Source of the DNA: Candidatus Binatia bacterium
GTDB taxonomy: Bacteria; Desulfobacterota; Binatia; Bin18
NCBI GenBank assembly: GCA_963664395.2
Contig: OY761159.2
Span: 352,001-416,000, forward strand
DNA: 64,000 nucleotides
Reading direction: 5' to 3'
A model generated the notes under the pieces. It made no database searches. It was not told the origin of the DNA and worked only from the letters and a program-made list of their open reading frames with translations. This document shows, in pieces, positions 1-64,000 of this stretch. A program made the position numbers and the translations under genes. Position 1 is the first letter of the stretch. The number at the start of each line of letters is the position of its first letter.

Positions 1-71
1 GCCCATACGCTGGTCTGTGCCCACAGCAGGCTACAGGCCGCGAAAAAAGAAAATACCGTGAGTCGCCTCAT
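1..71 (-). CDS. 5' end of a secreted protein gene, truncated by the window edge (possibly DUF1329 family by context)
   Basis: ATG at 71-69 preceded by an AGGAGG RBS (81-76); translates MRRLTVFSFFAACSLLWAQTSVW.., a Sec-type signal peptide; lies downstream of the DUF1302-like gene. Confidence 0.6.
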   Translation of the reverse strand, partial: MRRLTVFSFFAACSLLWAQTSVW

Positions 72-183
72 AAATCCTCCTCTGAAGCAAATTTGCAGCT
101 CTATTTTTGCAGCTCCATTTTTGGTTGACGTTTAGGGAGAAGTCAATAATACCTCAGCAGGTATTTTTATACTGTTGGAATCA

Positions 184-211
184 GTAGGGGCGACGCATAC
201 GTCGCCCCTAC
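184..211. repeat. GTAG-type REP-like palindrome
   Basis: Perfect 12-bp inverted repeat GTAGGGGCGACG-cata-CGTCGCCCCTAC just after the stop of the DUF1302-like gene. Confidence 0.75.
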
Positions 212-218
212 ACAATCC

Positions 219-2363
219 CTAGAAACGATAGCGCAGCCTGCTCCAGAACTCGTTCATCTGATTCCGCTCCGAGCCGCCGGCCTGCATATGGAACAGGCCA
301 AAGCCAGCTTCCGTATACGGGTTGTTCGGGTCGCCCGTAAAAGCGCCGAACGCGCCGAGGTCGTGTTTATGCCGTTCACCCATAAACGCGGTGACACCGA
401 GCGTGACCGACCAACTGTTGCTGATCAGGTACTCCACGTTGCCGCCCATGGTGGCGTCCTGCGCCGCCGTGCCAAACGCGGCGAAGACCAAATAGACCAA
501 TTGGTCGCGCATGAACTGGTTCTGGGCAAAGGCTGTGAAGATGAAGTTATTATTCTCGGCTGTTATGCCGCGGCGGCCAGCCCGCACGTCGGGATAGTGA
601 GTTCCGTACGCCTGGGCGCTCAGGAAGAAGCTCCGTGTCGGGTTGAGCCAGCGGATCAGGGTCGGCCGGTCAATGCCCAGCACCCATTTGAAGGCGTTGC
701 CGTCCCCGAGCAGGTCGATCTTGGTCGTGTCGTTCAATATCGCGTTGGCGGTCCAGGACGACTCCCAGCGGATCACGACGCCGGTGTACGGCTCGAACCA
801 GTCGAACGACAGGCCCAGCGTGTTGGTCTTGCGATATCTGGCGGCCAGCGAGCCACCGAAGGTGCAGTGGTTGAGATATTCGGCGTGGCGGAATTTCTTC
901 TTGCTGCCGTATGACGACCCACCTTCTTTGAATATGGCCGATTTCCTTACCTGGATCTGCTTCGGCTTGACGCCGACTATTACCGGACCAACGCCCGAAG
1001 TACTAAGAACGGTGCCACCGTCCTTGGCGGTAATACCGACACCCGGCGCTTCATTCCGGTCCGCGGGCAGAATGCTGTTCCCGTTCCCGTCCGTTGTGCA
1101 GGCTGGGTTGTTAGAGACGTTAACGCGGTCCCAGCCGGTCACGGGCAAGTCGCCAAATGCGAACCAGTCGGTGACCTGAAGACGCAGGTTGCCGACGGTA
1201 GCTTCCCAGCGCATGCCGATACCGCCGTTCTGCAGGCTCCAGTGCGGGGTACGGTTTTTGTATAGCGCCATATTCTTGAACGGGAGATAGGGTCTATCTT
1301 CCGTTGCCATAGTCGGGTCATCGGCCGTGCCGGGGAAAAGGGCGGTTGCAAACAGGTCGTTCCCGAACGTGAAGCCGTCTAGCGTCCGGCCAAAGCCCGT
1401 GGCCCAGGGTTGGGCCGGATGACCGAGACCGGTCGTCGTATGGCGGTCAAAGACGTACACTACGCTGCCGGCCACGTCGCGCAGCGGGCCGATGTTACCG
1501 AAGCGATGCTCGAACAGAGCCGACCACAGCGGCACGCGCGTGTCGTCGAACAGATCAATGAAGAAGTGGTCGCCGAAATTGACCGGGTTCACGATGTCCT
1601 GCAGGCGGAAGAAGTCGGCCTTGCCCCACACGTGCTGTTGTTTTCCGATACGTAACCAGTTACGGCCGCCCTGGCCCTTCCAGAAAAAGTCGAGGTATGC
1701 CTCACGCACGGGATAGTACAGGTCCATATTGGTCTCGCGCAGCATCCCGAAGCGCAGGTCGTTCTGGCTGGCATCCAGGCCGTAGTATCCCCTGCTTCGC
1801 GAATCGATATCGCGACCGGCTACTCCGTACTTCGAGCCGGGGACCAGAGCGTGCATGAACTCGACGTTGCCCCCTGCCCCAGCCTCCTTCGGCCAGAATC
1901 CGGCGTAGTTGCCCGGATTAAGCCCGAAGGCTTCCAGGAATCCTGCATTGGCCGGTTTGGGATAACCGGACCGCCCGGAGACGAACCGCTTGTTCTCGCC
2001 CTTCCGGCCGTTTCCGAACTTGTCGTCTATGTCATAGATCGACTCGTACTCGGGCCGTAGCTCAATGAAATACTCGAAGCGATCGAAATAGTCTCGCATC
2101 AAGTACATCGGGCCAGACATCTGCATGCTCGCCCGATAGCGCGACGACGCGACGTGATAATCGGTTTTGAACGTGTCGCTGCGCAGAATGCTGAAATTAT
2201 CCACATAGCCGTGGATAGCCATTTTATCGAAACTGTCCAGAAACGATTTATCGCGCGCGCCCGCGGCTTGCGCCGACGGAACTGCTAGTGCCACGCTCAG
2301 GCCAATAGCTGTAAAACTCAGCCATAGCCCGGTAAGCATCCCTCTCCCTGCCCGTTTCTTCAT
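219..2363 (-). CDS. DUF1302-family outer-membrane protein
   Basis: Signal peptide ending AQA; motifs REAYLD, LRIGKQQHVWGKADFFRLQDIVNP; C-terminal RLRYRF beta-barrel signature; start placed at ATG 2363 behind GGAGG. Confidence 0.75.
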   Translation of the reverse strand: MKKRAGRGMLTGLWLSFTAIGLSVALAVPSAQAAGARDKSFLDSFDKMAIHGYVDNFSILRSDTFKTDYHVASSRYRASMQMSGPMYLMRDYFDRFEYFIELRPEYESIYDIDDKFGNGRKGENKRFVSGRSGYPKPANAGFLEAFGLNPGNYAGFWPKEAGAGGNVEFMHALVPGSKYGVAGRDIDSRSRGYYGLDASQNDLRFGMLRETNMDLYYPVREAYLDFFWKGQGGRNWLRIGKQQHVWGKADFFRLQDIVNPVNFGDHFFIDLFDDTRVPLWSALFEHRFGNIGPLRDVAGSVVYVFDRHTTTGLGHPAQPWATGFGRTLDGFTFGNDLFATALFPGTADDPTMATEDRPYLPFKNMALYKNRTPHWSLQNGGIGMRWEATVGNLRLQVTDWFAFGDLPVTGWDRVNVSNNPACTTDGNGNSILPADRNEAPGVGITAKDGGTVLSTSGVGPVIVGVKPKQIQVRKSAIFKEGGSSYGSKKKFRHAEYLNHCTFGGSLAARYRKTNTLGLSFDWFEPYTGVVIRWESSWTANAILNDTTKIDLLGDGNAFKWVLGIDRPTLIRWLNPTRSFFLSAQAYGTHYPDVRAGRRGITAENNNFIFTAFAQNQFMRDQLVYLVFAAFGTAAQDATMGGNVEYLISNSWSVTLGVTAFMGERHKHDLGAFGAFTGDPNNPYTEAGFGLFHMQAGGSERNQMNEFWSRLRYRF

Positions 2364-2457
2364 CACGAGGCCTCCTTCCTTGCCCTTCGCCCTCACGAAG
2401 GGGTAAGTCTTGCTATCCTCCAGAAAACCAGTTCTAAAAGACTCTCAAATTATTACA

Positions 2458-4860
2458 TCAGCTCGTTGGTTGCGGCTGCTCTTCCTCAACTCTAACCTGC
2501 TGTCCACCAACGAACTTTGGTTTAAAAATCGTGATCATGGCAGGAACCATAGTTAGTGCAGACAGCCAGTGCGTGACTAACAGAATGGCCAATAACAGAG
2601 CCATTTCCGCGGAGAAACGTAAACTGGACAGGAAATACCAAGGAATCACGCCGGCGATCATAGTCGTGGCAGTAAAGGTTACCGCCATGCCCGTTGTCAA
2701 CACCGTTTTTTTGATTCCTGTGATCAATTGCCCCCCACTACGCGGGACTTCGAGTCGAATCCGGTCAACAACATACAGGATATAATCCACTCCGATTCCC
2801 ATCCCCACCGCAGTCACTGGCAGCGAGTTGATATTAATGCCGATCCCCATAAAGGAAACATACATATAGCTCGCCACTCCTGCGGCGACCAGCGCAAGCA
2901 TGACCAGGGTTGCGGCGGCGAGTGAACCGTAGCTCAAAAAGACCAGGGTGTAAACGGTCATAATGACCAGCATAGCGGCCTGCTTCTCGGATCGGTCAAT
3001 TTCCTCGTTCAGGGCCGCAGTCGTTCCAATGAACCCGCCGGCAAGCCGCATAGTCACGCCTTCAATGGGGTGCTCTTGCATGAACTTCTTCGCCCGCGCA
3101 ATCGCTTCACGAACGGTATCGCCCTTCACATCCTTATAGAACACGACGAACTGGCCATTTTTATAGGCCAGGTCTGTGTACTCAAGAATAACGCCCGATA
3201 TGGGAGCCGATGCTTCGTACACGAAAATCAAATTCCCGGTAATAGATCTGTCAGGTGGAATAACCTGCCAGCGTGGATCGCCATAGTGATAGCGACGATT
3301 CAGATTACGCGCCAAAGTGTACAGCTCACGCGTGTCTCCGGCTTCTACTTGCTCCAGCATGTAACGGCGCATTTCTTCTAATACATCAAGTACATGCGGC
3401 TCTTTGAGGATGTGCTCACGTTCGCCTTCCAGATAGATCACAAGTTGGTTTGCCCCAGCGAATCTTTCATTAATGGTTCGGGCTGATACGTTGTAGTGAG
3501 CATCCTGCCATAGCAGAGGCGAGCCGGCTTCCTGTTCGCCAATCGGCACACTGATTGCCGTACGCACGCCAAAGACAATAGTGACAGCTGCCACGGCCAT
3601 GACAACCCAACGACTGATTTTCCCGGTTGCAATATTTCCCACCGTCGTCAGAGTGAACTCCATCCAGCGCGGAACAAAGTGGGTCGTATTCTTTGGAGTA
3701 GGGAAATACGACAACAGTATGGGCATCGTGTGGGTGATACAGAAAATATTCGCAAAGGCCCAAAAACTGCCATAGTACGCCAACTTCTCAATGAGCGGGA
3801 TAGTTGCAACGGACAGGACCAAAATACCACCAGCGTCACTGATGACACCGGTCACACCTGGCAAAAAGAGGTCGCTCAAACAGGTGTAGGCCGCCTTTCC
3901 CTGGTCTTTGGATACTTCGAGTTCTTCAAAATAGCGCTCAATCATCTGCACGGCGTGACTCACCGAGCGGGCAGTAATAAGCAATGGGATAACTAAGATG
4001 AGCGGGTCAAGGTTGAAACCCCAAAAGCCGACCCAGCCCAGCCCCCACACAGTCTGGACAGCCGCGCCAATCAGCGGGACCAATACACCATAGAACCTAC
4101 GGAAATAGATAATCAAGGCAAGCAGGACCATCACCCCGGTAAAGGTGAAAATCAGGAAGAGTTCGTTGGTAAAGAACCAGACCCAGCCCTTCAAAGCCGG
4201 CTCACCGGCAACATAGACCTTGGTGTTGTCGTCTTCTATTTCAGCCCGAATGCGGGTGATTTCACGCTGGATTTCCCGGTAGTCCAGCCTATCCTCGTTA
4301 AACCCGGCCAGGACAAGCGCGGCTTTCCCATCTTCCGAGACGTATTTGTTCATAACGATATCGTTATTAAACATCTCGAACTTCAGCGCGCTTAACTCAC
4401 TCGGATCGTCTGGTATGTCAACGGGAAGAACCGGGTACGAGCGGACCATGCCTCCCGGTAAGGTCTTAATGTTTCGGATTTTTACGTGGGTGAGAGAAGC
4501 GACCTGGTTATGGTCAACGCCGGTAATCTGGTCAAGCTGGTCCGTTAGGAAACGCACCTTTTCCAGGTTGTTCTTGGTAAAAATATCGCCCTCATCCACC
4601 TGCAAGACCGCAGTTACGATATTGGCCCCACCAAAGGTCGTCCTATGCTGGTTGTAGGCTTGGATATAGGGATGTCCTTGCGGCAGAAGGTCGGCGAACT
4701 GGCTGTACATTTCGACATTCCGGGCTTGATAGCCCCAAAAGACCGTCGCAATCGCCAACGTCACGAGATACGCAAGACGGTGGCGCCAGAGAACAGTCAG
4801 ATAGGCGGCAATCATGCGGTCCATGAAAGCTTTAGGTTGATCTGGAGGAGTATGGGCCAT
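2458..4860 (-). CDS. RND/MMPL-family transporter
   Basis: 800 aa with two repeats of TM, periplasmic domain and TM bundle; GMGIGVDYILY motif; RBS AAGGAGA. Confidence 0.88.
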   Translation of the reverse strand: MAHTPPDQPKAFMDRMIAAYLTVLWRHRLAYLVTLAIATVFWGYQARNVEMYSQFADLLPQGHPYIQAYNQHRTTFGGANIVTAVLQVDEGDIFTKNNLEKVRFLTDQLDQITGVDHNQVASLTHVKIRNIKTLPGGMVRSYPVLPVDIPDDPSELSALKFEMFNNDIVMNKYVSEDGKAALVLAGFNEDRLDYREIQREITRIRAEIEDDNTKVYVAGEPALKGWVWFFTNELFLIFTFTGVMVLLALIIYFRRFYGVLVPLIGAAVQTVWGLGWVGFWGFNLDPLILVIPLLITARSVSHAVQMIERYFEELEVSKDQGKAAYTCLSDLFLPGVTGVISDAGGILVLSVATIPLIEKLAYYGSFWAFANIFCITHTMPILLSYFPTPKNTTHFVPRWMEFTLTTVGNIATGKISRWVVMAVAAVTIVFGVRTAISVPIGEQEAGSPLLWQDAHYNVSARTINERFAGANQLVIYLEGEREHILKEPHVLDVLEEMRRYMLEQVEAGDTRELYTLARNLNRRYHYGDPRWQVIPPDRSITGNLIFVYEASAPISGVILEYTDLAYKNGQFVVFYKDVKGDTVREAIARAKKFMQEHPIEGVTMRLAGGFIGTTAALNEEIDRSEKQAAMLVIMTVYTLVFLSYGSLAAATLVMLALVAAGVASYMYVSFMGIGININSLPVTAVGMGIGVDYILYVVDRIRLEVPRSGGQLITGIKKTVLTTGMAVTFTATTMIAGVIPWYFLSSLRFSAEMALLLAILLVTHWLSALTMVPAMITIFKPKFVGGQQVRVEEEQPQPTS

Positions 4861-4955
4861 GCTATTTCTCCTTACGCGAGCAAGGGCGTCTTAGTAGTCT
4901 GTACGGTTATATGCATTTCAGTAACGACAGCGCCGTTAGAGCTGATGAGTGAAAA

Positions 4956-6194
4956 TTAGAGGGACGGATTCGCAGCATGCAGCTTTGCCTTATCCGTGGC
5001 GGTCCAACTACTGCCACCATCGGAAGTGACCAAGACCGTGCCCCGCCCTCCACACGCAACGCCAAACTGCCCGTCAGAAGCAAAAGACGCCGCGCGGATC
5101 CACGTCAGCACATGCTGGCGGACATTCTCGTCAAGCTGCCATGCACCACTTGTGGCTGAGGCAAGAGTTCCAAGGACGCCAGTCGCAAAGTTAGTGCGGT
5201 TTCCACCCGAAGCAGCAGCGACGGACAGGAGCGTATTAAAACTCCCACTTGGAATGTTTGTCCACGTCTCCCCCGCATCTTTCGTTTGCAACAAGGTGCC
5301 ACTCTCCCCGGTGACATACCCTTCTTGGGCGCTGCTAAAATCCACATCAATAAGGAAGAGGTCTTCAAGATAGAGGGGAGGGATACGCTGCCGGATGGCT
5401 TCCTCTTCGGGGAGTTCCGGGCGGGTGTATTTCGGCAGGTTGCGCACATTGCGCTGCCGCTGCCAGGTTACACCACCATCCTGGGTGCGCAGAACAATTC
5501 CGAATTCACCCGCCATCCAGCCGTCCGTATTCGTGGGGAACGACACTCCGTTCAGCGTCACATCACACGGATTCAGCTGAGGCAGGGTTGACTCAGGATC
5601 ATCTGCCGGGTTCGCCGTCGCGAAGTTATCAAAGCTCTGATCACACCACAGCGAGAGATTTTCCCAGGTCTCTCCAGCGTCTTGTGAACGGACAATAGCG
5701 CCCACCGGACCGACAGCCCAAATGTGCTGCGCGTCCGCACCACGGCTGACGGCAAAGTAGTGAGGCTGGGCAACCTGCCAGTCTTGAAGCGGCAACTCTA
5801 TCGGAATTTTATTCCAGGCTTTTCCGCCGTCGCTCGTCTTGAGGATCATACCATCCTGCCCGACGGCGACCCCATCCTGAGTAGTGGCAAAATCAATCTC
5901 GTAGATTGCCTTTTGGACCCCTGTCTCCAGCATGGTAAAATCTTGTCCGTTATTGGTCATATGCAGAATAAGCCCCCGCCCGCCAACGACCCAGGCATTA
6001 TTGGAGTCCAAGACAAAGGCATCATAGAGATCTTCACGATCGGGAAAAACATTCCCCCTGGACACGCCCATTTCGTTGAGTTCGCGCAGCACCTCTTCAT
6101 CGGCTGCTTCAAGACAAGCAGACAAAGTAAAGAGGCCGGCAGCAAGAATGCCCCAAGCCGCATGGCGCCACACCAAATGCATTCGTCTCTTCAA
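4956..6194 (-). CDS. YCF48/BNR-repeat (Asp-box) beta-propeller lipoprotein
   Basis: Lipobox LSAC; repeated Asp-boxes (TSDGGKAW, SQDAGETW, TQDGGVTW, TKDAGETW, TSDGGSSW); typical RND/DUF1302 partner. Confidence 0.85.
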   Translation of the reverse strand: MKRRMHLVWRHAAWGILAAGLFTLSACLEAADEEVLRELNEMGVSRGNVFPDREDLYDAFVLDSNNAWVVGGRGLILHMTNNGQDFTMLETGVQKAIYEIDFATTQDGVAVGQDGMILKTSDGGKAWNKIPIELPLQDWQVAQPHYFAVSRGADAQHIWAVGPVGAIVRSQDAGETWENLSLWCDQSFDNFATANPADDPESTLPQLNPCDVTLNGVSFPTNTDGWMAGEFGIVLRTQDGGVTWQRQRNVRNLPKYTRPELPEEEAIRQRIPPLYLEDLFLIDVDFSSAQEGYVTGESGTLLQTKDAGETWTNIPSGSFNTLLSVAAASGGNRTNFATGVLGTLASATSGAWQLDENVRQHVLTWIRAASFASDGQFGVACGGRGTVLVTSDGGSSWTATDKAKLHAANPSL

Positions 6195-6208
6195 GATATT
6201 CTCTCCTT

Positions 6209-6238
6209 ACTGAACTGATACTGACTGAACTGATACTG
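6209..6238. repeat. Perfect 15-bp tandem duplication upstream of the YCF48 RBS
   Basis: ACTGAACTGATACTG x2. Confidence 0.8.
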
Positions 6239-6354
6239 GGAAAGCGCTGTCGTATTAGGATTCTGAAGTCGAGCTCCCTTACTTACTGAAGTACAGACCG
6301 GACTGTCAAGGGACCCCTCAGGAACCTCTTCATCAGCATGATTGAAGGCATTTC

Positions 6355-6774
6355 TTATTCAATTTTTTGTTTATATCGAATGGCTAAACCAACCAGTTGG
6401 AATTCGTAGTCCGCCCGGCTTCTGTAATCTCTGACCGTACTCATGCCGGTATGCTGCGCGGTGGTTTCGTCCTGGAACTCCCCAGCCTTCATTCTTTCGA
6501 GAATGATTGCCTCCGCCCCAATAGAACACGCCTCACGATGCAGCGCATTTTGCATGGCCTCCATGCCGGTGCCTTGATTGCCATACGTTTTCACACGCGC
6601 AATCACTTCATGCGGCAATGCGGGAGGAGAAGAAAGAATAGGAATCCTGCAATTCGTGGCAATAAATTCGACGGGCAGTGCCCCCACCTGTTCGGTTAAA
6701 ACCAGGGGCTTTGTCGGCCGATTCACGCATCCGGCCAGGGCGCAGCCAACCAGAACTGTCAAAAGAACTTTCAA
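6355..6774 (-). CDS. Hypothetical lipoprotein
   Basis: Lipobox LAGC; motif REACSIGAEAII resembles YbjQ/RcsF-like small folds. Confidence 0.65.
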   Translation of the reverse strand: MKVLLTVLVGCALAGCVNRPTKPLVLTEQVGALPVEFIATNCRIPILSSPPALPHEVIARVKTYGNQGTGMEAMQNALHREACSIGAEAIILERMKAGEFQDETTAQHTGMSTVRDYRSRADYEFQLVGLAIRYKQKIE

Positions 6775-6969
6775 TGCTTTTACTAACGGGGCCCATCAGG
6801 CCCCTCAAGTCTTCTAGGGAATAACAAGCGCTTGTATCATATGCGCACGGGCTACTCTACTCTTGTACGATGAATTATCGAGATACATTATACTAATCGT
6901 TTTTATTCCCCATTGAACGGGGAAAGTAAAGCGGACAGAACCGTATAGGGCCGCGAGGAGATTCTTCAC

Positions 6970-8001
6970 ATGGCGCACATCCAGTCAGGCCAGTCATTGA
7001 AATGGGGCGTTCTTTTTAATGGAGATAAGCTTGCCCTCGAAACTATTGTCAGCTTTGCTACGCAGGCAGAAGACGCCGGAGCGGAAAGCATTTGGACCGC
7101 TGAGCTGTGGCGGGATGCTTTTGTGCCGCTGACCGCCATAGCCAATGCTGTCCGGACCGTCCGCCTCGGGACGGCAGTCGCCCATTTTGCTCGTCCGCCC
7201 ATGTTGACAGAGTTAGCTGCGATGTCACTCGCCGAATACACCCAAGGACGTTTCATTCTGGGACTTGGGACCGCTCCGAAAGACTGGAACGAGAAGTGGC
7301 ACGGCTTGGAGTACCGCAAACCCGTTGCTCGGATGCGGGAGTATGTTGAGTGTATCCGCACCATGTGGCAAGGCTCACCAACGCAGGCAGTCCAGTATGC
7401 AGGCGAATTTTATCAGGTGCGCGACTACCAGCGTCTCACTGCGCCCGTCTATTCAGGCATCCCTATTTATCTGGCAGCGGTTCTGCCCAATATGATCCAG
7501 CTCGCCGGGGCACTTGCCGACGGCATTATCCTCAACGTTCTCAATAGCCCGAGATATTTTACCGATGTGGTGCATCCGAATCTGAAAAAAGGCTTCAGCC
7601 GCAGCGGGCGAGACAGAGACGGATTCGAGCTGTGCGCAGTGAAATGCTGTGCGGTGAATAACAACCGTCAGCAGGCGCGTGATTTGGCCAGACATGCCGT
7701 CGCCTTTTACTCCACCCTGCCCTATTTCGATGTGGTCCTCGATCCTCTGGGCTTTACCGAGGCGAAGCTCACCATCCGAGACGCGATGAAACGGAATGAC
7801 GTTTCGACCATGCTTGCGGCCGTGAGTGACGATATGGTTGACGCCCTTGTCCTGGCAGGGACACCCGATGATGTCCGGCAGCAGCTGAGCGCATTCGAGG
7901 GCTTGTTTGACACGCTGCTCTTGCTCAGCCCCTCTTTTGCCGCCGACCCGGAAGAGGTGCGTCACAATAACGCCGCGATGATTGCCGCCTTTGCCGAATA
8001 A
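6970..8001 (+). CDS. LLM-class flavin/F420-dependent oxidoreductase
   Basis: WTAE, LGTAV, GRFILGLG, IPIYLAA, ADG motifs; RBS GAGGAG. Confidence 0.9.
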   Translation: MAHIQSGQSLKWGVLFNGDKLALETIVSFATQAEDAGAESIWTAELWRDAFVPLTAIANAVRTVRLGTAVAHFARPPMLTELAAMSLAEYTQGRFILGLGTAPKDWNEKWHGLEYRKPVARMREYVECIRTMWQGSPTQAVQYAGEFYQVRDYQRLTAPVYSGIPIYLAAVLPNMIQLAGALADGIILNVLNSPRYFTDVVHPNLKKGFSRSGRDRDGFELCAVKCCAVNNNRQQARDLARHAVAFYSTLPYFDVVLDPLGFTEAKLTIRDAMKRNDVSTMLAAVSDDMVDALVLAGTPDDVRQQLSAFEGLFDTLLLLSPSFAADPEEVRHNNAAMIAAFAE

Positions 8002-8038
8002 CGCTATGTAGATTTGACGCATTGAATGGAGGGTCACT

Positions 8039-9193
8039 ATGAAAGCGCAGCTCCAGCACGCTCTGCTCCCGACAGCCAGCCAGGATGAGTTGGCTCGGCA
8101 AAACTTTGTCCACAGCCTCAAGGTCCATCTGGCAACCAAAGTCTCACCTGGCAATAAGACCATTTACGAGCGCAAGGCGGCCCCCCGCTTTGCGCGTGAA
8201 CATCAGCGTCCTCCCCAAGGTCGGCATGAAGTCCGGAGCGTCATGCAGGACGAACCCTATTACCAAATGTGGAGCACGCTGCTGCGGACCAGTCAGGAAA
8301 TGATGTGGGATGCGGTCAATGTGAGCGTAGAACGTCAACTCCCGCAGCTCCGGGAGCGCGCCGCAACAAATGGGAATGCGCGCGGCTCTCTCACTCTGAA
8401 TCCGGACTTGGAAATTCCGTCCTACCACACGGCGGTAGACATTCACTGTCAGCCAGGCGGCTACCACACAGAGCTGGGACAAGACGACGTGGCCGCCGGA
8501 GCGACCTATGACCGGGCCGTCTACATCTACGCCATGAGCCGCTTAGGAACATTGAACGACGAAATGGGACAGTCGGTTGTGCTGCACCTCAAAGAGCAGC
8601 ATCCGAACTTCCAGCCCCGTCGCATCCTGGATATGGGCTGCACCGTCGGACATAGCACCCTGCCCTATGTTGATGCCTATCCCGAAGCCGAAATCTTCGC
8701 GATTGACGTTGGCGCACCCGTCCTTCGCTATGCCCACGCCCGCGCCGAAGCACTCGGCAAACGCGTCCATTTCTCTCAGCAGAATGCGGAGCAGACCAAT
8801 TTTGAGGAGGGCTCGTTCGACCTCATCGTCTCGCATATTTTGCTGCATGAGACTTCGAGCAAAGCTATCCGCAATATTATGAAAGAGTGCCGCCGGTTGT
8901 TAAAACCAGGCGGGATGATGCTCCACCAAGAGGTGCCGCAGTATGAAGGCATGCCGCCCTACGAGGCTTTTATTCTCGACTGGGACACCTATAACAATAA
9001 CGAACCCTTCTGGGGGACGGTTCATTCCATGGACCTCCGGAAGCTCGCCGAAGAGTCCGGTTTTGCCGCACATAGTGTCATCCAGACGATGATCCCGAGT
9101 GCCCTGGAACGGGCACAAGCACGCACGGAGAAATTTCAAGGTGGCGATTTCGGCGGCGGTGGAGCGTGGTTCGTCTTTGGCGCTACCAAGTAG
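8039..9193 (+). CDS. Class I SAM-dependent methyltransferase
   Basis: ILDMGCTVG motif I, FDLIVSHILLHE, LLKPGG; N-terminal DIHCQPGGY extension. Confidence 0.88.
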   Translation: MKAQLQHALLPTASQDELARQNFVHSLKVHLATKVSPGNKTIYERKAAPRFAREHQRPPQGRHEVRSVMQDEPYYQMWSTLLRTSQEMMWDAVNVSVERQLPQLRERAATNGNARGSLTLNPDLEIPSYHTAVDIHCQPGGYHTELGQDDVAAGATYDRAVYIYAMSRLGTLNDEMGQSVVLHLKEQHPNFQPRRILDMGCTVGHSTLPYVDAYPEAEIFAIDVGAPVLRYAHARAEALGKRVHFSQQNAEQTNFEEGSFDLIVSHILLHETSSKAIRNIMKECRRLLKPGGMMLHQEVPQYEGMPPYEAFILDWDTYNNNEPFWGTVHSMDLRKLAEESGFAAHSVIQTMIPSALERAQARTEKFQGGDFGGGGAWFVFGATK

Positions 9194-9213
9194 CAGGGTA
9201 GCAGGAGATAGGC

Positions 9214-9546
9214 ATGCCGCGCAAAGCAAAAGGCAAGCGCCCGGCTTTTTTCGACGACCCCCAAATCGATACGGTTATGGGGATTGTCATGGCCCTGGCA
9301 GGCGAAGTGTCTGTGCTGCGGGAGCGCCTCGATACCATTGAGCATGTGGCTGCCGCCAAGGGACTTTTCACCCAGAAAGACATCGAAGCCTACCGTCCGG
9401 ATGATGCCGTCGTTACCGAACGGGAACGGTGGCGTGCGGAGTACCTCGAACGGGTCCTCCGCGTTGTGCATCAGGAGTTGGAAGAAACAGACAAAGGCGA
9501 AACCACGGAATCATACCAAGCCGCGGTGCGCGCGGTTTCGTCCTGA
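9214..9546 (+). CDS. Small helical hypothetical protein
   Basis: 110 aa, RBS AGGAG, coiled-coil ALAGEVSVLRERLDTIE; co-oriented with the methyltransferase. Confidence 0.75.
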   Translation: MPRKAKGKRPAFFDDPQIDTVMGIVMALAGEVSVLRERLDTIEHVAAAKGLFTQKDIEAYRPDDAVVTERERWRAEYLERVLRVVHQELEETDKGETTESYQAAVRAVSS

Positions 9547-9619
9547 CGGCCAGAGAGCACGGAAAAAAGCGACCAACCCGTACCCGTGCAGTCCCTGAAT
9601 CAGAAAGTGCAGGCTCTTC

Positions 9620-11674
9620 ATGCCCTTCAAACTTGGCGTTGACGTAGGTGGAACGTTTACTGATCTCGTCCTTTTTGACGAGGAGAGTGGCCGGCAAGTC
9701 CGAGCCAAAATTCCGTCTACCCCCGATGATCCATCAGTTGGCGTGCTTGCCGGTATTGATAAAATTTGCCACTTGGCCAATGTCTCACCCGGTGACATCG
9801 CCCAGATTATGCATGGGACGACCGTGGCAACCAACGCGGTCCTTGAGGGAAAAGGCGCGAAGGTTGGACTGATTACGACCCAGGGATTTAAGCAAATCCT
9901 CCATCTGGCTCGCTCCTGGACGCCGGGGCCACTCGCGGGCTGGATGATTATGGAGAAACCGGACCCGCCGGCGGCGCTGGAATATACTCGTGAGGCCATC
10001 GAACGCATGGACACCCGAGGTGAGGTGGTCACCCCACTGGACGAAGACGCGCTGCGAAAGGACCTGCAAGATTTAGGCGCACAAGGAATCGAAGCGCTGA
10101 CGATTTCTTTGATCAACTCGTATGCCAATCAAAGCCATGAAAAGCGCGCAAAAGAGATCGCCCAAGAGGTTCTGCCCAATACCCCTATTACCGCCTCATC
10201 AGAAGTGTTGCCGGAGTTTCGGGAATACGAACGCGCCCTGACCGCGGTGATGAATTCTTACGTGCGACCGAAGGTTGCCCAGTATATGAGCAGCTTTGCC
10301 GAGCAGTTAGCGGCGCATGGCCTGAAAGCAGACGTCAACATTCTCCGCTCTGACGCCGGCCTGATGACCTTGCGTATGGCGCAGGAACGGCCGGTATACG
10401 CCGTGATGTCAGGTCCGGCCGGTGGCGTCGCGGGGGCGCTGTATATTGCCAAAAAGGCAGGCTTCCCGCATTTGTTGACCCTCGATATGGGCGGCACGTC
10501 CACCGACGTGGCCCTGTGTCAGAATGGCAACCAGACTATTTCGCGTGAAACCACCCTGGGCTATTTCCCGATTAAGGTTCCTTCGGTCGATGTCCGCAGT
10601 ATCGGGGCCGGCGGCGGCTCCATTGCCCATGTGCCCGAAATTACCAGCGCGCTCCGGGTCGGTCCGCAGAGTGCCGGCGCCGTTCCCGGTCCGGCCAGCT
10701 ACGGCCAGGGTGGGACGGAGCCGACGGTGACAGACGCCAACGTTGTCCTTGGCCATCTCCCGCCCAATCTGCTGGGCGGAGAAATGACGCTGGATACGGA
10801 AGCCGCCACCGCTTCCGTTGAGCGGATTGGGAAAAAACTCGGCCTTGACGTGTATCAAACCGCCCAGGGCATTTTGGACATCGTGAATGAGAACATGCAC
10901 GGTGCCTTGCGTCTGGTCTCCGTCCAGCGCGGCTACGATCCACGTAATTTCGCCCTGGCCGCGTTTGGTGGCGCCGGTCCGCTGCACGCCAACGCGGTGG
11001 CCAAGCTGATCGGCTCATTCCCGGTTATCGTCCCCCCCGCACCGGGCATTTTATGCGCAATGGGCGATGTGTGTTGCGACTACCGTGAAGAATTCTCCCG
11101 GACCGTCTTCCGCACCCTGGATAGGATCACCGCGCCGGAGGTCATTGAGATACTCGAAGGGCTGAGCGCAGAGGCGACCGGCTGGTTGGAGCAGGAAGGC
11201 ATCTCTCGACAGCAGCAGCGGATTTTCTATAACGCCGACATGCGCTACTTCCGCCAGGGCTATGAACTACCGATGACGACAACGCTCGATGAGTTGCAAA
11301 CCAACGGAACGGCGGCGCTGGCGGAACAATTTCACGCCCTGCACGAACAGCTCTACCGCTTTCGTCTGGATGCCGAATGTGAAATCGTCAATCTTCGCGC
11401 AGTTGCCCTTGGCACGGGAACGACGTTGCACTGGCCCGAAGGCGAAATCGATGGACCGTCCGCGGCTCACGCCCAGGTTGACGAACACCGGATTTATTTT
11501 GATGGCGACTTTCTGACCACCTCGATTTATGATCGGGCCAAGCTCAAGCCAGGCAACCAACTGCCCGGTCCGGCGATTGTGACCGAGATGGACTCCACCA
11601 CGGTCGTCCTGCCGGATTATGCAGCAGAGGTGGACCGCTATGCGAATATCCTGATCCGACCAAGTCAGGATTAA
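9620..11674 (+). CDS. Hydantoinase A/5-oxoprolinase-family ATP-binding subunit
   Basis: GVDVGGTFTD, HGTTVATNA, SGPAGG, DMGGTSTD, GAGGGS, FGGAGPLHA motifs. Confidence 0.95.
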   Translation: MPFKLGVDVGGTFTDLVLFDEESGRQVRAKIPSTPDDPSVGVLAGIDKICHLANVSPGDIAQIMHGTTVATNAVLEGKGAKVGLITTQGFKQILHLARSWTPGPLAGWMIMEKPDPPAALEYTREAIERMDTRGEVVTPLDEDALRKDLQDLGAQGIEALTISLINSYANQSHEKRAKEIAQEVLPNTPITASSEVLPEFREYERALTAVMNSYVRPKVAQYMSSFAEQLAAHGLKADVNILRSDAGLMTLRMAQERPVYAVMSGPAGGVAGALYIAKKAGFPHLLTLDMGGTSTDVALCQNGNQTISRETTLGYFPIKVPSVDVRSIGAGGGSIAHVPEITSALRVGPQSAGAVPGPASYGQGGTEPTVTDANVVLGHLPPNLLGGEMTLDTEAATASVERIGKKLGLDVYQTAQGILDIVNENMHGALRLVSVQRGYDPRNFALAAFGGAGPLHANAVAKLIGSFPVIVPPAPGILCAMGDVCCDYREEFSRTVFRTLDRITAPEVIEILEGLSAEATGWLEQEGISRQQQRIFYNADMRYFRQGYELPMTTTLDELQTNGTAALAEQFHALHEQLYRFRLDAECEIVNLRAVALGTGTTLHWPEGEIDGPSAAHAQVDEHRIYFDGDFLTTSIYDRAKLKPGNQLPGPAIVTEMDSTTVVLPDYAAEVDRYANILIRPSQD

Positions 11675-11718
11675 GATTGAGTAGTATATCCGGTAGAATC
11701 AGGCTGACTGGGCTAAAT

Positions 11719-12048
11719 ATGAGTCTCCTGCACGACGCAAAAAAACTTCTGGAAGCTATGTCTCCCGAGGAGAGGACGCAACTATTGGAATGGGCTGTCC
11801 GCGACCTCACTGACACCCATCCTGGGATCGAAACAACTGCTGGTGTGTGTGGAGGGGCGGCCTGCCTTGCCGGAACCCGTATCCCCGTCTGGATTTTAGA
11901 GCAGTACCGTCGTTCCGGGGCGAGGGACGCAGAACTCTTGCACTCCTATCCAGGCTTGCGGGCCGAGGACCTCGTTCATGCGTGGGCCTATGTCCGCTCC
12001 CATCGGAATGAGATTGAGCAACACATCCGGGAAAATGAGGCCGCCTAG
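11719..12048 (+). CDS. DUF433-domain antitoxin
   Basis: GVCGGAACLAGTRIPVW..YPGL..AWAY DUF433 signature; start placed at ATG 11719. Confidence 0.88.
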   Translation: MSLLHDAKKLLEAMSPEERTQLLEWAVRDLTDTHPGIETTAGVCGGAACLAGTRIPVWILEQYRRSGARDAELLHSYPGLRAEDLVHAWAYVRSHRNEIEQHIRENEAA

Positions 12049-12051
12049 CCT

Positions 12052-12402
12052 ATGGCGCGCTTATATGGGGATGAAAATTTTCCATACCCTGTGGTTTTGG
12101 CCCTGCGCCGTTTGGGGCACGATGTACTCACTGCTCAGGAGGCAGGGAAAGCGGGGCAAAAAATACAAGACGAAATTGTTTTGGCTGACGCCACTGCGGA
12201 CGGGCGGGCCATATTGACTCATAACCGGAAAGACTTCATCCACTTACACAATCAAGAACCCAGCCATTCAGGAATCATTGTGTGCACCATTGATTTGGAT
12301 TTTGAAGGCGTAGCCGACCGTATTGACGCGGAGATTCGCTTGTATCCCGAGTTGACGAATCGCCTAATTCGAGTGAACCGCTCTAGGGCCGGAAGAGCTT
12401 GA
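12052..12402 (+). CDS. DUF5615-family PIN-like toxin
   Basis: LYGDENFP, GHDVLT, D..VL..A, ILTHNRKDF, HSGII motifs; directly follows DUF433. Confidence 0.88.
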   Translation: MARLYGDENFPYPVVLALRRLGHDVLTAQEAGKAGQKIQDEIVLADATADGRAILTHNRKDFIHLHNQEPSHSGIIVCTIDLDFEGVADRIDAEIRLYPELTNRLIRVNRSRAGRA

Positions 12403-12418
12403 CGAGAGGAGCAGTATC

Positions 12419-14308
12419 ATGCGCGATGTAAAAATTGCTGAAATTCCAGAGATCGAGGTCGATCCCATTACGCTCGACATTATCGAGAGTGCACTCAAGA
12501 ACTACCGCCATGAAATGGATGCGGTGCTGTTCCGCACGGCCATGTCGCCGGTGATCCGGGAGCAGCACGACGAATTTCCCATGATCTGCGACCCCAACGG
12601 CCGGATGGTCGTCGGGCAATTCGGCTCCTATATCCGGGAGATGATGGAGCGCTTTGACCAGCCGCTCTATCCCGGTGATGTCATTTTGCTCAACGACCCC
12701 TATCTGTGCGGGGGGGCCATTTCCCACATCAACGACTTTCTCGTGCTGGTGCCCGTCTTTGACGGTGACGAACTCATCGGTTGGACTTCGATGTTCGGCC
12801 ATCAAATGGACGTGGGCGGCCCGCTGCCCGGCTCGTTTCCAACCAACGCGACCTCAATCTTTGGCGAGGGGTTACGCATTCCGCCCGTCAAACTGTTTGA
12901 AAAAGGAGAACTCAACCGGGCCGTCCTCGATCTTATTTTGAACAATGTCCGCATTCCGATGATGAACCGCTCGGATCTCATGGGGATTGTGGCCGGCTGC
13001 AAAACCGCCGAACAGCGCGTGCAGGAACTGTGTGAGCGCTTTGGGCGTGCGACGTATCTGGCCGCCTGCCAGGCGTTGCTGGATCGGACCTACCGGGCCG
13101 TCCAGACCCTCATCCGGCACAATATTCCGACTGAGCCCCAGTCTTTCGAAGACTATGTTGATGATGACGGACTCGGCAACGGTCCGTTCAAAATGAAGCT
13201 CACCATCTGGCGTGAGGGCGATAAGGCGATCTTCGATTGGACCGGTACCGACCCGCAGGCCGTTGGACCGATCAATTTTTATCTCAATCCGGGCATGTTC
13301 AAGATGTTCATCGGCGTCTACCTCATCATGGTCTACGATCCCCAGATTTTGTTTAACGACGGCTTTTACGATCTGATTGACGCGCGGATGCCGGACGGCT
13401 CCCTCCTCCATCCGAAATTCCCCGCTCCGCTGGGCTGCCGCACCCATGCCCTGGCCCGCCTGTTTGATGTCATGGGCGGCTGTCTCGGCCAACAGAGCCC
13501 GGAACTGACGACCGCGGCCGGCTACGGCACCAGTCCCCATTTGCTGTACAGCGGCAACGATAAGGATGACAACTTCTTCTTCATTATGGAAATCGGCTAT
13601 GGCGGCATTCCGGGCCGACCGATTGGCGACGGTATGGATGGTCACTCCTGGTGGCCGCTCTTCACCAATATTCCGACCGAATACCTCGAAAGCTATTGCC
13701 CCATACGCGTAGATCGCTATTCGTCCGTCATCGACTCCGGCGGAGCCGGTTTGCATCGGGGTGGGAACGGCATCGACAAATGGTACACCTTTCTCGAACA
13801 TGGTGAGATCGCCATTCACGACGACCGCTGGCTGACTCCCCCCTGGGGGATACTCGGGGGGAAACCGGGGATGCGCTCGACGAAAATCCTGGTCCACACC
13901 GCTGGAACCCGTACCGTCCTGCCCTCAAAATGCGACCAGATTAAAGTCGAACCAGGCGACCAGCTCATCTTCCAAACCGCAGGCGGCGGCGGCTGGGGTG
14001 ACCCACTGGAACGCGACATCGAAAAAGTCCGGGTTGATGTCGTGCGCGAGTTGGTGTCCGTGGAAAAGGCCGCATCCGATTACGGCGTGGTGTACGACCC
14101 GGCAACGTCTGAAGTGGACGAGGACGCCACACGAGTACTGCGTCAGCGCATGAAAGAGAGCCGGGGCGAGATACATACGTTCGATTTTGGCCCGCCCCTC
14201 CAGGAACTCCTGGCACGCTGTAAAGAGGAGACTGGACTGGAGCCGCCCACGGCTCCCAGCTTACCGCCGGGCTGGGAAACAAACGGAGTGAAGAAAGTCG
14301 CGGCCTGA
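12419..14308 (+). CDS. Hydantoinase B/5-oxoprolinase-family subunit
   Basis: SPVIREQHD, NDPY..G..SHIND, HQMDVGG, EGLRIPP, TAGGGGWGDP motifs. Confidence 0.95.
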   Translation: MRDVKIAEIPEIEVDPITLDIIESALKNYRHEMDAVLFRTAMSPVIREQHDEFPMICDPNGRMVVGQFGSYIREMMERFDQPLYPGDVILLNDPYLCGGAISHINDFLVLVPVFDGDELIGWTSMFGHQMDVGGPLPGSFPTNATSIFGEGLRIPPVKLFEKGELNRAVLDLILNNVRIPMMNRSDLMGIVAGCKTAEQRVQELCERFGRATYLAACQALLDRTYRAVQTLIRHNIPTEPQSFEDYVDDDGLGNGPFKMKLTIWREGDKAIFDWTGTDPQAVGPINFYLNPGMFKMFIGVYLIMVYDPQILFNDGFYDLIDARMPDGSLLHPKFPAPLGCRTHALARLFDVMGGCLGQQSPELTTAAGYGTSPHLLYSGNDKDDNFFFIMEIGYGGIPGRPIGDGMDGHSWWPLFTNIPTEYLESYCPIRVDRYSSVIDSGGAGLHRGGNGIDKWYTFLEHGEIAIHDDRWLTPPWGILGGKPGMRSTKILVHTAGTRTVLPSKCDQIKVEPGDQLIFQTAGGGGWGDPLERDIEKVRVDVVRELVSVEKAASDYGVVYDPATSEVDEDATRVLRQRMKESRGEIHTFDFGPPLQELLARCKEETGLEPPTAPSLPPGWETNGVKKVAA

Positions 14309-14340
14309 CCTCTTCTCTTTCCTTACTCTTCAGGGAGAAG

Positions 14341-14895
14341 ATGAAAATCGGGGAAATCCGAGCACGCGCCGTTCATGTGAGACCGATGAAAACCCTCAAC
14401 GCTCCTCCGGCCGGTTTGAATCGGAAAACCTTGGGCGTGCTCGCCCTCGCCTTCCTTTTTCCCTTTTCCTGCGACCAACTCCGCACCCAGCCGCTGACCG
14501 GACACCGCGATATTGCAGCCGCCCTGCGGCCATTGCTGGACCTTGCCTATGCCGGACTGGATTATCCGACCTACCATGCCGAGTTCCAAGCATTTCAAAA
14601 TGTTGTGCAGCAAAAGATAGCGGTCACACCCCACGAAATGCGGCCGTACGTCGAGACCATCGTGGCCTATCTGCACGTCGCAGACAACGTGCTGGAGTGG
14701 CAGGCGCAACAACACCCAGAGCAGCAGCCACCCCAGCTCACAACCTGGACAGCCCGCCATCCATTTCTTAAAGCGGCAATTGGTGCCCGGCTCGAAGCGC
14801 CGCATGCCTTTGATGCGGAAACCGCACTACAGCTGCTGTTTGAAAAAACGGACCAGACCCTCGTAGCCATGCAAGTGAAGAACAAACCCATCTAA
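14341..14895 (+). CDS. Hypothetical exported or membrane-anchored protein (alternative start 14386)
   Basis: Hydrophobic segment LGVLALAFLFPFSC; fills the gap in a co-oriented operon. Confidence 0.6.
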   Translation: MKIGEIRARAVHVRPMKTLNAPPAGLNRKTLGVLALAFLFPFSCDQLRTQPLTGHRDIAAALRPLLDLAYAGLDYPTYHAEFQAFQNVVQQKIAVTPHEMRPYVETIVAYLHVADNVLEWQAQQHPEQQPPQLTTWTARHPFLKAAIGARLEAPHAFDAETALQLLFEKTDQTLVAMQVKNKPI

Positions 14896-14912
14896 AAAGC
14901 GAGGAGAGACCA

Positions 14913-15668
14913 ATGGGAAAGCTCGACAATAAAATTGCCCTCATCACCGGCTCAAGCAGCGGTATTGGAAAAGCGGTCGCCCTGGCCTTTGCCACAGAGG
15001 GGGCCGACCTTGCGCTCAACTACCCGAATGACACGCAGGCCGACAATGCCGCAGCGGTACAGAAAGATATTGAAGCCCTGGGCCGTCGGGTTGTCGCCAT
15101 CCGGGCGGACGTTTCCCAGGAAGACGAGGTGCAACACCTCGTTGGTACGACGCTACAGACCTATGGCCGTATCGACATTCTGGTCAACAACGCCGGGATT
15201 GCCTCCGCCGCAACCGTCGGGGACATGCCGGTTTCCATGTGGGACCAGATGTTGGCCGTCAACCTGAGAAGTGTCTTTCTGTGTACGCGCCTGGTCTTAC
15301 CGCTCATGTATAAACAGGACTACGGCAAAATTATCAGCACGGCCTCGCAACTCGCCTATCTCGGCTCGCCCGGCCTGAGTCATTATTGTGCGGCCAAGGC
15401 GGCCATCATTGCGTTTACCCGCTCGCTGTCGCGTGAGATCGGCACCCGTAATATCAATGCGAATTGCGTCGGCCCCGGCGCGACGCAGACACCCATCCTC
15501 CAGGGCATCAGCAGCGAGGCGCTTGAGGCGATTCAGGCCAGTATCCCTAAGGGCCATCTGGCAACGGTTGACGATATTGCGCCGACCTATGTCTTTCTGG
15601 CCTCTGACGAATCGAGCCACTATGTCGGGCAATGCCTCAGCCCTAACGGCGGAGATATCATGCTCTAA
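14913..15668 (+). CDS. SDR-family NAD(P)-dependent oxidoreductase (FabG-like)
   Basis: TGSSSGIG, NNAG, YCAAK, PG motifs. Confidence 0.93.
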   Translation: MGKLDNKIALITGSSSGIGKAVALAFATEGADLALNYPNDTQADNAAAVQKDIEALGRRVVAIRADVSQEDEVQHLVGTTLQTYGRIDILVNNAGIASAATVGDMPVSMWDQMLAVNLRSVFLCTRLVLPLMYKQDYGKIISTASQLAYLGSPGLSHYCAAKAAIIAFTRSLSREIGTRNINANCVGPGATQTPILQGISSEALEAIQASIPKGHLATVDDIAPTYVFLASDESSHYVGQCLSPNGGDIML

Positions 15669-15716
15669 ATTCGCGTCCCTTGCTCCTCCCCACTGCCGCC
15701 TATAGACTCAGCCGCC

Positions 15717-16889
15717 GTGCCTGAGTCTCCCTCCCCCTCGCAACGCCCGGAAGCCTTGTTCACACGAGATTTTATCCTGCTGTGTCTGGGGACCTTTTTG
15801 TTTGCCGGCAGCATGTTCCTGCTCTTTGCCGTCCTGCCCGTCTTTGTGGTTGAGGAACTGCACGGCGCAGACTCCCAAGTCGGTCTGATCATGGGCGCAT
15901 TCGCCCTCTCCGCCCTGCTCGTGCGTCCCATGACCGGACGCTTGGTTGACCAGTGGAGCCGAAAGACCCTTCTCAGTATTGGCGCCCTCATCTACTGTCT
16001 GGCCCCGGCGCTGTATACCCAGGTCGAGTCAGTCCCGGTCATGCTGGGTCTGCGTCTTTTTCACGGCTTGGGGATAGCCGCCTATACCACCGCCGCCGGG
16101 GTCATCGTTGCGGATCTTGCACCGCCGAGTCGTCGCGGAGAGGGGATGGGCTATTATGGCATGTCCCTGAACCTGGCCATGACCATTGGCCCGGCATTGG
16201 GGGTCATGCTCATCGGCTCCATCGGGTATAACGCCCTCTTCTGGCTGTGTGCGGCCCTCGCACTCGGCAGTCTTGTCCTTTCCCAACTTATCCAGGAGCC
16301 GGCGCGTGCGCCCCAGGTGGGCACCCCATCACGCCAATGGGTGAGCCGTACCGCTCTCTTTCCCGGCTTTATTGCCGTCTGCATGACGTTCACCTTCGGC
16401 GCAGTTGTCTCCTTTCTCCCGCTCTTTGTAAAAGCCTCCAATCTTGGCAATCCAGGAATATACTTTAGCGTGTATTCCATTGTGGTCGTGGTCTCACGCC
16501 CCTTTGCCGGCCGTCTGTCCGACCGCTTTGGCCGAGCAGCCGTGATTGTTCCCGGCCTGGGATGCCTTGCGGTCGCGATGATTGTGCTCGCGTTTTCCTC
16601 AACTCTGCCTGGCATACTGATTGCCGCCGCATTACAAGGATTAGGATTTGGAGGGGTTCAGCCGTCCATCATGGCCCTCGTTGTTGATCGCAGCCCCACG
16701 CACGAGCGCGGGGCTGCGCTCGCCACTCTGATGGGAGCGTTTGATGTTGGGGTGGGGTTGAGCAGCATCCTTCTGGGTGCGGTACTCGAATACACAGATT
16801 TTACGGTGATGTTTTTATGCGCGGGCGGGGTGGCGCTCGTCGGCGCAATTGGAGCCGCGTGGGGGACGCGAGAAAGGTCGCAAGGCTGA
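15717..16889 (+). CDS. MFS transporter
   Basis: About 12 TM segments; motif A copies GRLVDQWSRK and GRLSDRFGR. Confidence 0.92.
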   Translation: MPESPSPSQRPEALFTRDFILLCLGTFLFAGSMFLLFAVLPVFVVEELHGADSQVGLIMGAFALSALLVRPMTGRLVDQWSRKTLLSIGALIYCLAPALYTQVESVPVMLGLRLFHGLGIAAYTTAAGVIVADLAPPSRRGEGMGYYGMSLNLAMTIGPALGVMLIGSIGYNALFWLCAALALGSLVLSQLIQEPARAPQVGTPSRQWVSRTALFPGFIAVCMTFTFGAVVSFLPLFVKASNLGNPGIYFSVYSIVVVVSRPFAGRLSDRFGRAAVIVPGLGCLAVAMIVLAFSSTLPGILIAAALQGLGFGGVQPSIMALVVDRSPTHERGAALATLMGAFDVGVGLSSILLGAVLEYTDFTVMFLCAGGVALVGAIGAAWGTRERSQG

Positions 16890-17058
16890 AACATTCCTCT
16901 CTGAAACCAGCCGCCTGCACCTCTCGACCTGAATCCGTTTTCACCTTGTGCTCCCAAAGCTCTATACGGTTATGTATCCTTGCCGCAGTACGAGGGCTCG
17001 GTTAGGCTGACGGCAAGAGAAACGGTATAGAAAATCAGACCTGGAGGAAACTGTATCC

Positions 17059-18417
17059 ATGCGCAAGACGGCTTTTCCCATACTTATTTGTGGCGCACTC
17101 GTTGCGCTCACGCTCAGCCTCGTGTCCACGACCCAAGTCCACTCGCAGGGCCAGGGTCTGCCAACGCGGGAAGATATCCAACAATGGATTGCCATGAATC
17201 TTGATACGCTGCCTCAATTCAAAGAAGGCGATGTTCTGAGACAGGCCGACCTGGAGAAGCTGCGGCCCTTCTTGCCGCCGCGCTATATTGACGAGTTTGA
17301 TTTTCCTGAAGTCGAGTTTCATGTCGCGCCAACGGGCCATTACCCCCCTCACCCCGACTATCTGGCTGCGACCGAGCAATACTCAAATCAAACCCGCCTG
17401 GCAGGCGACGGGGCGCTGGAGAACTATATTGCCGGGCGACCATTTGCCCAAGCGCTGGTCAATCCGGACGATCCGACCGCGGGCATCAAAGCAGCCTGGA
17501 ATTTCAACTACCGCTGGCAATACTACGGCATGCACGTCGAGCGGTACTTAGGCGCGCTGATTGCGAAAGGCCGTAAGGCATCCAAGCTGCCGGGCTTCCC
17601 GGACGATCTCATCCAAGGCGGCGGACGAGCCATTCGGCACCTCGTGGCACTCTATCAACGCGTGTATCACAACCACCTTGCCCATCTGTCGGCCAAAGGC
17701 CATATCTTTCCCCTGGATGATGCCGGGCGGTTTGAATACAAAGACTATGTGGAATTTTCGGAGCCGTACGATGTACGCGGACAGCGTTTCATGGTCTACC
17801 GGTACGACGACGCCCGCAAACAGGACGACGCCTGGGGGTTCATTCCGGCGCTGCGCAAGGTGCGCCGGCTGTCCCTCCACGAACGGGACGATTCCATCGG
17901 CGGCACCGAGATGACGCTGGATGACTTCAGCGGCTTCTCCGGGCGGGTGCTGGATCACAGTTGGCGCTTTCTGGGCTGGAAACCCATCTTGCACGTGATG
18001 AATTCCCAACATCCGTATGCACGCTTCTATGGCCCCCATGGCTGGCTGCCCAACGACCGCTGGGAGCTGCGTTTGTGCGCGGTTGTTGAACAAACGCCCA
18101 TCAACAACCGCAACTATAGTAGTAAAATCTATTTTTGGGATGCCGAGACCTATGAGGCGGCCCTGGTGCTCATCTTTGATATGGACGGCAAGCTGTGGAA
18201 GGTCAGCGACCTTTTACACGGCTGGTCCGAAGACCCGAGTCAGGCCGAGTCAGACCGCGGCAAACAGGTCCCGCGCAATATCGGCTTTACGATTGTTGAT
18301 GTCAAACAAGAGCAAGCCACGATCTTCTCCGCCTACACGATTGAGTATCCCACAGTGGATGTCGAACACGTCGAAGAGCGCTATGACGTGAACAAATTGA
18401 GCGAGGGAAGTCGGTAA
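17059..18417 (+). CDS. DUF1329-family periplasmic protein
   Basis: Signal peptide; YIAGRPF, AGIKAAWNF, DDAWGFIPALRKVRR, YSSKIYFWD, GKLWKV motifs. Confidence 0.85.
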   Translation: MRKTAFPILICGALVALTLSLVSTTQVHSQGQGLPTREDIQQWIAMNLDTLPQFKEGDVLRQADLEKLRPFLPPRYIDEFDFPEVEFHVAPTGHYPPHPDYLAATEQYSNQTRLAGDGALENYIAGRPFAQALVNPDDPTAGIKAAWNFNYRWQYYGMHVERYLGALIAKGRKASKLPGFPDDLIQGGGRAIRHLVALYQRVYHNHLAHLSAKGHIFPLDDAGRFEYKDYVEFSEPYDVRGQRFMVYRYDDARKQDDAWGFIPALRKVRRLSLHERDDSIGGTEMTLDDFSGFSGRVLDHSWRFLGWKPILHVMNSQHPYARFYGPHGWLPNDRWELRLCAVVEQTPINNRNYSSKIYFWDAETYEAALVLIFDMDGKLWKVSDLLHGWSEDPSQAESDRGKQVPRNIGFTIVDVKQEQATIFSAYTIEYPTVDVEHVEERYDVNKLSEGSR

Positions 18418-18440
18418 ATCGCTCGTCACCGGGACGGAAG

Positions 18441-18457
18441 TTCGGTAGGTCGGATTA
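18441..18457 (+). repeat. Left GTAG-REP-like arm of an inverted pair
   Basis: TTCGGTAGGTCGGATTA; matches the reverse complement of 18984-19000 at 15/17 positions. Confidence 0.65.
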
Positions 18458-18501
18458 TTGGAAAGGGCGGATCATCATTCGTCCACCTTCGTTGTTCCAA
18501 C

Positions 18502-18768
18502 TCAGGCCGCGTCGACCTTTTCAGACAACCAGACCTTGATGAGCGACTGGTAGGGGACGTCGCGCTTGTTGGCGGCCATTTTAATCCGTTCCAACAGATC
18601 CAGCGGGAGCCGCAGAGAAATCGCTTTGGTCGTCGGCTTGAGATTGGGGAGCCGCACCCGCTCGGCCCGACTCCAGTCTACGTAGTCGGTCGAGTCATGG
18701 CTTTCCCAAAAGGCGCGTTCCTCCGCTTCATTCTTAAAGGCGGGTACGGGTTTGAGTTTCCTGCTCAT
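18502..18768 (-). CDS. BrnA/CopG-like antitoxin
   Basis: PAFKNEAEERAFWESHD, ISLRLP..LLERIK..A..RDVPYQSLIK (ribbon-helix-helix). Confidence 0.88.
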   Translation of the reverse strand: MSRKLKPVPAFKNEAEERAFWESHDSTDYVDWSRAERVRLPNLKPTTKAISLRLPLDLLERIKMAANKRDVPYQSLIKVWLSEKVDAA

Positions 18769-18829
18769 AGCGCCCTCGCTCCTTACGGCTCATCTCCCGG
18801 GCGGAGATGATGCGAATCAGGGTGTTATC
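18734..18829 (-). pseudogene. brnT: 3' remnant of a BrnT toxin gene
   Basis: Translates DNTLIRIISAREMSRKERGRYEQETQTRTRL*, the BrnT C-terminal IRIISAR motif; overlaps the antitoxin start; an in-frame TAG lies directly upstream and the N-terminal half is missing. Confidence 0.8.
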
Positions 18830-18833
18830 CTAG

Positions 18834-18986
18834 GGAATACTAGCAGAGTTGCGCTCCGAGATGCGCAGTGAGATCGTTGCTGTCAAAGACACTATGCTCA
18901 CCAAAGGCACGTTCTTTACCGGCCGCGGCATGGTCTCCGCCATTATTGTCGCCTTCCTGGTCTACATCGTTTCCAACCTCGGCTAA
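18834..18986 (+). pseudogene. 3' remnant of a coiled-coil plus C-terminal TM protein (DUF1640-like)
   Basis: GILAELRSEMRSEIVAVKDTMLTKGTFFTGRGMVSAIIVAFLVYIVSNLG*; preceded in frame by TAG at 18831. Confidence 0.45.
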
Positions 18987-19000
18987 CCCGACCTACGGAA
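18984..19000 (-). repeat. Right GTAG-REP-like arm of an inverted pair
   Basis: Reverse complement reads TTCCGTAGGTCGGGTTA. Confidence 0.65.
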
Positions 19001-19056
19001 GGTGCCTGAATAATGCTGCCGTATACGCTGCCGAATCGAGTGAGAGGACGGGCTAA

Positions 19057-20256
19057 TCAGACCACCCCATTCGCGCGTAACCGTGCGACCTCTTGCGCCG
19101 AATAGCCGAGCAGACTCGTCAGAACCTCATCCGTATGCTCTCCCAATAAGGGCGGCGGGAGACGGAACTCGACCGGGGTGGCAGAGAGTTTGAGCGGCGA
19201 GCCGACAAGCTGCACCTCCCCCGCGGTGGGGTGCGGCATGGACACGCGCATGTCACGCGCAAGCACCTGTTCATCTGCAAAGACTTCATCAATGGATTGA
19301 ATGGGCCCACAGGCAATACCCGCGGCGCGAATTTTCCGCAGCCAGCCGTGTACCGTATCCGCGCCAAACACGTCTTGGAGGAGAGGAATGAGGATGGCCC
19401 GGTTTTGCACTCGGGCGGGGTTGGTTGAAAACCGTTCGTCAGCCACGAGCGCAGGCTGTTCAATGAGCTGACACAGTTTTTGCCATTGTCTATCGTTCCC
19501 AACGGCCAGACAAAAATATCCATCTGTGGCTTGAAATGACTGATAGGGCACAATCGACGGATGGGCGTTGCCATAGCGACCAGGTTGCTTGCCGGACACT
19601 AAATAATTACTGGCGACGTTGGCCAGCCACGCGACCTGAGTATCCAGGAGAGAGATGTCGATCGCCTGCCCTTGGCCCGTTTTCGTTCGGGCAAGCAAGG
19701 CAGCCTGAATGGCGTTAGCGGCGAACAAACCGGCAGTGATATCGGTAATGGCAACTCCAACTTTCATGGGCTCGCCATCCGCCTCGCCGGTGATGCTCAT
19801 CACCCCACCCCGGCCCTGAATAATAAAATCGTATCCGGGCAGGTCTCTGTCCGGTCCGGTTTGGCCGTAGCCAGTGATAGAACAATAGACGAGCCCTGCA
19901 TTCTCCTGCGTGAGCTGTTCATACCCCAGCCCCAGCGACGCCATCTCACCGGATTTGAAATTTTCAATGAGGACATCGCTGACTTGGGCGAGACGCCGGA
20001 TGAGCTGCTTTCCGGCCTCGGATTTGAGATTGGCGCTCATACTTTTTTTATTGCGATTGGCACACAAATAATACGCGCTCTCACCGCCGGCAAACGGCGG
20101 GCCCCAGGCGCGGGTATCATCCCCACTCCCCGGTCGTTCGACTTTGATCACTTCCGCGCCAAGGTCCCCGAGCGTCATGGCGCAGAACGGCCCGGCTAAG
20201 ATGCGCGAAAGATCAAGGACCCGGAAGCCTGCCAATGCTTGCGTCGGTTGCGTCAT
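19057..20256 (-). CDS. Family III CoA-transferase (CaiB/BaiF)
   Basis: RVLDLSRILAGPF, GAEVIKVE, NRNKKS, SITGYG, GYD, PPLLGEHT motifs. Confidence 0.95.
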   Translation of the reverse strand: MTQPTQALAGFRVLDLSRILAGPFCAMTLGDLGAEVIKVERPGSGDDTRAWGPPFAGGESAYYLCANRNKKSMSANLKSEAGKQLIRRLAQVSDVLIENFKSGEMASLGLGYEQLTQENAGLVYCSITGYGQTGPDRDLPGYDFIIQGRGGVMSITGEADGEPMKVGVAITDITAGLFAANAIQAALLARTKTGQGQAIDISLLDTQVAWLANVASNYLVSGKQPGRYGNAHPSIVPYQSFQATDGYFCLAVGNDRQWQKLCQLIEQPALVADERFSTNPARVQNRAILIPLLQDVFGADTVHGWLRKIRAAGIACGPIQSIDEVFADEQVLARDMRVSMPHPTAGEVQLVGSPLKLSATPVEFRLPPPLLGEHTDEVLTSLLGYSAQEVARLRANGVV

Positions 20257-20456
20257 GCGTATTGCTCCAGTGGAATATGCGCAAATACAATTGCTACGTA
20301 ATACCCCTTTTGTCTTATCCCCTCACCCTACCCGTTTTCCGAAACGTTCATACAACCCGGAAGAATGTGATATAGATTGAAGGTCTGCTGTCTGTTCGGT
20401 AAATGTGGAGAAGAGACAGCTGACAGGTTCCGGTGGATGAGGAGGAGAGGTTGCAG

Positions 20457-20666
20457 ATGAAGGGAACTTTTATTTATCAGTGTCAAGAATGTAATGAGTT
20501 ACTCACCAGCGTTCCCAAGGGGATTTGTACTCACTGTGGTTCACAAACCACATTCCCTTTAGGTTGGTATCGGTTGTCCCCGGATGAACGAAGAAGCTGG
20601 CTTGATCGTATTCAGGGCCGGTCCCGCGGAGAGCCTATCGAAAAGACTGCACAGATTGCGGAATAG
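20457..20666 (+). CDS. Small zinc-ribbon hypothetical protein
   Basis: CQEC..CTHC pairs; strong RBS GGAGGAGAGG before ATG 20457. Confidence 0.6.
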   Translation: MKGTFIYQCQECNELLTSVPKGICTHCGSQTTFPLGWYRLSPDERRSWLDRIQGRSRGEPIEKTAQIAE

Positions 20667-20673
20667 CGGCTGC

Positions 20674-23310
20674 TCAGGCCGTTCCGGTTTTCTCTATCAA
20701 CTGCTGGTGTATATCCTGGCCGTTGACGCTTTTCTCGGCAATAATGAATAGTCCCTGACCGGCGCCTTTGTGTTCCCACAGCTCGCCAATCGTCCGCTTC
20801 TCCGCGGCATCCGTTCCATCAGCGATATGCGCACCCTTGTACTCAACAACGAGCAGCCGCCCGTCGTTCAGCAATGACACAAAGTCAGGGTAAAACTTAT
20901 CCGTGGCGGTGGGCAACCAGAACGAAGCCGGGTGGCGGGCCACATTGCGAACCCAGTATTTCACGCCGGGCAGACTGTCGAGAGCCTGAGCGCAACGCAC
21001 TTCCTCTCCGTCGTCCACGCCGTCGAAGACTGGAACGTGGTCCGGGCCTAAAAAGTGCTTTCCCGGCTTCCAACGTCCTCGGTAACGCCGCTGGTCCTGA
21101 TACATCCCGGCCTTGAATGAGAAAGCGTCGTCGAAGGATATTTCGACTTTTGCCTCGGGCGCAAAAAGACGCTGCTGATAGACGCTCTTCCGTTCTTGCC
21201 GGCGAATGGCACTAATCTTGTCTCGTATCTTCCGCGCCAGGATAAACTTGCAGCGCATGAGCGCAGTAATATGCAGGCCACGCGCATTGAGCAGATGAGT
21301 GACAAGGACGGAAAGCCAGTTAAGCAATTCACTCTGTCCGATGTCGGCTTGGCGCACCTGCCGGTCAAGCCACAGGATCAGGGCTTTAGGTGTCCAGCCT
21401 GCTACGCCTACGTTCAGCGTGAGTTGTTCCTTCTCGCCAGCGAACTGATAGGTGACGCGCCTGCCGTCAATGTCGATCTCAAAGCTGCGCGCTGTTTCAC
21501 GGACCGTGAATTCGTGCTCGTCCAAGTGCGACGAGTGGTTGAGCAGCGACCAATCATGATCTTCCATGAACACGTCGGTATCAGCAAACTCAAGCTCTCC
21601 CTGGAGTTTCGCCATGAGACGCGGCACGTCGAACTTCTCGCCACGTTCGGCGGGCGATAGCCGGTCCTTCGTCTTCATCCGGTGTGTCTCGACAGCCCAG
21701 GTAAAACCCTTGCGTTCACTCTCTGGAAGAGCCACACGGATAGCCTCTTCCAAATCATCATCAACGCGGCCAGCGACAGCGATCTCGACTTTGCCATCCT
21801 CCGTCTTTTGGACCGTGACGCCTTCACGCTTCTGAAGTGCTGAAATCACTTCAGACGTCGCGGTGACGGTGTGCTTGAAGACCAGCTTCGGCTTGTCGCG
21901 CGGACCGAAAAGACCGTCCTCACCGCCCAACTCTCCCTGTACCTGCTCAATGTTGTCACGCGCCTCGTCTTCCTCGAACCCCATCGCAACGAGCTTATCG
22001 GTCAATGTCCGCGCCGCCTCGCCCGAGGACGGCTCGGACAAGTAGGTATACGCCTTGTTCAACTCAGCAACTTTGCGCCGCTTGGCGTAAGGCATACGCA
22101 GCACGCGGCCCAGGAGTTGTTCTACGTCTGTTGCGCTGTGAATGCGCGAGACCGAGCAAAACACATAGGCGAAGGAACAGTCCCAGCCTTCTTTCAGGGC
22201 TTCTACTGTGATGACGTATTCAATCGGACAACGTGGGTCGAACAGATCGATACCGTCCAGCTCCCGCTGGTCGCCGGTGGCAACGGCGATTGAGCTTTCA
22301 GGAATATGCTCGACATCCGTCAGATGTTTTTTTAGCGCTTCGACCGTGATTTCCTGGTTCTTCTTTTGAGCCTGGAACAGAACGATGGGTCGGAGGTAGT
22401 CGGCGTCCCTTTTGGCGGCTTCGGCCAGCGACGCTCGTTTCGCAATCGCGCCGTTGACCGCGTTCTGCCAGGTGTCGTGCTCAGACAGCATGATTGGCAG
22501 TTTGATCATATCCTCGCGTTTGAGTTCCTGGGCGGTGACGCTGTATAGAATATTCGACTTGGGCCGGGGTGTGGCGGTGAACTCGACAATCGCGCACGGG
22601 TTGACCCGTGTTTGCATCTCGCGCGTCAGACCGGTCACCGCGTTGTGCGCTTCATCCACGATCATCAGTGGTCGGTGAATATGCAGCAGATTGGCGAAGG
22701 AGAATTTGACCCCGCCACCCTCCAGCTTCTCCAGACCCGGCCCAGTGTCCGGGACAGCGGAGAAGTGCGGTTCCATCTCTTCGTGGTGGGCGTACACCTT
22801 GCGGCCTTCGGTGTTCGTCACCCGCAGCGTCTGAATGGTGCCGACTACAATGCAACAGTGGTCGCGCAGGTCGTGCGGCCGAATGTGGGTAAAGTCAGCA
22901 ATATCGAATACGCGCACCCGACCGTCAAAGTCTTCATCCAGGACCTGCCGATACGGGTGGCCGGCGTTCTTCAACGCTTCGACTGTTTGCGAACGGATAG
23001 TCTTTGTCGGCACCAGCCACAGGACCAGCGGATAGTCTTTCTCTACCCAGGCATCGCGCGCCACGGTAACGGAGTGAGCCCCCAGAATCGTTTTGCCACC
23101 GCCGGTCGGCAGGCGCAGGCAGACATACGGTACGTTCGGCAGGTCCGCGAGCGGGGCGCTATACCTTCCGCCATAGCGTCCAAGTCGGTCCGCATATTCG
23201 GGTTCCTTGGTAATGGTTTCGTAGGCGTTCTTCGGCCCGGCCATGCGGGCTTCTTCAAAGAAGCGGCGCAGAACAGCCAGCGTATCGGCCTGATATTGCT
23301 TGAGTTGCAT
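20674..23310 (-). CDS. res: Type III restriction endonuclease subunit (SF2 helicase plus PD-ExK nuclease)
   Basis: PTGGGKT Walker A, DEAH, EGWD, QLLGRVLR; C-terminal FYPDF..VEYKG nuclease motif; downstream of mod. Confidence 0.92.
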   Translation of the reverse strand: MQLKQYQADTLAVLRRFFEEARMAGPKNAYETITKEPEYADRLGRYGGRYSAPLADLPNVPYVCLRLPTGGGKTILGAHSVTVARDAWVEKDYPLVLWLVPTKTIRSQTVEALKNAGHPYRQVLDEDFDGRVRVFDIADFTHIRPHDLRDHCCIVVGTIQTLRVTNTEGRKVYAHHEEMEPHFSAVPDTGPGLEKLEGGGVKFSFANLLHIHRPLMIVDEAHNAVTGLTREMQTRVNPCAIVEFTATPRPKSNILYSVTAQELKREDMIKLPIMLSEHDTWQNAVNGAIAKRASLAEAAKRDADYLRPIVLFQAQKKNQEITVEALKKHLTDVEHIPESSIAVATGDQRELDGIDLFDPRCPIEYVITVEALKEGWDCSFAYVFCSVSRIHSATDVEQLLGRVLRMPYAKRRKVAELNKAYTYLSEPSSGEAARTLTDKLVAMGFEEDEARDNIEQVQGELGGEDGLFGPRDKPKLVFKHTVTATSEVISALQKREGVTVQKTEDGKVEIAVAGRVDDDLEEAIRVALPESERKGFTWAVETHRMKTKDRLSPAERGEKFDVPRLMAKLQGELEFADTDVFMEDHDWSLLNHSSHLDEHEFTVRETARSFEIDIDGRRVTYQFAGEKEQLTLNVGVAGWTPKALILWLDRQVRQADIGQSELLNWLSVLVTHLLNARGLHITALMRCKFILARKIRDKISAIRRQERKSVYQQRLFAPEAKVEISFDDAFSFKAGMYQDQRRYRGRWKPGKHFLGPDHVPVFDGVDDGEEVRCAQALDSLPGVKYWVRNVARHPASFWLPTATDKFYPDFVSLLNDGRLLVVEYKGAHIADGTDAAEKRTIGELWEHKGAGQGLFIIAEKSVNGQDIHQQLIEKTGTA

Positions 23311-23319
23311 GACACGTCT

Positions 23320-23513
23320 TCCCCGGTCATCCTGAGCCCTTCGACCGTGCTCAGGACAGGCGTAGCGCAGCCCTCCCGTTCATCCTTCGACTTCGCTCCG
23401 CTACGCTCAGGACGAACGGAGGACCGTCGGTCCTGAGCGTAAGGCGCAACGCGCCTGAAGTCGAAGGGCCTGTCCCGAGCCGCGAGTCGAAGGGCGTCCA
23501 GGATGAACGGGGA
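23320..23513. repeat. 194-bp nested palindromic REP/MITE-like element
   Basis: 15-bp terminal IR with one mismatch (TCCCCGGTCATCCTG / CAGGATGAACGGGGA); inner IRs GCCCTTCGAC/GTCGAAGGGC and CCTTCGACTTC..TACGCTCAGGAC / GTCCTGAGCGTA..GAAGTCGAAGG. Confidence 0.8.
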
Positions 23514-23541
23514 GTATCTCGAAGGATTTGCTACTGTCCTC

Positions 23542-23709
23542 TCAAGTACGATGGTTCACCATGATGATTTCAGGCGCTACGTCCAACATGATTGCTTCGA
23601 ATTCATCCAGGGTGGCCGCCTCGATATGCAAGCCCTCAATATCGCTTTGGGAGTAGAATACTTCTGCCTCAGCGTCCCACACGGCTTTCACTCGAAAGGT
23701 CTGTTGCAT
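23542..23709 (-). CDS. DUF1902 (HicB-like fold) protein
   Basis: VKAVWDAEAEVFYSQSDIEGLHIEAATLDEF signature; RBS AGGAGG before ATG 23709; only 55 aa, may be shortened. Confidence 0.75.
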   Translation of the reverse strand: MQQTFRVKAVWDAEAEVFYSQSDIEGLHIEAATLDEFEAIMLDVAPEIIMVNHRT

Positions 23710-23777
23710 TCCGATATCCTCCTGTGGAGTCATGATCTGACAATCAGGTACGAATTGTCCGTACTCTCGTCAACCAA

Positions 23778-25319
23778 TCAGGCTCTTGCCTTCACATCAT
23801 ACGGCATCTGCTTAAACACAATACCCGCCCGCTCCAAAGTCGCAGAGGCCAGGCGCGACTGTTCACCGTAGACTGTCAGCCGACCTTTGAAATGCCCATA
23901 ATTTCGCTCAATCTCCTCCCGAATCGTAGAGAGTGTGGCCCGCGTCAGTACGTTGCCACCATTCGGTCGCTTGTCGCCCAGAATGCCATTGTACAGCAGC
24001 GCGTAAGCCTGCCCGTCGTGCAGACCCAGAAAGGGTGAATCCCCGTTCCCGTTCCACGGCCGCACGGTCTCGCTGAACCAGACATGGGCAGCCAGCACCG
24101 GAAAGCGAATGTCCGCCCGAATCTGCCCTGCCGCATCAAACACCGGCGGCCCGAGCCGGTAGAAACGGAACCCACCCCCGCCCTGCCAGCCCACGCTTTT
24201 CGAGATGCCGCCCTGCTCGCCGTCAATCACCTTACGCAAGCGGGGCACGCAATGCGTGACCGCGTGCTCACCCATCTCAATACCGATGTAGCGCCGGCCC
24301 ATCTTATGCGCGACCGCCGCCGTGGTGCCGGAGCCGAGGAAGGAGTCAAGGACGAGGTCGTCGGGGTTGGTGGCGATGTGGAGGATACGTTGAAGGAGGC
24401 GTTCGGGTTTGGGGGTGTCGAAAACATCTGATTTTCCAAACAGTTCAATTATTTCCCGCTTTGCTTCTTGAGTATTGCCTACTTCTTCATTTGGCCACCA
24501 TGTCCACGATTGTCTACCGGTCGTTTCCGACAAGTAGTTTTTTCTTCGAGGAACGCCTTTCCCGTCTTTTCCAAACCAAAATCTTCCTTCCTGAACCTGC
24601 TTTAGAAAAACGCTTTCTACATTTTTCCAACAGGAACCTTCTGGAGGATAATACTCTGCTCCACCTGGAGTTGTAATTTTATACATCTGGTTTGGCCGAT
24701 AGCCCTGCGCGCTAAAGTCCCTTGAAACCCATCTTCCACGTGGGTCATTATCGGGATTTTTGTATTCCTTTTGTTGACGCTCGCTAAGTGGAAGCAAATT
24801 TGCTCTTTCACGGAACAGGATGCCATTCCTCGAATAAACCAGAACATTCTCGTGACCGTCACCAAGAACTGCTCGAAAATCCGGCGAGGTTCTCTTTTGC
24901 CAAACAACGTTCGCTATGAAATTTGCTCGTCCGAATACCTCATCCATGATAACCTTGAGATAGTGGACTTCGTTATCGTCAATCGACACCCAGATTGAAC
25001 CGTCTTCGGCCAATAGCTCGCGCAATAGTTCCAGGCGCGGCCACATCATCGCCAGCCATTGCGTGTGTTCCAGACTGTCGTCGTAATGCTCGAAGGCAGA
25101 GTGCGTGTTGTACGGCGGGTCGATATAGATGCACTTCACCCGTCCGGCGTAGAACGGCAGCAATGCCTTGAGCGCTTCCAGGTTGTCGCCCTGAATTAGC
25201 ATGTTACCCGTGTCCGGCTCCCCCGCCGACAGGTCGGGCGCTTCTTCCAACAGCCGATACGGCACACGGGAGGCGGTGCGGAGGTCTTCGTCTCGGGTCA
25301 GCCAGTGGAGGGTGGGCAT
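23778..25319 (-). CDS. mod: Type III R-M DNA adenine methyltransferase
   Basis: LIQGDNL, IYIDPPYN (motif IV), FDTPKPE, VLDSFLGSGTT (motif I); beta-class order. Confidence 0.93.
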   Translation of the reverse strand: MPTLHWLTRDEDLRTASRVPYRLLEEAPDLSAGEPDTGNMLIQGDNLEALKALLPFYAGRVKCIYIDPPYNTHSAFEHYDDSLEHTQWLAMMWPRLELLRELLAEDGSIWVSIDDNEVHYLKVIMDEVFGRANFIANVVWQKRTSPDFRAVLGDGHENVLVYSRNGILFRERANLLPLSERQQKEYKNPDNDPRGRWVSRDFSAQGYRPNQMYKITTPGGAEYYPPEGSCWKNVESVFLKQVQEGRFWFGKDGKGVPRRKNYLSETTGRQSWTWWPNEEVGNTQEAKREIIELFGKSDVFDTPKPERLLQRILHIATNPDDLVLDSFLGSGTTAAVAHKMGRRYIGIEMGEHAVTHCVPRLRKVIDGEQGGISKSVGWQGGGGFRFYRLGPPVFDAAGQIRADIRFPVLAAHVWFSETVRPWNGNGDSPFLGLHDGQAYALLYNGILGDKRPNGGNVLTRATLSTIREEIERNYGHFKGRLTVYGEQSRLASATLERAGIVFKQMPYDVKARA

Positions 25320-26701
25320 TAGTTATTACCCTTCTCGGGAACCTCTGACATGGCTTCGTTGTATTCGGCAATCCATTGTTCGGCTTCTTCTTTAGTGTAG
25401 GCTCCGGTGATGGCCATGCTATCTGTCGGCAGTTGAAAGCTTGTAGGCTGGTCAATGTGTCCTTCAAGTTCCTCTCGCAACTCTCGTGCTTCATCATCAG
25501 GAAGACCTTTCCCCGCAGAATACACATCTTCCTGACTCAAGCCACCTGCGAAAAAGACTTGAGATAATTCGCTATCCTTGGCGATCTGCCTCCTTATATG
25601 CTTCTCAAACTCTATCCCCGAAGACCAATACTCGCTTCTGGATCCTTCTGGCGGCGTGTCGCCAAAATCAACCCTAAACGCTTGCACTCTGAAAAGAGTA
25701 GCCCCGCGTAGTTCCAATCCCATAAGAGTAGCTTCGTGGAGTCGCGCCCCGCCAAGAGCAGCCGCGTGCAGTTGCGCCCCGCCAAGATTCGCTCCGTACA
25801 GTTGCGCACCCTCAAGGGCCACTCCGTACAACCGCGCCAGGAAAAGACGGGCCTTGTGAAGCTCCGTTTCGCGAAGAACTGCCCAGTGCAGATGCGCCAT
25901 TTCAAGATTCGCCCTATGTAGCCGTGCCCCGTCAAGGTTAGCCCCATGTAACCTCGCCTCGCTAAGGTTAGCTCCATGTAGTTGTGCACCGCAGAGGAGA
26001 GCCTTTTGCAGATGTGCTCCTGGCATCACCGCCTTTTCTAAACGTGCGCCTAGAAGATCGGCCCCGTTCAGCCAGCTTCCCTGTAAGTTAATATGGAGAC
26101 CTTTGAAGACTTCGTGCTTCTGCACGAACAGCAGGGTCAGCAGACTCTGGATTTCTTCCGAAGGTTTCGACTTATACTTTTTCCGATATTCGTCTTCGCC
26201 CGTTGTCTGGCGAATATGAGCGCAGAGAATGTCCAACACGGTCTGACGTAAGTCTTTCGTATCTTGCGCAGTATCTTCTGCTAGATGGAACAGTTCATAA
26301 GCTCCGCCCAAACGCACAGATTCCGATTTATGTCCCAAGTGCTCAATGGCATTTTTCAGGCGTTCCTGCCGCTGCCCCTGCTCGGTCTTCTCGTTGGCTT
26401 TTGCCTGCTCATTCGCAGTGTCTTCCATCGCCTTGGCACGCTTGTTGGCTATTAAGGCTTGTAGGGCGAGTATGACGCCGCCCATGCCAATCCCCAGGAA
26501 TTTTAGAGCCTCGTTTTTTTCGGATGCCCCTAAAATCTGGACAATATATTGTTGAGCGCTTTCGCAGAACATGACCAACACAAAAGCGCTCAACAATAGG
26601 ACAAGCACAATGCCGGAGAGGCCGACCAGAACGGTCGAAACAGGATTCGTCTTGAACGCTTGGCTGAGGCGATCCTTTAGGCTTGAGAAAAGATTCATCA
26701 C
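25319..26701 (-). CDS. Membrane-anchored pentapeptide-repeat protein
   Basis: Two N-terminal TM helices, coiled coil, AIEHLG..VRLGGAYEL, then a long run of A(D/N/Q/R)LxX pentapeptides; TAATG overlap with mod. Confidence 0.85.
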   Translation of the reverse strand: MMNLFSSLKDRLSQAFKTNPVSTVLVGLSGIVLVLLLSAFVLVMFCESAQQYIVQILGASEKNEALKFLGIGMGGVILALQALIANKRAKAMEDTANEQAKANEKTEQGQRQERLKNAIEHLGHKSESVRLGGAYELFHLAEDTAQDTKDLRQTVLDILCAHIRQTTGEDEYRKKYKSKPSEEIQSLLTLLFVQKHEVFKGLHINLQGSWLNGADLLGARLEKAVMPGAHLQKALLCGAQLHGANLSEARLHGANLDGARLHRANLEMAHLHWAVLRETELHKARLFLARLYGVALEGAQLYGANLGGAQLHAAALGGARLHEATLMGLELRGATLFRVQAFRVDFGDTPPEGSRSEYWSSGIEFEKHIRRQIAKDSELSQVFFAGGLSQEDVYSAGKGLPDDEARELREELEGHIDQPTSFQLPTDSMAITGAYTKEEAEQWIAEYNEAMSEVPEKGNN

Positions 26702-26735
26702 AGGTCTCCGACTAGAGCGCTTATCTCGAATTTAT

Positions 26736-26805
26736 CCCTCTCTCTAGCCCTCTCCTAGGGGGAGAGAACAGCCCGTAGGGCGGCTTAGCGCAGCGTAAGC
26801 CGACA
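26736..26805. repeat. Two adjacent REP-like palindromes
   Basis: CCCTCTCTCTAGCCCTCTCCTAGGGGGAGAG (same family as 42553) followed by GTAGGGCGGCTTAGCGCAGCGTAAGCCGACA (IR CGGCTTA/TAAGCCG). Confidence 0.7.
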
Positions 26806-26827
26806 TCCTCCGAAGCTAGCGATGAGA

Positions 26828-27112
26828 TCAAGCACCGGCGGGCAGCACCTGCTTGGCTATTTCTGCTCCCCGGTCTCGTTCGACCAGGGCAATGTCGTAT
26901 TGGCTCTGGAGTTCGAGCCAGAAACCGGGTCGGTTGCCGAAATAGTGGCCAAGCCGAACCGCAGTCTCAGCGGTGATCGACCGGCGGCCATTCAAAATGT
27001 CGGTGACGCGGCCGGATGGCACGCCAAGGGCGAGCGCTAATCTATTAGCGCTCAGGTTGCGCGCCTCAAGCTCGCGTTTCAGCAGTCTGCCAGGATGTGA
27101 AATAGGGAGCAT
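26828..27112 (-). CDS. higA: HigA-family addiction-module antidote (XRE HTH), no adjacent higB
   Basis: HPGRLLKREL, LALALGVPSGRVTDILNGRRSITAETAVRL, FWLELQSQYD. Confidence 0.92.
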   Translation of the reverse strand: MLPISHPGRLLKRELEARNLSANRLALALGVPSGRVTDILNGRRSITAETAVRLGHYFGNRPGFWLELQSQYDIALVERDRGAEIAKQVLPAGA

Positions 27113-27116
27113 TGTT

Positions 27117-27704
27117 TCATCCTTTGTGGGAGGCGAGGGAACGCCTCAGCCAGTCCCGTACCGTGGCCAGCAGGGAGGACGGCGGGGATGGCACGTCTGC
27201 TGGAGGGGCAGCCAGGCTGCGACTCTCCTCCCACCACTCGACGTGGGTCAGGTGGAGTTGGGCGATGCGGGTGATGGCAGGAATGAGTTGTGTCGTGATG
27301 AACGCCTGGTTCACCTCGCTCTCCAGCAGCAGGTCGGTCTGGGCGATATAGCTCTCGGTGCTGGAATGCAGGCTTGAGATGAGAGCGTTGTCGGTCATAC
27401 CGGGCACTGCTGTCTTCAGGGCGCTGCCCTCAAGCCGGGCCAGGGCTTTCTGGGCGACGGGTCGGGTTGCGGAGTCGGGGGTGTCAACCAGAAAAATGAG
27501 GGAGAGGTAGCGTAGCGTCGAGCTGTGGGGCTTTGGCCGGGCAATGCGGCACAGCCCGGAGAGCGCCTCGTTTCCGGGGCGCTCAAGCGTGAACTCAAAG
27601 AACGCCAGCATTTGTTCGCCGGCATACAGGTCAATCAGTTCTTGCCTGAGGTCGATGACGTCCTGGGGTTCCTGTCTGTTCCCCGTATCCTTTTTTTTCT
27701 CCAT
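27117..27704 (-). CDS. Hypothetical protein
   Basis: 195-aa ORF with RBS GGAGG, host-like codon use; ends 4 nt before higA. Confidence 0.65.
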   Translation of the reverse strand: MEKKKDTGNRQEPQDVIDLRQELIDLYAGEQMLAFFEFTLERPGNEALSGLCRIARPKPHSSTLRYLSLIFLVDTPDSATRPVAQKALARLEGSALKTAVPGMTDNALISSLHSSTESYIAQTDLLLESEVNQAFITTQLIPAITRIAQLHLTHVEWWEESRSLAAPPADVPSPPSSLLATVRDWLRRSLASHKG

Positions 27705-27730
27705 GCCTGCGCCTCCGACGCTCGAAAGCG

Positions 27731-27760
27731 AAAAAAAAGGGCGCCCTTTCTGGACGCCCC
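27731..27760 (-). terminator. Rho-independent terminator
   Basis: GGGCGTCC-AGAAA-GGGCGCCC stem followed by T8 on the minus strand, just after the amidohydrolase stop. Confidence 0.8.
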
Positions 27761-27782
27761 GGTTTGTCCGCTTGCCAGCCTT

Positions 27783-28886
27783 TTAGTCCAGGTTATACAG
27801 CTCGGCCACGTTGTCGTGCAGAATCCAATTCTTCTCCTCTTCCGTGAGATGCGAGGTGTGTTTTTCGAGCAATTCCTGTGACCACGGCCACGTCGAATCG
27901 CTATGCGGGAAGTCGTTGGCCCACATCAGCCGACGAGGGTTGCACATATCTTTCATGCGAAACGCTACCCAGTCATCCTGAAAAGTCGTGTAGATATGCT
28001 CGCTGAAATACTCACTCGGCATCTTTGACAGTTCCTGGCCGGGCTTCAGCCAGTAGCGGTGCCGGTCGTAGGCATGATCCATGCGGTACATATAGTGCGG
28101 CACCCAGCCGGCGTCGGCTTCGACGCACACGATTTTCAGTTTGGGGTTGCGTTCAAAGACGCCTCCCAGAATAAAAGTCCCCATCAAATCCTGATTACCG
28201 CGAATAATGGACAGGAAGCCGTTCAGCTTCGGCCCGCGGGGAGATGAGCCGACCACATCGCTCCGGCTGGTCAGGATATGAAAGCTCAGCGGCATCTGCA
28301 TATCGACGGCAGCCTGCCATAACGGATCATAGAGCGGGTCGTCGTAATCGGACACCTGCGGGTTGCCCGGCATCATCACCCCGCGCAGGCCCAGCTCTTT
28401 TATCTTGCGTATGTCGTCAATGCCCTCATCAACCGAACGCATGGCCGTCTGACCCTGGCCGATAAGTCGATCCGGATGGGCGGAGCAGTATTCCGCGATC
28501 CATTCGTTATAGGCGTCGAAGCAGGCCTTTTTATAGTCAAAGTCGGAGTGATTACACAGCAGCATGCCCACCGTGGGGTAGATCACTTCGGCAGCAACGC
28601 CGTCCCGGTCCTGATCGGCCAGACGCGCTTCCGGGTCCCAGCCGCCACGGTGCAGATCTTCGAACTTCGCACCGAACATGGTGAGTTCTTCGGCCTTCTT
28701 CCCGGCCGCGGCGACCAGGCCCATGGGGACCGGCTGCTTCATGCCGTTGATGACAAAAAGATCGCCCTTCTTGTCATCGTGGACCATGTGCGGCGCAGTA
28801 TCTTTGTACTTCTTATCAATGCGGTCCACATAGGTGCCGGGCGGTTCGGTGATATGCGAGTCAGAAGAAATAATGGGTTTGAGCAT
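27783..28886 (-). CDS. Amidohydrolase family 2 protein
   Basis: SSDSHITE, DGVAAEVIYPT, SFH, VEADAGW, WANDFPHSD. Confidence 0.93.
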   Translation of the reverse strand: MLKPIISSDSHITEPPGTYVDRIDKKYKDTAPHMVHDDKKGDLFVINGMKQPVPMGLVAAAGKKAEELTMFGAKFEDLHRGGWDPEARLADQDRDGVAAEVIYPTVGMLLCNHSDFDYKKACFDAYNEWIAEYCSAHPDRLIGQGQTAMRSVDEGIDDIRKIKELGLRGVMMPGNPQVSDYDDPLYDPLWQAAVDMQMPLSFHILTSRSDVVGSSPRGPKLNGFLSIIRGNQDLMGTFILGGVFERNPKLKIVCVEADAGWVPHYMYRMDHAYDRHRYWLKPGQELSKMPSEYFSEHIYTTFQDDWVAFRMKDMCNPRRLMWANDFPHSDSTWPWSQELLEKHTSHLTEEEKNWILHDNVAELYNLD

Positions 28887-28912
28887 GTATTGCCTCTCCT
28901 TGTTTGGCAGCC

Positions 28913-30031
28913 TTATTTTGCCGAGAACAGCGTCTCCTCAGTCGGCACCGCTTTGTGCGGATTAAAATGCGGAATCACATACTGTCCGATCCGATTAATC
29001 GAGCGCATGATGTTCTTGTGCGGAATCCGACCGGCCTGCTTGAAGAAGATCACCTGGTCCAAGCCGGCCTGATCAAAGGTTTCGAGCTTGCGGTTGACCT
29101 CATCCGGGTTGCCGACCGTGACCATGGGGTGCTCTTTGATCTGCGCGTCGCTCAAATCGTTGGCATCCGCGTCCAGGTCGAACAGACTGCGCAGATATTC
29201 ATACGAGTACAGATTGTTCTTGACCATCAGGGGCTCGAATAACTTGGCCACGTTGTGCAGAAACCAGCGCGCCCCGGCGATCCCGATCGCCTCTTCCTCT
29301 TTGTTCTCGGCCACATGACAGATGGCCACCCCGGCAAACCGCTCGTTAATCACCTTTGATACAACGTCAGTCCGGTCCTGACACTTCTCACGATAGGTCT
29401 GCATGGTCTTCTGCACCTGCTCCCAGTTCAGATTGAAGCTGAGCACGCCCAGGCCGCGGTCGGCAGCCATCTCATAGCTGTCCGGTGCCACGCAGGCCAT
29501 CCACATCGGCGGGTGCGGCTCCTGGATTGGCTTGGGCACGACCCGGCGGGGCGGAATCTGAATGGTTTTACCGTTGTATTCCAGGATTTCGTCGGTCCAG
29601 GCTTTCACAATCACGTCGAGTGCCTCACGCACCTCTTCACGCGTCCGATCATAATCAACCCCAAAGCCGTCCAGCTCCTGGGCCGTGGTTGAGCGGCCCG
29701 TGCCCAGGTCCATCCGGCCATTGCTCAGAATATCCAGCACGGCGGCCTGTTCCGCCACCTTTATGGGATGATTGAAGCGGTGCGGCAGGAGGCGCACGCC
29801 GTGGGCGATACGGATGTTCTTGGTGCGCTGCGAGACCGCACCGTAGAACACTTCGGGGGCCGGGCTGTGGGAGTATTCCTCAAGAAAATGGTGCTCAACC
29901 TCCCACACATAGTCAAAGCCAATCTGGTCGGCCCGTTCTATCTGGGCCAGGGCTTCGTGGTAGACATTGTACTCACTCATTTTGTTCCACGGGCGGGGCG
30001 TTTCCATTTCGTACAGAAGACCGAATTGCAT
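28913..30031 (-). CDS. LLM-class flavin-dependent oxidoreductase
   Basis: WEVEHHF, LDILSNGRMDLGTGR, PKPIQEPHPPMW. Confidence 0.93.
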   Translation of the reverse strand: MQFGLLYEMETPRPWNKMSEYNVYHEALAQIERADQIGFDYVWEVEHHFLEEYSHSPAPEVFYGAVSQRTKNIRIAHGVRLLPHRFNHPIKVAEQAAVLDILSNGRMDLGTGRSTTAQELDGFGVDYDRTREEVREALDVIVKAWTDEILEYNGKTIQIPPRRVVPKPIQEPHPPMWMACVAPDSYEMAADRGLGVLSFNLNWEQVQKTMQTYREKCQDRTDVVSKVINERFAGVAICHVAENKEEEAIGIAGARWFLHNVAKLFEPLMVKNNLYSYEYLRSLFDLDADANDLSDAQIKEHPMVTVGNPDEVNRKLETFDQAGLDQVIFFKQAGRIPHKNIMRSINRIGQYVIPHFNPHKAVPTEETLFSAK

Positions 30032-30090
30032 AGCGTGCTCCTTTTTTGCTGGTCGTTCGTTTCTTTCCCTATACAGACGAGCGCGTCGGA

Positions 30091-31245
30091 TCAGGACAAT
30101 CCATACACGCCGGCCACATTCTCACCTAAAACTTTACGCCGGCTCTCTTCAGACAGCGGCGCCACCATATTCGTCAGGTTTTTAATATAGTCGCAGGTAT
30201 GATCGTCGTGAGGAAAATCGCTCGCCCAGAAGAATTTGTCCGCGCCGATATACTCAATCAGGTAGGGCAAGGCGCGTTCATCCGGGTCGGCCGATATCCA
30301 ACACTGACGCTGGAAGTAATAGCTCGGGACTTCTTTGAGCGGGACACTTCTGCCGAGTGCGGTCTTATACGCCGCGTCCATGCGGTCAAGCAGGTGGCCG
30401 ATCCAGCCCGCCCCGGATTCGAGCACCACAACCTTTACCGTGGGGAAACGGTCGAACAGGCCGTATTGGAACAGACCCAAAAAGGCCTGCTGGGGACCCT
30501 GGCCACCCAACATATCCACCCACCATTCGCCCCATTTGTACATTTCTCGAAAGCGTTGGTAGACGCGCCGGTTCGGCGGTTCGGCCACGGGATGAATCCC
30601 GATCGGAACCCCCAGGTCCTGGGCCGTGGCCCAGAACGGGTCGTGGTCCGTATGCGCGTGGGCTTTGTCGGTCAGCGTATAGGGTGAGATAAAAGCGCCC
30701 TTGGCTCCGGCCTTGACCGCCCGCTCCAGTTCCTGGGCGGCGGCTTCACCGGAAGTGAGACAGATATGGGCGATCGGAATCAGCCGGCCACCGGAATCAG
30801 AACAAAAATCGACGATCCAGCGGTTATAGGCGCGGGTATATGCCTGGGCCAGATCGTGCTCGGTGACTTCGGCTTCCCACTCCAGGCAGATCGTCGGATA
30901 GATCAGCGCCTTGGTCAGGTTTTCCTGATCGAGCAGGGCCAGACGTTCTTGGGGATCGTTCCCCCCAAAGGGGACACCTTTGGTGTAGCCCTGTTGCTTA
31001 ATGCCACTGCGCTCTTCAAACGTACTGCCCATACTGGTGCCGCGGGCCAGGATTTCCGCGCCAAAATAGCGCGAGCGTTGGCCGTTCAGTTCCAGATGGT
31101 CGAGGCCGTCCGGGCCGGGCCGAATTCGGATTGCCCGATCGCGATATTCCGGGTCAATATACCGTTCCCACAAATCGGCGGGTTCATTAATATGGCCATC
31201 GGCATCAATGGCCCCTGCATACGGTAGCCGCGAGGTTTGAAACAC
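30091..31245 (-). CDS. Amidohydrolase family 2 protein
   Basis: IDADGHINE, IYPT, IGIH, LESGAGW, WASDFPH. Confidence 0.92.
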   Translation of the reverse strand: MFQTSRLPYAGAIDADGHINEPADLWERYIDPEYRDRAIRIRPGPDGLDHLELNGQRSRYFGAEILARGTSMGSTFEERSGIKQQGYTKGVPFGGNDPQERLALLDQENLTKALIYPTICLEWEAEVTEHDLAQAYTRAYNRWIVDFCSDSGGRLIPIAHICLTSGEAAAQELERAVKAGAKGAFISPYTLTDKAHAHTDHDPFWATAQDLGVPIGIHPVAEPPNRRVYQRFREMYKWGEWWVDMLGGQGPQQAFLGLFQYGLFDRFPTVKVVVLESGAGWIGHLLDRMDAAYKTALGRSVPLKEVPSYYFQRQCWISADPDERALPYLIEYIGADKFFWASDFPHDDHTCDYIKNLTNMVAPLSEESRRKVLGENVAGVYGLS

Positions 31246-31330
31246 CTTCCCTCCTCCGTCAATGCGCCTGTGCGTATTGGAAACTCCCGTTCGTATGAGG
31301 CGTTATTGTTACCGTGCCCCTCCGGGGGTG

Positions 31331-31873
31331 TCAATCCGAAGCAGGACCGGCGTTGTGAAAAAAGTCCAGCACCTGTCCGGCCAACTCGTCCGCCCGCGTA
31401 TCCAACTCGTCTTCTGTCAGATTGGCGATGGGGTGGCCAGTCACCAGGAACCGGTAGTCCTTGACTCCCCAACTGGCTGCCATGGCGCGGCCAGTTGCAA
31501 TAAAGGGTGTGGTCACGATGGACGCGGTCGGGATACCGGCGCGCTCCAATTTCAGTCCGTCGAGCACACTGCTCGAACTGCACGACCCTCAGTCGCCCAC
31601 GCCGGCCAGCGCAATATCGACCTGTTGCTGAAACAGTGCAATCGTTTCCTGGCTGACGGCATGGCCGGATGACAGCTTGCGATTCAAGGACACCAGGCGC
31701 ATGCCGTGCTCCTGCTCCAGGCGCTCAGCCACCTTGCACAGCAACTCCTTGGAATTGAACTTGGTATTTTCAACCAGTCCGACCCGCAGCCCCCGAAACG
31801 AGCCGGGTCGCGGCGCATACGCAAACTCCTGCGTTTCCAAGGGCAGAGTCGGATCAAAAACCGTACGACGCAT
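31331..31873 (-). CDS. UGSC-family selenoprotein (Sec at in-frame TGA 31589-31591, 180 aa)
   Basis: ORFs 31589..31873 and 31331..31567 are in frame; junction reads GVGD-TGA-GSCSSSSVLDG (UxxC, UGSC motif); SECIS-like hairpin follows. Confidence 0.88.
31553..31580 (-). promoter_or_regulatory. Bacterial SECIS-like stem-loop
   Basis: CAGT-TCGAGCA-GTG-TGCTCGA-cgg-ACTG; apical G is 20 nt downstream of the UGA. Confidence 0.7.
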
Positions 31874-31898
31874 TCGTCTTCCTCCTTTATCGTCTCGT

Positions 31899-32933
31899 CT
31901 ACACCCTCACCAGTTCGGTCACGCTGCGCGTCCATTTATTCCCCCAGCCGGGTAAACAGGCTGACCAGCTCCCGCCTTGGGCCCCCGCGCAGACAATCAA
32001 CACATCGTCGGGATCGCGCATCACATAGCGCCAGGTCGTTTCATCTTCGGGACGAATCTCACCGGGCAACCGCCCGGCCCTTTTGAAATCGGCCACCCTC
32101 CGCCGCGCCTGTTGAATCACCCCCTCCTGGACCTGCCGCCGACTCCAGCCACTCTGTTTTATGATTGCAGCATGCTCGCCGGCGAGCACCAGCAGGCTTT
32201 GATTAAACCCATACACGTTTGGTGAGGCGAGATTACACACGGCATCGGCAAATTCCAGCAGCAGGGGTTCGGGCGTACTGGCAAGCTGATTATACACACC
32301 CATGAGCGTATTGGACGCATACAAGGTCACCGTACTGTCCTCGGGTTGAAAGCCGCGTTCAACGTGCAGCGGCTTCCAGGGATGGTTATCTTCGTTCTCG
32401 GCAAAACAGAACGCATATTTCCCCGGTGAGCCCAAGGTAGCCTTGTCCAGCAAACCAGGGCGGGTATTGAGCACGTTGAGCATGACTAGGCGCAGCGCCC
32501 GGCCGATGGTCGCATTGGGACGAAATCCCGGCCCGAAGGCGTTATGGCTTGCGTTGATCCCGAGCGCGGGACCAATCGGACCATTCACAATCAGTGTGAT
32601 CGCCGACCCGCCGGTGCTGGTTGCCGGATTATGATAATGAAACTCGGGCCGGCACAGACCCCGCACCACCGCCAGCACAACGGGGAAATACTCGGGTAAA
32701 CAGCCGGCCATCACCGCATTGATAGCCACCTTCTCAGCCGGGATAGTCACATTGCGTTCTGGAATAGTCCCCAGACTTTCGTCCGCTCTGACCTGTCCGG
32801 CCTCCAGCATCGCCTGAACCGACTCTTCGGTCGGCGGGACGAGCGGCAAGCCGTCACTCCAGCCCTGCTGGTAATAGAACTCAACCCAGGCCGCGGCTTC
32901 GGCCGGATCGGTTGGGGGTATGTGTGTGCCCAT
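31899..32933 (-). CDS. UGSC-associated hypothetical protein
   Basis: WSDGLPLVPPT, AINAVMAGC, NATIGRA, CFAENE motifs of the family usually next to or fused with UGSC domains. Confidence 0.85.
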   Translation of the reverse strand: MGTHIPPTDPAEAAAWVEFYYQQGWSDGLPLVPPTEESVQAMLEAGQVRADESLGTIPERNVTIPAEKVAINAVMAGCLPEYFPVVLAVVRGLCRPEFHYHNPATSTGGSAITLIVNGPIGPALGINASHNAFGPGFRPNATIGRALRLVMLNVLNTRPGLLDKATLGSPGKYAFCFAENEDNHPWKPLHVERGFQPEDSTVTLYASNTLMGVYNQLASTPEPLLLEFADAVCNLASPNVYGFNQSLLVLAGEHAAIIKQSGWSRRQVQEGVIQQARRRVADFKRAGRLPGEIRPEDETTWRYVMRDPDDVLIVCAGAQGGSWSACLPGWGNKWTRSVTELVRV

Positions 32934-32970
32934 ACGTCCTCAGACACTTCATAATCTCATAGCATAAGCA

Positions 32971-32998
32971 TTGCACGAGAGTCAGGAGCCAGTACAAT
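32971..32998 (+). promoter_or_regulatory. Possible sigma70 promoter of the TA pair
   Basis: TTGCAC-N16-TACAAT upstream of the DUF433 gene. Confidence 0.35.
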
Positions 32999-33045
32999 AA
33001 CAACAATATACGGAGAGCCTTGGAACATGTTTTTGGGAGACAGGC

Positions 33046-33297
33046 ATGAATGAGGCAAAGCTGCTCGAACGCATTTCTATCAATCCAAAAATCTTCGGCG
33101 GTAAGCCTATTGTCCGAGGGCGCAGGCTCGCGGTCGAACATGTTCTTGGGATGCTGGCGGCGGGAGATACAGCCGATACCATACTTTCAGGCTATGCTTG
33201 GCTTGAGCCGGAAGATATCCAGGCTTGCCTCCTCTACGCGCGGCAGCTCGTTGGTCATGAACGTGTCGAGCCATTCTTTATTAAGCCCCCCGCATGA
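33046..33297 (+). CDS. DUF433-domain antitoxin
   Basis: RISINPKIFGGKPIVRGRRLAVEHVL..YAWLEPEDIQACLLYA. Confidence 0.92.
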   Translation: MNEAKLLERISINPKIFGGKPIVRGRRLAVEHVLGMLAAGDTADTILSGYAWLEPEDIQACLLYARQLVGHERVEPFFIKPPA

Positions 33298-33659
33298 GGC
33301 TCCTGCTTGATAGCTGTGTCTGGGGCGGAGTCCGCCAGGATATAAGAGCCGCTGGCCATGATGTCCTGTGGGCGGGCGAGTGGGATGAGGACCCCGGCGA
33401 TGAAGAAATTCTCAGTAGAGCTTTCCGTGACAGTCGTATCCTCGTGACCTTAGATAAGGACTTTGGCGAACTTGTTATCGTCCGCGGCCAGCGCCATGCA
33501 GGCATTCTTCGCCTCGTCAATCTCTCAGCACGTCAACAAGCAGCTGCCTGCATTCAAGTCCTCAGCACGCATGGTACGGATTTGGAAGCTGGAACGATCA
33601 TTACCGCCGAGCCCGGCAGATTACGCATTCGCCCGGCGTCGTTGTTACCCTCTTCATAG
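33294..33659 (+). CDS. DUF5615-family PIN-like toxin
   Basis: MRLLLDSC, GHDV, GDEEIL, LVTLDKDFGEL, HAGILRL; ATGA overlap with DUF433. Confidence 0.92.
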   Translation: MRLLLDSCVWGGVRQDIRAAGHDVLWAGEWDEDPGDEEILSRAFRDSRILVTLDKDFGELVIVRGQRHAGILRLVNLSARQQAAACIQVLSTHGTDLEAGTIITAEPGRLRIRPASLLPSS

Positions 33660-33856
33660 GTTGCCTTGATCCTCCAGGGCTAAACGTACGCACTTTACCG
33701 CCCGGATATGCCCTCGTCATGCCGGGCTCGACCCGATATCTCTCGCCTTGCCCTGCCTTGTGGCATGATCCAAGTGAGTAAAGCCAAAGAGACCCAGCAG
33801 CTTCCAGAAGAGTATGGTATGGGAAGAGAAAAGTGCCAGCCTGAAAGGACTATCCC

Positions 33857-34894
33857 ATGCCACACCGCTTTATGACCTTGCGCGAAATTCGACGCGCCGC
33901 AAAAACCATACTGCCGCCCGGGCCGTGGGCGTTTGGCGCTGGAGGCGCGGAAACGGAAACCACGCGCCGCCGCAACCGCCGGGCACTGAAGCGCCTGGCC
34001 ATCCGCCAGCGGGTGCTGCGCGATGTCCGCCATATCGATATCAGCACGACCTTCCTCGGGCTCGAACTGCCCAGCCCCTTTGCCATCGCGCCGATGGGCA
34101 GTCTGGTGCTCTTTCATCCGGAAGGTGACCTCGAGATGGTGCGTGGCGCAAGTCCCAGCCGCAACCTCGCCTTCGTGAGTGGTGTCACCGGATGGTCGGT
34201 CGAAGACCTGGCCCAGACAGCACGTGGCCCCTTGATATATCAGCTCTACTGGAGCGGCCCGCGGCCCTGGTGTCAGGACCTGCTCGCCCGGGTGGAAGCC
34301 TCAGGCTATCACGCCGTATGCCTCACCGTTGACGTGCAGACCTATAGTCGGCGCGAACGGGATGTTGAGCTGCGTTTTGATCCGCAGAGTGCTCGGTCAC
34401 TCACCCCCAACGAACAGCCGCCGGAGTTCGACTATCAGACCCGCCTCACCTGGGATGATGTGGCTTGGCTCAAGAGCATTCTGTCGGTTCCGCTTGGATT
34501 AAAAGGCATTCTCACCCCGGAAGATGCAAAGCGTGCCGTCGAGGCCGGAGTCGAGATCATTTGGGTCTCGAATCACGGCGGGCGTCAGCTCGATTCTACC
34601 CTGGCGACGATTGATGCCTTACCGGAAATCGTGGAAGCCGTTGATGGGAAGGCCCAGATCGTGATTGACGGCGGCTTTCGGCGGGGCACGGATATTATTA
34701 AAGCCCTGGCGTTAGGAGCGAACCTGGTTGCTCTGGGTCGGCCCATGCTCTGGGGTCTGGCCGCGGATGGCGCAGCCGGCGTGCATCGGACAATCGAATT
34801 ATTCCGCGACGAATTGGAAACAAATTTAGCCCTGTGTGGGCAAATCAGTGTGCGTAATCTGGAGCCGAATCTGATTCGGAAGGTGGATTATTGA
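33857..34894 (+). CDS. FMN-dependent alpha-hydroxy-acid oxidase/dehydrogenase family protein
   Basis: IAPMG, LTVD, LKGI, VSNHGGRQLD, IDGGFRRGTD, GRP. Confidence 0.93.
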   Translation: MPHRFMTLREIRRAAKTILPPGPWAFGAGGAETETTRRRNRRALKRLAIRQRVLRDVRHIDISTTFLGLELPSPFAIAPMGSLVLFHPEGDLEMVRGASPSRNLAFVSGVTGWSVEDLAQTARGPLIYQLYWSGPRPWCQDLLARVEASGYHAVCLTVDVQTYSRRERDVELRFDPQSARSLTPNEQPPEFDYQTRLTWDDVAWLKSILSVPLGLKGILTPEDAKRAVEAGVEIIWVSNHGGRQLDSTLATIDALPEIVEAVDGKAQIVIDGGFRRGTDIIKALALGANLVALGRPMLWGLAADGAAGVHRTIELFRDELETNLALCGQISVRNLEPNLIRKVDY

Positions 34895-34927
34895 GTACGC
34901 CTCTTCAAGCGAAAAGAGACCCACAGT

Positions 34928-35287
34928 ATGGTTGAATCAGTTGAATCACAGGTTGAGCACCTCAACCACACATACGCCGCCCTTGCCGACCCCACGCGGC
35001 GGGCCATTCTCATGATCCTCATGCGGTCTGAGGCGCGCGTGACAGAATTGGCCGAGCCCTTTGACATGTCGCTGAATGCAGTCTCAAAACATGTGCGCGT
35101 GTTAGAGCGGGCACACTTGATACGCCGTGCGATCAGAGGCCGCGACCATTATCTGTCGGTCAATATCGAACCGCTGCGTGAGGCCGCCGAGTGGCTTGAG
35201 ACCTATCAACACTTCTGGGACAAGCGCGTTGCTGCGCTCGAAACGTTTCTCGGCAATAATCGCGCGCAACCGAAACGGAGAGAGTAG
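34928..35287 (+). CDS. ArsR/SmtB-family transcriptional regulator
   Basis: ALADPTRRAIL, VTELAEPFDMSLNAVSKHVRVLERA, FWD. Confidence 0.92.
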   Translation: MVESVESQVEHLNHTYAALADPTRRAILMILMRSEARVTELAEPFDMSLNAVSKHVRVLERAHLIRRAIRGRDHYLSVNIEPLREAAEWLETYQHFWDKRVAALETFLGNNRAQPKRRE

Positions 35288-35300
35288 GCTAGGAGGACAT

Positions 35301-36380
35301 ATGCAGTTTGGTATTATCTTTCCCACCCGCATCGATGACTGGCAACTGGTGAAAGACGCCGAGGACCTGGGCTATGACCGCGCCTGGGTACCGGACTCCC
35401 AGATGATCTGGTCGGACTGCTATGCCACCCTCGCTCTGGCTGCGCACAATACTTCGCGGATTCATATTGGCAGTGGGGTCTCGATTCCCGGCAGCCGTAT
35501 CGCTCCGGTCACGGCCCATTCCATTGCCTCGATTAATCAGATTGCACCGGGCCGCGTGTTCCTCGGCATCGGGACCGGGCATACTGCCATGCGCGTCATG
35601 GGCATGCGACCCATGCGGATCAAACCCTTCCGCGAGTATCTGCGCATTGTGCGCACGCTCCTGCGCGGGGAAGAGGTTGACTACACATTTGGTGACACCA
35701 CGCGCACGATTCGTTTTCTCCACCAGGACCTCCGTTTTATTAATCTGGAAGATCCCATCCCGATTTATGTTGCCGCCAACGGACCACGGGCGCTCAGCAT
35801 CACGGGTGAATTCGGGGATGGCGTCACGACCCTGCTCTACGAAGATACCAGCGTCCTGAGGGGTCACTTGCAGTTGATCCGGTCAGGAGCGGCCAAAACT
35901 GGACGCAGCCTGCCCGACCCCTTTCATGTTTCCGCCGTCACCTCTGCCGTTATCCTGCATCCGGGCGAAACACTGGCATCAGACCGGGTCGTCGATGCCT
36001 GCGGAGCCTGGGTCACCACGGCGCTCCATTTTGTGTATGAGGTCTATCAACTGACCAAGAATGAGGAGGTCATTCCGCCTGCGTTTGCAGACACCTGGGA
36101 AGAGTACTGCGCCTATGTCGATCAGATGCAGACCCCAGCCGACAAACGCTATCTCCAGCTCCACGACGGCCACAGCACCTATCTGGTGCCGGCCGAACGG
36201 CGCTTTGTGACGCCCAAGGCGATTCAGGGCACGAGTCTGGTGGGCACGCCGGAGGAGATTATCGAACGCATCCGCACGGCAGAAAAAGCGGGCATGCGCG
36301 AGCTGACCGTCCTGCCTCCGACCGAGACAAACCGGGAGATGCTGACGGAGTTTGCCGAGCTGGTGATGCGCAAGTATTGA
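35301..36380 (+). CDS. LLM-class (Mer-like) oxidoreductase
   Basis: AWVPDSQ, GRVFLGIGTG, IYVAANGP; start placed at ATG 35301 behind AGGAGG. Confidence 0.9.
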   Translation: MQFGIIFPTRIDDWQLVKDAEDLGYDRAWVPDSQMIWSDCYATLALAAHNTSRIHIGSGVSIPGSRIAPVTAHSIASINQIAPGRVFLGIGTGHTAMRVMGMRPMRIKPFREYLRIVRTLLRGEEVDYTFGDTTRTIRFLHQDLRFINLEDPIPIYVAANGPRALSITGEFGDGVTTLLYEDTSVLRGHLQLIRSGAAKTGRSLPDPFHVSAVTSAVILHPGETLASDRVVDACGAWVTTALHFVYEVYQLTKNEEVIPPAFADTWEEYCAYVDQMQTPADKRYLQLHDGHSTYLVPAERRFVTPKAIQGTSLVGTPEEIIERIRTAEKAGMRELTVLPPTETNREMLTEFAELVMRKY

Positions 36381-36408
36381 TACTATCATGCGTGGGGAGC
36401 ACGATGGT

Positions 36409-37551
36409 CTAGCCCTCAAGCTGCTCATTCAATTTGGCAATGGCTTCGACATAGCCCTCAACCATTTCCCGCACGACGTCGCGGGTGGCCCGCACGCTGT
36501 TTTGCGTGCCGATGCCCTGTCCGGCGGGATAGGAATACAACTGATACGCGCCGGACTCCGGGGTGATGCCAGGGGCCTTCATGGCGTGGTCGATACGGCG
36601 CAGAGAATGATAATTCAGGACGCTTTGGAGGGGGGTTTTGAGGGGGTCCGGGGTGTCGGGCCGGTCCCATGCTTCGGTCCATTCGGAACGTAAAAAACGG
36701 GCGTGCTTGCCCGTCATAGACCTGGTCCGCACCGTGTCATCCGTCCCCGCGACCAGCATCTTTTGCTTGGCCATCCGGTCCAACTCGGACTCAGCCGTCG
36801 TCAACCAGACTGAACCGCACCACACGCCTTGAGCGCCAAGTGCCAGGGCCGCGGCCATCTGACGCCCATTGCCTATGCCACCGGCGCCGAGCACCGGAGT
36901 CGGGGCAACCGCATCAACAATCTCCGGGATCAGCACCATGCCGCCAATCTCTCCAGTGTGCCCCCCGGCTTCGTAGGACTGGGCAATAATCACATCCACA
37001 CCGGCTGCTTTATGGCGCTCAGCGTGCTTTTTCTTTCCGGCCAAGGCGCCGACGTAGAGATCGCGCGCATGAGCCGCCTCAGTGACCCAATCCGGCGGCG
37101 TTCCGAGCGCGCTCACCAGAAACCTGGCCTTGTGGGCAAAGGCAATATCCACGATACCTTTGGCCTGTTTCTGGGAATAGCGTAAGCCACGCTCCTTTTT
37201 GGAGGCGGTCAGATGGTCCGGCAACTCGGGCACCCCGGCGTCCTCAAGCATTTTCTCCACGAACTGCCGATGCTCGTCCGGGATACAATCCCGGAGCGAC
37301 TTTTGATCCATCCCGCCGGTTGAAGCGCCAACGTAGTTTGACGGCATCATCAGATCCACGCCATACGGGACGGCGCCGAGCTGATCGTCAATCCATTGCA
37401 GATCAATTTCCAAGCGTTCATCCGTGTGAATCGCTGCCCCCAGCACGCCGAGTCCACCAGCCTTACTGACTGCGACAACAACGTCGCGGCAGTGCGTGAA
37501 GGCAAAAATAGGATATTCAATACCGAACATTTCAGTGAGCGCTTGTGTCAT
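36409..37551 (-). CDS. Nitronate monooxygenase/FabK-like flavoprotein
   Basis: AVSKAGGLGVLG, EAGGHTG, AGGIGNG, LGAQGVWCGS. Confidence 0.9.
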   Translation of the reverse strand: MTQALTEMFGIEYPIFAFTHCRDVVVAVSKAGGLGVLGAAIHTDERLEIDLQWIDDQLGAVPYGVDLMMPSNYVGASTGGMDQKSLRDCIPDEHRQFVEKMLEDAGVPELPDHLTASKKERGLRYSQKQAKGIVDIAFAHKARFLVSALGTPPDWVTEAAHARDLYVGALAGKKKHAERHKAAGVDVIIAQSYEAGGHTGEIGGMVLIPEIVDAVAPTPVLGAGGIGNGRQMAAALALGAQGVWCGSVWLTTAESELDRMAKQKMLVAGTDDTVRTRSMTGKHARFLRSEWTEAWDRPDTPDPLKTPLQSVLNYHSLRRIDHAMKAPGITPESGAYQLYSYPAGQGIGTQNSVRATRDVVREMVEGYVEAIAKLNEQLEG

Positions 37552-37759
37552 ACTGTCTCCTCAATCTTTTTTCGCCCGTATAAAACCACGCTTGAGACAA
37601 AGAGGCCACAACCTCTCAAGGCCGTGTATGGCCGGGCTCAGGCCGGCATACCGCATTGACAGCGCAAACCTCACGGCGCTAGGCTTCGGCAAAACAGGAA
37701 ACAGTGGTCCGGCCGGTCAGGATAACCGGTCCGCGACCAAGACAAAGGAAGACCTGAGC

Positions 37760-40153
37760 ATGGCATATATCGGCAGTTCGGTCAGTGGCATCCTGGATAC
37801 CAGGCTCGTCGCCGGCAAGGGACAATACACCGCAGACGTGAGTCTGCCGGACATGGGCTATATGGCCGTTGTCCGCAGCCCCTATGCCCACGCCCGGATT
37901 CTCAGCATCGACACCAGCGCGGCGCAGCAGCACCCAAGCGTGCGCATCGCTGTCACCGGGACGGATGTCAAACAGTGGAGCAAGCCCATTCCGCACACGT
38001 TGAATCCCAGCGCCTTTGGCGGAAAAACGACCGACATCTACTGTCTGGCGATTGACCGGGTGCATTATGTCGGGACACCGGTAGCTGCCGTGGTTGCCGA
38101 TACCAGACACGCTGCGACCGAGGCGGCCAATCTTATCGAAGTCGAGTATGCAGACCTGCCGGTGGTGATCGATGCCGAACGGGCCCTGGAGCCGGATTCC
38201 CCCCTGCTCTATCCTGAATGGGAAACAAACGAGCTGATGCACGTTCACTTTCAGGGCGGCGATGTTGAGCAGGCATTTACCGACGCCGACCATGTCCTGG
38301 ACGACACCCTCCGCCTGCACCGGCATACGGCCACGCCGCTGGAACCGCGGGCGGCCCTGGCTCACTATGACGACCGTGCTGAGCGCCTGACCTTGTGGGT
38401 CTCCACCCAAGCGCCCCATCCCCTGCGCACAACGTTGGCGGACACGTTGCAGATGGATGAGAACGATATCCATGTGATTCAACCCCAGGTCGGTGGAGCA
38501 TTTGGGGTGAAAATTCCGACCTATCAGGAAGACCCTCTGGCCTGCCTCTTGTCGAAACGAACCGGTAAGCCGGTCAAATGGGTCGAAGAGCGCACGGAAC
38601 ATTTCATGGCCGGCGGTCACGCTCGCGAGCAGACCCTCAAATTCTCGGTCGCCTGTCAGGCGGACGGAACCGTGACCGGCCTCAAGGTTCGTATCATTGG
38701 CGACGTCGGGGCCCTGGCCGCGCTGGGCGGTTGGGGCATGTCCTATGTTGCGGCCTTTGTCGTGCCCGGCCCATACAAAATCCCGAACTGTGAGGTGGAT
38801 TTATCTATCGTGGTGACCAACAAGGGCCCCTGGAATGCGTATCGTGGGTTTGGCAAAGAGGCCGCATCCTTTCTCATGGATCGTGTCATGGACCGCGTCG
38901 CCGACACGGTGCAGATGGACCGCGCCGCGGTGCGGCTCAAGAATTTTGTGTCCAAAGACGAGTTTCCCTACGTGCAAATCTCGGGTGCAACCCTGGACAG
39001 CGGCGATTATGTCAAGGCGCTGCAAGACGTTCTGGACAAAGCCGGCTACCATACCTTCGCCGAGGAACAACAGCGCCTCCGAGACCAAGGCCGCTACATT
39101 GGCATAGGCGTGGGTTTTGAACTCACGCCCGAAGGCGGCTGCATCCCCGACTCTTTTATTGGCGGCTACGAAGGCGCCACCGTCCGCGTCAGCCCGAGTG
39201 GCCAGGTCACCGTCCTGACCGGCGTCACCTCGCCCGGTTCGGGCAATGAAACCGGCATTGCCCAGATTGTGGCAGATACGTTAGGCGTACCGCTCAGCAG
39301 CGTCAGGGTCATACAGGGCGATACCCAGGCGTGTCCATATGGGTTGGGCAATTGGAGTTCGCGCAGTCTGTTCATGGGTGGCTCAGCTTCGCTGTATGCG
39401 GCACGGGAGGTTCAGCATAAGATTCTGCGGGTCGCGGCCAGCATGTTAGAAGCTGCGCCTGAAGATCTTGACTGCGAACAGGGCCGCATCCGCGTCAAGG
39501 GCCAGGCTGACCGAGAGGTGGCGTTCAACGATATTGCCGAGTACGTTCACAAACGCGCATTCGATCATCACGCTTTTGATATGGAGCCGGGTTTGGAGTC
39601 TACGCGCTATTTCCGCATGGGCAATATCCACCACGTGCCGGACGACAAAGGGCGCATCAACACCTATCCCTCTTATCCCTATGCCGCCTGTGTCGCCGTG
39701 GTTGAGGTGGATATTGAAACCGGCGTCGTCACCCCTTTGCGCTACGTTGCCGTCCACGACTGCGGCACCGTCATTAATCCGTTACTGGTTGAAGGGCAGT
39801 TTCAAGGCGCAGTGGCGCAGGGACTCGGTGGTCTGATCTATGAACAGCTCAGCTATGATGAAAACGGCCAACTCCAGACCGGGACGTTCATGGACTATAC
39901 GCTGCCCACAGCGGTTGAAGTGCCGAGTGTTGAAATTCACCACCAGGAAGTCCCGAGTCCGTTCACGCCACTCGGCACCAAAGGTGCGGGCGAGTCCGGC
40001 GTGTCCAGCCCATTTGGGAGCATCGTCAGCGCTGTGGAAAACGCCCTTGCGCCCTTTGGGGTGAAAATTCACGATACCCCGCTGACTCCTCAACGCGTAT
40101 GGCGCATGATTCAAGCGGCTAAAAATGGCAGCGCCGGGAGGGCGGGAGCATGA
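37760..40153 (+). CDS. Xanthine dehydrogenase-family molybdopterin-binding subunit (CoxL-like)
   Basis: RSPYAHA, VGGAFG, AYRGFG, DCG..INP..VEGQ..G, KGAGE; start placed at ATG 37760. Confidence 0.93.
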   Translation: MAYIGSSVSGILDTRLVAGKGQYTADVSLPDMGYMAVVRSPYAHARILSIDTSAAQQHPSVRIAVTGTDVKQWSKPIPHTLNPSAFGGKTTDIYCLAIDRVHYVGTPVAAVVADTRHAATEAANLIEVEYADLPVVIDAERALEPDSPLLYPEWETNELMHVHFQGGDVEQAFTDADHVLDDTLRLHRHTATPLEPRAALAHYDDRAERLTLWVSTQAPHPLRTTLADTLQMDENDIHVIQPQVGGAFGVKIPTYQEDPLACLLSKRTGKPVKWVEERTEHFMAGGHAREQTLKFSVACQADGTVTGLKVRIIGDVGALAALGGWGMSYVAAFVVPGPYKIPNCEVDLSIVVTNKGPWNAYRGFGKEAASFLMDRVMDRVADTVQMDRAAVRLKNFVSKDEFPYVQISGATLDSGDYVKALQDVLDKAGYHTFAEEQQRLRDQGRYIGIGVGFELTPEGGCIPDSFIGGYEGATVRVSPSGQVTVLTGVTSPGSGNETGIAQIVADTLGVPLSSVRVIQGDTQACPYGLGNWSSRSLFMGGSASLYAAREVQHKILRVAASMLEAAPEDLDCEQGRIRVKGQADREVAFNDIAEYVHKRAFDHHAFDMEPGLESTRYFRMGNIHHVPDDKGRINTYPSYPYAACVAVVEVDIETGVVTPLRYVAVHDCGTVINPLLVEGQFQGAVAQGLGGLIYEQLSYDENGQLQTGTFMDYTLPTAVEVPSVEIHHQEVPSPFTPLGTKGAGESGVSSPFGSIVSAVENALAPFGVKIHDTPLTPQRVWRMIQAAKNGSAGRAGA

Positions 40154-41028
40154 TACGCGCGCCCTTTCAGCTACACACGCCGCACTCGATCGCTGAAGCC
40201 GTCCGTCTCTTATCCCAGTGCGTGCAAAACGGCGAAGACGCAAAGCTGCTTGCCGGTGGGCAGTCGCTCATTCCAAGCATGAACCTTGGCCTGGTCGCGC
40301 CGGCCCATATCATCAGCCTCAACCATGTTGCCGGCCTCAACTCTATTCGCCGGGACGGGGATATGCTCGCCATCGGAGCGGGGACTACCCATCACGCCCT
40401 GGCCGAGTCCGAGGTCGTGCAAGCCCACTGTCCGATTCTCAGCGAGACCGCAGCCTGTATTGGCGATGTCCAGGTTCGCAACCGGGGGACGCTGGGCGGC
40501 TCAATTGGCCATTTTGATCCTGCGGCTGACTATCCGCCCGTACTCGTCCTGCTTGATGCAGCCTGTCAGATTGTTAGCCCAAGTGGAGAGCGGACCGTTG
40601 CCGCCCAAGACGTCTTTGTTGATTATATGACGACGAGTCTGAGCGCAGATGAGGTCCTGACCGAAATTCGCGTCCCGGTCCTGTCCTCGGACACTGGTAC
40701 GGCCTACGTGAAGTTCACCAGGGTAGAAGGCGGCTTTGCCATTGTCGGCGTTGGCACGTGCCTTCGGCTCAATCCGGATAAGACCTGTCGGTCCATCCGA
40801 GTCGGCATGTGTGGCGCAGCCCCCGTCCCGGTGCGTTTGACCGCTATCGAGGACACGCTGACAGGCAAGGTCGTGGACGACGCCTTTGTTGATGCGGTTG
40901 CAGCTGCCGCGTATGAGTCGGCTCACGACCCGGTCGCAGAGTTGCACGCCGATGCGGACTACAAACGAGAGATGGTCCGGGTGTTTACCCGTCGGGCGGT
41001 GAAGACGGCCTTGGAACGGGCGGATTAA
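40150..41028 (+). CDS. Xanthine dehydrogenase-family FAD-binding subunit (CoxM-like)
   Basis: LLAGGQSL, IGDVQVRNRGTLGGS..DPAAD; ATGA overlap with the large subunit. Confidence 0.93.
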   Translation: MIRAPFQLHTPHSIAEAVRLLSQCVQNGEDAKLLAGGQSLIPSMNLGLVAPAHIISLNHVAGLNSIRRDGDMLAIGAGTTHHALAESEVVQAHCPILSETAACIGDVQVRNRGTLGGSIGHFDPAADYPPVLVLLDAACQIVSPSGERTVAAQDVFVDYMTTSLSADEVLTEIRVPVLSSDTGTAYVKFTRVEGGFAIVGVGTCLRLNPDKTCRSIRVGMCGAAPVPVRLTAIEDTLTGKVVDDAFVDAVAAAAYESAHDPVAELHADADYKREMVRVFTRRAVKTALERAD

Positions 41029-41047
41029 GGAACGGTATGGGAAAGCT

Positions 41048-41530
41048 ATGCAAACCACCATTCAACTGACAGTGAACAATACTCCGTGTGAAGCCACGGT
41101 CGATACGCGCACGCTCCTGGTCGATTTTTTGCGCGATCAACTCGACCTGACCGGTACTCACCTCGGCTGTGCCACCGGCAATTGCGGCGTGTGCACCGTC
41201 GTGCTCGACGGTCTGACGGTCAAGGCGTGTACCATTCTGGCGGCCGACGTTGCGGGCTCCACAGTCACCACCATTGAGGGTTGGACACAAGACACAAGGC
41301 AATCGGGCGACCTGCACCCGATTCAGGATGCCTTTGTCAAACACCACGCTTTACAGTGCGGCTTTTGCACCCCCGGCATGGTGTTGTCGGTTCAGCAACT
41401 GCTGAAAGAAAAACCGAATCCCACAGAGGCTGAGATTCGGCACGGCATAGCCGGCAATCTGTGTCGATGCACCGGCTATGCCAGTATTATCAGGGCGGTT
41501 CAGGAAGCCGCGCGGGGAAGCGGCGATTAA
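41048..41530 (+). CDS. 2x[2Fe-2S] subunit (CoxS-like)
   Basis: GCATGNCGVC..C, QCGFCTPG, GNLCRCTGY. Confidence 0.95.
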   Translation: MQTTIQLTVNNTPCEATVDTRTLLVDFLRDQLDLTGTHLGCATGNCGVCTVVLDGLTVKACTILAADVAGSTVTTIEGWTQDTRQSGDLHPIQDAFVKHHALQCGFCTPGMVLSVQQLLKEKPNPTEAEIRHGIAGNLCRCTGYASIIRAVQEAARGSGD

Positions 41531-41538
41531 AAACAAAA

Positions 41539-41572
41539 TTCCCTCCCCCCTCAAGGGAAGAGGGCCAGAGGT
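41539..41572. repeat. REP-like palindrome between convergent genes
   Basis: TCCCTCCCCCCTCAAGGGAAGAGGG, related to the 26736 and 42553 family. Confidence 0.5.
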
Positions 41573-41575
41573 CCC

Positions 41576-42439
41576 CTACTCCGCCGGCTTCATAAACTTG
41601 AGCGTCATGCGATCGCTCTCGCCTATCGCCAGATATTTTTCCTTGTCCTCGTCTCCGAGACTGAGAGCGGGCGGCAGGGTCCACACACCTTTAGGATGGT
41701 CGCGCATGTCTTTCGGATTGGCGTTTATCTCACTCCGGTCCATAAGTGTGAATCCCGCTTTTTCCGCCATTTGAATTGTCGCCGCCTCTGTGACATAGCC
41801 TGAGCCTGCCTTTGGGTCTTGATCTTTGTCCGGGTCAGCCCGGTGCTCCACCACACCCAGAATTCCGCCCGGCTTCAGCGCTTTATACATGGCCGAAAAT
41901 ACGCCATCAGATGTTCCCGCACCTATCCAGTTGTGCACGTTGCGAAAGGTCAGGACCATGTCGGCCGAGCCTTCGGGCGCAATATCGACCTTATTGGGTG
42001 GAGCGAGTTCGGTCGCGGTCGGCGTGCCATACACCTCGGGATTGGCGGCTAGTTTCTCATCCAGAAGCGCGTTCAGCTTCTTCATGTATGCGATATCCGA
42101 TTCTCTATCGAATCCGGCCAGGTATAGGCTTCCCCGGTCTTTCAGATAAGGAGCCAGAATCTCGGTGTACCAGCCCCTCGACGGCGAAATTTCGACCACC
42201 GTCATATCCGGCTTGAGTCCCAGCCAGGTCAGGGTTTGCGCGGGATGACGGTATTGATCGCGCACTTTATGCTCGGCCGAGCGATGCTCCCCGTCAATGA
42301 CGGCTTGCAGCGCAGAATCGATTGAATCGGCCGCTTCTGCAGTAGCGTGGTGATCGGCAAGGGCTTGGCCGGTGAACAGCATCACGGCACTGACCGCGAC
42401 ACAGCATTGGAAAAATCGAGACACTGATACTTTCTGCAT
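41576..42439 (-). CDS. Class I SAM-dependent methyltransferase-like protein with a signal peptide
   Basis: Signal peptide ending ALA; RDQYRHP, VVEISPSRGWYT, TFRNVHNW, IGESDRMTLKF. Confidence 0.88.
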   Translation of the reverse strand: MQKVSVSRFFQCCVAVSAVMLFTGQALADHHATAEAADSIDSALQAVIDGEHRSAEHKVRDQYRHPAQTLTWLGLKPDMTVVEISPSRGWYTEILAPYLKDRGSLYLAGFDRESDIAYMKKLNALLDEKLAANPEVYGTPTATELAPPNKVDIAPEGSADMVLTFRNVHNWIGAGTSDGVFSAMYKALKPGGILGVVEHRADPDKDQDPKAGSGYVTEAATIQMAEKAGFTLMDRSEINANPKDMRDHPKGVWTLPPALSLGDEDKEKYLAIGESDRMTLKFMKPAE

Positions 42440-42552
42440 GAGTCCTTCTCCTTACTTCTGGTGTGAATCCGCCGTCCATCTGCAAGCCTTACCCGTTACA
42501 GATATTTCCGCAATCCCCCAAGGGCAGGCAGTCTCATGCGGATGAGGAAAAG

Positions 42553-42588
42553 TCCCTCACCCTAGCCCTCTCCCAGGGGGAGAGGGGA
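42553..42588. repeat. REP-like palindrome after degP
   Basis: TCCCTCACCCTAGCCCTCTCCCAGGGGGAGAGGGGA. Confidence 0.7.
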
Positions 42589-42602
42589 ATGAGACCGATA
42601 TG

Positions 42603-44141
42603 CTATTTTGCTGACAGAGAGGCGTATTGGTTCACTCCGTTGTCACGCCGGAGCAGGAGCAACAGCGGCTTGCCTTCCTCCACTGTGGCAATTTCCTTTT
42701 TGAGTTCGTCCAGCGTTTTGACCTGTGTCCGGTTGACCTCAAGGACCACGTCCCCCTCACGGACTCCGGCTTCCGCAGCCGGGCTGTCAGGCTGCACGCC
42801 AGCCACGATGACCCCTTCACTCTCTTTGAGCTGCATCTGAGCTCGCTCTTCCGGAGTGAGGTCACGCAGCGCCATCCCCCACTTCCCCTTTTTGGCAGCC
42901 TCAGGTCCGCTGGCTACTTCGGGTTCGTCAAGTTTGGCAATTTCGACAGTGAGCGTCTTGGTCTTTCCGTCGCGCAAGACCTCAATGGGGACTTTTGTCC
43001 CTACCTTGGTGGTGGCCACCAGCAGGGGCAGGTCGGAATTCTCTTTCACCTTTTGGCCGTCGTAGCCGACAATGACATCTCCGCGTTCCACGCCGCCTTT
43101 ATCGGCCGGGCTATCTGTGGCGACGTCGGCAACCAAGGCGCCGTTTGGATCGGTGAGGCCGAGGGATTCCGCCAACTCTTTGGTCATCTTCTGGATAGTG
43201 ACACCCAGCCAGCCGCGCGTCACATGGCCTTTGGTCTCCAGGTCGGGCACGAGCTGCTTGGCCAGGTTAATCGGGATGGCGAAGCCAATACCGATGTTGC
43301 CACCGCCATTCCCGAAGATCGCGGTGTTAATGCCAACGACTTCGCCCTTTTCGTTAAACAGCGGCCCACCCGAGTTTCCGGGGTTAATTGAGGCGTCGGT
43401 CTGAATGAAGTCATCGTACGGGCCGGCCCCGATTGTACGGCCTTTGGCGCTGACAATCCCCGCGGTAACGGTGTTGTTCAGCCCAAATGGGTTGCCAATG
43501 GCCATGACCCAGTCACCGACTCGTAAGTTTTCAGAATCTCCAAGGTTTGCGACCGGCAAATCCTGCTCTGATTCAATCTTGAGCACAGCCAAGTCAGTCT
43601 TGGGGTCGCGGCCGAGGACGGTGGCCTGATATTCACGCTCATCCGGGAGATTCACCATAATCTCGTTTGCGCCCTCAACCACATGATTATTGGTGATAAT
43701 GAGTCCATCCTTACGGATAATAAATCCAGAGCCTGAGCTGCGACGCGGAACGCCCTGGCGCGGAACGCCCTGGCGCGGACCGCCAAATCCAGGCGGAAAC
43801 GGGAATTGGCGACCGAACGGATTGCGTGGGCCACCAAAACGGCGTCGCTCAGACGCTCTTTCTACGCCAACAACGCGGACATGGACCACAGCCGGCGATA
43901 CATGGGCCGCCAGGGCAGCGAATGACGGTACCCCGGACGGCGTTAATTCGACCCCGGGAGTTGCCGTTTCCGGCGCCGCTTGAACCACGCCCACCACCTC
44001 CACTTGGGTCACCCTGCCCAGGATAAAGCCCCCTAGCACCAAGGAAACCGCCATAAAGAGTAAACGTGCCCTCCACAGCCTACCCAGATGTTGGCCCGCT
44101 TGCTCTTTCACTCCAGCCGATGTTTTCGTCTTCGTCTGCAT
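42603..44141 (-). CDS. degP: HtrA/DegP-DegQ serine endoprotease with two PDZ domains
   Basis: TNNHV, DLAV, GNSGGPL catalytic triad; start placed at ATG 44141 behind GAGGAGG. Confidence 0.92.
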
Positions 44142-44184
44142 AACTTTCCTCCTCGCATTAAAGTTTCTGTGTTCTTTGACGTTC

Positions 44185-44228
44185 ACTATAGCCATTACAT
44201 ATGAGAGAAAGATGAGATCAAGATTAGA
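44185..44228 (-). promoter_or_regulatory. OmpR/PhoB-type triple direct-repeat box plus -10 element of degP
   Basis: Minus strand TCTAAT-N5-TCTCAT-N5-TCTCAT-N10-TATAGT. Confidence 0.6.
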
Positions 44229-44263
44229 GGTCTCTCATTTTTCGCTCAAACTGAGCCGCTCGC

Positions 44264-45154
44264 TCAGAGCGAGGCGAGCATCTTGAGGCCGGCGAGTACG
44301 CTTACGCTTACGGCTACCAGCCCGGCCCGCCACTGCAAGCGGCGTTCATCTGAAGCCGACAGGGGTGGAACAAGCGCTCCGAGTACGACACCACAGACCA
44401 AACCGCCAATATGCGCCGCGTGGTCCGTCCTCGGCCCAATGCCAATCACAAAACCGTAGAAGGCAATCAACATGGCCGGGACGTGCCAGAATGTATAGCG
44501 CGAAGAAGCCGGGAAAAGCGCGAGCTGCCGCAGGCGCACGCCGGACAAAGTGCCCAGCAGACCCAGAATAGCCCCTGACGCTCCGGCCTTGACCGCGAAA
44601 GACGGATTCCAGAGATAGCTCACATAATTGCCTGTTATCCCAGACACCACATACAGAAAGAAGAGTCGCCCCGGCCCGACCGCCCGCAGAGTCAGCATGC
44701 CAAGCACGCCCAACGTTGCCATATTCCCGGCCAGATGCTTGAGGCCGATGTGCAGAAACAGGGCAGTCACAGCCCGCCACCATTCGCCCTCTGCCAGTAA
44801 AAGAGTCCGGATCGCCCCGAAGCGGAGTAGGGTTGCCGAGTCGTACGAGCCACCGTTTTGCTCCAGCAGCCCCCACACGATTATATTGCAGAGGATCAGT
44901 CCCGCTACCCATACGGGGCTGCTGTGTTTACCGAGTTGGGGCTCAGGCGGTGCTGAGGGACGTGGGGGGTCCTCTTCGGTGATACACTGCTGCGCCTCCA
45001 GCAGTCGGTCGGGTTCGACTTCAATCACCCACGGACCGGTAGGATGCTCTTTCCGCAAAGACAGACGGGAAGTGATGCCGGCGCTGGTGAGAATCAGCGC
45101 CGTTTCTTCGGCCTGACTTTTCTCGGCACTAGCGACCAGGAAGGCGTAGGCCAC
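44264..45154 (-). CDS. Rhomboid-family intramembrane serine protease
   Basis: EWWR, FLHIG..HL..N, GASG, AHIGG motifs. Confidence 0.92.
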   Translation of the reverse strand: MAYAFLVASAEKSQAEETALILTSAGITSRLSLRKEHPTGPWVIEVEPDRLLEAQQCITEEDPPRPSAPPEPQLGKHSSPVWVAGLILCNIIVWGLLEQNGGSYDSATLLRFGAIRTLLLAEGEWWRAVTALFLHIGLKHLAGNMATLGVLGMLTLRAVGPGRLFFLYVVSGITGNYVSYLWNPSFAVKAGASGAILGLLGTLSGVRLRQLALFPASSRYTFWHVPAMLIAFYGFVIGIGPRTDHAAHIGGLVCGVVLGALVPPLSASDERRLQWRAGLVAVSVSVLAGLKMLASL

Positions 45155-45212
45155 TAGACCGCATTCCCCTCACCCACGCCGGACTGAACCGAAGCGGATG
45201 AATAACCGGACA

Positions 45213-45887
45213 TCAGGACAACATCTTTTGCGCGCCTTTAATAAACGTGTCTTTGTTTTCCTCTTTTTCAAGATCAAGGCTTTCTGGCACAGCCCGGCCC
45301 TTTTCTACTGCCGGACGCGCCCGAATCACGTCGCGCCAGCGTTTGAGATTGACGAGGCCATCGGCGTTAATGCCCGACCACTTATAGGTATGCACCCAGC
45401 TCCAGTGGGCGATGTCGGCGATTGAGTACTCACCAGCCAGGTATTCGTTCTCTTTGAGTCGCGTATCCAGCACCTCGAATAGCCGCCGCCCTTCGCGTTG
45501 ATAGCGATCAATAGCAAACGGAATTTTCTCGGGCGCGTACCGATAAAACACATTGGCCTGACCCATCATCGGACCGATACCGCCCATTTGGAACATGAGC
45601 CATTGCATGACCAGCGAACGGCCTTTTTCGTCTTGGGCCATGAGCTGGCCGGTTTTCTCGGCCAAATACACCATGATCGCACCCGTCTCAAAGACAGCGA
45701 AATCATCGTTGTCATGATCGACTATGGTCGGAATACGGCCGTTGGGGTTGAGCGCGACGTACCAGTCTTCTTTTTGTTCCCCCTTGGCCAGGTCAATCGC
45801 CTTCACCGTGTAATCGAGGCCCATTTCTTCAAGAGCAATAGACGCTTTCCAGCCGTTTGGGGTTGGTGCGGTGTACAGAGTAATCAT
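45213..45887 (-). CDS. Glutathione S-transferase (YfcG/YghU-like)
   Basis: [36 protein letters not shown]. Confidence 0.93.
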
Positions 45888-45936
45888 ACGTTTTTACCCA
45901 TTTTCTCCCATTTCCCCCTTGGGTGGTGATGTCAAT

Positions 45937-46716
45937 CTATTCTGCGTTTGGCTTCAGCGCGGCAAAACGCAGCCGGACATAATCGGCTGTCCATTTTCCG
46001 TCAGCATCACATAAATCGGGGCGCAGAATATCCCGGACCTGGTCAATACTTGCCGTACGGTCTGCTTCAGGAACTGCGTTGAGAAAGGTTGCCGTAAACA
46101 TTTCCAGCCAGTCTCCTATGTCTCCGGGAAGTGGTGTGGGCCGGGGAATCAGCTCTATTGACTGGACCTGAAGGCCTCTGGCTTCAAGCTGCCGGGTATA
46201 GGTTGCAGGCGTGGGGAAATACCAGGGGTTAATGGACTCGGGATCAATACCGCGGGCGCGCAGCACGTGATAAACAGCCGCCGCTATTTTTTCGACATTT
46301 CCCGCTCCGCCACATTCGGCCACAAACCGCCCACCGAATTTGAGCGCGCGCCAGACACCGGCAATCACTCCGTCAGTGTGCTTCATCCAATGCAGGGCGG
46401 CATTGCTAAAGACTGCGTCAAATTCATTGCGATACGAAAGCTGCCGGCCATCTACGACGTGGGCGTCCAGACCGCGAGTGCGTGCGGCTGCGACCTGCTC
46501 AGGACTGCCATCAACTCCGACTACCTCACAGCCAACTGCGACAAGTTTTTCAGTTAACGCGCCGTCACCACAGCCGAGATCAAGAATACGTTCGCCCGGC
46601 CTGGGATCAAGCAGTGCAACCACAGGCATGCCAAGGTCTGAGACAAAGCGGGCACTGCGGGCATAGCGTTCCGGGTCCCAGGGCTGGGCTTGCGCTGAAT
46701 GGCTCTGTGTAGACAT
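45937..46716 (-). CDS. Class I SAM-dependent methyltransferase (Tam-like)
   Basis: ILDLGCGDG, FDAVFSNAALHW, ADYVRLRF; start placed at ATG 46716. Confidence 0.9.
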   Translation of the reverse strand: MSTQSHSAQAQPWDPERYARSARFVSDLGMPVVALLDPRPGERILDLGCGDGALTEKLVAVGCEVVGVDGSPEQVAAARTRGLDAHVVDGRQLSYRNEFDAVFSNAALHWMKHTDGVIAGVWRALKFGGRFVAECGGAGNVEKIAAAVYHVLRARGIDPESINPWYFPTPATYTRQLEARGLQVQSIELIPRPTPLPGDIGDWLEMFTATFLNAVPEADRTASIDQVRDILRPDLCDADGKWTADYVRLRFAALKPNAE

Positions 46717-46829
46717 CTGTTCCCCTAATCCTGAAGCTGGAGGGGAGTCAAGGGGGAAACGCTCTGGCAACACAACGCTGAGCAGTGTTATACGAAAGAC
46801 CAACAAACGTAACGAAGAGGAATAAGGCC

Positions 46830-47729
46830 ATGAAGAGTATCAAAACCGGTGGTGTTGAGATGATCCCGATTGAGGGTGAATACGAAGTCTGGACCAAGCG
46901 CTTCGGCTCCGGGTCGATTCCACTCCTCACGCTGCACGGCGGCCCCGGCTGCACGCATGAATATTTTGAGTGTTTTGAAGACTTCCTACCGCAGCATGAT
47001 ATTCAGATTATTTACTACGACCAGCTCGGCTCGGCCTATTCCGACCAGCCGGACGATACCAGCCTGTGGACGGTGGAGCGTTTTCGGGAAGAAGTCGAGC
47101 AGGTCCGGCTTGCGCTTGGGCTTGAGCACTTCTATCTGCTCGGACACTCCTGGGGCGGGCTGCTCGGCATTGAGTACGCCCTGGCCTATCAGCAGCATCT
47201 CAAGGGACTCATCATCTCTAATATGACCGCCAGCATTCCGGCCTATGTCGCGTATATAAACGAGTTGCGCGACCAACAGCCGTCCGAGGTCCTTCGCCTT
47301 CTCGAAAAATATGAGGCGACCGAGGACTATGCAGCGCCGGAATATGAGGAGGCCCTGTTCACCCATATTTACAGTAAGCATTTGTGTCGTGTAGCGCCCT
47401 GGCCGGAACCACTCGTGCGCATGTTCCGCAACCTGGCCAAGCCGGTCTATAACACCATGCAGGGCCCGAATGAGTTTGTCGTCAACGGCACGTTCAAGGA
47501 CTGGGACCGCTGGGAAGATCTGCACCGGATTCAGTGTCCGACCCTCGTTTCCGGTGCGCGCTTCGACACCATGCGCGTGTCCGAGATTGAACGCATGGGC
47601 GAGTTGATCCCCCACTCGCGCGTGGCTGTGTGTGAAAACGGCAGCCATTGCGCCATGTATGACGATCAGGAAACGTATTTTCGAGACTTGGTGCAGTTCA
47701 TTCAGGATGTCGAGGCAGGGTCGTTCTGA
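46830..47729 (+). CDS. Proline iminopeptidase-family alpha/beta hydrolase
   Basis: LHGGPG, YDQLG, GHSWGG, catalytic D and H (NGSH); start placed at ATG 46830. Confidence 0.92.
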   Translation: MKSIKTGGVEMIPIEGEYEVWTKRFGSGSIPLLTLHGGPGCTHEYFECFEDFLPQHDIQIIYYDQLGSAYSDQPDDTSLWTVERFREEVEQVRLALGLEHFYLLGHSWGGLLGIEYALAYQQHLKGLIISNMTASIPAYVAYINELRDQQPSEVLRLLEKYEATEDYAAPEYEEALFTHIYSKHLCRVAPWPEPLVRMFRNLAKPVYNTMQGPNEFVVNGTFKDWDRWEDLHRIQCPTLVSGARFDTMRVSEIERMGELIPHSRVAVCENGSHCAMYDDQETYFRDLVQFIQDVEAGSF

Positions 47730-47839
47730 CATCTCCCCCTGCCCCACCGCTCGCCCGTAGGTACATCGGCGCAACCGGTTCGAGCTTGCCTGGTCTGTGA
47801 AAAAATCATACCTTCCCTACCACGAGGAGGATGTACACA

Positions 47840-48514
47840 ATGGCCCATTTACTCATTGCCTTTAAGCGGAAAGATGGTCTCAGCCTGGCTGACTTCTCAC
47901 GTCACTGGCGCGAGGTGCATGCCCCACTCGCCAAGCGGATGCCCGGCCTGCGTGGCTATGTCCAAAACCATAGCGCGTCCGTGGTGAGCCGGAGCCAAGC
48001 CTATGACGGGGTGGTGGAAATCTGGATGGACAGTGAAGACGCCATCACCGCGGCCTTTCGGAGCAAGGAATATCGTGAAGGCGCGTATGCGGATGAGCCG
48101 AATTTTGCGGATGTCAAAAACGTGGTGCGGCTCGTCACCGCAGACCATGTGCTGCGCGAGGGAGAGGAGTACACCAGCCCCGAGCCACGGATCAAACGGC
48201 TGTCTTTCATCAAACGGAAGCCTGATTGGGACCGGGATGAGTTCTTCCGCTACTGGAAAGACGTGCACGGCCCACTGGCACTCGCCCTGCCCGGTGTGCA
48301 GCGCTATGTCCAGTGCCACGCCCTACCTTCGGCGTATGAGCAGGGCGAGCCGCAGTACGACGGCGTAGCAGAACTGTGGTTTGAGACCCTGGGCGATCTG
48401 CACTTTGCCCTGACGTCCGCGGAATACAAAGACCACGCCCAACCGGACGGTGCAAAGTTCATTGACCCAACATCAACGTTCACTCTGATTACCGAAGAGC
48501 ACCGGATTGTGTAG
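47840..48514 (+). CDS. Tandem EthD-domain protein
   Basis: Two repeats of KRK..F..(H/Y)W..VH.PLA..PG...YVQ..YDGV.E.W; RBS GAGGAGG fits ATG 47840. Confidence 0.9.
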   Translation: MAHLLIAFKRKDGLSLADFSRHWREVHAPLAKRMPGLRGYVQNHSASVVSRSQAYDGVVEIWMDSEDAITAAFRSKEYREGAYADEPNFADVKNVVRLVTADHVLREGEEYTSPEPRIKRLSFIKRKPDWDRDEFFRYWKDVHGPLALALPGVQRYVQCHALPSAYEQGEPQYDGVAELWFETLGDLHFALTSAEYKDHAQPDGAKFIDPTSTFTLITEEHRIV

Positions 48515-48581
48515 CGCCGCTCTGCGCTACAACAGGACAGTGCCTGCGCTCCCAGATTGAGTCTCCACCCCTACCCGGGGC

Positions 48582-49718
48582 TCAGGTCCGAGACGGCAAG
48601 CGCACCACGCCCGTGCTGAGCACGGACAGTTCGCCGTCCTGGTTTTTGGCGTTCTGCTGCACCTCGACGCAATGCTGGCCGTCTTCCTCGAAAATCCGAG
48701 TCACCTCGCCGTTGATAAAAAGCGTATCGCCGACCGGATTGTGACGCCGTATCTTGACGGAAATCTGGCGCAGAAAACCCTGGTCGCCCATCCAGTCGGT
48801 CAGATGGTGGGCCATCCACGAGGTGCGCTCCGGGCCATAGTCGTAGGCTTCGGGCGTACCGACCCGTTGGGCCAGCTCGGTATCCCAGTGGACGCGCTCG
48901 GGCACGTCAGGAATGCCAAAACGGTCAGGAATACCCAGCCCAGGATGTTTGTGGAGTTGCTTCCAGGCCAGGCGGTTGGCCCGGATATACAGCCCACCCC
49001 AGCCCTGGGCATAGGCGATAAAGCCGGTGACCGTCATCGGGCCTTTGACCATGGTCGGCAGGCTGTCGCCAACGCTGACCTCTTCGATATAACGCGGCGT
49101 TGCTCCGCGCACTTCTTCCTGCGCGTACTGGGCGAAGATCTCGGCGATGTGTTCGCGGCTATAGCTGACCGGCGCTTGCTGTTTGACCTCGGTGTATTTT
49201 GTGCCGCGCTCCCGGGCGGTGTCGCGCTCGGTCCGAAAACACCAGCTATCGCCTGCGATCACCAGCTCGTTATCCTGGTTGTAATAATCAACATGATAAA
49301 TCTGTTGAATCGCGCGACCGGCAAAACGTGTCTCGTGTTCTATCAAGTCCTTCAAGCGGGCTTTGGTAGTAAAGGAATCATTGCGAAATATGGGCTTATG
49401 CCAGGTCAAATCCGCACCGGCCCACATGGCGTGAATCCCCGGTAGTCCCCCCACATAGCCACTCAAGACCCGATTCAGCGGGAAGACGAACGACGGCGGA
49501 GCGGTAATCGCGCCGTACTGCGCTTGAGCCGCGTACTCCGGGTCGCACCACAGGGGATTATCGTCGCCGATGCCGTGCGCATAATGGCGGATATTGTCGC
49601 GGGTGGCCTCATAGCACCACGGCTCCAGGGTGTCACCGATAGGGACATTAATAAACTTGCGCAGAGAATCCAGGGCTTCATCGGTGATAATGGCAAAGCG
49701 GGGTTCTTGGGCTGACAT
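48582..49718 (-). CDS. Double hot-dog MaoC/FAS1-like dehydratase
   Basis: DNIRHYAHGIGDDNPLW, APPSF, and second hot-dog motif VHWD..YDYG. Confidence 0.85.
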   Translation of the reverse strand: MSAQEPRFAIITDEALDSLRKFINVPIGDTLEPWCYEATRDNIRHYAHGIGDDNPLWCDPEYAAQAQYGAITAPPSFVFPLNRVLSGYVGGLPGIHAMWAGADLTWHKPIFRNDSFTTKARLKDLIEHETRFAGRAIQQIYHVDYYNQDNELVIAGDSWCFRTERDTARERGTKYTEVKQQAPVSYSREHIAEIFAQYAQEEVRGATPRYIEEVSVGDSLPTMVKGPMTVTGFIAYAQGWGGLYIRANRLAWKQLHKHPGLGIPDRFGIPDVPERVHWDTELAQRVGTPEAYDYGPERTSWMAHHLTDWMGDQGFLRQISVKIRRHNPVGDTLFINGEVTRIFEEDGQHCVEVQQNAKNQDGELSVLSTGVVRLPSRT

Positions 49719-49880
49719 GGCTGCTCTTTACTCCTTGATCTCCGGCGAAATCAGGCTATATTTTTGCGCCCTCAGCATGGGGGATTTGTGCCGGGAGCGC
49801 AAGACAGGACGCCTATCAGAAAAAACTTCGGGCTGATTTCCGGCGGCCTGCTGTTCTCCCGGCCGGCGCAGAGTATGCCC

Positions 49881-50657
49881 CTACTCAAGACCGGAGTAGT
49901 CGAATGGCATGGGTTCGATATCACCAGCCTGAATCGCATTCAGTCGTGCGTCTGAGAGCGGATAGCTGAATTGTTCATTGCGCATATGGAGCCGCTGGAG
50001 CAGAATCTTGTGGACCATGTCAGCGACCTCATCCCACTCGGCTGGAGAGAGTGTCTGCTGCGAGAGACCAACAAAGCCAGAGCGCATATGCCCGATTTCG
50101 TCGTTATAGACTTGCTCACACGCTTTTGCGATGCGGTCATTCGGCTCGCCTGTCCCCGCCAGCCGCATCCCCGCGACAAACATGCTGCAATACCCGCCCT
50201 CAGTAAAACGCGAGGCAAAATGACCCAGTTGACCCCGTTTATCCCTGTAGTCGTAGCGCAGGTGGGCCAGCGTTTCATCCGCCTCCCAGCCCATGAGTTG
50301 CTGGGGGTTCAGCCTGGTACCACTGATATAGTCGTAGATGTCGGCAAACAAACAGTAGTGATAGAATTCGGAACGCAGGTCGTCGATCACATCCAACACA
50401 GTATGGCGATCAACCTCGCGGTCGATCTTGGAGAAGACGGCGTCCAGGTAGGCCACCGGCCCCTGAAAGAGGCCCTTCTTCTTATCGCCGATGCCCGAGC
50501 CCCAGATCTCCTTGAAACACTGGCGCTTAAGCCACACCAGATCGCTTTGGTTCGTGCGCTGCGGACTCTGGAAATAGGTCCGGACAATCTCCTCCTCGCC
50601 GGCCCACAGGGGGGCGGCAAGGGCAACCAGCCGTCTGAGATTTTCGTGTATCGGCAT
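49881..50657 (-). CDS. Ferritin-like di-iron protein, function unknown
   Basis: Ligand pattern E (KEIWG), ExxH (EFYH), E (TEGG), ExxH (EIGH). Confidence 0.65.
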   Translation of the reverse strand: MPIHENLRRLVALAAPLWAGEEEIVRTYFQSPQRTNQSDLVWLKRQCFKEIWGSGIGDKKKGLFQGPVAYLDAVFSKIDREVDRHTVLDVIDDLRSEFYHYCLFADIYDYISGTRLNPQQLMGWEADETLAHLRYDYRDKRGQLGHFASRFTEGGYCSMFVAGMRLAGTGEPNDRIAKACEQVYNDEIGHMRSGFVGLSQQTLSPAEWDEVADMVHKILLQRLHMRNEQFSYPLSDARLNAIQAGDIEPMPFDYSGLE

Positions 50658-50691
50658 AAGAAACCCGTATCAGAGCACGCGCTGGGCTGAG

Positions 50692-51399
50692 CTAGGCTGC
50701 ATTTCTGTTGGCATCGATGTGATCGCCCAACTCGCAAATGCCCTGATAGAACAACTTGCAGGCCGTCAGCGCCAGTTCCATGCCATCCAGGACTTCCCGG
50801 CGCTCAGCCTCAGTGGTCACGTGCCGGGCGATTGGCTCCCAGACCTGCCGGCCGGCATGATCGTCGTCCGCCTTGGTGTGGTAGGTGAAAAAGAAGACCT
50901 GCTCGTCATTGAGATTATAGGTTGCCTTCCACGCCTCAGGCCGAAAATTGTGCTCGCCGGACATGGCGGTCAGCATGAACTCATCCACCGAGGTCGCCAG
51001 CCAGCCTGCAACCCAGTGTTTTGAGCGGGCAATATTCTCCCACACGTTCAGCGCAACATCGACCAGCGGCACCGCGCGGGTATTGTCCATTTCCCCATTG
51101 GTCAGGCCGACGTTGCGGCCCATTTCCCACAACAGCGTTGTATGGGGCTGGGAAATCTCGTCATCATACACCAGCTCTTCCCGCATCTGCCCAATGGTCT
51201 TGCGGACAATAGCCAAGTCAGGACACCGACTCACCCAGGCCGGACGGATAACCGCACTGAACAATCGGTTACGCAGGATGTGCTGCAAGATAAAGGCCTG
51301 GCCACGCCCCGGAGTCAGCGACTCAACCAGCCAGGGGACTTCAGGAGCAATGTCGAGGGCGCGCTCGCAAATGACATCAACAATAGAAGTCTGTGACAT
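50692..51399 (-). CDS. Heme-oxygenase-like di-iron oxidase (iron-containing redox enzyme, CADD/PqqC-like)
   Basis: REEL..PH, DE, FFTYHTKADDDH (H-x3-D-x2-H). Confidence 0.75.
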   Translation of the reverse strand: MSQTSIVDVICERALDIAPEVPWLVESLTPGRGQAFILQHILRNRLFSAVIRPAWVSRCPDLAIVRKTIGQMREELVYDDEISQPHTTLLWEMGRNVGLTNGEMDNTRAVPLVDVALNVWENIARSKHWVAGWLATSVDEFMLTAMSGEHNFRPEAWKATYNLNDEQVFFFTYHTKADDDHAGRQVWEPIARHVTTEAERREVLDGMELALTACKLFYQGICELGDHIDANRNAA

Positions 51400-51448
51400 T
51401 TTCTATCCTCTTCTATCCTCACTTTTATTTTCGGTTCTCAACCCGGCT

Positions 51449-52615
51449 TTAGGGCTGGCCAAGCACGGCGACACACGAGACTGCCCCAGGGCCACCTACG
51501 TTATGGACTAAACCCATTTTTGGATCTTTGACTTGACGCAGTCCGGCCTCACCTCGAAGCTGGGTGACGATTTCATACACCATACGCACACCGCTCGCGC
51601 CAATAGGATGGCCAAACGACTTGAGCCCGCCACTGGGGTTGACCGGGATATCACCGTCCAAGGCGGTGCGGCCTTCTTCAATCAGCTTGGCGCCCTGACC
51701 CTTTTGGATAAAGCCGAGGTCTTCGTAGTTGGAAATCTCCGTCCAGGTAAAGCAGTCGTGCACCTCGGCGACGTCGATTTCCTTCAGCGGGTCGGTAATG
51801 CCGGCCATGGCATAGGCCTGGGCCGAGGCGTTTTGGGTGGCACGAAAGCCAAGGTAGTCAAAGTTCGGGTCCATGAACGGCCGGCCGCTCGTCACGGACA
51901 GCCCTACACCTTTGACCAGGATATGGTCGGCACGATATTTTTTCGCCAGGTCGGCTCGGCAGACTATGGCCGCGGCTGCGCCATCAGTCGTCGGACAGCA
52001 GTCGTACAGCCCAAACGGATAGGCCACAACCGGCGCAGTCAGGACGGTTTCCAGTGTGACTTCCTTCTGCAAGTGGGCTTTGGCGTTGAGCGCACCATTG
52101 TGATGGTTCTTCACCGCGACTTTCGCCAGGGTTTCACGGGTCAAGCCGAACTCGTACATATAGCGTGTGGCGGCCAGGGCAAACAGTCCCGGTGCGGTTG
52201 AGCCATCGTGGTAATACGGATGCACGCCCTCTCGGGCGAGCCCACGTCCGGGACGGTCTTTATATTTTTCAACGCCTAAGACGAGAGCCGTATCATACAT
52301 ACCGGAGGCGACCGCGAGGACCGCGTGCCGAAAAGCATCAGTCCCCGTCGCGCAAAAGTTTTCCACTCTGGAAATTGGCTTATCGTACAACCGCAGGGCA
52401 TCACCGAGCGACACCGCGGCTTTGCCGTGCCCCTGCGCCGGTGAATAGGTTCCAAGCCAGGCCGCATCGATCTCTTCGGGAGAGATGTGGGCGTCATGAA
52501 ATGCCGCATACGCGGCATCAACCGCCATGTCTTCATAGCCCTGATCAAAATTATCGCCGAACTTGATACAGCCAACACCGATAACCGCGACTTGATCTTT
52601 GAGCGACCTAGCCAT
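51449..52615 (-). CDS. SCP-x-type thiolase/acetyl-CoA acetyltransferase
   Basis: VENFCATG, TDGAAA, EVHDCF, NPSGGL..GHPIGASG, HNVGG. Confidence 0.92.
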   Translation of the reverse strand: MARSLKDQVAVIGVGCIKFGDNFDQGYEDMAVDAAYAAFHDAHISPEEIDAAWLGTYSPAQGHGKAAVSLGDALRLYDKPISRVENFCATGTDAFRHAVLAVASGMYDTALVLGVEKYKDRPGRGLAREGVHPYYHDGSTAPGLFALAATRYMYEFGLTRETLAKVAVKNHHNGALNAKAHLQKEVTLETVLTAPVVAYPFGLYDCCPTTDGAAAAIVCRADLAKKYRADHILVKGVGLSVTSGRPFMDPNFDYLGFRATQNASAQAYAMAGITDPLKEIDVAEVHDCFTWTEISNYEDLGFIQKGQGAKLIEEGRTALDGDIPVNPSGGLKSFGHPIGASGVRMVYEIVTQLRGEAGLRQVKDPKMGLVHNVGGPGAVSCVAVLGQP

Positions 52616-52710
52616 CTGTGTGTCCTCCCTTTCGAGCCCCCATGCTAGCCGAGCGCGCGGCCCTTAGCCAGACCGGGATTTCCATGGAACGCGGGATACC
52701 CCGCTCATCA

Positions 52711-54111
52711 CTAGCGCGCCGGTCTGCATTTCCAATAGTAGTTGTGCATAGTCGGCCCCTCCTTCATGCGTCTGAGGGTCAGGACAACTGCATCACCAAT
52801 ACGCACGTCTTCCGGGTCAACATCGGTCATCTGTAAATAGAGACGGCCGCCCCGGTCGACGTCGACCACGCTCATAATGGTCGGAGAGTCGGGAGCCACA
52901 TAGAGATGATCGCGGGTAAAGGTAAAAACCTGGCCGGTGTGTGCGAGCGGGACTTCCTGGAGTGAGTCGTGATTCTTACACACACTGCATACCCGTGTGA
53001 GTGGATATTGGCGCGTCCCACAACTCAGACACAGCGTTCCGTGCAAACGGACATTTTGGCTCTCTTCTTTTTCTAAGAGCACATTGGACAGTTCGGCGGC
53101 CTCTTGATGCTCGCCATAGTAGGAACGCATTTTTCGGAAAATCTGGTAAGAGGCATACAGTCGCCTTTCACTAATGTGGTCCGAGAGCGACGACTGAAGT
53201 GGACGTTTGCGAATCTCCTCGGTTACACGCAATAAGACACCATCCGCCCCATCTCCATAGTTGAGCAGGAGGAGCAACTCGCCCGGACGCGCAACTTCCA
53301 ATGCCTTCGCGAGCAAGAGGAAAGGAGCGGCACTGCCAGTTGCTCCCATATCCACAAAGAACGGATCGAGAATCTGCGGCTCCTGAAAGCCGAGTTGCTT
53401 GGCCGCCGCGCTATGGGCCCGGCCATCTGGAGAGGGGCATATCACTGTGGCCACATGCCGGGCCTGCAGCCCGTGCTTTTCGAGCAGGGTCCTGCCGACT
53501 GTGACTAGGCTTTTTTGATAGCCGCGCTCAGTCGAAAAGCGAGACGCCTGGGTCTGGATGAAATCATCTCCATCGCGGCGCCATTCATCCCAAAAGTTGC
53601 TGGAGCAGGTTGCCAGCCCCAAAATTTCAGCCAGCACATTTTCCCGCCCGATGGTGACAGCGCTGCCGGCGTCACCAAACCATTCTTCTTCACTTTCTCC
53701 CGGCTGTCCGTCGCGCACCTCGCCCGTTGCGATCAAGATGTTGGACAGACGACGGCTATTGAGCGCGTCTACACCCGCTCGTAAGGCGGCAGTGGCTGAG
53801 CGTAAGCTGCCACCAAAGTCCGACGTCTCGCAGGCTGCCGACAGGTCGCAGGCTGCCGCCAGAAAGCTGGCGGTCGAACGTTGCCAAAAAGGGGCGGACG
53901 TTGAGGCAAAGAAGAGGGCGTCAACGTCTTTCTTATCGCGGTATTCCAAACAGCGCTGGGCCGCCTCAAATCCGAGGGTGAGGGCGTCTTCATCAAAATA
54001 GATTGCGGCCCGTTCGCCTTTCCCAGGACGACGGTCCCAGGCTTGACCAAAGTGCGCCCGCTCCAGGCGACAGAAGGGCACATGATAGCCGCAGCTTGTA
54101 ATGCCGATCAT
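52711..54111 (-). CDS. HMG-CoA-synthase-like domain fused to DUF35 (Zn-ribbon plus OB fold)
   Basis: DEDALTL, FASTS, GDAG, DMGATG, YGDGAD; C-terminal CLSC..CSVC and YYWKC; start placed at ATG 54111. Confidence 0.88.
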   Translation of the reverse strand: MIGITSCGYHVPFCRLERAHFGQAWDRRPGKGERAAIYFDEDALTLGFEAAQRCLEYRDKKDVDALFFASTSAPFWQRSTASFLAAACDLSAACETSDFGGSLRSATAALRAGVDALNSRRLSNILIATGEVRDGQPGESEEEWFGDAGSAVTIGRENVLAEILGLATCSSNFWDEWRRDGDDFIQTQASRFSTERGYQKSLVTVGRTLLEKHGLQARHVATVICPSPDGRAHSAAAKQLGFQEPQILDPFFVDMGATGSAAPFLLLAKALEVARPGELLLLLNYGDGADGVLLRVTEEIRKRPLQSSLSDHISERRLYASYQIFRKMRSYYGEHQEAAELSNVLLEKEESQNVRLHGTLCLSCGTRQYPLTRVCSVCKNHDSLQEVPLAHTGQVFTFTRDHLYVAPDSPTIMSVVDVDRGGRLYLQMTDVDPEDVRIGDAVVLTLRRMKEGPTMHNYYWKCRPAR

Positions 54112-54139
54112 AGTATTTCCCGGCGTTTCCTGGCGTTTC

Positions 54140-55030
54140 CTATGCAATCCCGGCTTGTTTCGCCCGGTCCAGGATGGTCCGTGCCCGCGTGAGATGGGGC
54201 GCATCGACCATCTGGCCCTTGAAGCTAAACGCCATTTTTCCAGCTTTTTGATTTTCTTCAAAGGCCGCCAGGAGCTCGTGGCTTTCAGCGATTTCTTCCG
54301 CTGAAGGAGTGAACACGGCGTTCACGGTTTCGATCTGGTTGGGATGGATGGTTATTTTGCCAGTGAAGCCCATCCACGCTCCTTCGACACATTCCCGGCG
54401 GAGCCCTTCGCTATCGCGGATATCGACAAACACAGTATCCAGCGGCTGGACTCCCGCTGCGGTTGCCGCCAGGAGCGTCATGATTCGAGCATAGCGGAAC
54501 ACTTCGAGAAATGTGCCGTCTTCACCCCGGTTACGGCGGGCGCCAATGGCGGCAGACAAATCCTCAGCCCCCCACGACAGGGCATCGATTCTCGGACATG
54601 AGCCAAAATCTTTGATGTTCAGTAGTCCCTCAGGCGTCTCTGTTGCCAAAACGACCAGCTTGACCTCACCCGGCGGATAGCCGCACTCCTTTTCCATACG
54701 GCTGAGAGTCGTATCGATCTTGAGCAGGTCATCACGCGTTTTGACCTTAGGGACAAGGTAGGAGTCCGGCCGGCCTTGCATCGTGACTTCAAGATCAGTC
54801 ACCCCCCAGGGTGTATCCAGAGGATTCATCCGGACCATGCGTTCTTGCCGACCAAAGTCCACGTTCTTGAGCCAGTCTGTCACTGTCTCCCGAGCAGAGT
54901 CTTTATTCTCTGGAGTGACCGCATCTTCGAGGTCCAGCACAAGCGAGTCAGCTTCCAGCGCAAGCGACTTGTGCAGCATCTTTTCATTGGCTCCGGGCAC
55001 GAAATGGACGGCACGACGTAAGCGGGTCAT
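54140..55030 (-). CDS. CitE/malyl-CoA lyase-family CoA-ester lyase
   Basis: FVPG, LDLEDAV, VRMN, PKV, ET, GAEDL, GFTGK..IHP.Q, GQMVDAPH. Confidence 0.92.
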   Translation of the reverse strand: MTRLRRAVHFVPGANEKMLHKSLALEADSLVLDLEDAVTPENKDSARETVTDWLKNVDFGRQERMVRMNPLDTPWGVTDLEVTMQGRPDSYLVPKVKTRDDLLKIDTTLSRMEKECGYPPGEVKLVVLATETPEGLLNIKDFGSCPRIDALSWGAEDLSAAIGARRNRGEDGTFLEVFRYARIMTLLAATAAGVQPLDTVFVDIRDSEGLRRECVEGAWMGFTGKITIHPNQIETVNAVFTPSAEEIAESHELLAAFEENQKAGKMAFSFKGQMVDAPHLTRARTILDRAKQAGIA

Positions 55031-55075
55031 GGGAAGTCTCCGGTGGGTGGCTTAGTGCTCTTTCTATCCGAAAGC

Positions 55076-55537
55076 CTACGAAATTTGGGCTTCTTTCTTG
55101 CGCATCATGGCGCCCCGGCGGCAGCTCATCACAATTTCGCCCCGCTGGTTCTTGGCCCGGTGCTCGAAGGTCACAATCCCCCACTGCGGACGGGAGCGCG
55201 ATTCTCGCTTTTCGACGACTTCGGACTCGGCATACAACGTGTCCCCAATAAAAACAGGCTTGGGGAAGACTACTTTTTCAAAACCCAGGTTTCCGACAGT
55301 TGTCCCCAGGGTGGTATCGCCGACAGACAAGCCCACTGCCAGCCCCAAGGTGAAGATACTATTCACCAAGCGTTGGCCAAACTCGGCCTTTTTTGAGAAC
55401 TCTTCATCCAGATGGAGCGGCTGGGGGTTGTGGGTCATAGTCGAGAACAACAGGTTATCCGTCTCGGTAATGGTTCGTCCGGGTTGATGTTGAAATACGT
55501 CACCAACATTCAATTCTTCAAAGTGTTTTCCGGCCAT
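55076..55537 (-). CDS. MaoC-family dehydratase
   Basis: [29 protein letters not shown]; start placed at ATG 55537. Confidence 0.92.
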
Positions 55538-55675
55538 ACGGTCCTCCTTACAGAGCAGTCCTTTCAAGCAAAGGGGCGTGTGGACGTTTGCTTACCACGT
55601 CCGCTGAAGTCGTGCCAGCGAGGGAGGTGCAAAATTGAGCAGGGCGGTAATAACGGCCCTCCGCACCAGAACACC

Positions 55676-56866
55676 TTATCTCGCTCGGTCGGCCTGATAC
55701 CAAATCCGCCCATCTTTGACTGTAAGATAGGCAACGAGTTTTTTCTCGCCGACCATATGGTTCTGGTCGGTATCGACAAAATCAAATGCGCCCTGTTCAA
55801 GACTGAGCACGGCGACATCGGCAATGGCACCGGGTCTGAGCGTTCCGAGTTGCTCAGCCTCTCCAATCACGCGGGCGGGATTGGTGGTGACGCAGCGGAT
55901 CACGTCTTCCAGGCCCATGCCCAGGTTTAAGAGCTTGGACATGGTCGTCGGCAGATCGAAGACCGGTCCTTTCGTCGCACTGGGGAGCGTCAGATCGGTC
56001 GCGATCGTGTCAGGCAAGAATCCCGCATCTAACGCCTGCTGCACAAATGGAAACGGAAAGTGCATGCGACCGTGCGCGCAGTCAAAAATAATACCCTCTT
56101 TTTGCGCGGCCCAGACTTCTTTGAGAATGGCCTTCTTTTCCGGGCCCATGATGCCGTATTCAAAACCGTGGAAGCAGTGGGTCACGACATCGCCCGGCTT
56201 GAGAAATTCCAGAATTTGAGGAACCGGCAGCAGCGCGTCTGTGATATGCACCATCAGTGGAACATTGGCCATATCCGCGGCTTGGCGCGCAAGACGCAGC
56301 GGCTCAGTTCCGGCAGAGTCAGGCACGACGTTGTTGCTAAAGCGGAGCTTAACGCCAATGGCAAGGTCACGATTATTGATGATCGTCCGGGCACAGCCCT
56401 CCGGGTCGGCATAATCCATATGCATTAACTCACCAACTTGGAGGTGCATCAGACCCAAGGCTGACAGATGGATAAAACAGCGCAACCGGACTTCACTATT
56501 GTTCGCCACATACTGACGTAATCCAGGGAAGGTGGCGGAACCAGAGCTGCCTGCGTCGATTATCGTTGTCACGCCACTCGCAGCACAGCGGCTATCGGTT
56601 TCAGTGCCCATATCGTGGGCATTTATAAACGTATGCGCGTGAATGTCGATCAGCCCAGGGCAGACAATCTTGCCTGATACGTCACGGACTCGGGCCGCTT
56701 GTGTCGCAGGAATGTCCACCGCAACAGTTGCTATTTTGCCGTTGCGGATCGCAACGTCGGCTTTTTGCGGCTTTTGATACTCAGACCAGCCAGGGTCAAT
56801 GACCTCGCCGCCTTTTATGAGGAGATCGTATTGCACTTTACGTTCTACTGCGTGAGACTGCGGCAT
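55676..56866 (-). CDS. Dihydroorotase-like amidohydrolase/deacetylase
   Basis: PGLIDIHAH, GVTT..DAGS, GVK, MVH, VTHCF, DCAHG, IATD; start placed at ATG 56866. Confidence 0.9.
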   Translation of the reverse strand: MPQSHAVERKVQYDLLIKGGEVIDPGWSEYQKPQKADVAIRNGKIATVAVDIPATQAARVRDVSGKIVCPGLIDIHAHTFINAHDMGTETDSRCAASGVTTIIDAGSSGSATFPGLRQYVANNSEVRLRCFIHLSALGLMHLQVGELMHMDYADPEGCARTIINNRDLAIGVKLRFSNNVVPDSAGTEPLRLARQAADMANVPLMVHITDALLPVPQILEFLKPGDVVTHCFHGFEYGIMGPEKKAILKEVWAAQKEGIIFDCAHGRMHFPFPFVQQALDAGFLPDTIATDLTLPSATKGPVFDLPTTMSKLLNLGMGLEDVIRCVTTNPARVIGEAEQLGTLRPGAIADVAVLSLEQGAFDFVDTDQNHMVGEKKLVAYLTVKDGRIWYQADRAR

Positions 56867-56918
56867 GAATGTCTCCTGTTCTTCCGGCCTGACACCGGAC
56901 TTGGACAGACGTGCGGTA

Positions 56919-59054
56919 CTACTCGATTGCCCGTCCCACTTTTCCTTCAAGCTCTTTGAGGAACTCGTTCCATTTTTCCCCCATGTTTGCTCTAAGCTTA
57001 TTGAATAAATCTTGCCGTTCCTCGGTGTTGAGCCAGTTATCCGTGTACCGAGCAATATCGACCTTGTAACCCTTTCCTCCACCCCAACGCTCTTGACAAT
57101 TGCCCCAGAGCTTAGAGTCTTCACGGAGTGGTTCTTCAAAGATGGCCTCACTTATTAGCTCTGCTTGCTTTTGCAATTGGCCGGAGCTTTCGGCGATGTA
57201 GTCTCGTAATTCGTCGACAAATGCTCGTGCCGGCTGCATATCTTCACCCTGCTTCAAATTGTCCAAGAGTGCGGTCAACATCTTAAGTTTCGGTTCGCTG
57301 GCGGCTACAAATATGGCCCTCACACCATAGGCGAGCACATCGTAGAAGTTCAAGTTGTACCAACTGCCTCTCCTATTGATAGATGCCCGTACACTAGAAG
57401 CGTAAGTGCTTTGGGCAACGATCGACTCCCGAAGAGATTCGGGAACTTGTTCAAGCTCGAATTCCAAGGATTTATTGTCCTGAATCCAGGTCTGAATCCT
57501 TTTTCCGATGTGTTTGTAGCAGGCTGATTCTTGATGCTTTTCAAGATTTTTTTCCAACTCCTTGACTTGACCTACAATGCCCTCAATCTTCTTGATGTGG
57601 TCTGCGCGCATGCGGTCAAGTCCCCCTTCGACGCTTTTGGAGAAAATCGATGGAGAATCCTCTTTTTGATTGAAAAACGTGATTTGTATATCCTTTAGCT
57701 GTAGCTCTTGGGCTAGGGCGACCTCAATATCAGCCCGTCTTACCTGTCGGCCGTCATCTCCATTGGCCACCCTAGAGCCATCGAAATCATTGACGCTCTC
57801 AGCCTCTTCTGAGCGATCTAGTACTACCAACTGTGCTTCGGTCAATAATCGCTCGCGTAGACCGCCCACCACGGCGTGCTTCAACACAGACCGTGACGTT
57901 TCATCAGGTGCGTCAAGAAAGCGTGAGCAAATGATGCAGAGTGCTCTGGGGTCATCAAAGAGCGCGGAGATATCCGACCGCGGAGCAAATTGATCCACTC
58001 CTTTAGTGTCTATGACCGATATATTGAGAGGCACTTCCCCATTAAGGACCATCTGCGGCACGATCACGTTTATTCGTTTGGGGACTGAGAATGACGGATT
58101 ACGGCCATGGTTGATTTTGGTGAATTCACCTTTGAGCCAATGTAAGGGGTCCTTCTCTCCAGAATTACTGTGCCAAAGTTCCCTATGAGTACGAACTCGC
58201 AAGTTCATGCGCTCAAGCATCTGTAGCTTGAATTTTTCCTTGTCTGTACTCGAACGCGCGAGGTTGATGGCCTCATCGATGACTTTCCGTGTAGCTGGAT
58301 CTCGCCTTTGGGCGAGGCCTGCCATGTTTCGGAGGCAGCGAGTTAATTCGGTGTTGAGGTTGGGAATGCTGTCACTAGGGCCGGAGTCGTTCACCCCACC
58401 ATCAGAAGCCATAGTCGCACGGGACAGGGTGTATTCGCAAAATTCGTCAATACAAACATCAATCTCCTCGTCATCACGCGGCTCGACGATCAATCCCCAA
58501 CTTGGTCCCTTGTTGATGACAACTTCACAGATCGTTGTCCGTCCACCGCCGTAGTCAAGGACTGGCTTGCCATCCAAAAGGAGGTGGGTCGCTGCACAAA
58601 TCGCGGTGGTCTTGCCTACCCCAATACTTCCGATAAATCCAACGGTATGATCGAGACTGAGGAGATATTTTACTGCGTTACGGAGCGAATTTCCGTAGAG
58701 GTCAATCTCGTCACGAATGAAGTCCGCCTCTGGAATATTCTCATTCTCAATCAATTTCTTAATGCGATGGAGCCCGTCGTTTGCCATCATGAGCGAATTC
58801 AAATTGGGGTGATCCAGGGGCGGTGTCGCTGCGAAGGCAACAGTGTCCCATTCGGATTCCAAGTATGCGCAGATTTTTTTCGCATAGGGCGAATCGACTT
58901 CCTCAAGATACCGATAAACCTCTTCAGCCGGTAGCTCTGGAGAGCTTTCCATGCGCGATATAGCGACCTGCGAAAGACCGAGTCGCTGCCCGACTTCGCG
59001 CTGAGACATTCGTTTCTGCTCCCGTTCTCCCGCCATCAGCTTTCCCAAGTGCAT
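56919..59054 (-). CDS. XRE-HTH-fused dynamin-like P-loop GTPase
   Basis: N-terminal MSQREVGQRLGLSQVAISRMES HTH; G1 GSIGVGKTT, G2 RTT, G3 DTKG; long helical C-terminus; AT-richer codons than flanks. Confidence 0.75.
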   Translation of the reverse strand: MHLGKLMAGEREQKRMSQREVGQRLGLSQVAISRMESSPELPAEEVYRYLEEVDSPYAKKICAYLESEWDTVAFAATPPLDHPNLNSLMMANDGLHRIKKLIENENIPEADFIRDEIDLYGNSLRNAVKYLLSLDHTVGFIGSIGVGKTTAICAATHLLLDGKPVLDYGGGRTTICEVVINKGPSWGLIVEPRDDEEIDVCIDEFCEYTLSRATMASDGGVNDSGPSDSIPNLNTELTRCLRNMAGLAQRRDPATRKVIDEAINLARSSTDKEKFKLQMLERMNLRVRTHRELWHSNSGEKDPLHWLKGEFTKINHGRNPSFSVPKRINVIVPQMVLNGEVPLNISVIDTKGVDQFAPRSDISALFDDPRALCIICSRFLDAPDETSRSVLKHAVVGGLRERLLTEAQLVVLDRSEEAESVNDFDGSRVANGDDGRQVRRADIEVALAQELQLKDIQITFFNQKEDSPSIFSKSVEGGLDRMRADHIKKIEGIVGQVKELEKNLEKHQESACYKHIGKRIQTWIQDNKSLEFELEQVPESLRESIVAQSTYASSVRASINRRGSWYNLNFYDVLAYGVRAIFVAASEPKLKMLTALLDNLKQGEDMQPARAFVDELRDYIAESSGQLQKQAELISEAIFEEPLREDSKLWGNCQERWGGGKGYKVDIARYTDNWLNTEERQDLFNKLRANMGEKWNEFLKELEGKVGRAIE

Positions 59055-59066
59055 TGTTGTTCCCCC

Positions 59067-59339
59067 CTAACGGCGATTAATCTTCCGTGTTCGCCGGCCG
59101 ATCGTGACGACCGCACCGTCAGACGATTCTATAAAATACAGAGGATCGGGTTTCTCGAAGTCGTGTTGCATAGCCTTCAGCGCCTCCAGGATTCGTCTGC
59201 GCTGTTGCCTGTTCGCTATCCAGACCTTTGCACTGCCTGGAGCTCTTTCAAATTGTCCGAAGTGTTTGATTAATTCGAGGGATAGCAATTGGCAGCCACG
59301 CTCTCTTGCCCGTAATTTCGCATGTCTAGTTAGTCGCAT
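59067..59339 (-). CDS. Small basic protein with a DUF4258/RelE-ColE5-like fold
   Basis: MRLTRHAKLRARERG N-terminus and DGAVVT C-terminal strand; RBS AGGAGA; ends 12 nt upstream of the GTPase start. Confidence 0.65.
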   Translation of the reverse strand: MRLTRHAKLRARERGCQLLSLELIKHFGQFERAPGSAKVWIANRQQRRRILEALKAMQHDFEKPDPLYFIESSDGAVVTIGRRTRKINRR

Positions 59340-59440
59340 TGCACATCTCCTCTCGCCCTTGTTGATGAATACAATCTCAACTATTAGCTAATTTAGGAGT
59401 TTTTATCAAGAATTAAATCTATAAATTTTCTCTTTTTAGT

Positions 59441-59512
59441 CGAATATATTCGCAATAAAAACTTCAACCTGATCGAATTGGGCAAATAATTGGGTTTACT
59501 TTTTAGGTAAAC
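59441..59512. promoter_or_regulatory. Candidate operators in a divergent AT-rich promoter region
   Basis: Perfect palindrome CGAATATATTCG (59441-59452) and IR GTTTAC-N7-GTAAAC (59494-59512). Confidence 0.5.
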
Positions 59513-59530
59513 TCCGGTAAATACCCACTG

Positions 59531-60868
59531 ATGGATTCTCAAAAAAAACAGCAAATTCCATCGGTACCGGAAGGTCATTTAGCGTTCGGGCAACGTCTAC
59601 GTGAGCAGCGTCAGGAAAAAGGGCTCTTGCTCTCTGATCTGGCAAAGGTGCTTGAAGTCACAAAAGGGTATCTTTCTCGCCTGGAGCGAGGGAAAGCAAA
59701 ACCCTCAAAAACCATTATTGGGTTGATAGCGCACGCGCTGAGTATTGATCCAGGCCCTCTGAAGGTTCTTGCAGGGGACTTCCCTGGTGATGTGAGGCAG
59801 ATTCTCTATCATCATCCCGAAGACGCCCCCACTCTCCTTCGAGAGATATTTGGAGAGTATGGTTCTCACGGTACCTCTCGTAAATCCGATGCTACAAGGA
59901 AAACAATTCCTCAAAAGAAACACGGCATAAAGCCATTTCAAAAAGAGCGCTATGAACTCATTCAGGCCAACTGTCTTGAATGGCTGGAACACCGTGCCTC
60001 CAATAGTATCCATGCTGTCGTCACTGATCCGCCCTACGGCTTAAAAGAATACACACCCGAGGAAAAGAAAAAACTCCGGCGCGGGCGTGGTGGCGTCTGG
60101 CGCATACCACCAACACTTGATGGATATACCCGCAGTCCGATTCCTCGCTTCACTGTGCTGACTCATGAAGATAAGAATTCTTTAAAGAAATTCTTTACGC
60201 AGTGGGCAACAAGAATTCAGCGAGTTCTCGTCCCTGGCGGACATACATTCATTGCTACCAACCCCCTTCTCTCCCACCTCGTTTATACTGCGTTGGAAGA
60301 GGCAGGCTTCGAGAAAAGAGGGGAGATTATCCGTCTCGTACAGACTCTCCGAGGTGGTGATCGGCCAAAGAATGCCCATAAAGAATTTGAGAACGTCACC
60401 GTCATGCCTCGCTCCTGTTGGGAACCTTGGGGGCTATTTAGAAAGCCCTGTCGAGGTCGAGTGCAGGATAATCTTCGTGAATGGCAGACAGGCGGCTTGC
60501 GGCGTGTCTCGGAAGAGCAGCCTTTTGGAGATGTTATCAAAAGCGCTCCAACCAGAGGGATAGAGCGAGAAATCGCTCCTCATCCATCCTTGAAACCGCA
60601 GGCTTTCATGCAGCAGATTGTTCGCGCCTCCCTTCCCTTAGGAGAAGGGATTATCCTTGATCCTTTTATGGGTGGAGGGTCTACGATAGCAGCAGCCTGC
60701 GCGGTAGGTTATCGCAGTATTGGGGTCGAAATAGACCGGGAGTATTACAAAATGGCCGTTCGGGCGATACCAAAGCTTGCAACCCTTGTCCTCGATAACG
60801 GAAATGGAAAAGTTCCCCCGTACCTCTCCCGTGGGCAAGTAGAACAGAAACCTCCCCTATTTTCATAA
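59531..60868 (+). CDS. XRE-HTH-fused beta-class DNA amino-methyltransferase
   Basis: N-terminal FGQRLREQR..GYLSRLERG HTH; VVTDPPY (motif IV), HPSLKP, ILDPFMGGGST (motif I). Confidence 0.9.
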   Translation: MDSQKKQQIPSVPEGHLAFGQRLREQRQEKGLLLSDLAKVLEVTKGYLSRLERGKAKPSKTIIGLIAHALSIDPGPLKVLAGDFPGDVRQILYHHPEDAPTLLREIFGEYGSHGTSRKSDATRKTIPQKKHGIKPFQKERYELIQANCLEWLEHRASNSIHAVVTDPPYGLKEYTPEEKKKLRRGRGGVWRIPPTLDGYTRSPIPRFTVLTHEDKNSLKKFFTQWATRIQRVLVPGGHTFIATNPLLSHLVYTALEEAGFEKRGEIIRLVQTLRGGDRPKNAHKEFENVTVMPRSCWEPWGLFRKPCRGRVQDNLREWQTGGLRRVSEEQPFGDVIKSAPTRGIEREIAPHPSLKPQAFMQQIVRASLPLGEGIILDPFMGGGSTIAAACAVGYRSIGVEIDREYYKMAVRAIPKLATLVLDNGNGKVPPYLSRGQVEQKPPLFS

Positions 60869-60883
60869 TCCGTCTTAGCCAGT

Positions 60884-61537
60884 TCACAAGAGTCCGGGAC
60901 CGTCCGCAAGAATCGAACGATGCTTCCCCACCCCAGTTCCAGGGCTTCGATATATAAAGTTATTTCGGAGTTTCTCTACACCATCTGTTGTAATTGAGGC
61001 GGTCGGAGTCCGCCGTGATTCCCCTTTACGTCCAGAGAAAGACCAGTCGTCTTTTGTCAGTTCGGCACAGAGGATTTCGACAAAAGTAAAAGGAACAATT
61101 TCTCCACTCTTCTGCTTTCCGACAACGTACCTAAAAACCATTAACCAACACTCTTCTGGATTGTGTCCTTGCCAACCACCTTTCTGGATAGAGCATTTGA
61201 CCTCAATCCCCTGGTCTCCCTTCAAGACAGCATTCGACGCATAAGAAGCTTTCGGGAGAAGGTCAGGATGCCCACCCACCTTCGTATTTGCTTCAAGCAC
61301 TGAAGAGGATTTAGCAATGTTCTTGACTAAGAATTCGGAGATGATCCCCGATAGGGAGTTGCCGAGGAGCAACTCTTCTAGGGGTCGAAATCCATTCTGC
61401 CTGAGATAATCGTTAAGACCATGGGAAAGACGATAAGTTTCCGCAACTGATTTCTCAACTTCTTCTACTGTAAACCCATAGGGGAGAATAGCGCGTCTGT
61501 TCACGTAGCCCTTATCAAGGACTCCTGGCAACTCCAC
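60884..61537 (-). CDS. Putative type II restriction endonuclease (PD-(D/E)xK)
   Basis: SE..GGHPDLL..GIEVK motif; convergent with the methyltransferase; low GC. Confidence 0.7.
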   Translation of the reverse strand: MELPGVLDKGYVNRRAILPYGFTVEEVEKSVAETYRLSHGLNDYLRQNGFRPLEELLLGNSLSGIISEFLVKNIAKSSSVLEANTKVGGHPDLLPKASYASNAVLKGDQGIEVKCSIQKGGWQGHNPEECWLMVFRYVVGKQKSGEIVPFTFVEILCAELTKDDWSFSGRKGESRRTPTASITTDGVEKLRNNFIYRSPGTGVGKHRSILADGPGLL

Positions 61538-61599
61538 TTCATCTTCCTTCAGTTACTTAAGTTCTTTTGCTCTTGCGAGGTAGTGCAGAGCCCATCGGC

Positions 61600-62232
61600 C
61601 TACCACGTATTCTCGTGGATCAGCTTCTCAAGCGGGATTTTCTTATTACCAGGTTTGCTCGGCTTTTCTGCGGGATAGCCGAGGGTGATGAGTCCGACCG
61701 GGCGGACGTGGTTGGGCAGTTGCAATATCCTGGTGACTTCTTCCGGGTTGTACGAGCCGACAAAACAGGCTCCCAGCCCTTGCTCAGTCGCGCCTAACAA
61801 AATCAGCAATGAGGCAAACGCAGTATCCACCAAACTGTAAAAAGCCCCGCGCGTACCGTATTTCTCGCCCATACGCTGGATATCGGCACAGGTGGCAATG
61901 ATAAGCGGCGCGGTGGCAACCGAGTTCTGACTCATCGCCGCCTTCGCCAGTTCGGCCCGGACCTCGGGGTCGCGCACCAGAATAAACTCCCACGGCTGGA
62001 GATTGCCCGCGCTAGGTGCGCGCACTGCGTAGCGCAGCAGTTTTTTGATCTCTTCTTCAGGGATCGGCCTGTCCTCGTACTTGCGGATCATGCGCCGGCG
62101 TTTCACGACCGCAGCGAAGCTGGCGGTATCGCCGTTTTCAACGGCGTGAGCCAGACTGTACGCCTGGCCGAGGAGGGCGGCGGTGCCGACTCCCTGAAGT
62201 ATATGCCGACGGGTAAGTGTTGTCCGAGACAT
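61600..62232 (-). CDS. Nitroreductase-family protein with a twin-arginine signal
   Basis: TRRHILQG signal ending AHA; RRMIRKY, APSAGNLQPW, GLGACFVG, TLGYP. Confidence 0.9.
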   Translation of the reverse strand: MSRTTLTRRHILQGVGTAALLGQAYSLAHAVENGDTASFAAVVKRRRMIRKYEDRPIPEEEIKKLLRYAVRAPSAGNLQPWEFILVRDPEVRAELAKAAMSQNSVATAPLIIATCADIQRMGEKYGTRGAFYSLVDTAFASLLILLGATEQGLGACFVGSYNPEEVTRILQLPNHVRPVGLITLGYPAEKPSKPGNKKIPLEKLIHENTW

Positions 62233-62240
62233 GTAGCGCG

Positions 62241-63344
62241 CTAACGATTCACAAATCGCAACACGCTCACTCCTCCGGTCTGCGAATGGCCCAGGGGGAC
62301 CTTGGTAATCAGGTCCAGGGATTCGGCGTCGTAGACCGCGACATCGTGCCAGTTGCTGCCGCAGTAGACCTTCTTGCCTTCGGGGTGAATGAGCGGCGCG
62401 AAATAGGTATTGGACAGGGGTATTTTTTTCTCAATGTGGCGTGTTTTGGGATCAACCTTCCACAAATTATTGTATGCAAAATATGCCTTGTTCGTATGCC
62501 GCGAGAGCGCACCAGTGATCACATAGTCACCCTCGACAAAGGGTTGGAGTTCAACAATTTTCAGTTCCGGGTCTTCCTGGGTGAGGTCAAGCGAGCCGAT
62601 GCCCAGCGTCGTCTGATTGGTAATGGAATCTTGGGTAAACGTACCAAAAGAGACAAGATGGCCACTTTCCTGATAGGTTCCGCCAAGCGGCAGGCCGTCG
62701 GTTCTCGTAATGCCACTGATGTTACGATTGGCAAGGGGAATGGTATCGAGCAGTGTTCCGTCTTCCGTACTATGCACAAAAATATCTTGCCCGACACTGA
62801 ACAAATAGAGGCGCTTTCCATCCTTTGAAGACGCAAGCCCCATCACCTGGCGGGGAGCAGGAAACGTTGTCGCCGTCTCATTGGTCTCCAGGTTGATGAC
62901 CCGTATCCGATTTTCTTGGGCAGTGTAGCGACCCAGGTCTTGCTTGATTGGCATTTCGTGCACGAACAGGCGGGTGCCTTGCGTATTCACATCGATCGCC
63001 ATGGTTCGCACGAGTTCATTGTCGTTCGACAAGTCAAAGCTCTTGACCTGCTTGCCCTCGTCCAGGTCAACCATGGCCACGCTTCTGGCCAGATTGTTCA
63101 CCACATAGGCAAACTGTGGCTGAGCAGGATTGGGCGCAATATACAGGGCCGGCCCTCGACCATTGAGGGCAATATCTTTGACGACCGTATCCGTTTCCGT
63201 ATCGACAATAACCAGATTATTCGGATGAGTGCTGGCCAAGAGATACCACTTTGCCCAGGCCGTCTGCGGAACGACCCCAAACAAGAAGAGAACACCCCAC
63301 ACAAGCTGCCTGTGTTTTGCGTGCACCACCCGCTCCTTCAGCAC
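62241..63344 (-). CDS. qhpB: Quinohemoprotein amine dehydrogenase beta subunit
   Basis: Signal peptide, YVTN-type beta-propeller, PNNL..VD, FPAPRQ; directly after qhpC. Confidence 0.85.
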   Translation of the reverse strand: MLKERVVHAKHRQLVWGVLFLFGVVPQTAWAKWYLLASTHPNNLVIVDTETDTVVKDIALNGRGPALYIAPNPAQPQFAYVVNNLARSVAMVDLDEGKQVKSFDLSNDNELVRTMAIDVNTQGTRLFVHEMPIKQDLGRYTAQENRIRVINLETNETATTFPAPRQVMGLASSKDGKRLYLFSVGQDIFVHSTEDGTLLDTIPLANRNISGITRTDGLPLGGTYQESGHLVSFGTFTQDSITNQTTLGIGSLDLTQEDPELKIVELQPFVEGDYVITGALSRHTNKAYFAYNNLWKVDPKTRHIEKKIPLSNTYFAPLIHPEGKKVYCGSNWHDVAVYDAESLDLITKVPLGHSQTGGVSVLRFVNR

Positions 63345-63375
63345 GATGCGTTAAGATACTTTTTCTGAGCCGGAC

Positions 63376-63717
63376 TTATTCGATTTTGGGAAAGACAACG
63401 TCCAGGTTGCGCCAGTCTTCCTGATTCATACCTGAGCAGCCTTTGGCCCACTCGGGCGAGTTCTGGAGGCTGTCCGGCACCTGAGCTGGCCACCAGCACA
63501 GATTCGAACAGCTCAGCAGGTCGGCTTCCATGGGGGCACACATGCTGCTTGCCCCGCCCCACGAATTCGCCTCCCAGCCTGGATTAAAGATGGTCGTGCA
63601 GCCAACAGGTTGCGCCATACCCACGACATCTTCCTCTACCTCTTTTTTGGTCGCGGATTTTTCCACAACGGCGGTGACGGCCACTGCTTTGCGATTCGCT
63701 GCTTTGAGGTGTTTCAT
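63376..63717 (-). CDS. qhpC: Quinohemoprotein amine dehydrogenase gamma subunit (CTQ precursor with leader)
   Basis: MKHLK leader; GCTT.F.PGWE, C.PME.DL..C...CWWPAQVPD, DWR.L..VFP. Confidence 0.95.
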   Translation of the reverse strand: MKHLKAANRKAVAVTAVVEKSATKKEVEEDVVGMAQPVGCTTIFNPGWEANSWGGASSMCAPMEADLLSCSNLCWWPAQVPDSLQNSPEWAKGCSGMNQEDWRNLDVVFPKIE

Positions 63718-63735
63718 GCTCTGCTCCCCATGCCT

Positions 63736-63999
63736 TCAGGTCAGTTCTTTTGGTGCGTCTCCGCGTCCACGTAACACATAGTGCTCAATAAACCCAGGGT
63801 TTTGCTCTTGCAGCTGCATATACACGCCAATGCCATACTCCGTCCATTCCCGCAGGAAGTCGCAGTAGTGCAGGTTCGGCAAGCTCGCATCTCCAAACTC
63901 GGTCATGGCTTCATGATAACAGCCGCCGCCACACAGGCCACGGATCCAGCACGTTTGACATACCGGCTTATTGCCCAGGTGGGCACTGTTGATAAATGT
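63736..63999 (-). CDS. qhpD: 3' part of the radical SAM/SPASM maturase, truncated by the window edge
   Basis: Translates ..CQTCWIRGLCGGGCYHE..HYCDFLREW..NPGFI..*; lies directly upstream of qhpC. Confidence 0.88.
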   Translation of the reverse strand, partial: TFINSAHLGNKPVCQTCWIRGLCGGGCYHEAMTEFGDASLPNLHYCDFLREWTEYGIGVYMQLQEQNPGFIEHYVLRGRGDAPKELT

Positions 64000-64000
64000 A

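Follow-up and report, generated by a model that had tools for sequence, protein, structure and literature searches.

A two-gene cassette in the genome of a Candidatus Binatia bacterium couples a gene for a small basic protein (P0002, 90 aa) to one for a 711-aa protein (P0001) that carries an XRE-type helix-turn-helix (HTH) head on a soluble dynamin-fold P-loop NTPase. It is plausibly a new defence or toxin-antitoxin-like module, and the reading we prefer, at a probability of roughly 0.45, is that of a two-gene conflict module, complete in itself and horizontally mobile, either defence or toxin-antitoxin-like, with a toxin controlled by the NTPase. Dynamin-like proteins in antiviral immunity include those of animals (Mx) and two bacterial cases (DynA, Eleos); if the preferred reading is true, the cassette links dynamin switches to toxin-antitoxin-type abortive infection. 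Single genes or two-gene cassettes are clonable, and offer a simple genetic handle on how dynamin-like proteins sense or stop infection.

What the analysis shows directly is the structure of the genes, the fold and motifs, how large the family is and how it is distributed, the exchange of heads, co-transfer as a unit and purifying selection. The window, as we call the whole 64,000-nt stretch of DNA that was analysed, carries the cassette as two same-strand genes (90 and 711 aa) within a low-GC block, and the locus is laid out as follows.

56836–59581, no strand: extent of the inserted cassette, with no match inside it among the matches listed for the 27 other genomes of the genus
59340–59494, minus strand: AT-rich region 5' of the operon, from promoter and palindrome scans
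59067–59339, minus strand: 90-aa ORF (gene 1, P0002), from the ORF list
59055–59066, minus strand: 12-nt spacer holding the ribosome-binding site (RBS) of gene 2, GGGGGGA, with which the spacer sequence starts
56919–59054, minus strand: 711-aa ORF (gene 2, P0001), from the ORF list

The GC content is 0.41–0.53 over approximately 56750–61500 and 0.55–0.62 in the flanks, one of which codes for metabolic functions (amidohydrolase, MaoC, HpcH) and the other for a nitroreductase beyond a restriction-modification (R-M) pair; the GC scan and the flank annotation thus bear out an AT-richer block among metabolic genes. Directly 5' of the ATG of the 90-aa gene the sequence reads GAGAGGAG, a terminator scan between genes 1 and 2 gave no terminator-like site, and the spacer is similarly short in G046 and in the metagenome loci L097 and L096 (approximately 15, 15 and 12 nt, from coordinates). 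The ORFs, the spacer sequence and the co-inheritance described below uphold the proposal, made in a sequence-only reading of this DNA, of a two-gene operon with a 12-nt gap and an RBS for each gene. The region upstream of the operon holds one sigma-70-like site (TTGATA-18-AATAGT, 59409–59380), which overlaps an imperfect palindrome at 59369–59406 (core TTAGCTAA); these may be a putative promoter and operator, at a frequency not above chance (2 promoter-like sites observed, 2.7 expected). G046, L097 and L096 show no conservation of this upstream stretch.

The two genes travel together. A P0002 homologue is followed directly by a P0001 homologue in four of the five loci for which DNA is available (the window, G046, L097 and L096), and the cassettes of the window and of G046, a genome from another genus of the same family, share 79.5% DNA identity over exactly 56932–59355 (blastn). 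In G046 the cassette stands out from the surrounding metabolic genes as an islet of 50% GC in a 64%-GC genome. The fifth locus, G037, is a truncated remnant of a deletion that took out the NTPase gene along with the 3' part of the small gene; because the deletion removes the conserved C-terminus of the candidate toxin, the locus is uninformative about addiction. P0001 was found in only two of 101 related genomes and in none of the 27 others of the same genus, in one of which (G024) the left-flank match reaches to approximately 56885, inside the cassette extent. The earlier proposal that the operon is inherited as a unit agrees with the exact DNA homology block shared with G046 and with the pairing in L097 and L096, and, judging from these alignments, the cassette is horizontally acquired and its two genes are transferred jointly, as one exactly bounded unit. 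The small gene is confined to the close clade of the NTPase.

Both proteins are under purifying selection relative to their G046 copies (dN/dS 0.28 for P0001 and 0.17 for P0002), and P0001 is divided into three parts.

58857–59054, minus strand: five-helix XRE-type HTH head, codons 1–66 (Pfam HTH_3, AlphaFold helices)
57672–58652, minus strand: NTPase domain, codons 135–461 (alignment invariants, predicted secondary structure)
56922–57653, minus strand: all-helical stalk of eight long helices, codons 468–711 (AlphaFold, alignment, Foldseek)

The head gives the sole Pfam match of the protein (HTH_3, 2e-5, 25.0 bits with a cut-off of 23, residues 3–50), and its profile retrieves the HTH domains of C.BclI, HipB and HigA from the PDB. 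A conserved linker, W69...PPLDHP, follows, in which W69, P78 and P83 are invariant. The NTPase motifs are GSIGVGKTT (142–150), GGGRTT (169–174), DTKG (349–352) and LDRSE (412–416). In an alignment of 40 family members G142, K148, G171, T174 and D349 are invariant, and T350 and G352 nearly so; G142, K148 and D349 are invariant also in an alignment of relatives with TIR or SAVED heads, as are T350 and G352. By its position T174 would be the switch-I threonine. The [NT]KxD form of G4 has no conserved instance across the 40 members; at the equivalent site, after strand 407–412, P0001 reads LDRSEE (412–417) and the consensus of the family LVL[DP]RxxEA, with E417 invariant. Since the motif that would confer guanine specificity is degenerate, either GTP or ATP may be the nucleotide used. 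Between G2 and G3 the family has its own insert of some 130 aa (approximately residues 195–324), placed by the predicted succession of strands and helices rather than by structural superposition, with invariant residues E236, R239, R242, R288, W306, N315 and G317. The stalk has conserved loops at SVRAS.NRRGSW.NL (552–568) and W657-G-x-G-x-G-Y663, and a Kyte-Doolittle scan of P0001 found no 19-residue window with a mean above 1.35 and detected no hydrophobic paddle or transmembrane segment. The motifs and the fold are thus those expected from the earlier description of an XRE HTH followed by G1, G2, G3, an atypical G4 and a helical tail.

The dynamin assignment comes from structure prediction. 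The AlphaFold model of P0001 (pLDDT 87.8, pTM 0.72) matches SynDLP (7zw6, 1.2e-9), a Campylobacter DLP (5oxf), BDLP (2j68), mitofusin and IniA in a Foldseek search of the PDB, all at probability 1.00, as does a wider set including Drp1, dynamin and Mx (E 1.2e-9 to 1e-5). The alignments with BDLP-type proteins extend over 600–800 columns with sequence identities of 11–13%, and the TM-scores of the matches are low, at 0.16–0.29 over the wider set and 0.2–0.3 for the BDLP/mitofusin type. A protein atlas search returned Dynamin_N clusters at 0.95; Pfam Dynamin_N (PF00350) has no match to P0001 at E<=1, and scores a relative, P0216, at 7.9e-5 and 23.2 bits, below the cut-off of 27. Together the predicted fold and the Foldseek matches confirm an HTH-fused dynamin-like NTPase. 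The best matches (E 1.2e-9 to 1e-6) are to the BDLP/mitofusin type (2j68/2j69, SynDLP 7zw6, Campylobacter DLP1/2 5oxf/5owv, IniA 6j72), which P0001 resembles in its G1–G3 NTPase and helical stalk, but from which it differs in its approximately 130-aa insert, its N-terminal XRE HTH, and the absence of an [NT]KxD G4 and of a detected paddle or transmembrane segment. An N-terminal XRE HTH is not known from BDLP, SynDLP, Campylobacter DLP1/2 or IniA.

The P0001 family comprises 214 clusters at E<=1e-30 from many phyla. It is unnamed, and its members have so far been labelled by NCBI only as 'helix-turn-helix transcriptional regulator', an annotation that the present analysis corrects. PADLOC models match the core in none of the nine members tested. 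Among ten relatives of atypical length or match span, chosen from 150 matches listed, three have an N-terminal TIR_2 domain (P0199, P0209 and P0216; E 2.8e-18 to 2.5e-20) and one a SAVED head (P0166; Pfam 29.3 bits), the last matching the PADLOC CBASS model 'Effector SAVED_peptidaseM48' at 1.1e-22. All four share the P0001-type core with the same invariant residues, and, as judged from these domain matches, a constant core with an interchangeable N-terminal head (mostly HTH, in some TIR or SAVED) is a typical immune-type signature. The TIR and SAVED forms connect the family to NAD- and cyclic-nucleotide-based immunity.

Members are mostly solitary, and are often plasmid-borne or near R-M, DISARM or Ssp genes. 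None of 80 distant family loci has a P0002-like ORF within 1.5 kb, and the ORFs abutting upstream at distant loci look non-coding; the HTH is ancestral in the family and was not gained jointly with the small gene. It also follows from the 80 loci that the NTPase has a function of its own and that P0002 is a clade-specific add-on. Pairing of the two homologues holds in the close clade and fails in the distant loci, and the suggestion that the GTPase is the antitoxin of the small protein needs revision accordingly. Among the neighbours, the most frequent families occur at no more than 5 of the 80 loci. In a separate tally no family accounts for more than 3 of 146 neighbour ORFs; this tally took 146 of 294 selected ORFs at 40 of the 80 loci, with crude longest-ORF calls and raw counts without a matched control. 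These 146 immediate neighbours include SspB (1), DrmD (3), DrmA (2), BrxHI/II (2), type I S subunits (2), capP (2), mad8 (2), MmeI, Abi_2 and the CTD10 of ABC-3C, and many are housekeeping genes, such as those for aconitase and glutamine synthetase. The family is present on 19 plasmid records; five of seven annotated plasmid contexts that were read have an adjoining methylase, HNH, DUF262, toxin-antitoxin or AAA-ATPase/helicase gene, and no adjoining defence gene is seen in the other two, nor in G046. A defence-type role is plausible from the TIR- and SAVED-headed relatives and the defence-island contexts.

The small protein is very basic (pI 11.4, compared with an acidic 5.3 for P0001), and its homologues form 11 clusters, nine of them of exactly 90 aa. 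It had been read as a DUF4258/BECR-fold RNase. The N-terminal helix motif T-x-H-A-x-x-R-x-x-x-R is present, and T4, H6, A7, R10, R14, R47, Y68, G75, T79, G81 and R83 are invariant in the P0002 family and in one paralogous to it. The paralogous family, of 89 aa and encoded immediately after the gene for a 139-aa HTH protein, is homologous to the P0002 family (hhalign 96.3%, E 2e-9), and its members score 16.5–22.7 bits with DUF4258 (PF14076), below the Pfam gathering threshold of 25. P0002 itself has no match in Pfam (hmmscan, E<=1), PADLOC or NCBIfam, and a six-frame search of the whole genome with PF14076 gave six places above the cut-off, with P0002 absent even at E<=10. Compared with six DUF4258-type proteins of the genome (five above the Pfam cut-off and one below), its profile reaches 9% probability across 21 columns; the protein atlas search returned DUF4258-named clusters at 0.92. 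The AlphaFold model (pLDDT 76) has the layout a-a-b-b-a-b-b, with an additional helix (44–56) between the strand pairs, unlike DUF4258. All fold-search matches have E>=0.13 and are non-significant, namely colicin E5 RNase chains at ranks 2, 3, 4 and 11 (E 0.9–1.6) and BrnT at rank 43 in the PDB, and an unnamed protein at rank 1 (E 0.13, TM 0.53/0.66) and a phage DUF4258 protein at rank 6 (E 0.39, TM 0.49) in BFVD. The motif, the sub-threshold link through the paralogous family and the weak fold resemblance to colicin E5 RNase and the phage DUF4258 protein speak for the DUF4258/BECR call, and the failed Pfam threshold, the low profile probability and the lack of significance of every fold match against it. 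On sequence and model P0002 is only weakly DUF4258/colicin-E5-like (BECR), and it is a candidate toxin, probably an RNase. Each bona fide DUF4258 gene of the genome has an MqsA-like zinc-ribbon/HTH gene after it, in the toxin-then-HTH order of the cassette.

The cassette architecture has no PADLOC, NCBIfam or Pfam model and no description in the literature searched, in line with the earlier impression that it does not belong to a described system. Among dynamin-fold NTPases, to which P0001 belongs by predicted fold, B. subtilis DynA is implicated in phage defence (PMC8844932), and for Eleos-type systems Millman et al. (2022, 10.1101/2022.05.11.491447) report that P-loop mutants lose defence and that the genes are found in defence islands. 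Eleos/LeoABC consists of two or three consecutive dynamin-like genes, whereas the cassette has one soluble HTH-headed dynamin-fold protein and a 90-aa non-dynamin partner, and PADLOC found no Eleos/Leo match in it. DUF4258 (PF14076) toxins are assigned to the RelE/ParE BECR superfamily, with activity unknown, by Gerdes (2025, PMC11980606), and to a colicin-like BECR branch overlapping Ntox49 in a 2026 preprint (10.64898/2026.08.28.747851). P0002 is like them in its small size, basic charge, N-terminal helix motif and downstream HTH-bearing partner, but that partner is a 711-aa NTPase and not a small antitoxin, and the Pfam model failed. The SAVED-effector fusions of CBASS and the immune NTPases fused to TIR have a head for sensing or signalling on a body that acts as switch or effector, as do the P0001 relatives with SAVED (P0166) or TIR (P0199, P0209, P0216) in the HTH position; P0001 itself, however, has neither TIR nor SAVED, and no CD-NTase or other signal generator is nearby. 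DO-GTPase/GAP1 systems are TRAFAC-type GTPases proposed as switches controlling effector deployment in conflict systems, described by Kaur et al. (2020, PMC7159879) as having a Walker-B glutamate and zinc ribbons at the N-terminus, as occurring in paralogous pairs and as obligatorily partnered by GAP1; none of these four features was seen in the P0001 family data.

For toxicity, physical binding, the trigger and an anti-phage effect we infer the following course. In the uninfected cell the acidic HTH-NTPase would repress the operon through its HTH and hold the basic toxin inactive. The trigger could be invading DNA, recognised by the HTH, or a phage protein or nucleotide, recognised by the core; depending on NTP, the protein would then change conformation or oligomerise and so free or activate the toxin, and the resulting growth arrest would amount to abortive infection. 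The putative RNase toxin P0002 would have been recruited by one NTPase clade only. A broader proposal, offered tentatively as possible, is that soluble dynamin-fold NTPases with exchangeable HTH, TIR or SAVED heads are a widespread, undescribed family of single-protein anti-phage immune switches or effectors, and that the clade seen here has also gained a DUF4258/colicin-E5-like RNase that acts in trans as its toxin; the cassette would then be the first known dynamin-regulated abortive-infection module of the toxin-antitoxin type.

The NTPase might alternatively be the whole system, as a single-gene defence or a DNA- or membrane-acting effector, with P0002 a clade-specific accessory (a regulator, adaptor, inhibitor or nucleic-acid-binding cofactor) and not a toxin. 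We think this doubtful, though a serious contender: it accords with the distant loci, which lack the small gene, a recurrent neighbour and coding-like abutting upstream ORFs, with the SAVED-headed relative, which puts the dynamin core where CBASS effectors sit, and with a toxin assignment for P0002 that is everywhere below threshold, but it sits poorly with a small gene that shows tight coupling to gene 2, travels with it and is under strong purifying selection, and whose basicity, TxHAxxR motif and paralogue pairing with HTH proteins fit toxin families. Quite unlikely is a plain addiction toxin-antitoxin pair that has no phage-defence role and stabilises itself or its island, the HTH-NTPase being an oversized antitoxin and autorepressor; the order of toxin then HTH protein, the opposite pIs, the placing of a minimal mobile unit among metabolic genes in G046 and the plasmid records suit it, yet an NTPase of 711 aa whose catalytic site is conserved far exceeds the needs of an antitoxin, the NTPase family is mostly without any toxin, and the TIR and SAVED head swaps indicate immune signalling. 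A housekeeping or regulatory role, as an NTP-sensing transcription factor or a membrane- or nucleoid-remodelling dynamin with the small ORF as a minor regulator, would match the NCBI label and the family loci that lie among metabolic genes; we consider it improbable, given the sporadic distribution among related genomes, the foreign GC content of the cassette, the occurrence of the family on plasmids, the TIR- and SAVED-headed relatives and the lack of conserved neighbours available for regulation.

Least probable by far is that the pair guards the adjoining R-M system in the manner of PrrC, freeing the toxin when phage proteins inhibit restriction, as the sequence-only reading had suggested. 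In PrrC and RloC an ABC-type ATPase and a nuclease form one fusion protein, and their arrangement of an NTPase-regulated latent RNase next to a type I R-M system provides the analogy. The position of the operon invites it: the divergent neighbour codes for an HTH-fused N6/N4 methylase (PADLOC MTase_II, 2.8e-120), and beyond it lies a weak REase_II match (3.8e-7), the second member of the R-M pair from which the cassette diverges. Methylase or R-M genes also lie near family members in four of the seven plasmid contexts. The cassette is nevertheless of a different fold, P0001 and P0002 are unrelated in sequence to PrrC/RloC, and no ABC ATPase or anticodon-nuclease domain was matched (Pfam, PADLOC, NCBIfam). 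The R-M linkage is not conserved, as none of the ten ORFs flanking the G046 cassette has an R-M or defence domain. Among the matches listed, the methylase region (59582 onward) is present in 11 of the 27 other genomes of the genus at 81–87% identity, all without the cassette, and the two were therefore acquired separately. Guarding of the PrrC kind is thus not supported, the cassette having been found without R-M in G046 and the methylase gene being, as judged from the genus comparison, the older in the genus, with the cassette a later and separate insertion beside it.

We favour, at a probability of about 0.45, a reading of the cassette as a mobile conflict module in which a dynamin-fold NTPase switch controls a small BECR-type toxin. 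The NTPase would be anchored, or would sense, through its own HTH; a trigger would bring about its NTP-dependent conformational change or assembly, and the toxin would then be released or activated, arresting growth. Dynamin-like proteins are already known in defence (DynA, Eleos/LeoABC), and DUF4258-type toxins are likewise known. A literature search with supplementary tables outside its scope found described neither a soluble dynamin-fold family headed by HTH, TIR or SAVED domains nor the pairing of such a family with a DUF4258-type toxin.

Both ORFs lie where the sequence-only reading had placed them, in the AT-richer block that it described (GC 0.41–0.53 over about 56750–61500, versus 0.55–0.62 on both sides).

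Genes of the cassette and of the adjacent R-M pair
56919–59054, reverse strand, 711-aa ORF (large gene, protein P0001; ORF call)
59067–59339, reverse strand, 90-aa ORF (small gene, protein P0002; ORF call)
59531–60868, forward strand, HTH-fused N6/N4 DNA methylase, divergent neighbour of the cassette (Pfam, PADLOC)
60884–61537, reverse strand, 217-aa ORF, putative endonuclease, convergent, with only a weak REase_II match (3.8e-7)

A 12-nt spacer that starts GGGGGGA separates the two cassette ORFs, and GAGAGGAG precedes the ATG of the 90-aa ORF. The methylase matches Pfam N6_N4_Mtase (5.7e-21), HTH_3 (1.5e-11) and PADLOC MTase_II (2.8e-120), and has an XRE HTH of its own at the N-terminus, resembling a fused controller protein. 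The genes flanking the cassette and R-M pair are metabolic, with amidohydrolase, MaoC dehydratase and HpcH aldolase genes on one side and, past the R-M pair, a nitroreductase gene on the other. Comparison with the copy in G046, a genome of another genus, gives a dN/dS of 0.17 (small gene) and 0.28 (large gene), and both therefore encode constrained proteins. Promoter, operator and terminator scans gave nothing above shuffled expectation, and the cassette upstream region shows no conservation among the four loci compared. RNA-library contigs match at 100% identity and depth 2–4 (56804–57117, X18; 57105–57309, X19; 59029–59212, X20), and library X23 has no contig at the cassette; these are contigs rather than reads, the library type of X20 is a guess and DNA carry-over is possible, and they demonstrate neither transcription nor co-transcription of the cassette.

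By the genus comparison the methylase gene is the older resident, and the cassette was inserted next to it later. Of the 27 other same-genus genomes, 11 have the methylase region (window 59582 onward) at 81–87% identity, and in two of them (G018 and G014) the match continues unbroken across the endonuclease gene and right flank. Only these two cover the 217-aa putative endonuclease contiguously, and many relatives may keep an orphan methylase. Nothing inside window 56836–59581 is among the matches listed, which are all but six, with one left-flank match (G024) extending to about 56885. The left flank is also conserved, and because relatives hold other DNA between it and the methylase gene, the amidohydrolase–methylase site is a variable hotspot. 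That other DNA includes stretches 70–78% identical to window 62759–63718, which takes in part of a beta-propeller gene (62241–63344).

Homologues of P0001 occur in only two of 101 related genomes, the source genome (G000) and G046, and in none of the 27 other same-genus genomes. In G046 both genes are adjacent, about 15 nt apart by coordinates, with protein identities of 80% and 72–73%, and in two metagenome contigs the small gene is directly followed by the start of the HTH-NTPase gene; within one clade, the two genes are a unit. DNA homology between the window and G046 spans exactly 56932–59355 (79.5% over 2440 nt) and ends at both gene ends. The G046 copy is an islet of 50% GC within a genome of 64% GC, flanked by genes for short-chain dehydrogenases, luciferase-like monooxygenases, a SnoaL protein and an acyl-CoA dehydrogenase, with no R-M or defence domain in any of ten flanking ORFs. 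This context, together with the genus comparison, removes the basis of the earlier proposal that the cassette guards the adjacent R-M pair in the manner of PrrC. A congener of G046, G037, has the small gene only (L099, C2 about 9548–9890), as a C-terminally truncated 86-aa ORF with a divergent C-terminus; relative to the G046 locus (L098), the NTPase gene has been deleted along with about 2.2 kb of metabolic genes next to it, and the remnant is a decayed cassette copy.

The only part of P0001 that Pfam, NCBIfam and PADLOC identify is the N-terminal XRE HTH (residues 3–50), and PDB sequence and profile searches with the protein and its family alignment returned HTH proteins only (C.BclI, HipB, HigA) together with mitofusin-2 at E 0.1. 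The AlphaFold model, made from 40 homologues, is confident (pLDDT 87.8, pTM 0.72).

Organization of P0001
Residues 1–66, five-helix HTH (AlphaFold model)
After the HTH, conserved W69...PPLDHP linker
Residues 85–132, two long helices (AlphaFold model)
Residues 135–461, P-loop domain (AlphaFold model)
Residues 468–711, all-helical stalk (AlphaFold model)

The dynamin-like fold suggested by the sequence-only reading is borne out by this model, which Foldseek matches in the PDB to bacterial and eukaryotic proteins of the dynamin superfamily at probability 1.00, including SynDLP 7zw6 (1.2e-9), Campylobacter DLP 5oxf, BDLP 2j68, mitofusin 1/2, IniA, Drp1, dynamin and Mx. Identity is about 12% and TM-scores are low (0.16–0.29), as is expected of flexible multi-domain proteins; independently, a protein atlas places P0001 with Dynamin_N-bearing clusters at 0.95. 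The G1, G2 and G3 motifs and the atypical G4 noted earlier also hold across the family alignment, in which G142 and K148 (G1), G171 and T174 (G2) and D349 (G3, DTKG) are invariant and the [NT]KxD motif is absent, the equivalent site being LVL[DP]RxxEA with E417 invariant; the nucleotide could be GTP or ATP. Between G2 and G3 lie some 130 residues (195–324), with E236, R239, R242, R288, W306, N315 and G317 invariant, which we interpret, on secondary-structure order rather than superposition, as an insert specific to the family. P0001 is probably soluble, since it has no hydrophobic segment (top 19-residue Kyte-Doolittle mean 1.35). DO-GTPase/GAP1 and SrfC (Virul_Fac; atlas 0.95) were each considered as its family and rejected, since P0001 has no such Pfam match and lacks the features that define them.

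The family is large and widespread. An exhaustive HMMER search gave 829 clusters at 50% identity at E ≤ 1e-3, 537 at E ≤ 1e-10 and 214 at E ≤ 1e-30, and a one-genome-per-species scan found 106 genomes encoding members, 80 of which were kept as distant loci (35% identity or less). They span Planctomycetota, Pseudomonadota, Actinomycetota, Acidobacteriota, Cyanobacteriota, Verrucomicrobiota, Chloroflexota and Myxococcota, with one bin labelled archaeon. Source annotations name members only 'helix-turn-helix transcriptional regulator' or 'helix-turn-helix domain-containing protein', and no PADLOC model matched the core in any of nine members tested. Nineteen plasmid records, nine of them conjugative, carry the family, and no phage record does, the phage collection having no P0001 homologue.

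Ten relatives were picked for atypical length or match span among 150 matches listed. Three of these (P0199, P0209 and P0216) replace the HTH with a TIR_2 domain at the N-terminus (E 2.8e-18 to 2.5e-20), and a fourth, P0166, has a SAVED domain (Pfam 29.3 bits, over cut-off) whose match to the PADLOC CBASS model 'Effector SAVED_peptidaseM48' is 1.1e-22. Alignment with P0001 shows that linker, NTPase motifs, insert residues and stalk loops are all retained in the TIR and SAVED forms. Immune switch or effector proteins have this layout, in which the NTPase body stays fixed and the head can be HTH, TIR or SAVED; the head swapping is the strongest argument for a conflict role in our analysis, albeit one of guilt by association. 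We note that P0083 has an added C-terminal sigma-70 region 4 and P0164 a C-terminal Di19-type zinc finger, and the family tail is therefore modular as well as its head.

Beyond the close clade the family has no conserved partner gene. The P0002 HMM matched ORFs within 1.5 kb at none of the 80 distant loci, even at E ≤ 10, and the small gene is therefore a close-clade add-on (58–78% identity); the conserved pairing raised by the sequence-only reading holds in the window, G046 and the two metagenome contigs and fails at the distant loci, where small ORFs abutting upstream look like non-coding translations. When neighbours were clustered by all-against-all BLAST, the largest cluster covered 5/80 loci. 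The neighbour scan, which used crude longest-ORF calls and had no matched control set, took the two nearest ORFs per side at 40 of the 80 loci (146 of 294 selected ORFs), and the most frequent Pfam family accounts for at most three of the 146. Matches at E ≤ 1e-8 include SspB (1), DrmD (3), DrmA (2), BrxHI/II (2), PLD-helicase (2), type I specificity subunits (2), capP (2) and mad8 (2), and Pfam adds MmeI, Abi_2, CTD10 of ABC-3C systems, HAD_SAK_2 and Peptidase_M78; clearly housekeeping genes are also present. Four distant loci (L018, L063, L071 and one more) have in common an ORF of about 194–211 aa starting a few bases from the HTH-dynamin stop codon, a candidate lineage-specific partner.

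Seven annotated plasmid contexts were examined. Sphingopyxis and Sphingobium plasmids have a DUF262 gene 20–29 nt downstream of the HTH-dynamin gene (L101, 3149–7265, and L111, 5971–10087, respectively) as well as methylase, HNH, RelE/HigA and helicase genes; DUF262 is a GmrSD-type N-terminal domain, and the pair may represent another two-gene version of the family. A MazF/PrlF pair, two HNH genes and a methyltransferase occur in the context on a Roseomonas plasmid, AAA ATPases and a large N6 methylase in that on an Agrobacterium plasmid, and an AAA ATPase and a helicase in that on an Aminobacter plasmid; the contexts on a Citrobacter IncU plasmid and a Rhizobium megaplasmid contained nothing defence-like.

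The small protein is harder to place. Its homologues form 11 clusters, nine of exactly 90 aa; it is extremely basic (pI 11.4, versus 5.3 for P0001) and matches nothing in Pfam, NCBIfam or PADLOC, and PDB sequence searches with P0002 and its family alignment gave nothing meaningful. A search for longer or fused forms with alignment A6 found none at E ≤ 0.001, which is weak evidence of absence. The AlphaFold model (pLDDT 76) has the order a-a-b-b-a-b-b and no significant match in the PDB or BFVD; among the non-significant ranks are colicin E5 RNase chains (2, 3, 4 and 11) and BrnT (43) in the PDB and, at rank 6 in BFVD, a phage 'DUF4258 domain-containing protein' (E 0.39, TM 0.49). The atlas places P0002 with DUF4258-named clusters at 0.92. 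The earlier assignment to DUF4258 itself fails direct tests: a six-frame search of the genome with PF14076 gave six places over cut-off and did not include P0002 at E ≤ 10, and hhalign of the P0002 family against six DUF4258-type proteins of the genome (five over the Pfam cut-off, one under) reached 9% over 21 N-terminal columns. An 89-aa paralogous family (28–31% identity to P0002), present in nine of the 27 other same-genus genomes and once more in G000, is homologous to P0002 (hhalign 96.3%, E 2e-9, 85 columns) and scores 16.5–22.7 bits against PF14076, under the cut-off of 25; the two families share 15 invariant residues, among them T4, H6, A7, R10, R14, R47, Y68 and R83. At least five full-length DUF4258 genes over cut-off in G000 (L103–L107: C1:2217568, C1:2065232, C8:15798, C1:2579793, C1:4738897) each have an MqsA-like zinc-ribbon gene next downstream, in one case with a visible C-terminal HTH part, in the same toxin-then-DNA-binding-partner order as the cassette; G000 is unusually rich in this toxin-antitoxin type. 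DUF4258 has been described as a family of BECR-fold toxins whose activity is unknown (PMC11980606), and a 2026 preprint places it in the colicin-like branch (10.64898/2026.08.28.747851), in agreement with the colicin E5 ranks of P0002. We lean somewhat towards P0002 being a BECR-type toxin.

The main rival to a toxin under NTPase control has the NTPase acting as the entire system, as it does in most lineages, with the small protein a non-toxic accessory. The distant loci without the small gene fit it and the constrained two-gene unit of the close clade fits the paired reading; complex prediction for P0001 and P0002 (score 0.00 in two runs, no controls) is evidence neither way, and we regard this rival as possible at appreciably lower odds. 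A pure addiction module is unlikely; the swapped heads of the NTPase family speak for immune signalling instead. A housekeeping regulator, which would suit the annotated names of the family and the housekeeping genes among its neighbours, is slightly less probable again, given the same head swapping, and guarding of the R-M pair is very improbable.

Apart from the cassette, the 89-aa paralogue appears to mark a second small module, outside the window at G000 C1:293331–296420 (L093/L110), with relatives at L084–L092. At seven of ten paralogue loci a 115–157-aa protein is encoded directly upstream, and the two of these scanned have weak, sub-threshold HTH matches; several loci then encode a protein whose C-terminus is hydrophobic (241 aa and 230 aa in the complete cases). 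The three genes may form a three-part toxin-antitoxin-like system, and in the G000 copy the 89-aa gene is fused in frame to the downstream gene as a 342-aa ORF.
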